Part shown: in pieces, positions 1 through 24,000 of the stretch
How the letters are laid out: every line of letters starts with the position of its first letter
Numbering within the stretch: the first letter of the stretch is position 1
Assembly: GCF_019703835.1 (NCBI RefSeq)
Contig: NZ_AP023054.1
Location: 2,021,580-2,045,579, forward strand
Direction: 5' to 3'
From: Thaumasiovibrio subtropicus
GTDB taxonomy: Bacteria > Pseudomonadota > Gammaproteobacteria > Enterobacterales > Vibrionaceae
Length of the DNA stretch: 24,000 nt
Position numbers and translations under genes: made by a program
Notes under the pieces: model-generated
What the model saw: the letters and a program-made list of their open reading frames with translations, nothing else
Database searches by the model: none
Told to the model about the DNA's origin: nothing

Positions 1-180
1 TTCCACCATAGAGTTAGTTTACTCCTCAGTGCTTTTCTTCCAATGGCTGTTTGTCAAAAATTATTCGTTGAGGCCGAACTAACCATGATCGTAAACCAAG
101 TCTCAACAGTGTTGTTATCAGGCGCACTAACACTAGTTGCCATTAAATCTCATCAGTATCGCTACAAGGACGAAAGGTAA
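1..180 (+). CDS. Possible 3' end of a membrane-protein gene (partial, enters from upstream of the window)
   Basis: Frame 1 is open from base 1 to a TAA at 178-180. It translates to ...LLLSAFLPMAVCQKLFVEAELTMIVNQVSTVLLSGALTLVAIKSHQYRYKDER*, i.e. hydrophobic helix-like stretches and a basic tail. It is absent from the ORF track because it has no in-window start. No family was recognised. Confidence 0.3.
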   Translation, partial: FHHRVSLLLSAFLPMAVCQKLFVEAELTMIVNQVSTVLLSGALTLVAIKSHQYRYKDER

Positions 181-392
181 CCACCACGGTGAGGGCTTTC
201 TTCCTTTTAGAAGTACAAAAAGCCACTTACAAAAGCAATGTACACAAACCACCTCAAGATGCTTTCATCAACGAGAATTTCTAGGTTTATCAGCAAGGCA
301 CTGCTTTGAAGTTCTAGTGGATTAATTCGAAAAGCAGTAGCAACGATGACGAGCCTAGAAAACTCGTCCGAAGGAAAGCGACTTGCATATAT

Positions 393-1682
393 CTACAGTG
401 TCTGCTTTAAATCTTCAACAAACGCTGCTGCTTGATCTTCAGACATTTTGGACGTGGTAATACGTATGGCCTCGCTGGTGCCATCCACATCAAACATGGC
501 ACCATGTCTGACTTGCCAGCCCTTATGTGCGAGTCGCATGGCGACCTCTTTACTGTCGACATTAACCGGAATCCAACAGTTCAACCCCGTATGGGCCTTC
601 GGAACCGGTAAACCAGCCCTCTTCATTGCGTTTTTTAGAAACTGCATCCTTGTCATGTAATCAGCGCGGGCATCCAGTACCAACTGGGTCACACTTTCCT
701 TTCTGAACGCGGTTAAAACAATATGTTGCAATATATGGCTGACCCAAGTCGCACCACTGGCAAGCCTTGCTGTGATGAACTGATTCGTCTGTTTATCGCA
801 CGCGACAAACGCGAGTCGCATATCAGGGCCAAAGCACTTTGAAACCGTTCTAATTAGCGCCCAATGTTGCGTATTTTCCGGAATGACATTGTAGTAAGTT
901 TCATCCGTCAAACGCGCAAAATGATCATCAGCAATGACAACAATCTCTGGATGCTTCGCAAGTATTGTCTTGATCGCTTCAGCACGCTCTCGCGTTACAC
1001 TGATACTGGTGGGGTTATGGACTCGCGGGGTGATCAATACTGCCCTCGCACCAGCGAGAATCGCCTTTTCAAGACCCGCGGTTGTCATGCCTTGATCATC
1101 AATAGGCACTCCAATTGCTTCAAAACCACAGTTTCGAATCGCATTGGCCGACCCCAAAAAACAGGGCGTTTCAACCGCAACTTTATCCCCAACAGAGAGC
1201 AACGCCATCAGTGTGCGTTCAATGCCATCAACTGCACCATGCGACAGCAAAATTTCATGGGTTCCGGGACAATCGTCCGACAACCATTGCTGACCAATCT
1301 GGGCTAACGCAGGCAAAACGGGCGCTTCGCCATAGAGTGACTGGCCAACATCACTCTCCAATAGCAACATTTTAGGGTCTGGTAACCAACAGGTGTTTGG
1401 GTTTCCGTCCGCCAAATCAATTAAAACGGTGCTTTGACTAATACCATCCAACTCTCCAGCCTGAGGCAACTCAGAAATCGACGTCCCTAATCGCCCTCGC
1501 GACTTTACCACGCCCGCTTTTGATAGGCGTTGGTAAGCCAACGACACGGTATTGCGATTGACGCCGAGCGTCTCGGCTAACTCACGAACAGAGGGCAGCA
1601 GATCGCCAGGCTTTAATTGCCCCTCGCGTACTAATAATCGAACCGATTCAGCGATCTCGGCAGCGGTTTTTCCTTTAAACAT
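393..1682 (-). CDS. MocR-family transcriptional regulator (GntR-type wHTH fused to a class-I aminotransferase-fold, PLP-type domain)
   Basis: The N-terminus LPSVRELAETLGVNRNTVSLAYQRLSKAGVV is a GntR HTH. A roughly 350-aa aminotransferase-like body follows (...ILLSHGAVDGIERTL..., ...ITPRVHNPTSIS...). The track ORF starts at a TTG (1724). The in-frame ATG at 1682 has AGGA about 9 nt upstream and is the more likely start. Confidence 0.85.
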   Translation of the reverse strand: MFKGKTAAEIAESVRLLVREGQLKPGDLLPSVRELAETLGVNRNTVSLAYQRLSKAGVVKSRGRLGTSISELPQAGELDGISQSTVLIDLADGNPNTCWLPDPKMLLLESDVGQSLYGEAPVLPALAQIGQQWLSDDCPGTHEILLSHGAVDGIERTLMALLSVGDKVAVETPCFLGSANAIRNCGFEAIGVPIDDQGMTTAGLEKAILAGARAVLITPRVHNPTSISVTRERAEAIKTILAKHPEIVVIADDHFARLTDETYYNVIPENTQHWALIRTVSKCFGPDMRLAFVACDKQTNQFITARLASGATWVSHILQHIVLTAFRKESVTQLVLDARADYMTRMQFLKNAMKRAGLPVPKAHTGLNCWIPVNVDSKEVAMRLAHKGWQVRHGAMFDVDGTSEAIRITTSKMSEDQAAAFVEDLKQTL

Positions 1683-1688
1683 GCAACT

Positions 1689-1726
1689 TTGTCCTATGAC
1701 AATGTTTATTTTTGACTGAGACAATG
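1689..1726. promoter_or_regulatory. Candidate MocR operator in the divergent intergenic region
   Basis: Inverted repeat TTGTC-CTAT-GACAA at 1689-1702. Direct repeat GACAATG at 1698-1704 and 1720-1726, 22 bp apart (about two helical turns). It lies between the regulator and the divergent DHDPS-like gene. Confidence 0.35.
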
Positions 1727-1783
1727 ATAGCGTAAAAAAAGAGTTAACAAAACGTACCGCAGCGACGGTCGTAGGAGCCAGCT

Positions 1784-2677
1784 ATGTTTCACGGATTAAC
1801 CACCTACCCCATTACCCCAATGGATGAAAGTGGGATTGATTTTATTGCCTATTCACGTCTCATTCATAGACTCGTTGAAGCAGGTGTTGATGGTATTGGC
1901 GCGCTCGGCTCTACAGGAAATGCAGTCTATTTGTCGATCGAGGAGCGAAAGCGTGTTGCGATTGAAGCCGTCAAACAAGCAGGGGTTACCCCAGTTATTG
2001 TCGGTATCAGTGCTCTAAGAACGCGAGATGTACTGAAACTGGCTGAAGACGCCCAATATGCAGGTGCAAAAGCGCTACTGTTGGCACCAATGTCTTATCA
2101 AAAGCTCTCTGAAGAAGAGGTGTACCATCTTTATGAAAAGGTCTCTGCTCATGTTTCAGTCCCCTTGTGCGTCTACGATAATCCCGCCACAACAAATTTC
2201 ACTTTTAGCGATATGCTGCTGGGCGAAATCGCGAAGTTTAACCCCGTCAAAGCGATTAAACTTCCCCCAGTTCAACTACAACCCAGTTTGGCAGAAGCAC
2301 GGATTCGATTACTGAGAAATCATCTCCCGAAAGATGTCGCCATTGGAATCAGTGGTGATGCCTCCGCAGCAACAGCGCTTAATGCAGGATGCGACGGCTG
2401 GCACAGTGTCATTGGCGGTATTTTCCCTGAAACCACCAAGAACATTTTTAACGCATCAAAAGAAGGCGACAAATTACTGGCAAAAAACCTTTCAGATAAG
2501 CTTCAGCCCTTATGGGATCTTTGCCTCTATAACCGTGGCAGCTTGCGCGTCTTTGCAACGGCAGCAGAATTACTCGGGCTTGTTCGCGCACCTTATTTGC
2601 CTTCACCACTCAAACCCTTGCCCGCGGATGCAAAGATGCAACTGGCGAAAGTACTCAAATCACTCCCACTAAAATAA
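1784..2677 (+). CDS. Dihydrodipicolinate synthase / N-acetylneuraminate lyase family (class I aldolase) protein
   Basis: 297 aa with a typical DHDPS-family N-terminus: TPMDESGIDFIAYSRLIHRLVEAGVDGIGALGSTGNAVYLSIEERKRV. GGAG lies upstream of the ATG. Substrate cannot be assigned from sequence alone. Confidence 0.85.
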   Translation: MFHGLTTYPITPMDESGIDFIAYSRLIHRLVEAGVDGIGALGSTGNAVYLSIEERKRVAIEAVKQAGVTPVIVGISALRTRDVLKLAEDAQYAGAKALLLAPMSYQKLSEEEVYHLYEKVSAHVSVPLCVYDNPATTNFTFSDMLLGEIAKFNPVKAIKLPPVQLQPSLAEARIRLLRNHLPKDVAIGISGDASAATALNAGCDGWHSVIGGIFPETTKNIFNASKEGDKLLAKNLSDKLQPLWDLCLYNRGSLRVFATAAELLGLVRAPYLPSPLKPLPADAKMQLAKVLKSLPLK

Positions 2678-2787
2678 ACTTTAAAAACAATTATTTAAGA
2701 ATAATTATAACCATAAACAACTGATAGCAGTTGGCGAAGGCCGTTACGGCCACACTCTGAGCGACACGACCCTAACGCTCAGAACCC

Positions 2788-2826
2788 TTTGAACCGTTGA
2801 TTTCGATCAACGGTTCAAATTTTCTT
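2788..2826 (+). terminator. Rho-independent terminator of the DHDPS-like gene
   Basis: Perfect 12-14 bp stem TGAACCGTTGAT / ATCAACGGTTCA (2790-2801 / 2806-2817) with loop TTCG, followed by AATTTTCTT. Confidence 0.8.
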
Positions 2827-3190
2827 GAAATGTCGCTCAATTACATTTCATCCTCAAAGAAACGCCTCACATTTCCGTTTAAAAACCGAATAAAAAATTT
2901 GCGGTAAAAAACAAGTCAGAGAAAAGTCAAAACCAATCTAATATTCGAATAATCCCATAAAAAAAGACGAACCTCGACATAAAACACCAAGAATTCACAT
3001 ATTTCAGCACACAACCAGCAATCACATTGCCCAAGCCAATACTGTCAAGGTTGTATATTACTTCTGACTTGAATTTTAGGTTGCGTGGACAAGTCTCTTT
3101 TAAGGTCACGTTTTAGCAACGCTTGTGCTGTTTCTTGCTATGCGGTCGAAAATTCAAACTATGGATTATTCATCTAACGGAATAAAAGAC

Positions 3191-4900
3191 ATGTTGAAGA
3201 TAAAGTACCTCACAGCTCTTGTCGGGCTGAGCCTTGCATCCAATGCATTGGCAATGAACATCCAACCCGATCCAGACACACCGAATGGTTACTTGGTATC
3301 CAAAGCGGATGTCGCGGCAGCAGAAGCGGCCAAAACCTCGGATCCCATGTATGCGATTTGGGCCAAAGCACTCGAAACGGCACCAAACACGGTGGTCGAC
3401 GCCATTCGTCCCGGCCTCGCCTCTAACCCGGCCAACGTTGTACGTGCAGAGCGCGTGTTCCCAGAAACTGAATGGATTTTTCTGACGGACATGGCGGCCC
3501 CTGAATACACGTATACCAAGTTCTTACAAGCGATTGGTAAGTTCCCTGCATTTTGTGGTGACTACACCGATGGCCGCGATGCGGACGCAATTTGTAAACG
3601 CTCTATCGTGACCGCGTTCGCGCATTTCGCGCAGGAAACGGGGGGACATATTGCCGTCGATAACGTTTGGGATAACCCGAAAGGGCTGGAAGAGTGGCAA
3701 CAAGCGCTCGTGCACGTGCGTGAAATGGGTTGGTCTGAAGGTCAAGTCGGCTATACCACAGGTTGTGGCCAAAATGACTGGCAAAACAAACGCTGGCCGT
3801 GTGCAGATGGGCAAGGCTATTTTGGCCGCGGTGCCAAGCAACTTTCCTATCACTTTAACTACGGTGCCTTCTCTGAAGTCATGTACGATGGTGATGCAAC
3901 GGTCTTGTTGAACAACCCAGCACTCGTCGCTGATACCTGGTTAAATCTCGCTTCTGCTATCTGGTTCTTCCTTACTCCTCAAGCCCCTAAACCTGCCATG
4001 CTGCACGTGATTGACCGGACTTGGTCACCCTCACAACGGGAAATTGATGCCGGCATTGGATATGGCTTTGGTACCACCATTAATATCATCAATGGTGGTA
4101 TCGAGTGTGGCGAGCAGAACAAAGATAAAGGACAACCGGTTAACCGCATCCGCTACTGGGAAGGCCTATCAAGTTTCTACCAAATCCCGATTGAAGCCGA
4201 TGAGAAGAATACCTGCTGGCAGCAAACGCCCTACGGCAGTATCAATCTCGAAGGTGCGAAAGATGTCCTTTACACCAACTGGGATGGCGATTGGACCTAT
4301 CATGCAGATCGTCCGGGTGGTGTCTCCTTTGAGTGTAAACTTGTTGGCTACCAAACTGCCTACTCTGCGCTTGTCCCTGGCGACTACGAGAAGTGTGTGA
4401 CCAACTTCTATGAGTCACATGCTAACTGGCCTGCAGTCCGCGTCGTTGATACTTTGCCACCGGGTGATGGCGGCAATCCGGGCGGTGATCCTCAGAACCC
4501 AGCTTGGGATGCGACGGCGGTTTATACTGGCGGGGATACCGTTACCTATCAAAACGCTATCTACCGCGCCAAATGGTGGACGCAAGGTAATATTCCGAGC
4601 GATGGTGGACCTTGGGAATTTGTTGAAAATACCACTCCCACCGATCCACCAGTGACTGAGCCACCCGTCACAGAACCGCCTGTGACCGAACCACCTGTAA
4701 CAGAGCCTCCGGTCACTGAGCCACCCGTGACTGAACCACCTGCAACCGATGCCATTGTTTGGCAAGCCGGTGTAACAAAAGCGGCAGATGGCGACAAGGT
4801 AACGCATAATGGCAAATGCTTTGTCGCTAAAAACAGCCCGGGCGTTTGGGAAACACCAACCCAATCAAACTGGTTCTGGGATGAGGTTGCTTGTCAGTAG
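3191..4900 (+). CDS. Secreted GH19 chitinase with two C-terminal CBM5/12-like chitin-binding modules
   Basis: GH19 hallmark [10 protein letters not shown] and the surrounding catalytic-domain pattern. First C-terminal module [38 protein letters not shown]. Second module [34 protein letters not shown]. Signal peptide [21 protein letters not shown] begins at the ATG at 3191. The track start (GTG 3125) has no RBS, so the start is uncertain (3125/3161/3191). Confidence 0.9.
4646..4750 (+). repeat. 15-bp coding tandem repeat: (PPVTE)x6 plus a degenerate PPATD linker
   Basis: Units: ccaccagtgactgag / ccacccgtcacagaa / ccgcctgtgaccgaa / ccacctgtaacagag / cctccggtcactgag / ccacccgtgactgaa / ccacctgcaaccgat. 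It sits between the two chitin-binding modules. Confidence 0.95.
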
Positions 4901-4919
4901 AACACATGCATAACAACAG

Positions 4920-4950
4920 AGGGGATGCTTCTCTGCATCCCCTTTCTTTT
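4920..4950 (+). terminator. Rho-independent terminator of the chitinase gene
   Basis: Stem AGGGGATGC (4920-4928) / GCATCCCCT (4935-4943), loop TTCTCT, then TTCTTTT. Confidence 0.8.
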
Positions 4951-4999
4951 ACCCTAGCGTTAAGCTTCGCGTATCTAGCGCTATTACCGAGCCGCCCCG

Positions 5000-6760
5000 T
5001 TAATACACGTCGCGCACATAACGCTTCTGTTTCTTAAGCTTGCTCACGTACTCGATTGCCTCATCAGATGACATTTCACCATGTGTTTCGATCACTTGAT
5101 GCAAGGCCTTATCCACATCTTTCGCCATGTAGTAAGCATCGCCACAAACGAAGAAGTAACCACCACGCTCCAACCACGCGAACAGTTCAGCACCCGCTTC
5201 AATCATCTTATCCTGAACATAAATCTTCTCCGCCTGATCGCGCGAAAAAGCGAGGTCTAAGCGAGTTAACACCCCCTTCTCTTGCAGTGCTTCGAGTTCC
5301 TCACGATAGATAAAGTCAGTAGCACTGTTGCGGTCACCAAAGATTAACCAATTATCGCCCGGCGATGCTTGTACCTCACGCTCTTCAAGGAAAGAACGGA
5401 ACGGTGCAATTCCCGTACCCGGACCGACCATAATCATAGGTGCGTTGTCATCTTCCGGCACAGCAAAGTTCTTATTCGGAGCAAAATAGCACGGTACCGT
5501 GTCGCCTTCATCGACGAGGTCGGCTAACCAAGTCGAGCAGGTGCCATGGTACTCACGATCGTCGCGTGCATAGCGAACACTACCAATCGTTAAATGCACC
5601 TCATCTTCATGTTTATTCAGGCTCGAAGAGATAGAATAAGCCCGTGGCGCTATCGGCTTCAGGAGCGAGAGAATCTCAGCCAGAGACAAGGTGACACCCG
5701 GATACTGTCGTAGCAAATCAAGAATGTCTTTCCCCCACAGATAATCGTTCAGTGCGCTGGTATCTTCATTACCTAATAAGGTAATCAGATGGTGATCACT
5801 GGCGCTTTCCGCGAGGGCTTTCACAAACTCTTTTGACGGTGTGCGGATATCTAAATACTGGGTGAAGATCTCTCGTAGGCTATGGTTTTCTCCATTCCAT
5901 GACGGCTTCTCTTCACCACTAAAATTAAAGTGCTCAAGGAAAGCTTGCACAAGGGCTGGCTGATTCTGAGGAATCACATTCAATGCATCCCCTGCTTTAT
6001 AGAACTCACCACTGCCTTCCAAAGAAATTTCATAGTGAACAATCTCTTTACTCGATCCCGGCTGGTTCAAAACGCGCTTATGCTTGAGCTTCGCAAGCAG
6101 TGGCTGCTTACGACTGTACTTAGATTTCGCCTTTGGGGCGCTGCCCCCCGATGCCGTCGCTGCCTCACCATCATCGCCCTTGTCAGCGATGCCCGGCAAC
6201 GTAGCTATCATCCAATCTTCTGCAGGTTGCTCGAAATCGATATCGCAATCAACGCGCGGGGTGATACGGGTTGCCCCCAATGCTTCTAATCGTTGATCCC
6301 ACTCTTTACCTGCAAGACAGAACTCATCGTAGCTTGTGTCTCCCAGCGCCAACACTGAAAAGAAAGTGCCATCGAGTTTAGGCGCGTTGTCAGACGACAT
6401 GGTTTGCCACAATGTCTCTGCATTATCTGGATGCTCACCTTCACCATAGGTACTCGTCACAATCAGCACGCGCGACGATTTCACAAAGATTTGTGCATCG
6501 ACATCGTCCATATCATGCACAGTCGCCACCATGCCATATTCTTTCGCTTTTTCAGCCGTATCATAAGCAACACTCTCAGCATTGCCGGTTTGCGATCCAT
6601 ACAAAATCGTTAACGCCTTAACCTGTGGCTTAGTCTCAGCATGTACGACCGACTCTTCTTTCACTAACAGGCGCGAGTGTAGCCCCGAAAAAAAGCCTGC
6701 AAGCCATGTTTTTTGATCGTCGTTAAACGGAATATCTTGTGGCAAATGAGGTACTTTCAT
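5000..6760 (-). CDS. CysJ-like diflavin reductase (flavodoxin-like FMN domain plus FAD/NADPH ferredoxin-reductase-type domain)
   Basis: FMN motifs ILYGSQTGNAESVA, LIVTSTYGEGEHPDNA and FSVLALGDTSYDEFC. FAD/NADPH motifs RAYSISSS, GTCSTWL, MVGPGTGIAPFRSF, YVQDKM, FFVCGD and a C-terminal RYVRDVY. The N-terminus DDQKTWLAGFFSGL resembles the CysJ N-terminal segment. The ATG at 6760 has AGGAAG 5 nt upstream. It lies 30 bp downstream of the gltB-like stop on the same strand. Confidence 0.9.
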   Translation of the reverse strand: MKVPHLPQDIPFNDDQKTWLAGFFSGLHSRLLVKEESVVHAETKPQVKALTILYGSQTGNAESVAYDTAEKAKEYGMVATVHDMDDVDAQIFVKSSRVLIVTSTYGEGEHPDNAETLWQTMSSDNAPKLDGTFFSVLALGDTSYDEFCLAGKEWDQRLEALGATRITPRVDCDIDFEQPAEDWMIATLPGIADKGDDGEAATASGGSAPKAKSKYSRKQPLLAKLKHKRVLNQPGSSKEIVHYEISLEGSGEFYKAGDALNVIPQNQPALVQAFLEHFNFSGEEKPSWNGENHSLREIFTQYLDIRTPSKEFVKALAESASDHHLITLLGNEDTSALNDYLWGKDILDLLRQYPGVTLSLAEILSLLKPIAPRAYSISSSLNKHEDEVHLTIGSVRYARDDREYHGTCSTWLADLVDEGDTVPCYFAPNKNFAVPEDDNAPMIMVGPGTGIAPFRSFLEEREVQASPGDNWLIFGDRNSATDFIYREELEALQEKGVLTRLDLAFSRDQAEKIYVQDKMIEAGAELFAWLERGGYFFVCGDAYYMAKDVDKALHQVIETHGEMSSDEAIEYVSKLKKQKRYVRDVY

Positions 6761-6790
6761 TGTTCTTCCTATCTCTTATTCTTGGCCATC

Positions 6791-9700
6791 CTAGGCGCTT
6801 TGGGCTTTTGCAGTTTGCTGACTCGCAGCCTGCGCTTTCTCTTGCTCAATCTCTTCCCGGATCACATCGGCAAAGGTATGGCAATACAGTGTCGCCATAC
6901 GTTGAGCAAGCGGCTCAATCTGTTGTAGCTGTTTCTGGATCTCTTGCTCACGCGCAATGATCCAAACGGATGTCCCTCGCGAATGGGTATCAGTCACATC
7001 GCGACGTGCTAGCGAAGTTTTGTAATCAACAACACGTTTGTGGGCGAGCAGTACAGACAACTCCTCATCACGATAGTTAGAGACCGCCTCCTTCACGTCT
7101 TTCAACAACGTATCAAGTAGCTTCTTGTCACGAAGTTCAAAGAGACGTTTCACTAAGCGCGACTGTTGTACTTCACATTCACTTTGCGAGGAAACAAGTT
7201 GATGCGCGCGGTGTAATACACCACTTTGCGTCAGCAAATCGAAGATCAGCACCGTGTCCATATCGCCATATTGCGGACTCAAGCCATCGGATAAGGCCTC
7301 GCCACTTTCATAGGCAAGGTGGACACTTTCAATCAAACGATTCGCTTCACCGGCAATCAACTCTTCTAGCATTTTTTTGCGTGAGTGCGTTTTAAGAATA
7401 CTGTCAGGATGCTGGCTCTGAGTGAGCGCGAGCGGGAACACCAGCGTGAATAGCGTGCGGCTTGTAGCCCAATCATCAAGCAGTGCTTTGGCTGTCGGTG
7501 ACTGTGTGAAACGGACGTGCTCTTCAAGGTGCCATTTTAGCGCCTGCTCATAGCCTTCATTGTGTTCGATCAAAGGTAACGCCGTGACAGAATCTTCACT
7601 GCAACGCGCAGCAAAACTACCATCGACATCATATTGATACGCCACGCCACCAGACATACCGTTACCAAAGCCTTTACCATAATCACCTAAGTTGATCACG
7701 CTGCCGTTCGTCATGTATTCGCAACAGAAATCACCGACACCTTCGACAACTGCCACTGCGCCAGAGTTACGCACTGCAAAGCGGTCACCCGCTTCACCTT
7801 GGACAAATATCTGACCACCGGTTGCCCCAAACAGCGCAAAGTTACCAATCAGGACATTCTTACCTGTCTCTAGCGCGCCGCCACCCGGCGAACGCACGAC
7901 GATATGACCGCCACTGGATCCTTTGCCGACCCCATCATTACAGACACCCGTGTGTTCCATAATGATGCCGGAGTTATTGAATGCGCCATAACTTTGACCT
8001 GCGCTACCATGGGTTCTGACCTTAACAGACTCAGGTGCAAGGAAACGTCGACCATTGGCGGACGTAAAGATTGAAGGATGCGACTGAGCGTTGACGCATA
8101 CATCGCCCGCTTCACCTTTTCGACCTTGGGTCGCGTAGCCGTTGCCGTAATTTAAGAAACGCTCGACATCGATGGAGAGTTGCCCACCTGTCGATTTGTT
8201 ACGGTTATTGAGCTTCACGCTCTCAAGTTCAATTTGCGCCACTTCCGCGGTGAAGTAGGACTCGAAAAGCGCATCGATAAAGTGTTGATCTGGCGTGAAA
8301 TCGGCTTCTAGATAAACAGGTTTCGCGACCTTAACCAGATCAACCGGGCGTAACAGGCCTGTCACATCTAAACGGCCAACAATGCTGTGGTGATTGGCTA
8401 AATGCAGAAGTTCTGTTCGACCACGGATTTCACGTAAGCTGCAATAGCCTAGCGCGGCAAGGATTTCACGAACCTCATGGGCGACATTTAAGAAGTACTG
8501 CGCCAGCGCTCGGGGATCACCTTGATAGAGCTCTGGGTTGGTGGTCAATCCGGCAGGACACTTGACGTTACAGTTCTTCGCCATCACACATTTGAGCATC
8601 ATCAGGGCGGTTGTACCGAACTCGAAGGAATCGCCCCCCATAATGGCAGACTTAATTACATCCATGCCGGTTTGGTGTGCGTTTGAGCAGCGCAATACCA
8701 CTTTGTCGCGCAAGCCGTTTTCGCTCAACGCTTGATGTACTTCAGCAATCCCGATTTCTGCGGCGCGACCCGTATTTTTCAAACTGGTTACCGCGGCAGC
8801 CCCCGTTCCCCCGGTGTTACCCGCTACGTTAATGACATCGGCCCCGGCTTTCGCAACACCCACCGCAATCGTACCAATCCCTTCCGAAGAGACCAGTTTC
8901 ACAATCACTTTTACACGCGCCGCTTTTGCGTCATGGATCAACTGGCCCAAGTCTTCAATGGAGTAAGTATCATGATGAGGAGGGGGACTCACCAGCTCGA
9001 CGCCCGGCGTACCGCCACGTGCAGCAGCAATCTCTACCGTCACTTTCGGGGCGGGTAGCTGGCCACCCTCACCCGGTTTTGCCCCTTGGGCAATCTTAAT
9101 CTCAATCTCTTGAAGTTGTGGATCAGCAAGGTAGCCTACCCATACCCCAAAGCGCCCTGAAGCAAACTGCTTGATCTTACTCGATTTAATCGAGTTATAT
9201 CGGCTCGAGTGCTCGCCACCCTCACCACTGTTACTCATGGCGCCCGCAATGTTCGTGCCTTGCGCGACAGCAATATGTGCATTGGCATTCAACGCGCCGT
9301 GACTCATCGCGCCAGAGGCCAGTGTCGGTGTAATGAGGTGCGCAGGTTCAACCTCATTAATAGCAAGTGGTGTTTTTGCTTGGCGAACCTTAGATAAGAA
9401 AACTGCAAGACGTTCGTTCGCAAGGATGACGACCTTGTCGAACTCAATCGCTATGTCGGTGAGATGATCTTGCCAAACTCGCTCAATCGCCGCTTTGAGT
9501 AATTGCGGCTCACGCTGCGTGAGCGCCAACGCAAATCGGCTTTCCCCCAGCGCCTCTACTGTAATGCCCTGCCAAAGATAATTGACGTTACCTTCTCGAT
9601 GGAAACGGTCGAGTAACTTCACGACGTCATCAACACTGTTAGCCGCACTAAAATCGAGTGGCAACAGCAGAATGTCACGCAAGGCTGCCGGACGTGTCTC

Positions 9701-12310
9701 ACGCTCGCTGTACAAGTTGCTCGTAAAAGCGCGGTAGGATGGCGTAATAGCAAACTCATCAATCTGCTCTGGGGTACGTTTATCAAAGCCTTTATCTTTG
9801 TAATCGACGTCTTCACCCACAAACTCACTGGTTTTATCTAGGGCAATTTCCGCTTGGTCAGCACTGGCATCCGCATACTGTACCGACTCTTGCGTCATGT
9901 TAATGTATTCACGTACCGCCGTATTACCAAAACTGTGCCCCGCACCATCTTGACGTTCTTTGAACAAACCGAGGAGTGGGATCTGATTTTCTTCATTGAT
10001 TGCTAGGGCTTTGAAGTGCCATTTCGCCGCACTCCAAGCGAGATCATCAAACTGCGCACCACCCACCGGGGAACTTATGTTAGGGAAGTATGCTTTAAGG
10101 CCATCCGAATCTGAATCCAAAAAGTTGGACTCAAAGAACTCACCACCAATGTAACTTTCCGCAGTACAAAGACCAAACTTACCCATGGTCTTCATCAAGG
10201 ACTTTTCGACCGCTTTCTGGAAGTTATTTAGTCCTTTCTCAACCGTTTGGTTATTCGATAACGTTTGCGCCCGATGGTAAACAGAAAGTGGGCAAACCGC
10301 TGACGCACCAAAACCAAGTAAACAAGCAATGTCGTGGCTACTTGCCGCCTGCCCCGTGAGATAGACCAAGCTGGTATTAAAACGAAGGCCTTTCTGAATT
10401 AAGCGTTGGTTTAATGCGGCGACGGTCAAGATGGCAGGCAACGCCGCGTACTCTTGGCTAATTTGCTTATCACTGACTACCACGATCCCAACGCGACGAC
10501 GTGCAGCATCTTCAACCTGATCGCACAGGGCAGCAATTGCCTCTTCAACACGAACAGCATTGTCTTCACGGCTGTTAAGCGTCGGTTTAAACAAGGCATC
10601 GTAAGTTTCCACGCCGATCTGTGTTTGCGTGAATATCTGCTCTAACTGTTGTGGCTGCAAAATGGGTGATTGCAGTACTAACTGCACACTGTCCCGAGGA
10701 CTAAAGTTGGGTTTGGCCCCCAGAGCAACGCGTAAAGTCATACCATCTGACTCACGTAAGGAATCCAGTGGCGGGTTGGTGACCTGAGCAAATCGCTGAC
10801 TGAAGTATTTCGACATGCCGCCTTCTTCATCAGTCAGTACATTCGGCGCGAGGCCAAAACCCATTGCTGAGATTTTTTCAGCGGCATTCTCAATCATGGG
10901 GTCTAAAAAGAACTTAAAGCTCTCTTGGTTCAAAGAGTAAGCCACATGACGGCTATAGGTTGAGAACTGGGTGTTATCTTGAATCTTTTCGATACCAACA
11001 GGTTCGATATCATCAAGCGTAATGCGCGCAGAAGCCAACAAGCCTTTATAATCACGCGCCTTGGCTAGGGTTTCTAGGATTTCATTGGTTTCATAGCTGC
11101 GGCCTGTTGCGTGATCGAAGTAGATCATGCCCCCCGCCTGAATACGACCGTAGCGTGTCACCGACTCTGGTGGAAAATCTATCTGTCCGGATTCGCTCAT
11201 CACCGCGAGGTAGCGTTCTGTCTCTACACTGCGCAACGGACGCAGCCCCAAGCGGTCGAGACGCGCCCCCACTTTCTGACCATCAGAGAAGATCAATGCT
11301 GCCGGGCCATCATTTTTTTCTTCCGATAAGCTGAAGTACTCCAACATGGCACGCACATCATCAGACATCGATGGATCGTTTTCCCATGCAGGTGGCATCA
11401 TCGCCAACACAGCGGTGACAATGTCCATCTCATCTTCAACCACACGACGCGCTAAGGTCTGATCCAAACGGGCTGAATCAGATTGCCCCTTTGGAAAGAT
11501 CACCTTTTTGTGTTGCTGGCGCGCGATAGCATCTTCGCTTAAACGGTTTTTCTTATCCGTATTTAACTCACCATTGTGCGCCATACGACGAAATGGCTGC
11601 GCCATCATCGTGGCCGGTGCGGTATTAGTCGAAAAACGCGTATGGAAGAAAAGCGTGGTCACTTTATGTTCTGGGTGCGATAAGTCGGCAAAAAATGGCA
11701 CCACTTCACCCGAATTCAAACGCCCTTTATACACCTGTGTTTTGGAGCTCATTGAAAGGGGGTAAAACCCTTCTAAATCACCATCAGTAAACCCGGTTGA
11801 CTCCAATTCGGAGAGAGCAAGGTTAATGGCATTTTCAAACTGTACTGCATCTGCGTAGGCATCACCGCGAAGAAAGACAACCTGATGGATGGTCTGCTGC
11901 GCTTGTTGCGATGCTTCATTCACAGCATCGAGATTGACAGGCACTTCACGCCATTGGTCAATCTCGAATTTAAATGCGGCGAACGTGCTTTCAATAAGCT
12001 GCTTAGTTTTGTCCGTTTGACTCGCATCAAAAGGAAAGAAGAAGTTGGCTACCCCGAAGTCGCCCTTTTCAAGAGTGGGCTTGGCCGTTAAAAAGCGGTA
12101 GAAGTTGACCGAAAGATCGATATTGACGCCAGCACCATCGCCAATACCTTCGGCGTTCATGCCGCCACGGTGTGGAATAGTGCATAAAGCTTCATGAGAT
12201 AGTTGCAGTAGTTCGTGAGTTTGCTCACCGGTTTTATCCGTGATGAAACCCACTCCACAACTCGAGTGCTCATGCTCGCGATCATACAGCGAGCGATAAT
12301 TCTGATTCAT
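6791..12310 (-). CDS. gltB: Glutamate synthase large (alpha) subunit homolog, atypically long (about 1840 aa), with an internal insertion and a 210-aa C-terminal extension
   Basis: All four GltS-alpha domains are present. Ntn amidotransferase: SS-CGVGFITDK...PHRGG. A central domain follows. FMN domain: KIAQGAKPGEGGQLP, SPPPHHDTYSIEDL, GADVINVAGNTGGTGAA, and a Cys triad KCVMAKNCNVKCPAG. GXGXG domain: GSAGQSYGAF, NDGVGKGSSGG, GATGGQIFVQGEAGDRFAVRNSG. The likely start is the ATG at 12310 (MNQNYRSLYDREHEHSS|C) with AAGGAA 8 nt upstream. The track ORF extends to 12400. Confidence 0.9.
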   Translation of the reverse strand: MNQNYRSLYDREHEHSSCGVGFITDKTGEQTHELLQLSHEALCTIPHRGGMNAEGIGDGAGVNIDLSVNFYRFLTAKPTLEKGDFGVANFFFPFDASQTDKTKQLIESTFAAFKFEIDQWREVPVNLDAVNEASQQAQQTIHQVVFLRGDAYADAVQFENAINLALSELESTGFTDGDLEGFYPLSMSSKTQVYKGRLNSGEVVPFFADLSHPEHKVTTLFFHTRFSTNTAPATMMAQPFRRMAHNGELNTDKKNRLSEDAIARQQHKKVIFPKGQSDSARLDQTLARRVVEDEMDIVTAVLAMMPPAWENDPSMSDDVRAMLEYFSLSEEKNDGPAALIFSDGQKVGARLDRLGLRPLRSVETERYLAVMSESGQIDFPPESVTRYGRIQAGGMIYFDHATGRSYETNEILETLAKARDYKGLLASARITLDDIEPVGIEKIQDNTQFSTYSRHVAYSLNQESFKFFLDPMIENAAEKISAMGFGLAPNVLTDEEGGMSKYFSQRFAQVTNPPLDSLRESDGMTLRVALGAKPNFSPRDSVQLVLQSPILQPQQLEQIFTQTQIGVETYDALFKPTLNSREDNAVRVEEAIAALCDQVEDAARRRVGIVVVSDKQISQEYAALPAILTVAALNQRLIQKGLRFNTSLVYLTGQAASSHDIACLLGFGASAVCPLSVYHRAQTLSNNQTVEKGLNNFQKAVEKSLMKTMGKFGLCTAESYIGGEFFESNFLDSDSDGLKAYFPNISSPVGGAQFDDLAWSAAKWHFKALAINEENQIPLLGLFKERQDGAGHSFGNTAVREYINMTQESVQYADASADQAEIALDKTSEFVGEDVDYKDKGFDKRTPEQIDEFAITPSYRAFTSNLYSERETRPAALRDILLLPLDFSAANSVDDVVKLLDRFHREGNVNYLWQGITVEALGESRFALALTQREPQLLKAAIERVWQDHLTDIAIEFDKVVILANERLAVFLSKVRQAKTPLAINEVEPAHLITPTLASGAMSHGALNANAHIAVAQGTNIAGAMSNSGEGGEHSSRYNSIKSSKIKQFASGRFGVWVGYLADPQLQEIEIKIAQGAKPGEGGQLPAPKVTVEIAAARGGTPGVELVSPPPHHDTYSIEDLGQLIHDAKAARVKVIVKLVSSEGIGTIAVGVAKAGADVINVAGNTGGTGAAAVTSLKNTGRAAEIGIAEVHQALSENGLRDKVVLRCSNAHQTGMDVIKSAIMGGDSFEFGTTALMMLKCVMAKNCNVKCPAGLTTNPELYQGDPRALAQYFLNVAHEVREILAALGYCSLREIRGRTELLHLANHHSIVGRLDVTGLLRPVDLVKVAKPVYLEADFTPDQHFIDALFESYFTAEVAQIELESVKLNNRNKSTGGQLSIDVERFLNYGNGYATQGRKGEAGDVCVNAQSHPSIFTSANGRRFLAPESVKVRTHGSAGQSYGAFNNSGIIMEHTGVCNDGVGKGSSGGHIVVRSPGGGALETGKNVLIGNFALFGATGGQIFVQGEAGDRFAVRNSGAVAVVEGVGDFCCEYMTNGSVINLGDYGKGFGNGMSGGVAYQYDVDGSFAARCSEDSVTALPLIEHNEGYEQALKWHLEEHVRFTQSPTAKALLDDWATSRTLFTLVFPLALTQSQHPDSILKTHSRKKMLEELIAGEANRLIESVHLAYESGEALSDGLSPQYGDMDTVLIFDLLTQSGVLHRAHQLVSSQSECEVQQSRLVKRLFELRDKKLLDTLLKDVKEAVSNYRDEELSVLLAHKRVVDYKTSLARRDVTDTHSRGTSVWIIAREQEIQKQLQQIEPLAQRMATLYCHTFADVIREEIEQEKAQAASQQTAKAQSA

Positions 12311-12434
12311 TGGATCGTTTCCTTGATTGCTTGCAGCGCAAGGGCTACAGGTCCCTTTGGCATGTATCACTACAGTGCCGAAGCCTTTCGCTTTGCTCAC
12401 ACAACAAAGATCTTCCTGACCTTGTTACGCAAAT

Positions 12435-12455
12435 ATGAATGATAACAATTATCAT
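12435..12455. promoter_or_regulatory. Fur-box-like palindrome upstream of the gltB-like/cysJ-like operon
   Basis: ATGATAA-CAA-TTATCAT is a perfect 7-3-7 inverted repeat at 12439-12455. By hand alignment, 12435-12453 matches the 19-bp consensus GATAATGATAATCATTATC at 14/19. It lies about 125-145 bp upstream of the 12310 start. On the minus strand it overlaps a possible -10 (TTGCTT-16 nt-ATAATT). Confidence 0.5.
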
Positions 12456-12640
12456 GAGCAATAAAGATAAGCAAGTTTTCTGTGATTTAGATCGTCTTTT
12501 GTTTACAAGTTGATCACAAAACAACCAAGAATAAAAAGTCGATAAAAGGGAATAATTAGTAGGAAAGTGGGAGGTACATCAAAGGGGGCCAATCGTGGTG
12601 TCATAGCGAATAGCAGTGCAATACAATGCAACCCTTCAAG

Positions 12641-12693
12641 AAGGCAAACAAAAACACTTCAACAACATTGCATCAAAGCATGTTGTTGAAGTG
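12641..12693 (-). terminator. Orphan terminator-like hairpin in the intergenic region (minus-strand orientation)
   Basis: Perfect 14-bp stem CACTTCAACAACAT (12655-12668) / ATGTTGTTGAAGTG (12680-12693) with an 11-nt loop. On the minus strand it is followed by TTTTGTTTGCCTT. No annotated minus-strand gene ends here. Confidence 0.45.
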
Positions 12694-12902
12694 TCGACAG
12701 TTTGTTACCTGTTTGTCTCTCGCGTGGCAATGCATAAATGGGCATAATGCTAACGTAAATACCAAAAACATCCACAATACACACCTCGCATCACACATTA
12801 AGCAAATAAACATAATTCAAGTCAGTCATGCCGATAATCTATACTTATGCAATCAGACTACCTCAAGATGTAGATCAGTTAGAATAGGTTGGTAACCCTT
12901 CA

Positions 12903-13739
12903 ATGAGCACGCTTTTAGACATCTGTGAAACATTGTTTTTACCTAATGACTGCGACATCAAGCCAACAACGCCAAGTTTGGAGAAAACAGGCCTGCAAAG
13001 TCATGCCGTAGCGCACGTCTCTTTATCTCCACTGTCTAAAAATGCGCAATTTTCTGCCCTCCTCTCGGAGTTGAACACCTTGGGTTTTGACCAATGCCTG
13101 TTTACTGCCGTGCCCACTTACGCGACGAAAGTAAAAGCAAAACCACATTTTTACACAAACTTCGATGCCGATTGGATGGCCTACTACATTGATAAGCACT
13201 ATCACCTTAACGACAAAGCCCTGCAACACTGCCTAGCCCAGCCTGACACCCCGTTAATATGGCCTTCCAACAAAATGCTCAATGGCTATAACGCGAAAGA
13301 GAGAATTGTACGCTTGGAAGCTGAAAGCGCCGGCCTTGCTGTCGGGACAACCATTCCCTGTCAACTTCCCGGTGGGCTCGTCAGCACGTTCAGCCTTAGC
13401 TTTGATGGGACAGCCGAGCAATTCAAGGCTCAGTTTCATCAACATGAAAACATGCTAAAAACCATCGCACATGCCACCAGTCACGCCTTACTCGATGCAA
13501 ATCCACGCCTTTTTACCCAGCCATTTAGCACCATTCTCTCTCCTCGAGAGAAAGATACATTGCTGTGGTTAAGCGAAGGATTTACCTATCAGCAAATCGC
13601 GCAAAAGCTCGGCGTTGGCGAAAGCACCGTGCGCAAACATGTTAGTCAGATTCTGCGTAAATTGAATGCGCGTAACACCGCCCAAGCGTGTGCGATGGCC
13701 ATCCGCTGGCAACTCATCGATACCGGACTGATACGGTAG
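12903..13739 (+). CDS. LuxR-family transcriptional regulator: N-terminal autoinducer-binding-like domain plus C-terminal LuxR/FixJ HTH ('solo', no luxI in window)
   Basis: C-terminus LSPREKDTLLWLSEGFTYQQIAQKLGVGESTVRKHVSQILRKLNARNTAQ is a canonical LuxR-type HTH. The N-terminal region DADWMAYYIDKHYHLNDKALQHC...PLIW has the W/Y/D/W spacing of TraR/LuxR ligand-pocket residues (W57, Y61, D70, W85 equivalents). The RBS is weak, so the start is uncertain. Confidence 0.85.
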   Translation: MSTLLDICETLFLPNDCDIKPTTPSLEKTGLQSHAVAHVSLSPLSKNAQFSALLSELNTLGFDQCLFTAVPTYATKVKAKPHFYTNFDADWMAYYIDKHYHLNDKALQHCLAQPDTPLIWPSNKMLNGYNAKERIVRLEAESAGLAVGTTIPCQLPGGLVSTFSLSFDGTAEQFKAQFHQHENMLKTIAHATSHALLDANPRLFTQPFSTILSPREKDTLLWLSEGFTYQQIAQKLGVGESTVRKHVSQILRKLNARNTAQACAMAIRWQLIDTGLIR

Positions 13740-13777
13740 TCCTAACTGAATCCTGCCTCTTGAGGTGACTTGAGACT

Positions 13778-13795
13778 ATGGGTTATTTAACCCAT
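13778..13795. promoter_or_regulatory. 18-bp palindrome, candidate lux-box-like operator
   Basis: ATGGGTTA-TT-TAACCCAT (8+8 perfect arms). It lies between the luxR-family stop (13739) and the lipoprotein start (13880), and is flanked by CTTGAGG (13759-13765) / CCTCAAG (13802-13808). Confidence 0.35.
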
Positions 13796-13879
13796 GTTGC
13801 TCCTCAAGCTATTTACCTACATTGAACACGGATTGCGGCCCTTTGGTCGCCTGATGGATTTCGTTCAATGGAGCAAGGT

Positions 13880-14683
13880 ATGAAAAACATGATTTGGGCA
13901 CTAAGCAGTGCTTTGATTTTACTTTCAGGCTGTAATAGTGGCGGCTCGGATAGCAGTCCGACTTCCAGCCCAGACTTATCGGGTTACGACCTTACTAGGC
14001 CACATTCCTATACGGGTTACTACGTCGGCTGTGGGGATTATAAAGCGACAGGGACAATCACCTTCACGCCATCCGGTGCGCAAGTCATTGGATCAAATTG
14101 GCATCATGATTGTCGCCTTTCGCCAATCAATCAAATTCTTACCCATGAAATTCCAAACTTAAGTGCCGTTAGCCAAGCGGAGTTCAGCCAGTTCCTTCGA
14201 TCTGGTGACTATAGCAGTAACAATTTTACGTTTTCCTTCGAAGCGTTTGACAGCGCGGGGATACGCGTAAAAATTGATGACGCGGCTGACGGCAGTATTG
14301 AGTACTTCATCATGACACCTTCAGCCCCGGCCAATGCAGCGAGCGTCAATTTGATTGGTGACTGGCAATTCAGTGGCTATAAAGATTCCTGCCTTGGTCA
14401 ACCTATTAGTGGCACCCTGTCCTTTACTACCTCAATGGTAACCATGAATACCACAGAATATGCAGACAATAGCCCATGCGACATTGAAGGCCCCTTCCTC
14501 TACACCACTCAACATGGCCTGCCAAAAGTGCAAGGCGTGACCTTGGCTGAGTTTCGTGTGCTGTTAGATCAAATGAGTACTAACGCGGTGAGCACGCAAG
14601 TGATAGCGTTTAATCAAAATGAAATCACGTATTCGGTGAGCTATGCCGATGATAAACAAACTATCAGTTTAAAACGCCAGTAA
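13880..14683 (+). CDS. Lipoprotein of unknown function with two tandem lipocalin-like repeats of about 110 aa
   Basis: Lipobox MKNMIWALSSALILLSG|C. GGAG lies 6 nt before the ATG at 13880 (track start 13868). Internal duplication: ...GYYVGCGDYKATGTITFTPSG...C...AEFSQFL versus ...SGYKDSCLGQPISGTLSFTTSM...C...AEFRVLL. Confidence 0.7.
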   Translation: MKNMIWALSSALILLSGCNSGGSDSSPTSSPDLSGYDLTRPHSYTGYYVGCGDYKATGTITFTPSGAQVIGSNWHHDCRLSPINQILTHEIPNLSAVSQAEFSQFLRSGDYSSNNFTFSFEAFDSAGIRVKIDDAADGSIEYFIMTPSAPANAASVNLIGDWQFSGYKDSCLGQPISGTLSFTTSMVTMNTTEYADNSPCDIEGPFLYTTQHGLPKVQGVTLAEFRVLLDQMSTNAVSTQVIAFNQNEITYSVSYADDKQTISLKRQ

Positions 14684-14695
14684 CAGAAGGTGCAA

Positions 14696-14719
14696 AGGCG
14701 CGCTTCAAACTGCGCGCCT
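14696..14719. terminator. GC-rich hairpin between convergent genes (possible bidirectional terminator)
   Basis: AGGCGCGC (14696-14703) / GCGCGCCT (14712-14719) with loop TTCAAACT. There is no clear U-tract on either strand. Confidence 0.4.
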
Positions 14720-14801
14720 GATACCGTTAAGCTACCCGAAGGAGAAGAATAGTGAAAGGGTTCACCATCTCTAAGCAAAAGCTTGGTGTTCACATGTCAG
14801 C

Positions 14802-15569
14802 TTAGCGAGTGGGAGACGTATATCCTGTGGTCGTCGCGATAACAGTAAAACCCCGATTAGAGACAATTGGCTTACTCATATCAGAAGCATCAATGGTGAG
14901 ATACTTGAGCCCACGAGTCTTAGCGTCAGCGATACGCTTATTTAATAACAAGCTATAGTACCCCTTACCTCGGTGAGACTGAATCGTGCTGCCGCCCCAA
15001 ATCCCCGCAAATGGGCTATCTCCATTAAACGTTATCCAAGCTGACGTGACAGGCTGCCCATTGTCATAAATCACATAAATAGAAATCGAATCGGGTGAGG
15101 CTTTTTTAAGCGCTAGCAGGTATCGATATTGCCACTCAAGATCGCCTCCCCAGACCTGCTCCTGAACGTCAATGGCATCGCGTATCCCCTGACTATCAGA
15201 CACTTCGGTTATCAATGATTCCTCAACCGCAATGTTATCCGTCATTGCCAGATCGAGAACCATGAAGGATTCAGTCTCTTCTTGCGTAAAGCCATTTTCC
15301 AGCAAGCAATCTGGGAGATTCTTAGGCTCATCGCTGCTATAAGTTTTCCACTCAAAACTGACGTTGCGGCGGTTAAAGTAGTCTAGCTGCTGCTTAACAA
15401 TGGTCGAAGCCTGATTTTCATTAAAACGATAATAGGAAATATAACTTCCATAACGATCTTCGCTGACAAATTTTGATAGGTCTTTATCGGACGTCAACAC
15501 CCCATTGAATGCGTTAATACGCTGCCGTTCATGCCCATTGTACTCACGCATGATTTCGATCTTGTTCAT
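14802..15569 (-). CDS. GNAT-family N-acetyltransferase
   Basis: The C-terminal half has an acetyl-CoA-binding-type motif QSHRGKGYYSLLLNKRIADAKTRGLKYLTIDAS...GF. GGAG RBS. The start lies 34 bp downstream of the channel gene stop, same strand. Confidence 0.8.
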   Translation of the reverse strand: MNKIEIMREYNGHERQRINAFNGVLTSDKDLSKFVSEDRYGSYISYYRFNENQASTIVKQQLDYFNRRNVSFEWKTYSSDEPKNLPDCLLENGFTQEETESFMVLDLAMTDNIAVEESLITEVSDSQGIRDAIDVQEQVWGGDLEWQYRYLLALKKASPDSISIYVIYDNGQPVTSAWITFNGDSPFAGIWGGSTIQSHRGKGYYSLLLNKRIADAKTRGLKYLTIDASDMSKPIVSNRGFTVIATTTGYTSPTR

Positions 15570-15602
15570 TTATTCTCTCCAATAGTACTGCTTGACTGGT
15601 AT

Positions 15603-16436
15603 CTAATCAGATACGTGACTGACGCTGTCGTCTGGCGCCCTGTTTTGCTGCTCGAGTAACGCGAGCATCTTCGCCATTTTTTCATCTTGGTCTGATAAAC
15701 GCTGGTTGAGCTCAGCGACTTGCCCTTCCAGTTTGCGGTTGTTGTCGATTGCCATCTCATCAACGAACACCGCTGTCGCGATCGATAGACCAAGAAAACC
15801 ACCGACAAACAAAACAAACATAAAGAACAGGCGTATTAACCACGCATATTGCATTCCATCCGCAATGGCTTCATCCGGAATCTCATTCCAGTTCTCGATA
15901 AAGAAGACACTGAAAATGGTATAGAGTGATTGGATCGGATCACCAAAGTTCTCAGGAAGCAGGTGGGCAAAAAAGGCATTTCCAAACAGGGCGAATATCA
16001 GCATCATCATGAACAACATAACAAAAATTGCCGTTGTTGCTTTTAGCGCCAGCGCGATGTTGGTATACACGGTTTCAGCATGCGGTACAAACTTAAGCAA
16101 CCTCATCACCTTCAATAGACGAGTCACACGGAGAAAACCAATGTTAATCACAAAGAAGTACGGTAAGGCCACAGCGAGAAAACCAATCACCACAATCGCA
16201 AAATCAAAGACATTACTCTTTTGAGAAAAGTACGTCCTCGCGCCTTTCAACTGCATTCGAACAATGACTTCCGCCATAAAGTAACAAGACAATGCCCACA
16301 CCGCACCGTCAATCAGTAATCCAAATCGACCATGCACCTGTGGAAATGCATCAATAAAAATAAGTGCAACATAAACAAGAATTCCAATCCCTGCCAACTT
16401 CTCGTTAGCCAACCACTCTAATTTCTTCAATACCAT
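15603..16436 (-). CDS. Bacterial voltage-gated cation channel of the BacNaV (NaChBac-like) family
   Basis: 277 aa with six hydrophobic segments. S4 has positive charges at every third residue (LRVTRLLKVMRLLKF). Pore loop LYTIFSVFFIENWNEIPD aligns to the TLESW filter region. C-terminal coiled-coil-like tail EGQVAELNQRLSDQDEKMAKMLALLEQQ. Confidence 0.8.
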   Translation of the reverse strand: MVLKKLEWLANEKLAGIGILVYVALIFIDAFPQVHGRFGLLIDGAVWALSCYFMAEVIVRMQLKGARTYFSQKSNVFDFAIVVIGFLAVALPYFFVINIGFLRVTRLLKVMRLLKFVPHAETVYTNIALALKATTAIFVMLFMMMLIFALFGNAFFAHLLPENFGDPIQSLYTIFSVFFIENWNEIPDEAIADGMQYAWLIRLFFMFVLFVGGFLGLSIATAVFVDEMAIDNNRKLEGQVAELNQRLSDQDEKMAKMLALLEQQNRAPDDSVSHVSD

Positions 16437-16827
16437 TTTTTGACCTTAACCTGTTGCCTGTCGCGATTCAGATCCCAGTGTGTTTTTTATCGACGATATG
16501 TTTAGAATGCGATTCCCAGCTAGACAGTTATACCTGAGACATTTCCGTGGATAAAGTTGATTAGACAGCCCACCCAATCGTATCAACCTAAAACCACAGC
16601 CATTGTTAACATAATGATGTTTAAGGTTAAAATTAACGAAATCGGCATTCGGGTCACAAATACCTCAATGATAGAAAGCCGTTCTGCCGCTCTTCTAGAC
16701 GTATCCCACAAAATCAAACCACGTTTTGATTTGAACCATCTCACAGAGTTTTCAGAAACCCGCGTAACCGCTTGAGTTACATCAGGGGATTTTCCATTCT
16801 AGAACTTCACTGAATTCGGAGAATCTC

Positions 16828-17682
16828 ATGACGCCCCTCTCAACCTCTGCCCTAGCCAAAAAGCGGGGTACCCAAGCGAAAGCACTTTTTGATGAGTTGA
16901 CTCAAGCAGGATTTGTTATCCGCGAAAATGATGCATGGGTATTAACGAATGCGGGAAGTCAAGCTGGGGGTGAGTACAAAGAGAGCCCCAAGTACGGCAG
17001 ATATATCGTTTGGCCTGAAGACGTCGAGATAAAACCCGCAGGTAAATTACTCACTGCGTCAAAGCTCGGCGAAGCGCTCAACATTAGTGCCCGCACACTT
17101 AACCAGTTACTGGACGAGTTAGGCTGGATTAATAAGGCGGTAAAAGGTTGGAAGGTGACGGATGCTGGCAAGCGCGTTGGCGGGGTCCAGAAAGAAGACA
17201 ACCGTTCGGGCATTCCCTATGTGGCTTGGAACGAATCGATTCTGTCCAGTAAAGCCCTGACCGATTCAGTGAAGCAATTTCTTGGGGTCGAAGCAGAAGC
17301 GACCTCAACCGATAACTCTATCTCGAGTTTTAGACAAAAGTTCGAAGCTAAACATCGATCTACGGATGGTCACTACGTCCGCTCTAAAGCCGAGATGTTG
17401 ATTGATAACTGGCTCTACATGGCTGGCCTTGTCCACGCTTATGAGCGCAAGCTCCCCGTGGAAGAAGATGTCTACTGTGATTTTTACCTCCCCGCAGGAA
17501 AAATCTATATCGAGTTTTGGGGCTTAGAAAATGACCCCAAATACGCCGATAGGAAAAAGATAAAGCAAGACATCTACAAAAAGTACAACTTTAATTTGAT
17601 TGAATTGAATGACGATGACGTCCAAAACCTCGATGACATTTTGCCGAGGCTATTGCTTAAGTTTGACGTTACCGCCTATTAG
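16828..17682 (+). CDS. Hypothetical protein: two tandem HTH-like repeats plus a C-terminal PD-(D/E)xK (restriction-endonuclease-like) module
   Basis: Repeat 1 is aa 4-62 and repeat 2 is aa 74-134. They share L.(T/A)S.L....A..L...L...G(F/W)...W.(L/V)T.AG...GG..KE...Y(I/V).W. The C-terminus is SKAEMLIDNWLYMAGLVHAYERKL...YCDFYLPAGKIYIEFWGLE...KKIKQDIYKKYNFNLIEL. This matches the S..E...PDFYLP..IYIE(H/Y/F)(F/W)G module I recall from N-termini of helicase IV/UvrD-like proteins. Confidence 0.6.
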   Translation: MTPLSTSALAKKRGTQAKALFDELTQAGFVIRENDAWVLTNAGSQAGGEYKESPKYGRYIVWPEDVEIKPAGKLLTASKLGEALNISARTLNQLLDELGWINKAVKGWKVTDAGKRVGGVQKEDNRSGIPYVAWNESILSSKALTDSVKQFLGVEAEATSTDNSISSFRQKFEAKHRSTDGHYVRSKAEMLIDNWLYMAGLVHAYERKLPVEEDVYCDFYLPAGKIYIEFWGLENDPKYADRKKIKQDIYKKYNFNLIELNDDDVQNLDDILPRLLLKFDVTAY

Positions 17683-17787
17683 TTAAGTCTTCGCGCCGCG
17701 CGCTCTGTACAATCTCGCCGTCATATCCATAGTGGGACAAGGTAGAGATTGGTTTTCAATCGCTGCGCCAAGACAGGATATTGAACC

Positions 17788-19554
17788 ATGAAAAAACGCA
17801 TTTTTTGGAGTGCCACCGCACTCTGTATAGCCGCACTTAGCGGCCCTTCGTCGTTGGCACAAAACAGTCCGCACGCTGCCCCCGCGTGGCAGTATGTGGA
17901 AGCCTTTTCTGTAGAGCCTCTTGCAATTGAGTCGGCACTCGACCATATCATCAAGAGTAATGGCACCTCACCCAGCTTTGATGATCTGATGTCGATTTCT
18001 AATCAGGTTACAGAATCCCATATTAAGGATACGTACTTCGTCTTAGCGCTCTTTAGTGCGGCAGTCTCTCAACAAGAGTCAAAAGCCATTGCGGCTTTGG
18101 CTCACTATCAGCCAGAAGCCACCTACATGGACAATCTGTCTGAGTTACATATTGAAGAATTGGTTTTATCCGCCAGCTATAGTTGGCTAGTGAATAACCG
18201 CGTCTTTACCGTACCTACCAGCATGATGAGAACCATGCCGTCTTTAATTGCAGAAAGCACGCCCACCTGGGGATCCAACAGAGATGGTTATTTCAATATC
18301 GCCACACCCGAAGATTGGCAAGGGTTTAACAGCGACACATATCAAACATGGCGAACACTGCTTGATGACATCGAAAGCCCAGCGAAAGATCTTTATCACG
18401 GCTCGATTCGTCAGGCGCGATTTAAACAAGAGCGCATTTACCACGCGTTATTAACCATGGCACCTGAGCACCTTAAGCGCGAATATGCCACGCATTTCGA
18501 AGCACAAGCCGACCTCCCTGTCAGTCAGTCAAGGCTCGATTGGATGAGCCTTTGGCAATATCACGGCGCTTATGAGTTTCATAAAGTCGAAGCCTATCGA
18601 AAAGCAAAAACAGCACTGGTGCAGTCGCTTACGCCACAACTTGCGCAAATTCATAACATCGCGTCCAATGAAGCCCGCACCTTGGCGGATACTTTCATTC
18701 ATTTGATGGAGTCTCGGTTTATATTTCACCCCCGTCACGAAATCCAATACAACGCGATGGTGGATTTAATCGAAGCGCGTGGTTGGGTCGGTGTGGTCAA
18801 CACCCCTGACGTGTTTGATGAATATCAGCGCATTGAGCAGTTAAAATTCTTGGGCGGTTACTTACTCATCAATGCCTATCAAGCCTCTGAGGTCGATATT
18901 CCTTCACCTATGGCGATTGCCACCGCGGTGCAAACCTCAACCGAGCCAACAAGCAGCGCCGCTGCCAGCACCCAACCTGATACACAAATGGCGCAAAGTA
19001 CACTCCCGCCCGTACCTTACCACTATGATGTCAAAGCCTACCTAAAGTGGCTAACTAACAATCACGCCGATATTGCGGCACAAGAAATCATTAATATGGC
19101 GGTGACACTCGGTGGCTCCGAATACCAATTAATAGACGAGCTTAAGACTCTACCCAGCCAATGGGGCACTTTTAATAAAACCCCCCTTATGTATGCCGCA
19201 CAATATAATCATCTACCCGCGGTTGAATACTTGGTAACGCACTACCCGCAACTCGCCACCGCGACCACCACGGCGAACAACTTGCTGGAAGAGGACACAA
19301 TTTACCAATACTACGCTTGGGGCTATGAGCCGCCAAAGATAGCCAATCGTTCTGTGATTACCTATGGATTTGAAAACGGTAGTCTCGATATGATCGAGTG
19401 GTTGCAACAACATGTCCCGCCTACCGTTCAATCTCAGTCGGACAGTGCTGGCCGTAGCGCAAAAGATTATCTACAACTCAATGACCGCTTAAGCGATGCA
19501 CAACGGGACAGCATCATTTTTCCAACCACGCCAGCCTCTCACAAAGTGCAATAA
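17788..19554 (+). CDS. Secreted/periplasmic hypothetical protein with C-terminal ankyrin-like repeats
   Basis: Signal peptide MKKRIFWSATALCIAALSGPSSLA|QN. S/T/A/P-rich linker TAVQTSTEPTSSAAASTQPDTQ. ANK-like motifs NKTPLMYAAQYNHLPAVEYLVTHYP and NRSVITYGFENGSLDMIEWLQQHV. The N-terminal ~370 aa were not recognised. Confidence 0.65.
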   Translation: MKKRIFWSATALCIAALSGPSSLAQNSPHAAPAWQYVEAFSVEPLAIESALDHIIKSNGTSPSFDDLMSISNQVTESHIKDTYFVLALFSAAVSQQESKAIAALAHYQPEATYMDNLSELHIEELVLSASYSWLVNNRVFTVPTSMMRTMPSLIAESTPTWGSNRDGYFNIATPEDWQGFNSDTYQTWRTLLDDIESPAKDLYHGSIRQARFKQERIYHALLTMAPEHLKREYATHFEAQADLPVSQSRLDWMSLWQYHGAYEFHKVEAYRKAKTALVQSLTPQLAQIHNIASNEARTLADTFIHLMESRFIFHPRHEIQYNAMVDLIEARGWVGVVNTPDVFDEYQRIEQLKFLGGYLLINAYQASEVDIPSPMAIATAVQTSTEPTSSAAASTQPDTQMAQSTLPPVPYHYDVKAYLKWLTNNHADIAAQEIINMAVTLGGSEYQLIDELKTLPSQWGTFNKTPLMYAAQYNHLPAVEYLVTHYPQLATATTTANNLLEEDTIYQYYAWGYEPPKIANRSVITYGFENGSLDMIEWLQQHVPPTVQSQSDSAGRSAKDYLQLNDRLSDAQRDSIIFPTTPASHKVQ

Positions 19555-19566
19555 ACTTCTGCCTCT

Positions 19567-19607
19567 GAACGCCATGACGCATCCTGTCATGGCGTTCACC
19601 CTTTTTC
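19567..19607 (+). terminator. Rho-independent terminator of the 588-aa gene
   Basis: 12-bp stem GAACGCCATGAC (19567-19578) / GTCATGGCGTTC (19586-19597), loop GCATCCT, then ACCCTTTTT. Confidence 0.85.
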
Positions 19608-19682
19608 ACAACTCGCCTCTTTTCATACTGCGCAGCTTTCATAACTCTGTGTAGCGGATTCAAATTTTCATTTGCAACAAAA

Positions 19683-19710
19683 TTGACACACCCGACAATC
19701 GAATTACTAT
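19683..19710 (+). promoter_or_regulatory. Putative sigma70 promoter for serC
   Basis: TTGACA (19683-19688), 16 nt spacer, TACTAT (19705-19710). This implies an AT-rich 5' leader of about 155 nt before the ATG at 19873. Confidence 0.4.
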
Positions 19711-19872
19711 GCTAAATTCTAATCAATAAGCCCATATTAAACAGATGGTTATACTTTCAAATTGAATTATTATTTATTTAATTTGTGATTTTAGGCTTTG
19801 TAAAAGTCATTCTACTACCTTCTCGTTGGCTTTAAGGAAAATGTGTTTAGAAATTGGAATTCAGGAAGAGAT

Positions 19873-20988
19873 ATGACTCCAGAAGTAAAACCGCAAAACC
19901 CCAACTTTTCTTCAGGCCCTTGTTCGAAACGACCTGGGTATGACCTTCAAAAACTCAATACCGAGACATTAGGACGCTCTCACCGAGCCGCTGTCGGCAA
20001 AGCTGCGCTTAAAAAAGCCATTGACGATACAAAAACCTTGCTCGATCTTCCAGAAGACTATCTGGTTGGTATCGTGCCCGCCTCCGATACGGGCGCCATG
20101 GAAATGGCACTGTGGAACCTGCTTGGACCTAAGCCAGTCGACGTCTGCGCGTGGGAGTCATTTGGTAAAGAGTGGCTCACCGACATTACCAAGCAGCTTA
20201 AACTCGATAATGTACGCACATTTGAAGCGGGTTATGGTGAACTTCCCGATCTAAGTCAAACCAACCCAGATCACGACATTGTCTTTACATGGAACGGCAC
20301 CACCTCTGGTGTCAAAGTGCCTGACGGCGATTGGATTAAGGATGATCGTCAGGGGCTGACCATTTGTGACGCAACCTCGGCGGTCTTTGCGATGCCAATG
20401 CCGTGGGAAAAACTCGACGTCATTACCTTTAGTTGGCAAAAAGTGCTCGGCGGCGAAGGCGCACATGGCGTGCTTATCTTAAGCCCTCGCGCGGTAGCTC
20501 GCTTAGAAAGCTATCAACCTAGCTGGCCCTTGCCCAAGATCTTCCGCCTCACCAAGGCTGGTAAGTTGATCAATGGCATCTTTGAAGGTGCAACCATCAA
20601 TACACCGTCCATGCTGTGTGTCGCGGATTACCAAGACGCCCTCGATTGGGTAGAGGCTATCGGTGGGACAGACAAAGCGATAGAGAAATCAGAAGCTAAC
20701 TTAGCCGTGTTGAGTAAATTTGTCACCGACACACCATGGATCGATTTCCTTGCCCAATCGCCAGAAACGCGTTCCAACACCAGTGTGTGCTTCAGCCTCA
20801 AGCTAGATGACTACGAAACAAAACAGTTTATCAAGCTGCTTGCTGATGCGGGTGTCGCCTATGATATTGGCGCTTACCGAGATGCGCCTGCTGGTTTACG
20901 TATTTGGTGTGGCAGCACAGTTGAAGCCAGTGACTTAACAGCACTCCTTCCTTGGCTAGACTGGGCTTATGCACAAGTCGCACGATAA
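19873..20988 (+). CDS. serC: Phosphoserine aminotransferase, non-enterobacterial (alpha-proteobacterial/Methanosarcina-type) SerC
   Basis: Class-V aminotransferase fold. The N-terminus [18 protein letters not shown] is characteristic of the ~370-aa SerC subtype, unlike the E. coli-type FNFSSGPAMLP. AGGAAG precedes the ATG at 19873 (track start 19843 is less likely). Confidence 0.8.
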
Positions 20989-21000
20989 TAACAATTTCAT

Positions 21001-21027
21001 CAGCGCCCTATGAGGCGCTGTTTTTTT
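21001..21027 (+). terminator. Rho-independent terminator between serC and serA
   Basis: CAGCGCC (21001-21007) / GGCGCTG (21014-21020), loop CTATGA, then seven Ts (21021-27). It starts 13 bp after the serC stop. Confidence 0.8.
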
Positions 21028-21069
21028 GCTTGCAAACAGCAACATCCAAACGAAACACAAGGACGTGAA

Positions 21070-22257
21070 ATGTACAACATCCAAACATATAACCAAATTT
21101 CTCCACTTGGCCTCAACAAGCTAGAGCCTGAGCTATTCAATGTCAGCGATAGCCATCAGCAGGCTAATGGCATCATCTTGCGATCACACAAGCTACTTGC
21201 CGAAGAGTGTGCGAGCGACCTTCTTGCGATTGCGCGTGCAGGGGCAGGCACAAACAACGTCCCGGTTGACCATTGCACCCAACAAGGCACAGTAGTTTTT
21301 AATACCCCCGGCGCAAACGCCAATGCGGTCAAAGAGTTGGTGATCACTGCCCTGCTCTTAGGCTGCCGCGGTATTGCTGAAGGCATGCAGTACGTTAGCC
21401 AGATGGATCCTAGTCAGGATAAAGCGGTCTTCAACAAAGATGTAGAAGCACAGAAAAAACGCTTCAAAGGCGTCGAACTCAAAGGAAAAACACTCGGTGT
21501 TATCGGGTTAGGCGCCATCGGTGCCAATGTGGCGTCGTGCTGCTTAGAGTTAGGCATGAACGTACTGGGTTACGATCCTGCCATCTCTGTCGATGCGGCA
21601 TGGCGACTCCCCAGCGCTGTCACTAAGATGGAAAGCCTCGAAGCCCTATTAAAAGAAGCGGATTTTATCACCCTTCATGTGCCGGCTATCCCAAGTACCA
21701 TTGGTCTGATTAATGAAGAAAGCTTACACAAGGTGAAACAAGGCGCAGTGTTGGTCAACTTTGCCCGTAACGAAATTGTCGATGTCCAAGCGATCAGCGG
21801 TGCACTCGAAGCGGGAATCGTCAGCAAATATATCAGCGACTTCCCGGTTGCCGAACTGCTAAACCACCCTAAAGTGCTACTTATGCCTCACCTTGGTGCC
21901 AGCACACAAGAAGCCGAGAACAATTGTGCGGTCATGGCCGCCGATCAAATGCGCGATTTTCTGTTACACGGCAACATCAAAAACTCCGTCAACTTCCCTA
22001 ACACCGCCCTCTCACTCAGTACAGGCCATCGGATTACGTTTTGTAATCAAAACGTACCCGGCGTACTTGGGGATGTGATGAGTATCCTTGCCGATGAAAA
22101 AATCAATGTCGCCGATATGATCAACAAAAGTCATGACAACATCGCCTACAGCATCCTCGATATCGAGTCTCCACTGTCTGACGCAGTGAAAGCTCGTATT
22201 GAAGCGATCGATGCTGTTATAAAAATGCGCTATATCGAGACAGCAACACGCGGTTAA
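21070..22257 (+). CDS. serA: D-3-phosphoglycerate dehydrogenase with C-terminal ACT domain
   Basis: D-isomer 2-hydroxyacid dehydrogenase motifs: GKTLGVIGLGAIGANVA, ITLHVP, LVNFARNEIVD, PHLGAST. ACT-like C-terminus HRITFCNQNVPGVLGDVMSILADEKINVADMIN. AAGGA precedes the ATG at 21070. The track's upstream extension (21010) overlaps the terminator hairpin. Confidence 0.9.
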   Translation: MYNIQTYNQISPLGLNKLEPELFNVSDSHQQANGIILRSHKLLAEECASDLLAIARAGAGTNNVPVDHCTQQGTVVFNTPGANANAVKELVITALLLGCRGIAEGMQYVSQMDPSQDKAVFNKDVEAQKKRFKGVELKGKTLGVIGLGAIGANVASCCLELGMNVLGYDPAISVDAAWRLPSAVTKMESLEALLKEADFITLHVPAIPSTIGLINEESLHKVKQGAVLVNFARNEIVDVQAISGALEAGIVSKYISDFPVAELLNHPKVLLMPHLGASTQEAENNCAVMAADQMRDFLLHGNIKNSVNFPNTALSLSTGHRITFCNQNVPGVLGDVMSILADEKINVADMINKSHDNIAYSILDIESPLSDAVKARIEAIDAVIKMRYIETATRG

Positions 22258-22286
22258 CCCCTTATTCAGGGGTAAGAATCGACGCA

Positions 22287-22309
22287 GAGCCACCTTTCAA
22301 CGGTGGCTC
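22287..22309 (+). terminator. Hairpin downstream of serA (weak terminator candidate)
   Basis: GAGCCACC (22287-22294) / GGTGGCTC (22302-22309) with loop TTTCAAC. No strong T-run follows. Confidence 0.4.
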
Positions 22310-22387
22310 ACATTACAAAATCTTACAGCCTAGAGCCTCGCCCATCTGGTACGTTGTGTACTCACGTTAACGCAAACCGAGGCATTC

Positions 22388-22885
22388 ATGGTATTACCCC
22401 CTGCGTCGTTACTGAACGAAAATATCGCCACCGCCTATTTTTATGACACCTTCAGTGTTAACGCGGTTTATCAAGGTGAAACCGCTTTGGATTACTACCT
22501 AACAATGGCTCGGCGTATCCCGTATTGGGTCAACCAAATGATGGCGTTACGTAATTGGGTTGTCAGTCACTTAGGATTGAAACATCTCGGCGCACTTGAT
22601 GATATAGACTTCGATAAAGCGGCAACGGATTATTCGAAAGGCGATAAAGTAGGTATTTTCACCGTCGTTAAAAACAGTGTATCTGAAGTGGTGTTAGAGG
22701 ACAGGGATAAACACCTAAATGTACGCGTTTCTTTTCTGATTGAACCGGAGGGAGACACTTCCGTGGTGCACGCTTCAACATCGGTTCATGTCAATAATGA
22801 TCTTGGCAAAATCTACATGCTCTTTGTTGAGCCAATGCATAAAATCATCGTACCCCGCTCACTAAAAAACATCGCCATTGAGTAA
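22388..22885 (+). CDS. Small hypothetical protein, DUF2867-like (tentative)
   Basis: 165 aa. The N-terminal ...YFYDTFSV... and the overall alpha/beta pattern recall DUF2867 proteins. This is from memory only and is not verified. Confidence 0.5.
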   Translation: MVLPPASLLNENIATAYFYDTFSVNAVYQGETALDYYLTMARRIPYWVNQMMALRNWVVSHLGLKHLGALDDIDFDKAATDYSKGDKVGIFTVVKNSVSEVVLEDRDKHLNVRVSFLIEPEGDTSVVHASTSVHVNNDLGKIYMLFVEPMHKIIVPRSLKNIAIE

Positions 22886-22888
22886 CAT

Positions 22889-22917
22889 TCCCGGCACTAG
22901 GCCGGGAGTGTTCGTTT
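22889..22917 (+). terminator. Hairpin terminator candidate after the DUF2867-like gene
   Basis: TCCCGGC (22889-22895) / GCCGGGA (22901-22907), loop ACTAG, then GTGTTCGTTT. Confidence 0.5.
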
Positions 22918-23009
22918 ACAGAAAGTAAAATTGGCAATCCGCTACAATACGTATTGATATCTAGTTTCCACTTCTTGAACCAGATCGCTGAGAGCCACAA
23001 TCAGCACTT

Positions 23010-23534
23010 TCAATTATAGTACAATCTTATTGCATCTATCATTAACAGAGTAATAGCTAATTCTTCGCTGATTAGCTGTTCGTCATACTCCACCTCAATG
23101 TATTCGGGCGGCTCTTCGTACTCACACTTTTTAATGTACTTGCACGAAAACCAATACCAAAAACGGAATCCAGTTCGAATTCGGCCCGCATACTGGCCAT
23201 CAAAAAAAACATTCTTTTGTCTATCGTTTCTTTCAAAGCGCAATACATGATTATCCCGTAATAGTAATTCAGAATAAGAAAAGCCCAACTTCATCCGACC
23301 CTTCATATCTTGACCATCAAAAAAACGCCAAATCCCACCACTAACTATATCCGCCACGAGCCTCATTTCCTTATAAATGTAAAACTCACCACCCGCATCT
23401 ATCAAGGTATAACAACTCGGTATACCGGGTATTTTATAATAGGAAGAACACCAAGGACTTAAAGGCAGAAAGCTCTTATCTGGCTTACTATCAATGTACT
23501 CATAAAGAGGCTGTGTCATTTCCAGTTTTTTCAT
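23010..23534 (-). CDS. Hypothetical protein (paralog A) in an AT-rich segment
   Basis: 174 aa with no recognised domain. It shares ...RF(F/Y)DG...G(Q/K).A(G/A)R...(V/L)EYDE(Q/N)LI(S/E)E..A(I/V).LL... with the upstream ORF. Confidence 0.55.
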   Translation of the reverse strand: MKKLEMTQPLYEYIDSKPDKSFLPLSPWCSSYYKIPGIPSCYTLIDAGGEFYIYKEMRLVADIVSGGIWRFFDGQDMKGRMKLGFSYSELLLRDNHVLRFERNDRQKNVFFDGQYAGRIRTGFRFWYWFSCKYIKKCEYEEPPEYIEVEYDEQLISEELAITLLMIDAIRLYYN

Positions 23535-23660
23535 CTACTCTCGCGCTTCGCCCCCGAAGAAATTGCATGCAGTTCCTTCTCAGCGAGTGAAGGAATTCTT
23601 TAGCAGATATATATGTGAGAAATCTTCTTTATGAACTAATGCAACGTAATAAATCTATTT

Positions 23661-24000
23661 TTAAGATGTACATAAACTGCTTGAAGCTAGCAGCAAAGCA
23701 ACTGCATACTTTTCTTCTATCAAATTTTCATCATATTCTAACGCTGCATAGTTTGCCAAAATCTCCCAACGTCCTGTTTTAATAAAATTCAAAAATTCTC
23801 TAACAATACCCCCTACAACGTAATAACGAGCAGCTATTTTTCCATTATAAGCATATGTTCCAACCTCAACATACTTTAACTCTATTGTCTTTCCCTGCTT
23901 ACTAAGAACACTCCATCCAAAGTCATGTCTGTTTCTATAAAAAGATTTCATTGTACCATCGTAAAATCGAATTTTATCCTCTCCTACTACAGCCAACTCC
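23661..24000 (-). CDS. Hypothetical protein (paralog B), 5'-truncated by the window edge
   Basis: The ORF is open to the window end. Its first in-window residues align to residue ~65 onward of paralog A, so the real start lies beyond 24000. Confidence 0.5.
   Translation of the reverse strand, partial: ELAVVGEDKIRFYDGTMKSFYRNRHDFGWSVLSKQGKTIELKYVEVGTYAYNGKIAARYYVVGGIVREFLNFIKTGRWEILANYAALEYDENLIEEKYAVALLLASSSLCTS

Follow-up and report, generated by a model that had tools for sequence, protein, structure and literature searches.

The two adjacent genes described here, a long homologue of the glutamate synthase (GltS) alpha subunit and a CysJ-like NADPH diflavin reductase, probably encode an NADPH-dependent glutamate synthase in which the CysJ-type reductase replaces GltD, and which would act in T. 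subtropicus and its nearest Vibrio relatives as a Fur-repressed low-iron isoenzyme. They are located in the window, a stretch of 24,000 nucleotides from Thaumasiovibrio subtropicus. Glutamate synthase is a central enzyme of nitrogen assimilation, and judged from sequence comparisons the pair would represent a further class of it. The pairing is conserved across phyla and fused in one lineage, hence it looks like an undescribed low-iron electron feed to this enzyme. We infer the complex formation, the electron path, the GOGAT activity and the iron regulation from these comparisons. A 2021 review of Fe-S flavoenzymes lists only NADPH-dependent (alpha-beta), ferredoxin-dependent, fused NADH-dependent and archaeal forms of GltS, and our literature search found no paper describing a long GltS together with a diflavin reductase, which agrees with the impression of the first-pass annotation that the pairing had not been characterised.

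Both genes are encoded on the minus strand, as are all features for which coordinates are given here; the first-pass annotation had not stated the strand. It had placed the pair at 5000-12460, which holds for the genes themselves (5000..6760 and 6791..12310), whereas the bases up to 12460 belong to the 5' leader and promoter. According to the list of open reading frames and their translation, the large gene (6791..12310, stop at 6791-6793) encodes 1839 aa. Its raw reading frame extends from a GTG (6791..12400), and the start was set at the ATG at 12310 (MNQNYRSLYD...) because the homologues start there and so does NCBI protein P0001 (1839 aa, Thaumasiovibrio subtropicus), which is 100% identical to the product. 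The view that this is a complete GltS-alpha homologue was borne out by Pfam searches and alignment with E. coli GltB, which revealed all four GltS domains, Cys1 and the three cluster cysteines. The class-II (Ntn) glutamine amidotransferase domain (GATase_2 PF00310, E 1e-90; aa 18-422, 11045..12259) begins with Cys1, i.e. C18, behind a 17-aa propeptide, and C18, R48 and N246-G247 are invariant relative to E. coli GltB. It is followed by the central domain (Glu_syn_central PF04898, E 8e-76; aa 454-728, 10127..10951), the FMN / 2-oxoglutarate (synthase) domain (Glu_synthase PF01645, E 5e-104; aa 977-1289, 8444..9382), in which QGAKPGEGGQLP, R1098 and YSIEDL are likewise invariant, and the GXGXG beta-helix domain (PF01493, E 4e-53; aa 1417-1579, 7574..8062).

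The long GltS exceeds canonical GltB by approximately 350 aa, which is explained by an insertion at aa ~801-975, a 33-aa insertion at aa 1385-1417 that precedes the GXGXG domain in the alignment with E. coli GltB, and a C-terminal extension at aa ~1627-1839. The first insertion (9386..9910), defined by alignments with E. coli GltB and PDB chains, adds about 140 aa to the E. coli protein. For its last ~95 aa (aa ~885-980) AF2 predicts a small alpha/beta domain with a pLDDT of about 90-95, as opposed to low values in the remainder, and the only known fold that this domain resembles, and that weakly, is the C-terminal domain of ArgR. The C-terminal extension (~210 aa, 6794..7432) was modelled by AF2 as an all-helical domain of ten helices (pLDDT 90.9, pTM 0.82), and Foldseek returned no match to it in the PDB (best E 0.45). 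A profile of this domain found only 89 proteins among 1.84 billion cluster representatives; all six of these that were checked for domains are GltS C-termini, two of which run into a flavodoxin domain. The C-terminal helical domain, possibly also the insertion, is likely a docking platform for the reductase. The cluster-binding loop differs as well: C1241, C1247 and C1251 align with the cluster cysteines of E. coli GltB, but the arrangement C1241-X5-C1247-X3-C1251-P (CVMAKNCNVKCP, 8558..8590) is one residue short of the canonical CX5CX4C and is followed by a 5-aa deletion. Due to this shorter loop the [3Fe-4S] type of the cluster is only presumed. All 85 hits of the long family in the loci have the X3 spacing, as does every extension-bearing protein from other phyla, in contrast to the X4 spacing of six canonical GltB sequences, one from E. 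coli and five encoded by gltB' genes that share a locus with the long GltS. Hence, by alignment, the loop at the presumed electron-entry site is remodelled family-wide.

Such deviations raise the question whether the large protein instead uses a different 2-oxo acid or an imine as its substrate; it would then be a GltS-like amidotransferase/reductase that receives its electrons from the diflavin reductase. This would fit with the two extra domains without assigned function, the altered cluster loop, the frequent coexistence of the long GltS with canonical gltBD, the NCBI name, which is only 'glutamate synthase-related protein', and the score of 1079 bits against the NCBIfam GltB equivalog NF008730, which passes the cut-off of 1047 narrowly and as three separate stretches. 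Nevertheless, we regard it as very unlikely, given that the glutaminase and 2-oxoglutarate/FMN residues listed above are invariant with E. coli GltB, that the FMN domains share about 40% identity, and that the flanks contain no biosynthetic-cluster genes conserved across lineages.

The small gene (5000..6760) encodes 586 aa with the Pfam domains Flavodoxin_1 (aa 52-176, 6233-6607), FAD_binding_1 (aa 216-411, 5528-6115) and NAD_binding_1 (aa 444-550, 5111-5431). A WLAGFFSGL motif near the N-terminus, a DVY C-terminus and a retained SRDQ 2'-phosphate motif complete the picture of a diflavin reductase, and its described position 30 nt downstream with its own ribosome-binding site proved exact: the spacer (6761..6790) comprises 30 nt and carries the Shine-Dalgarno sequence AGGAAG 5 nt before the ATG. 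The claim that the window lacks gltD also stood, since none of the 15 other open reading frames scanned contains Fer4_20 or Pyr_redox_2, and a tblastn search of the window with GltD and CysI of E. coli as queries gave nothing at E <= 1e-3. Three features had gone unremarked in the first-pass annotation, namely the extra length of the GltS, its CX5CX3C spacing and the scores of the reductase below the CysJ cut-offs.

The reductase could, in principle, be an ordinary sulfite reductase flavoprotein or general reductase whose position is meaningless, with the GltS being fed by ferredoxin, flavodoxin or a distant GltD. Many database records indeed name it sulfite reductase subunit alpha, and cysJ is its best NCBIfam hit; the scores nevertheless fall below both CysJ equivalog cut-offs (TIGR01931 and NF008197). 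It shares 37% identity with E. coli CysJ, compared to 53-62% with its orthologues in other orders. Furthermore, the position of Val500 in CysJ, for which E. coli was the only true-CysJ reference, is occupied by Asp or Glu in 105 of 120 members of the reductase clade and in 8/8 separately checked members, other phyla included. In E. coli CysJ the exchange V500D decreased hemoprotein binding 300-fold, and R250, Q503 and V506 are likewise replaced in the reductase. By these comparisons the hemoprotein-binding surface is altered, and the reductase is a separate clade rather than a sulfite reductase subunit, with which the absence of cysI from all 83 loci is consistent. Moreover, the long GltS shows no insertion relative to E. 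coli at the alignment position that we take to be that of the ferredoxin-GltS-specific loop.

The genomic distribution of the pair argues in the same direction. A collection with one genome per species yielded 228 matching stretches and, from these, 77 evaluable loci. In 69 of the loci the long GltS is immediately followed by the reductase on the same strand, and the reductase is likewise the downstream gene in 12/12 further contigs (Actinobacteria-like, Lentisphaerae and marine lineages). Examples include an actinobacterium-like contig, Gordonia crocea and a Pseudomonadota MAG, and the adjacency also appears in JGI metagenome contigs, a Logan (public sequencing-run) assembly and a TARA ocean metagenome scaffold. 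All eight exceptions are Methylococcales MAGs. Six of them had listed reading frames; the reductase is absent from the available downstream sequence in five of these, and two carry toxin-antitoxin-, transposase- or DNA-methyltransferase-like genes downstream. In a seventh, the reductase was found behind an inserted gltBD. The flanks vary from lineage to lineage, without a conserved third gene. Across orders the GltS is 59-62% and the reductase 53-62% identical, and the two share contigs, so that they appear to diverge in step. In addition, two Lentisphaeraceae-type assemblies carry both genes as one reading frame. The fused proteins P0256 (Lentisphaeraceae MAG) and P0330 are 62% identical, come from different samples and assemblers, and share the order GXGXG, C-terminal domain, CysJ-type N-terminal motif and flavodoxin domain with an identical junction; this evidence comes from one lineage, from a contig of 1.9 kb and a long-read contig prone to errors. 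Adjacency in the genome loci and further contigs together with the fusion indicates that the pairing is not due to chance.

In several Vibrio and Methylococcales genomes the operon abuts a canonical gltBD operon, and in some of them gltD is situated just upstream. The first-pass annotation had considered that a gltD consistently encoded immediately beyond the locus, and required, would speak against its proposal, and in some genomes a neighbouring gltD does exist; however, wherever adjacent sequence is available, this gltD follows its own canonical gltB, thus it belongs to a second complete enzyme and is not a missing subunit. Taken together, an independent role of the flavoprotein in sulfite reduction or as a general reductase is hardly credible, and every comparative test suggested by the first-pass annotation that was run favours the originally proposed input of electrons into GltS by a diflavin reductase. 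The gltBD neighbours and the operon in Methylophaga frappieri, which comes after glnA-ntrB-ntrC, also point to a link of the operon with nitrogen assimilation. A sigma-54 promoter was looked for and not found, hence nitrogen control is not evident.

Regarding expression, the operon ends with a terminator-like hairpin followed by a T-rich tail (4920..4943), 57 nt past the reductase stop (one site found in the scan, 0.2 expected). The 5' leader (12311..12402) is conserved in sequence among Vibrionaceae loci and contains the motif A(A)GGA twice, once at the ribosome-binding site; it gave no Rfam family match and no covariation. Upstream, a promoter block conserved among Vibrionaceae surrounds a Fur-box-like 7-1-7 palindrome (TGATAATTGTTATCA, 12440..12454), about 130 nt before the ATG. 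It is identical to TGATAATnATTATCA at 13/14 positions, a value reached by only 1 of 649 intergenic control chunks. In the V. penaeicida-group loci the palindrome matches at 14/14 positions, again about 130 nt upstream, and V. nigripulchritudo has the same palindrome about 300 nt upstream. The site is strong only in the group of T. subtropicus, V. penaeicida and V. nigripulchritudo and in Marinifaba, and weaker elsewhere. Part of it may represent a simple -10-like element. Fur probably represses the operon in T. subtropicus and in the Vibrio species most closely related to it. A canonical GltS protomer contains one [3Fe-4S] and two [4Fe-4S] clusters, as summarised in the 2021 review, and the palindrome suggests a low-iron isoenzyme with 3 Fe instead of 11.

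Alternatively, the pair could be a working NADPH-GOGAT for which iron is irrelevant and which is kept for another reason, such as tolerance of oxidants that destroy the low-potential [4Fe-4S] clusters of GltD, another nitrogen regime, or the lack of any other GOGAT in some genomes. The absence of the Fur-like site from Methylococcales and the weak sites in most other lineages could be read this way, as could the flanks, which show no enrichment of iron genes, and the position beside glnA-ntrBC in Methylophaga. We consider this alternative rather unlikely because of the near-perfect palindrome in the window and its nearest relatives, the single iron-related neighbours in Gordonia (HemS/ChuX-like) and in a Pseudomonadota MAG (siderophore-interacting protein), and the documented repression of canonical gltB by RyhB-type iron sparing in Vibrionaceae.

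In the preferred model of a low-iron NADPH-dependent glutamate synthase, NADPH would reduce the FAD in the FNR-like domain of the reductase, from which single electrons would move on to the FMN in the flavodoxin-like domain. This domain could then swing to the remodelled surface near the iron-sulfur cluster of the alpha-type subunit, from where the putative [3Fe-4S] cluster would reduce the synthase-site FMN. Glutamine hydrolysis at Cys1 would supply ammonia, which would be tunnelled to 2-oxoglutarate to give 2-iminoglutarate, and the synthase-site FMN would reduce this imine to glutamate. Such an isoenzyme, requiring less iron per protomer, might be active while the canonical enzyme, rich in Fe-S clusters, is switched off.

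Among the closest known systems, GltBD (Azospirillum brasilense, B. subtilis GltAB, E. coli) shares the four alpha domains, Cys1, the 2-oxoglutarate/FMN-site residues and a two-gene operon that begins with the large subunit; the donor here is presumably NADPH as well. Of the solved structures, 7mfm (827 bits) and 6s6s (811 bits) are nearest to the long GltS in sequence. In contrast to GltD with FAD and two [4Fe-4S] clusters, the partner here would bind FMN and FAD and no iron, which accounts for the lower predicted iron demand, and canonical GltBD has neither the CX5CX3CP loop nor the two insertions and the helical C-terminal domain. With the ferredoxin-dependent enzymes (Synechocystis GlsF, plant Fd-GOGAT), which score lower (723 bits) than the NADPH type, the pair would share an alpha-type chain reduced by a one-electron module docking near the cluster. 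Flavodoxin-like domains are the classical substitute for ferredoxin when iron is scarce; here, the donor would not be free but tethered within an NADPH-linked reductase of its own, whose gene belongs to the operon or is fused to that of the GltS. CysJI (SiRFP/SiRHP) has the same reductase layout of N-terminal motif, flavodoxin domain, linker, FAD and NADPH domains and DVY end, and the same logic from NADPH via FAD and FMN to a metal centre of the partner is proposed here, but this partner is GltS and not a siroheme hemoprotein. Compared to E. coli CysJ, the N-terminal segment of the reductase is shorter, and of the octamer-critical residues Tyr39 is changed to Phe, Phe40 is kept, Gln22 falls in the deletion and Gln47 is not conserved; the extra GltS domains showed no similarity to the N-terminal anchor of SiRHP. 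Finally, the Lentisphaeraceae-type fusions resemble P450 BM3 and nitric oxide synthase in having the catalytic part N-terminal and the reductase C-terminal in one chain, whereas an Fe-S/FMN amidotransferase takes the place of the heme enzyme as acceptor, and in most lineages, including the present window, the parts are separate proteins.

Both products of the operon are 100% identical to NCBI proteins of Thaumasiovibrio subtropicus. The gene of the long glutamate synthase (long GltS) occupies 6791-12310 on the minus strand and encodes 1839 amino acids. Its mechanical ORF extends up to a GTG at 12400, and the start was set at MNQ..YRSLYD, the common start of all homologues. The gene of the 586-aa diflavin reductase (5000-6760, minus strand) lies 30 nt 3' of it, is preceded by an AGGAAG ribosome-binding site and is followed by a terminator-like hairpin at 4943-4920 (minus strand). 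The first-pass annotation had described a complete alpha-type GltS homologue, a flavodoxin/FAD/NADPH protein 30 nt downstream on the same strand with its own ribosome-binding site, and a window free of gltD, and this description was borne out on every point. Pfam recovered the four GltS domains in canonical order as well as those of the reductase, and the cut-off of the NCBIfam GltB equivalog NF008730 was passed narrowly (1079.2 bits vs 1047), with a match that is split in three stretches because of insertions. The 15 other ORFs scanned were free of GltD-type domains, and neither GltD nor CysI of E. coli gave a tblastn match in the window.

Long GltS begins with an Ntn-type class-II amidotransferase domain (PF00310, E 1e-90), whose Cys1 is C18 after a 17-aa leader. 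The central domain (PF04898), the FMN/2-oxoglutarate TIM-barrel (PF01645) and the GXGXG beta-helix (PF01493) follow in that order, far over the cut-offs. Residues of the glutaminase and synthase sites are invariant between long GltS and E. coli GltB (among them C18, R48, N246-G247, K1078 in QGAKPGEGG, R1098 and E1119 in YSIEDL), and their spacing fits the Synechocystis numbering (Cys1, Arg31, Lys972, Arg992 and Glu1013). According to alignments with E. coli GltB and solved structures, the protein is approximately 350 residues longer than canonical alpha subunits. The additional sequence comprises an insertion between the central and FMN domains (aa 801-975, approximately 140 extra residues), a second one of 33 extra residues (aa 1385-1417) and a C-terminal extension of approximately 210 residues after the beta-helix (aa 1627-1839). 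Relative to E. coli GltB, the alignment showed no insertion from aa 975 to aa 1385; the loop specific to ferredoxin-dependent GltS is presumably placed within the FMN domain. The three cluster cysteines align with those of E. coli and are spaced CX5CX3CP (CVMAKNCNVKCP), in contrast to the canonical CX5CX4C, and a five-residue deletion follows directly after this loop. The CX5CX3CP spacing was present in all 85 long-type sequences of the fetched loci and also in all extension-bearing proteins from Actinobacteria, Planctomycetota, Verrucomicrobiota and Lentisphaerae, whereas the six canonical GltB sequences compared (E. coli and five from canonical operons beside the pair) all had the X4 spacing. 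Judged from these alignments, the CX5CX3CP loop is a hallmark of the long GltS family.

The C-terminal extension is predicted at high confidence to be a self-contained domain of ten helices (pLDDT 90.9, pTM 0.82), for which Foldseek returned no structural neighbour in the PDB (best E 0.45). A profile of this domain matched only 89 proteins among 1.84 billion cluster representatives; all six matches that were checked for their domains are GltS C-termini, and two of these run on into a flavodoxin domain. The last approximately 95 residues of the first insertion (aa ~885-980, window 9386-9670) are predicted to form a small alpha/beta domain (pLDDT 90-95) with weak likeness to the arginine-binding/oligomerisation domain at the C-terminus of ArgR (Foldseek E ~0.01, target TM 0.57). 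Since Foldseek searches of the insertion gave weak ArgR-C and PTS-EIIB-like matches only (E 0.01-0.1), this resemblance is taken as a lead only. A likeness of the insertion or of the C-terminal domain to the N-terminal anchor of SiRHP, the hemoprotein of assimilatory sulfite reductase, which grips CysJ through this segment, was rejected after profile comparison with aa 1-90 of the E. coli protein (probability 0.1%). In the divergent family member P0277 (1704 aa) the insertion is apparently shorter.

The reductase carries PF00258, PF00667 and PF00175, retains the NADPH 2'-phosphate motif SRDQ, fits the layout of the diflavin superfamily and aligns end to end with E. coli CysJ with few gaps. It shares 37% identity with this CysJ, compared to approximately 60% with its orthologues from other orders, and scores under both CysJ equivalog cut-offs (TIGR01931, 607.8 vs 668.15; NF008197, 491.5 vs 838). 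In none of the 83 loci was cysI found beside the reductase. The cryo-EM study of the dimer of SiRHP with SiRFP, the CysJ flavoprotein, names the flavoprotein residues that hold the hemoprotein and recounts that F496D abolishes SiRHP binding and V500D weakens it 300-fold (PMC11947256). At position 500, 105 of the 120 members of the GltS-linked reductase clade have Asp or Glu, as do all eight members checked separately, other phyla included, in a comparison that has E. coli CysJ as the only true CysJ protein. R250, Q503 and V506 are also replaced in the clade, F496 is retained as F or Y, and H258, T404 and Y498, which are structural, are unchanged. The N-terminal motif of the reductase preserves the aromatic pair that contributes to the SiRFP octamer (Tyr39 changed to Phe, Phe40 retained); the other two octamer-critical residues are absent. 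By its sequence, the reductase is not CysJ. In databases, long GltS is named 'glutamate synthase-related protein' and the reductase either 'diflavin oxidoreductase' or, misleadingly, 'sulfite reductase subunit alpha'.

The pairing of both genes is widely conserved. One genome per species was scanned by pattern and tblastn with the insertion as probe, which gave 228 matching stretches. The set examined consisted of 80 fetched loci and three obtained via protein look-up, 77 of which had enough downstream sequence to be evaluated. The reductase was the next gene on the same strand in 69 of these 77, and adjacency, which the first-pass annotation had proposed to check, was likewise kept in every other lineage sampled: a high-GC actinobacterium-like contig and Gordonia crocea, a Pseudomonadota MAG, a JGI contig, two further metagenome contigs, and two divergent full-length representatives, one on a TARA ocean scaffold and the other in a public sequencing run as assembled in Logan. 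Furthermore, the identities of both proteins drop in step between orders, and their hit lists have contigs in common. The eight exceptions are all Methylococcales MAGs. Among the downstream ORFs of six of them, the reductase was absent from the available sequence in five, and two of the six showed apparent toxin-antitoxin, transposase or DNA-methyltransferase genes; in a seventh (L024), canonical gltBD lies between the long gltS and its reductase. The flanks of the pair are unrelated across lineages; for example, Methylophaga has glnA-ntrBC there, Pseudoalteromonas the violacein genes and Methylococcales a UbiH-type gene. A census of flanking gene families revealed only lineage-specific synteny (in Methylococcales the UbiH-type monooxygenase, in Vibrio DUF1499 and NlpE); a third gene was not conserved, and genes for iron or nitrogen were not enriched.

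Some unusual loci were encountered in this survey. Two apparent short forms of ~1015-1035 aa, P0381 and P0414, were discarded as contig-end truncations. The sole true N-terminal truncation among the apparent short forms is a 1036-aa protein of Gordonia crocea (L089, BJOU01000001.1, 8001-11111), which has the FMN domain, beta-helix and C-terminal helical domain without the amidotransferase or central domain; it may be a variant that depends on ammonia or is altered in some other way, or else the remains of a rearrangement. A diflavin reductase gene at 11116-12987 and then a HemS/ChuX-like gene follow it, and a second diflavin reductase is encoded 1.6 kb upstream. In the Pseudomonadota MAG (L090), the pair is followed directly, on the other strand, by a gene for a siderophore-interacting protein (FAD_binding_9 and SIP; 4970-5974), again an isolated neighbour with a link to iron. 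The divergent pairs L094 and L095 (P0277, P0283) both have bacA directly upstream, one of them is located on the TARA ocean scaffold beside the Na+-NQR operon and carB, and in L094 the two genes of the pair overlap by 56 nt.

In two cases the partners are joined in a single reading frame. One is P0256, encoded in a Lentisphaeraceae MAG, and the other is P0330, which comes from a long-read metagenome unrelated to it. Both run from GXGXG through the C-terminal helical domain and the LPxxPEN..QxxWLNGYFNGL motif into the flavodoxin domain, so that the end of GltS is joined to the beginning of the reductase; they are 62% identical and have the same junction. The long-read contig of P0330 is frameshifted elsewhere. 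Because the junction is in frame in both assemblies and conserved in sequence, we accept the GltS-reductase fusion as real for this Lentisphaeraceae-type lineage on the strength of the two assembled sequences. No further fused genes were found in the metagenome scan, which added two more loci, both unfused pairs.

A gltD-like gene consistently encoded immediately beyond the locus, and required, had been named among the findings that would speak against the diflavin reductase as the partner of long GltS. Such a gltD is indeed close in some genomes, but its own canonical gltB precedes it wherever sequence is available. A complete canonical operon (gltB'-gltD') adjoins the pair in nine loci of the Vibrio group (L010-L016, L018, L019) and in a minimum of four from Methylococcales, and two more hold parts of it (Methylococcales: L021, L023-L025, L052, L061). 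Its genes gltB' and gltD' are 44% and 35% identical to those of E. coli, and the cluster loop is CX5CX4C. Hence, the long enzyme is an addition and not a replacement in those genomes, and the side-by-side placement of two GOGAT-type systems speaks for related functions.

The promoter region points to iron as a possible signal. A Fur-like palindrome (TGATAATTGTTATCA) at 12440-12454 (minus strand), approximately 130 nt 5' of the start codon, agrees with the 7-1-7 Fur palindrome in 13 of its 14 positions, a score of at least 13/14 being reached by only one of 649 control intergenic chunks. Matches of 14/14 were found ~130 nt upstream in loci of the V. penaeicida group and ~270 nt upstream in Marinifaba, the same palindrome occurs ~300 nt upstream in V. 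nigripulchritudo, and Marinomonas and two MAGs have 14/19 matches to the 19-mer in the corresponding place. In Vibrio loci with canonical gltBD just upstream, one half-site alone is well kept, and the site was not seen in the Methylococcales loci. Some of the motif may also serve as a -10-like element. Canonical gltB is a RyhB-type iron-sparing target in Vibrio cholerae and a predicted one in Aliivibrio (PMC5511505), and the canonical alpha-beta protomer contains one [3Fe-4S] and two [4Fe-4S] clusters (2021 review from a leading GltS laboratory). On account of the palindrome, the known iron sparing of gltB and the smaller number of clusters expected, we propose that the pair is a Fur-derepressed low-iron isoenzyme, a reading in which our confidence is only moderate. 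The search for sigma-54 promoters upstream of 76 loci gave two weak matches, about the background rate, and none in the window; the sigma-70 scan called no minus-strand promoter upstream of the long GltS gene.

The 5' leader of ~95 nt (12311-12402, minus strand) is conserved near base for base in Vibrionaceae (L006-L020; GGCTTCGGCACTGTAGTGATACATGCCAAAGGAACC..GCAG-loop-CTGCAAGCAATCAAGGAAATGATCGAATG) and contains a stem whose loop varies and two A(A)GGA motifs, one of which is at the ribosome-binding site. Rfam gave no family in the whole window, nor in the leader at permissive E-values, and RNAalifold on the Vibrionaceae leaders yielded one small hairpin without compensatory changes. The leader could be a site of post-transcriptional control, e.g. 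of the CsrA type, or a new cis-regulatory RNA. A perfect hairpin at 12654-12694 lies between the long-gltS promoter region and a divergent small ORF and LuxR-type gene; its microRNA-like Rfam matches were dismissed as spurious. The LuxR-type regulator with its autoinducer-binding domain (12903-13739, plus strand), divergent from the operon, may be a LuxR solo, because no luxI-type gene was seen among the scanned window ORFs; it is not conserved beside the pair in other genomes. The window also encodes a GH19 chitinase that carries a CBM5/12 module and a linker rich in Pro and Thr (3125-4900, plus strand), a 277-aa single-domain Ion_trans protein of the bacterial voltage-gated channel type (15603-16436, minus strand) and a 588-aa ankyrin-repeat protein (17788-19554, plus strand).

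The reading of the reductase as an alternative electron input is supported by this comparative evidence within the reach of sequence analysis. Electrons would pass from NADPH via FAD to the FMN of the flavodoxin-like domain, then to the alpha-type cluster, the synthase FMN and finally 2-iminoglutarate, the diflavin reductase taking GltD's role. The pair would operate with the presumed [3Fe-4S] cluster only, without the two [4Fe-4S] clusters of GltD, and we infer the changed cluster loop and the new helical domain as candidates for the docking surface. The potentials are compatible, approximately -330 mV for the FMN semiquinone/hydroquinone couple of E. coli SiRFP and -280 mV for the [3Fe-4S] cluster of GltS. 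The parsimonious and most likely mechanism is an NADPH-to-cluster feed through the diflavin reductase. The chemistry and the alpha-type catalytic core would be as known; the novelty would reside in the electron-input module and the accessory domains.

Nitrogen enters biomass through glutamate synthase, whose classes have for decades been told apart by what supplies the electrons: GltD with NADPH, ferredoxin, or, in the fused form, NADH. The pairing was not known to have been characterised, and full-text literature searches likewise returned no description of a GltS-diflavin reductase system; the 2021 review covers the known GltS classes only. Taken as a whole, we lean slightly towards an undescribed class of glutamate synthase, whose dedicated reductase, a separate protein in most bacteria and fused in Lentisphaeraceae-type organisms, would dock on the helical domain, and which would be under Fur derepression in marine Vibrionaceae, allowing nitrogen assimilation to go on under iron scarcity. 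If true, a form driven by a diflavin reductase would be added to the glutamate synthase classes, diflavin reductases would gain an extra client beyond P450s, heme oxygenase, methionine synthase, NOS and sulfite reductase, and a natural system would become available for the docking of a flavodoxin-like domain on a [3Fe-4S] site. If the pair is iron-regulated, it would be a further case of iron sparing comparable to the replacement of ferredoxin by flavodoxin, and a meeting point of the nitrogen and iron economies in marine bacteria and methanotrophs. Moreover, annotation is corrected, as the widespread 'sulfite reductase subunit alpha' labels of these reductases inflate the sulfate-assimilation capacity inferred for genomes and metagenomes. 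Compared to known systems, the reductase shares its flavodoxin, FAD and NADPH layout with CysJ but differs in the equivalog cut-offs, the cysI partner and the hemoprotein-binding surface. Ferredoxin-dependent GltS is a stand-alone enzyme, whereas a reductase gene is conserved downstream of long GltS, and where NADPH-GltS consists of GltB with GltD as its partner, a diflavin reductase is encoded in GltD's place here.

Follow-up and report, generated by a model that had tools for sequence, protein, structure and literature searches.

The window analysed here, a stretch of 24,000 nucleotides, comes from Thaumasiovibrio subtropicus (hereafter the host), whose genome consists of two chromosomes and a 35-kb plasmid (5.56 Mb, 47% GC). 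On the minus strand the window carries a two-gene operon encoding a long GltB-like glutamate synthase alpha subunit and, 30 bp downstream of it, a CysJ-like diflavin reductase. An intergenic region of 590 bp (39% GC) separates the gltB-like gene from a divergent LuxR-type gene on the plus strand. Within it, the sequence reads as a perfect 7-3-7 palindrome, ATGATAA-CAA-TTATCAT, at window positions 12439-12455, and this palindrome occurs as a single copy in the 5.56-Mb genome. The genes and the palindromic element are as follows.

5000-6760, minus strand: CysJ-like diflavin reductase, 586 aa (Pfam Flavodoxin_1, FAD_binding_1, NAD_binding_1)
6791-12310, minus strand: long GltB-like glutamate synthase alpha subunit, 1839 aa (Pfam GATase_2, Glu_syn_central, Glu_synthase, GXGXG)
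12438-12456, unstranded: Fur box, 19-bp dyad AATGATAAC-A-ATTATCATG, palindrome core at 12439-12455
12903-13739, plus strand: LuxR-type gene, divergent neighbour

The palindrome matches known Fur box consensus sequences

A first-pass annotation had described a Fur-box-like palindrome at 12435-12455, a range that contains the palindrome given above, and had counted 14/19 matches to the 19-bp E. coli Fur consensus GATAATGATAATCATTATC. Using the same consensus, we obtained 14/19 in the register chosen there and 15/19 in a register shifted by 6 bp; genome-wide, 77 of 11.1 million strand-positions reach at least 15/19. The annotation had further placed the element about 130 bp upstream of the gltB-like start and over a minus-strand -10-like element. 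Both statements agree with our results: the distance from the box centre to the ATG at 12310, a start codon conserved among orthologues, is 134 bp, and -10-like hexamers are indeed overlapped by the box.

We also compared the dyad with two further consensus forms. Against the V. cholerae Fur box consensus, AATGATAATNATTATCATT (PMC7641913), window positions 12438-12456 match at 16 of 18. A match this good occurs at 22 sites in the genome, the present one included; 19 of them are intergenic, in a genome of which about 15% is intergenic. The 7-1-7 Fur core TGATAATnATTATCA is matched at 13/14 by the palindrome; 20 such sites occur in the genome, where about 3 are expected. The host itself encodes Fur (PF01475, 157 bits), and the protein shares about 88% identity with V. 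cholerae Fur (PDB 2W57), from which its DNA-binding domain hardly differs. Use of the Vibrio consensus is justified by this closeness of the two Fur proteins. A Zur box, that is, a dyad of the GAAATGTTATAATATAACATTTC type, was tried as a candidate and rejected, its best match being 13/23; clear TGTTATA-type Zur-like sites are present elsewhere in the genome.

A genome-trained matrix groups the site with iron-gene promoters

We built a symmetric 21-bp Fur matrix from the host genome, with intergenic consensus hits as the seed and four iterations, from which the target was always excluded. With this matrix, which is consensus-seeded and hence biased by construction toward consensus-like sequences, the target scored 18.6 bits, ranking 21-22 genome-wide (5.56 Mb). 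A second matrix register, 6 bp off, reached 17.5 bits.

12434-12460, unstranded: span of two overlapping 21-bp matrix registers, 12434-12454 (18.6 bits) and 12440-12460 (17.5 bits)

Each register lies 3 bp from the dyad centre, one per side, as is expected of one symmetric Fur box, and the span 12434-12460 is likely to be the Fur footprint. Under a second-order Markov model of intergenic DNA, 0.5 sites per Mb are obtained at the target's score, and 28 of 4644 upstream regions of 400 bp each (0.6%) attain it. Scoring against the genome background had been proposed as a check on the original observation; when it was run, the target stood out, at rank ~21 within the band of classic Fur targets.

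The genes facing the top 28 sites include sufA, feoB, isochorismate synthase, enterochelin esterase and a Mn/Fe ABC transporter binding protein, as well as katG, a Fe/Mn superoxide dismutase and the alternative ribonucleotide reductase alpha chain. Four AraC-type regulators and nine TonB-dependent receptors are faced by sites in the same set. Two sites, at ranks 17 and 31, have no facing ORF in the crude gene calls and lie just upstream of RyhB, which we located via Rfam, independently of the matrix. At ranks 18-28, around the target, the sites flank five TonB receptors, sod and the esterase, and because of these neighbours in rank we place the target in the true-positive band.

We further noticed strong Fur boxes facing genes at C2:849028-851280, C1:1375073-1376272, C1:2135039-2135770 and C2:144495-145628. 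The proteins at these four loci are the alternative ribonucleotide reductase alpha chain, a quinone-dependent dihydroorotate dehydrogenase, a nitroreductase-like flavoprotein and a YpdA-like flavin oxidoreductase, and they are candidates for further low-iron substitutes in the host regulon.

The Fur box lies over the predicted -10 region of the operon

Comparison of the orthologous upstream regions, together with inspection by eye, outlines a putative promoter, an upstream element and a leader on the operon side of the intergenic region.

12448-12453, minus strand: predicted -10 hexamer GATAAT, from alignments, conserved in most Vibrio orthologues
12439-12447, minus strand: alternative extended -10, TG-T-TATCAT, found by eye, within the Fur box
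12469-12474, minus strand: weak -35-like TTGCTT (TTGCCA in relatives), 15 nt upstream of GATAAT, from alignments
12482-12497, unstranded: CRP-site-like element TGTGATTTAGATCGTC, 13/16 to TGTGATCTAGATCACA
12308-12392, minus strand: untranslated leader with Shine-Dalgarno AAGGAAA and ATG, near-invariant in 13 Vibrio orthologues with diverged flanks
12359-12379 and 12332-12349, minus strand: leader hairpins, with weak structural support

The extended -10 is specific to the host genome and the V. penaeicida group. The proposed promoter was not in the output of a sigma-70 scan because the scan required a spacer of 16-18 nt, and the spacer here is 15 nt. The Fur box would enclose both predicted -10 candidates, the classical layout for repression by occlusion. 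Further upstream, about 30 bp from the -10, the CRP-site-like element is kept as GCGATCTnAATCACA in at least 12 orthologous promoters, and other CRP-like intergenic sites similar to TGTGATTTAGATCGTC are present in the host genome. The element suggests an activator input, perhaps from cAMP-CRP, besides Fur.

The 85-nt leader is non-coding, since its indels are not multiples of three. An Rfam scan of 12250-12650 returned no real match for it, the sole hit being a chance snoRNA at E = 5.9, and the leader is therefore not a known riboswitch. With a covariance model, no further copy of the leader was found in the host genome. The RNAalifold consensus is weak (-7.9 kcal/mol, one compensatory pair), and the hairpin at 12332-12349 varies between A-U, G-U and G-C among orthologues. 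The leader may be an operon-specific regulatory RNA or a binding site for a protein or sRNA. A sigma-54 promoter at the leader GGCAC was considered and dismissed by eye, the -12 GC element being absent.

Two other features of the region were noted. Insertions of ~170 nt in V. nigripulchritudo and ~45 nt in V. sonorensis separate the conserved 3' part of the leader (ATGCC...) from its 5' part (GGCAC) and the promoter, as would be expected if the leader halves pair over a variable loop. A terminator-like hairpin at 12642-12693, upstream of the gltB-like promoter, has a perfect stem of ~14 bp and an 11-nt loop followed by a minus-strand T-run; it would serve as an insulator against minus-strand read-in or stand at the end of a small RNA.

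Fur boxes recur upstream of orthologous operons in Vibrionaceae

A DNA-level search of relatives with the intergenic region recovered the coding start and the leader and missed the box, and we therefore used protein-anchored upstream regions. The set consisted of 16 orthologues from a genome search and 16 named Vibrio, Thaumasiovibrio and related records, for each of which 400 bp upstream were scored. A box of at least 14.8 bits was present in 13 of 22 distinct Vibrionaceae upstream sequences, a fraction that is not a probability because the sequences are related. At the same threshold, the controls gave 1/22 for reversed sequences and 0/880 for shuffles. At least five of the placements of the box among Vibrionaceae are non-homologous. 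The boxes are listed here by genome, score and position.

V. penaeicida (2 strains), V. nigripulchritudo and Vibrio sp. S9_S30: 19.5 bits, position as in the host
V. kasasachensis and a relative: 14.8-17.0 bits, position as in the host
Vibrio sp. D404a: 19.8 bits, 110-150 bp upstream of the shared -10
V. fortis: 16.8 bits, 110-150 bp upstream of the shared -10
V. mexicanus: 15.2 bits, 110-150 bp upstream of the shared -10
V. sonorensis: 23.8 bits, 110-150 bp upstream of the shared -10
Vibrio sp. UBA2441: 21.1 bits, -116 from the ATG
Two genomes of another genus: 22.0 bits, -111 and -115 from the ATG

In V. nigripulchritudo the box is displaced by the leader insertion of ~170 nt. The other neighbour is co-directional in V. 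fortis, V. mexicanus, V. sonorensis and Vibrio sp. D404a, so that in these four genomes the box has no alternative target. Part of the conservation seen in the set could be promoter-driven, since the left arm of the dyad, TGATAAT, doubles as the conserved -10. Weak boxes only, of 10-12.5 bits, were found in V. intestinalis, V. fluminensis and two others. The upstream region of Thaumasiovibrio occultus, from the host's GTDB genus, scored 5.7 bits and has no box. About 64 orthologues from Methylococcaceae, Verrucomicrobiota and Lentisphaeria were scored as well; these have no box and lie mostly below 7 bits. Given this distribution, the operon is widespread, and Fur control of it looks like an addition specific to Vibrionaceae. 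The initial hypothesis, built on one motif, now has a wider basis in the recurrence of boxes upstream of the orthologous operon.

Over its first 300 residues, the long GltB of the host is 82-83% identical to the proteins of V. penaeicida and V. nigripulchritudo, and 66% identical to that of T. occultus, the operon of which is also without the shared promoter. From these comparisons, the operon together with its regulatory region appears to have come from a Vibrio by horizontal transfer.

The long GltB is paired with a diflavin reductase instead of GltD

The long GltB and the canonical alpha subunit of GltBD share four domains and the Cys1 amidotransferase, and both have a triad of cysteines where the cluster sits. 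They differ in that the long protein is only ~36% identical to the host's GltB and has ~350 extra residues; relative to the host's canonical GltBs, it carries insertions at 817-973 and 1397-1423 and a C-terminal extension at 1665-1838. The spacing of the triad also differs, being CX5CX3C in the long GltB and CX5CX4C in canonical GltB. In the alignment the long triad, C1241-X5-C1247-X3-C1251, falls at the 3Fe-4S position, and it is probable that the long GltB keeps the 3Fe-4S site.

The partner subunits differ as well. Canonical GltB works with GltD, which has two 4Fe-4S clusters, whereas the long GltB is paired with a CysJ-like diflavin reductase. The operon reductase has the domain order of the CysJ/cytochrome P450 reductase family (flavodoxin, FAD, NADPH), and a Pfam scan of its 586 residues revealed no Fe-S domain. 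It is ~40% identical to the genomes' own CysJ-like copies and adjoins long gltB, never cysI. The first-pass annotation had envisaged an iron-sparing glutamate synthase that uses an iron-free reductase. The reductase half of that proposal is upheld by the lack of an Fe-S domain in the scan; the long GltB keeps its Cys triad, and the enzyme is for this reason better described as iron-poor than as iron-free. A completely iron-free enzyme had been entertained and was dropped, as the alignment revealed CX5CX3C, though CX5CX4C is absent. The expected saving is that of GltD's two 4Fe-4S clusters, roughly 8 of 11 Fe per protomer.

The reductase gene adjoins long gltB in 5/5 other genomes checked, which represent three phyla (Methylomonas fluvii, T. 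occultus, V. penaeicida, V. sonorensis and a Lentisphaeria MAG). Since the two genes are adjacent in all five, we regard the pair as a conserved module. We also observed that the module is widespread in methanotrophs, with about 60 Methylococcaceae loci. In the one genome of M. fluvii, one query (the host's GltD) found no GltD homologue at E <1e-40, a result that does not show absence. The chief glutamate synthase of M. fluvii, or of methanotrophs, may be the long enzyme. In the literature that we searched, which included few subscription journals, no enzyme composed of a glutamate synthase and a diflavin reductase is described.

Canonical gltBD genes lack Fur boxes and are candidate RyhB targets

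Glutamate synthase is an abundant Fe-S enzyme. The host genome has two canonical gltB-gltD pairs (C1 3.117-3.131 Mb), and at the domain level canonical GltD carries Fer4_20. The upstream regions of canonical gltBD, scored with the matrix, gave 4.5 and 9.0 bits and have no Fur box. In V. cholerae, RyhB targets gltB1, and down-regulation of gltB has been called an iron-sparing strategy (PMC5511505). RyhB is present in the host and is itself Fur-boxed. Paired with the canonical gltB leaders, the 29-nt core of RyhB gave energies only in the top 9-11% of genes, a weak discrimination, and duplex prediction with the full 60 nt was uninformative (median -27 kcal/mol).

At the start of the canonical copy gltB_b (C1:3116970-3117000), we noticed within the ribosome-binding region the sequence CACUGGAAG, a perfect 9-nt complement of the conserved RyhB core CUUCCAGUG. 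This complementarity is consistent with RyhB repression, as for V. cholerae gltB1.

Weighing alternative explanations

The best explanation overall, to which we give a probability of about 70%, is that the dyad at 12438-12456 would be a functional Fur operator on a low-iron glutamate synthase operon. Its parts are not equally firm. Binding and repression by Fur at this site are strongly favoured by the sequence comparisons, while for an iron-sparing glutamate synthase as the physiological role we would put the chances at about even. A Fur box alone is no proof of iron-sparing, because Fur regulons include oxidative-stress genes. The box could therefore be real and the operon play another role, providing an oxidant-tolerant isozyme, changing reductant or flux under stress, or catalysing another reaction. 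The same matrix hits the katG and sod promoters, so the regulon mixes iron and oxidative-stress functions, and the long GltB has large lineage-specific insertions and a 175-aa C-terminal extension. M. fluvii, where no GltD was found with the host query and where the operon is without a Fur box, adds to this, implying an enzyme that is not intrinsically an iron-stress device. However, the long GltB keeps all four glutamate synthase domains, the N-terminal Cys and the cluster cysteines; in cofactors, the only clear departure from GltBD is that two 4Fe-4S clusters are missing; and the down-regulation of canonical gltB by RyhB is an established iron-sparing response (PMC5511505). We consider a role other than iron-sparing unlikely.

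Other readings would take Fur, or this operon, out of the explanation. The likeness to a Fur box might be a coincidence of an AT-rich promoter element in which GATAAT and the extended -10 form a chance dyad. The intergenic region is indeed only 39% GC, and TGATAATTAT is kept even where the full box scores poorly, as in V. intestinalis. Yet composition-preserving shuffles reached 14.8 bits in 0/880 cases and the host site scores 18.6; the right arm (12449-12455) is superfluous for a -10 but completes the dyad in the host and the V. penaeicida group; and in other lineages the strong boxes lie off the -10, at unrelated positions. Such a coincidence is improbable. It is even harder to assign the box to another target in the 590-bp region, be it the luxR-type gene (12903), an 89-codon ORF (12626) or an unannotated small RNA, although divergent genes flank the region, a promoter-like site lies on the plus strand at 12598-12627 and the terminator-like hairpin, here 12655-12693, suggests a second transcript nearby. 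Distances from the box are 134 bp to the gltB-like ATG and 459 bp to the luxR-type start, and in V. fortis, V. mexicanus, V. sonorensis and Vibrio sp. D404a, which have a different, co-directional neighbour, the box stays with the gltB-like operon. Least probable of all, in our estimate, is an operator for another regulator, either an unrelated dimeric repressor or a second, Zur-like paralogue of the Fur family. A second Fur-family gene is present (57 bits to PF01475), but the site groups with the iron-gene sites by both score and sequence.

A proposed Fur switch between two glutamate synthases

If the dyad is a Fur operator for a low-iron glutamate synthase, the following mechanism can be proposed. 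In iron-replete cells, Fe2+-Fur would occupy the -10/transcription-start region of the promoter of the long gltB/reductase operon and block RNA polymerase, probably as two dimers given the registers 6 bp apart. When iron is low, Fur would leave the DNA and the operon would be transcribed, probably with the assistance of the conserved CRP-like activator site. The product would be an NADPH-dependent glutamate synthase in which electrons reach the alpha subunit through the FAD and FMN of the CysJ-like reductase, bypassing the two [4Fe-4S] clusters of GltD and lowering the iron cost per protomer from ~11 to ~3 Fe. In parallel, derepressed RyhB would be expected to lower both canonical gltBD enzymes. 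Of this scheme, we infer from sequence that Fur occupies the site, where the promoter lies, which way the operon is regulated, what the enzyme catalyses and that RyhB takes part.

A wider version can be put forward more tentatively, with a little under an even chance of being right. Vibrios would use Fur to switch between the 11-Fe GltBD and an undescribed class of NADPH glutamate synthase with ~3 Fe, made up of the long alpha subunit and the CysJ-like diflavin reductase, which is maybe a housekeeping, Fur-independent enzyme in Methylococcaceae and which in Vibrio has a conserved, unclassified mRNA leader of its own. How nitrogen is assimilated once RyhB shuts down glutamate synthase has so far been without explanation. 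If the proposal is true, the few known iron-sparing swaps would be joined by one more, that of a glutamate synthase which is derepressed from Fur control and coupled to flavins. The swap would also make physiological sense of a hitherto undescribed enzyme architecture that ranges from vibrios to methanotrophs. In marine bacteria, for which both elements are limiting, it would connect the economies of iron and nitrogen.

Comparison with known Fur boxes and iron-sparing swaps

The dyad has the same sequence as Fur boxes of Vibrio and E. coli, with matches of 16/18, 15/19 and 13/14 to the three consensus forms. Like those boxes, it is AT-rich, lies over the predicted -10/start region and has paired registers 6 bp apart. 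It departs from the Vibrio and E. coli consensus in having C for T at the innermost position of one arm and one changed outer base. The gene that it faces encodes a nitrogen-assimilation enzyme and has no part in iron uptake. Judged by its sequence, the DNA element is an ordinary Fur box and the novelty is its target.

In the known iron-sparing swaps governed by Fur and RyhB, sodA replaces sodB, fumC replaces fumA, nrdHIEF replaces nrdAB, and flavodoxin replaces ferredoxin. No Fur-induced or low-iron form of glutamate synthase was found in the literature searched, in which few subscription journals were covered. The arrangement described here resembles the known swaps in that the iron-poor paralogue is Fur-boxed and the iron-rich paralogues are not, the latter being RyhB targets in V. 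cholerae at least. It also resembles them in its surroundings, as host Fur sites flank a sod and an alternative ribonucleotide reductase. It differs from them in that the enzyme is a glutamate synthase and in that the electron-donor subunit alone is replaced, with the alpha subunit probably keeping its 3 Fe.
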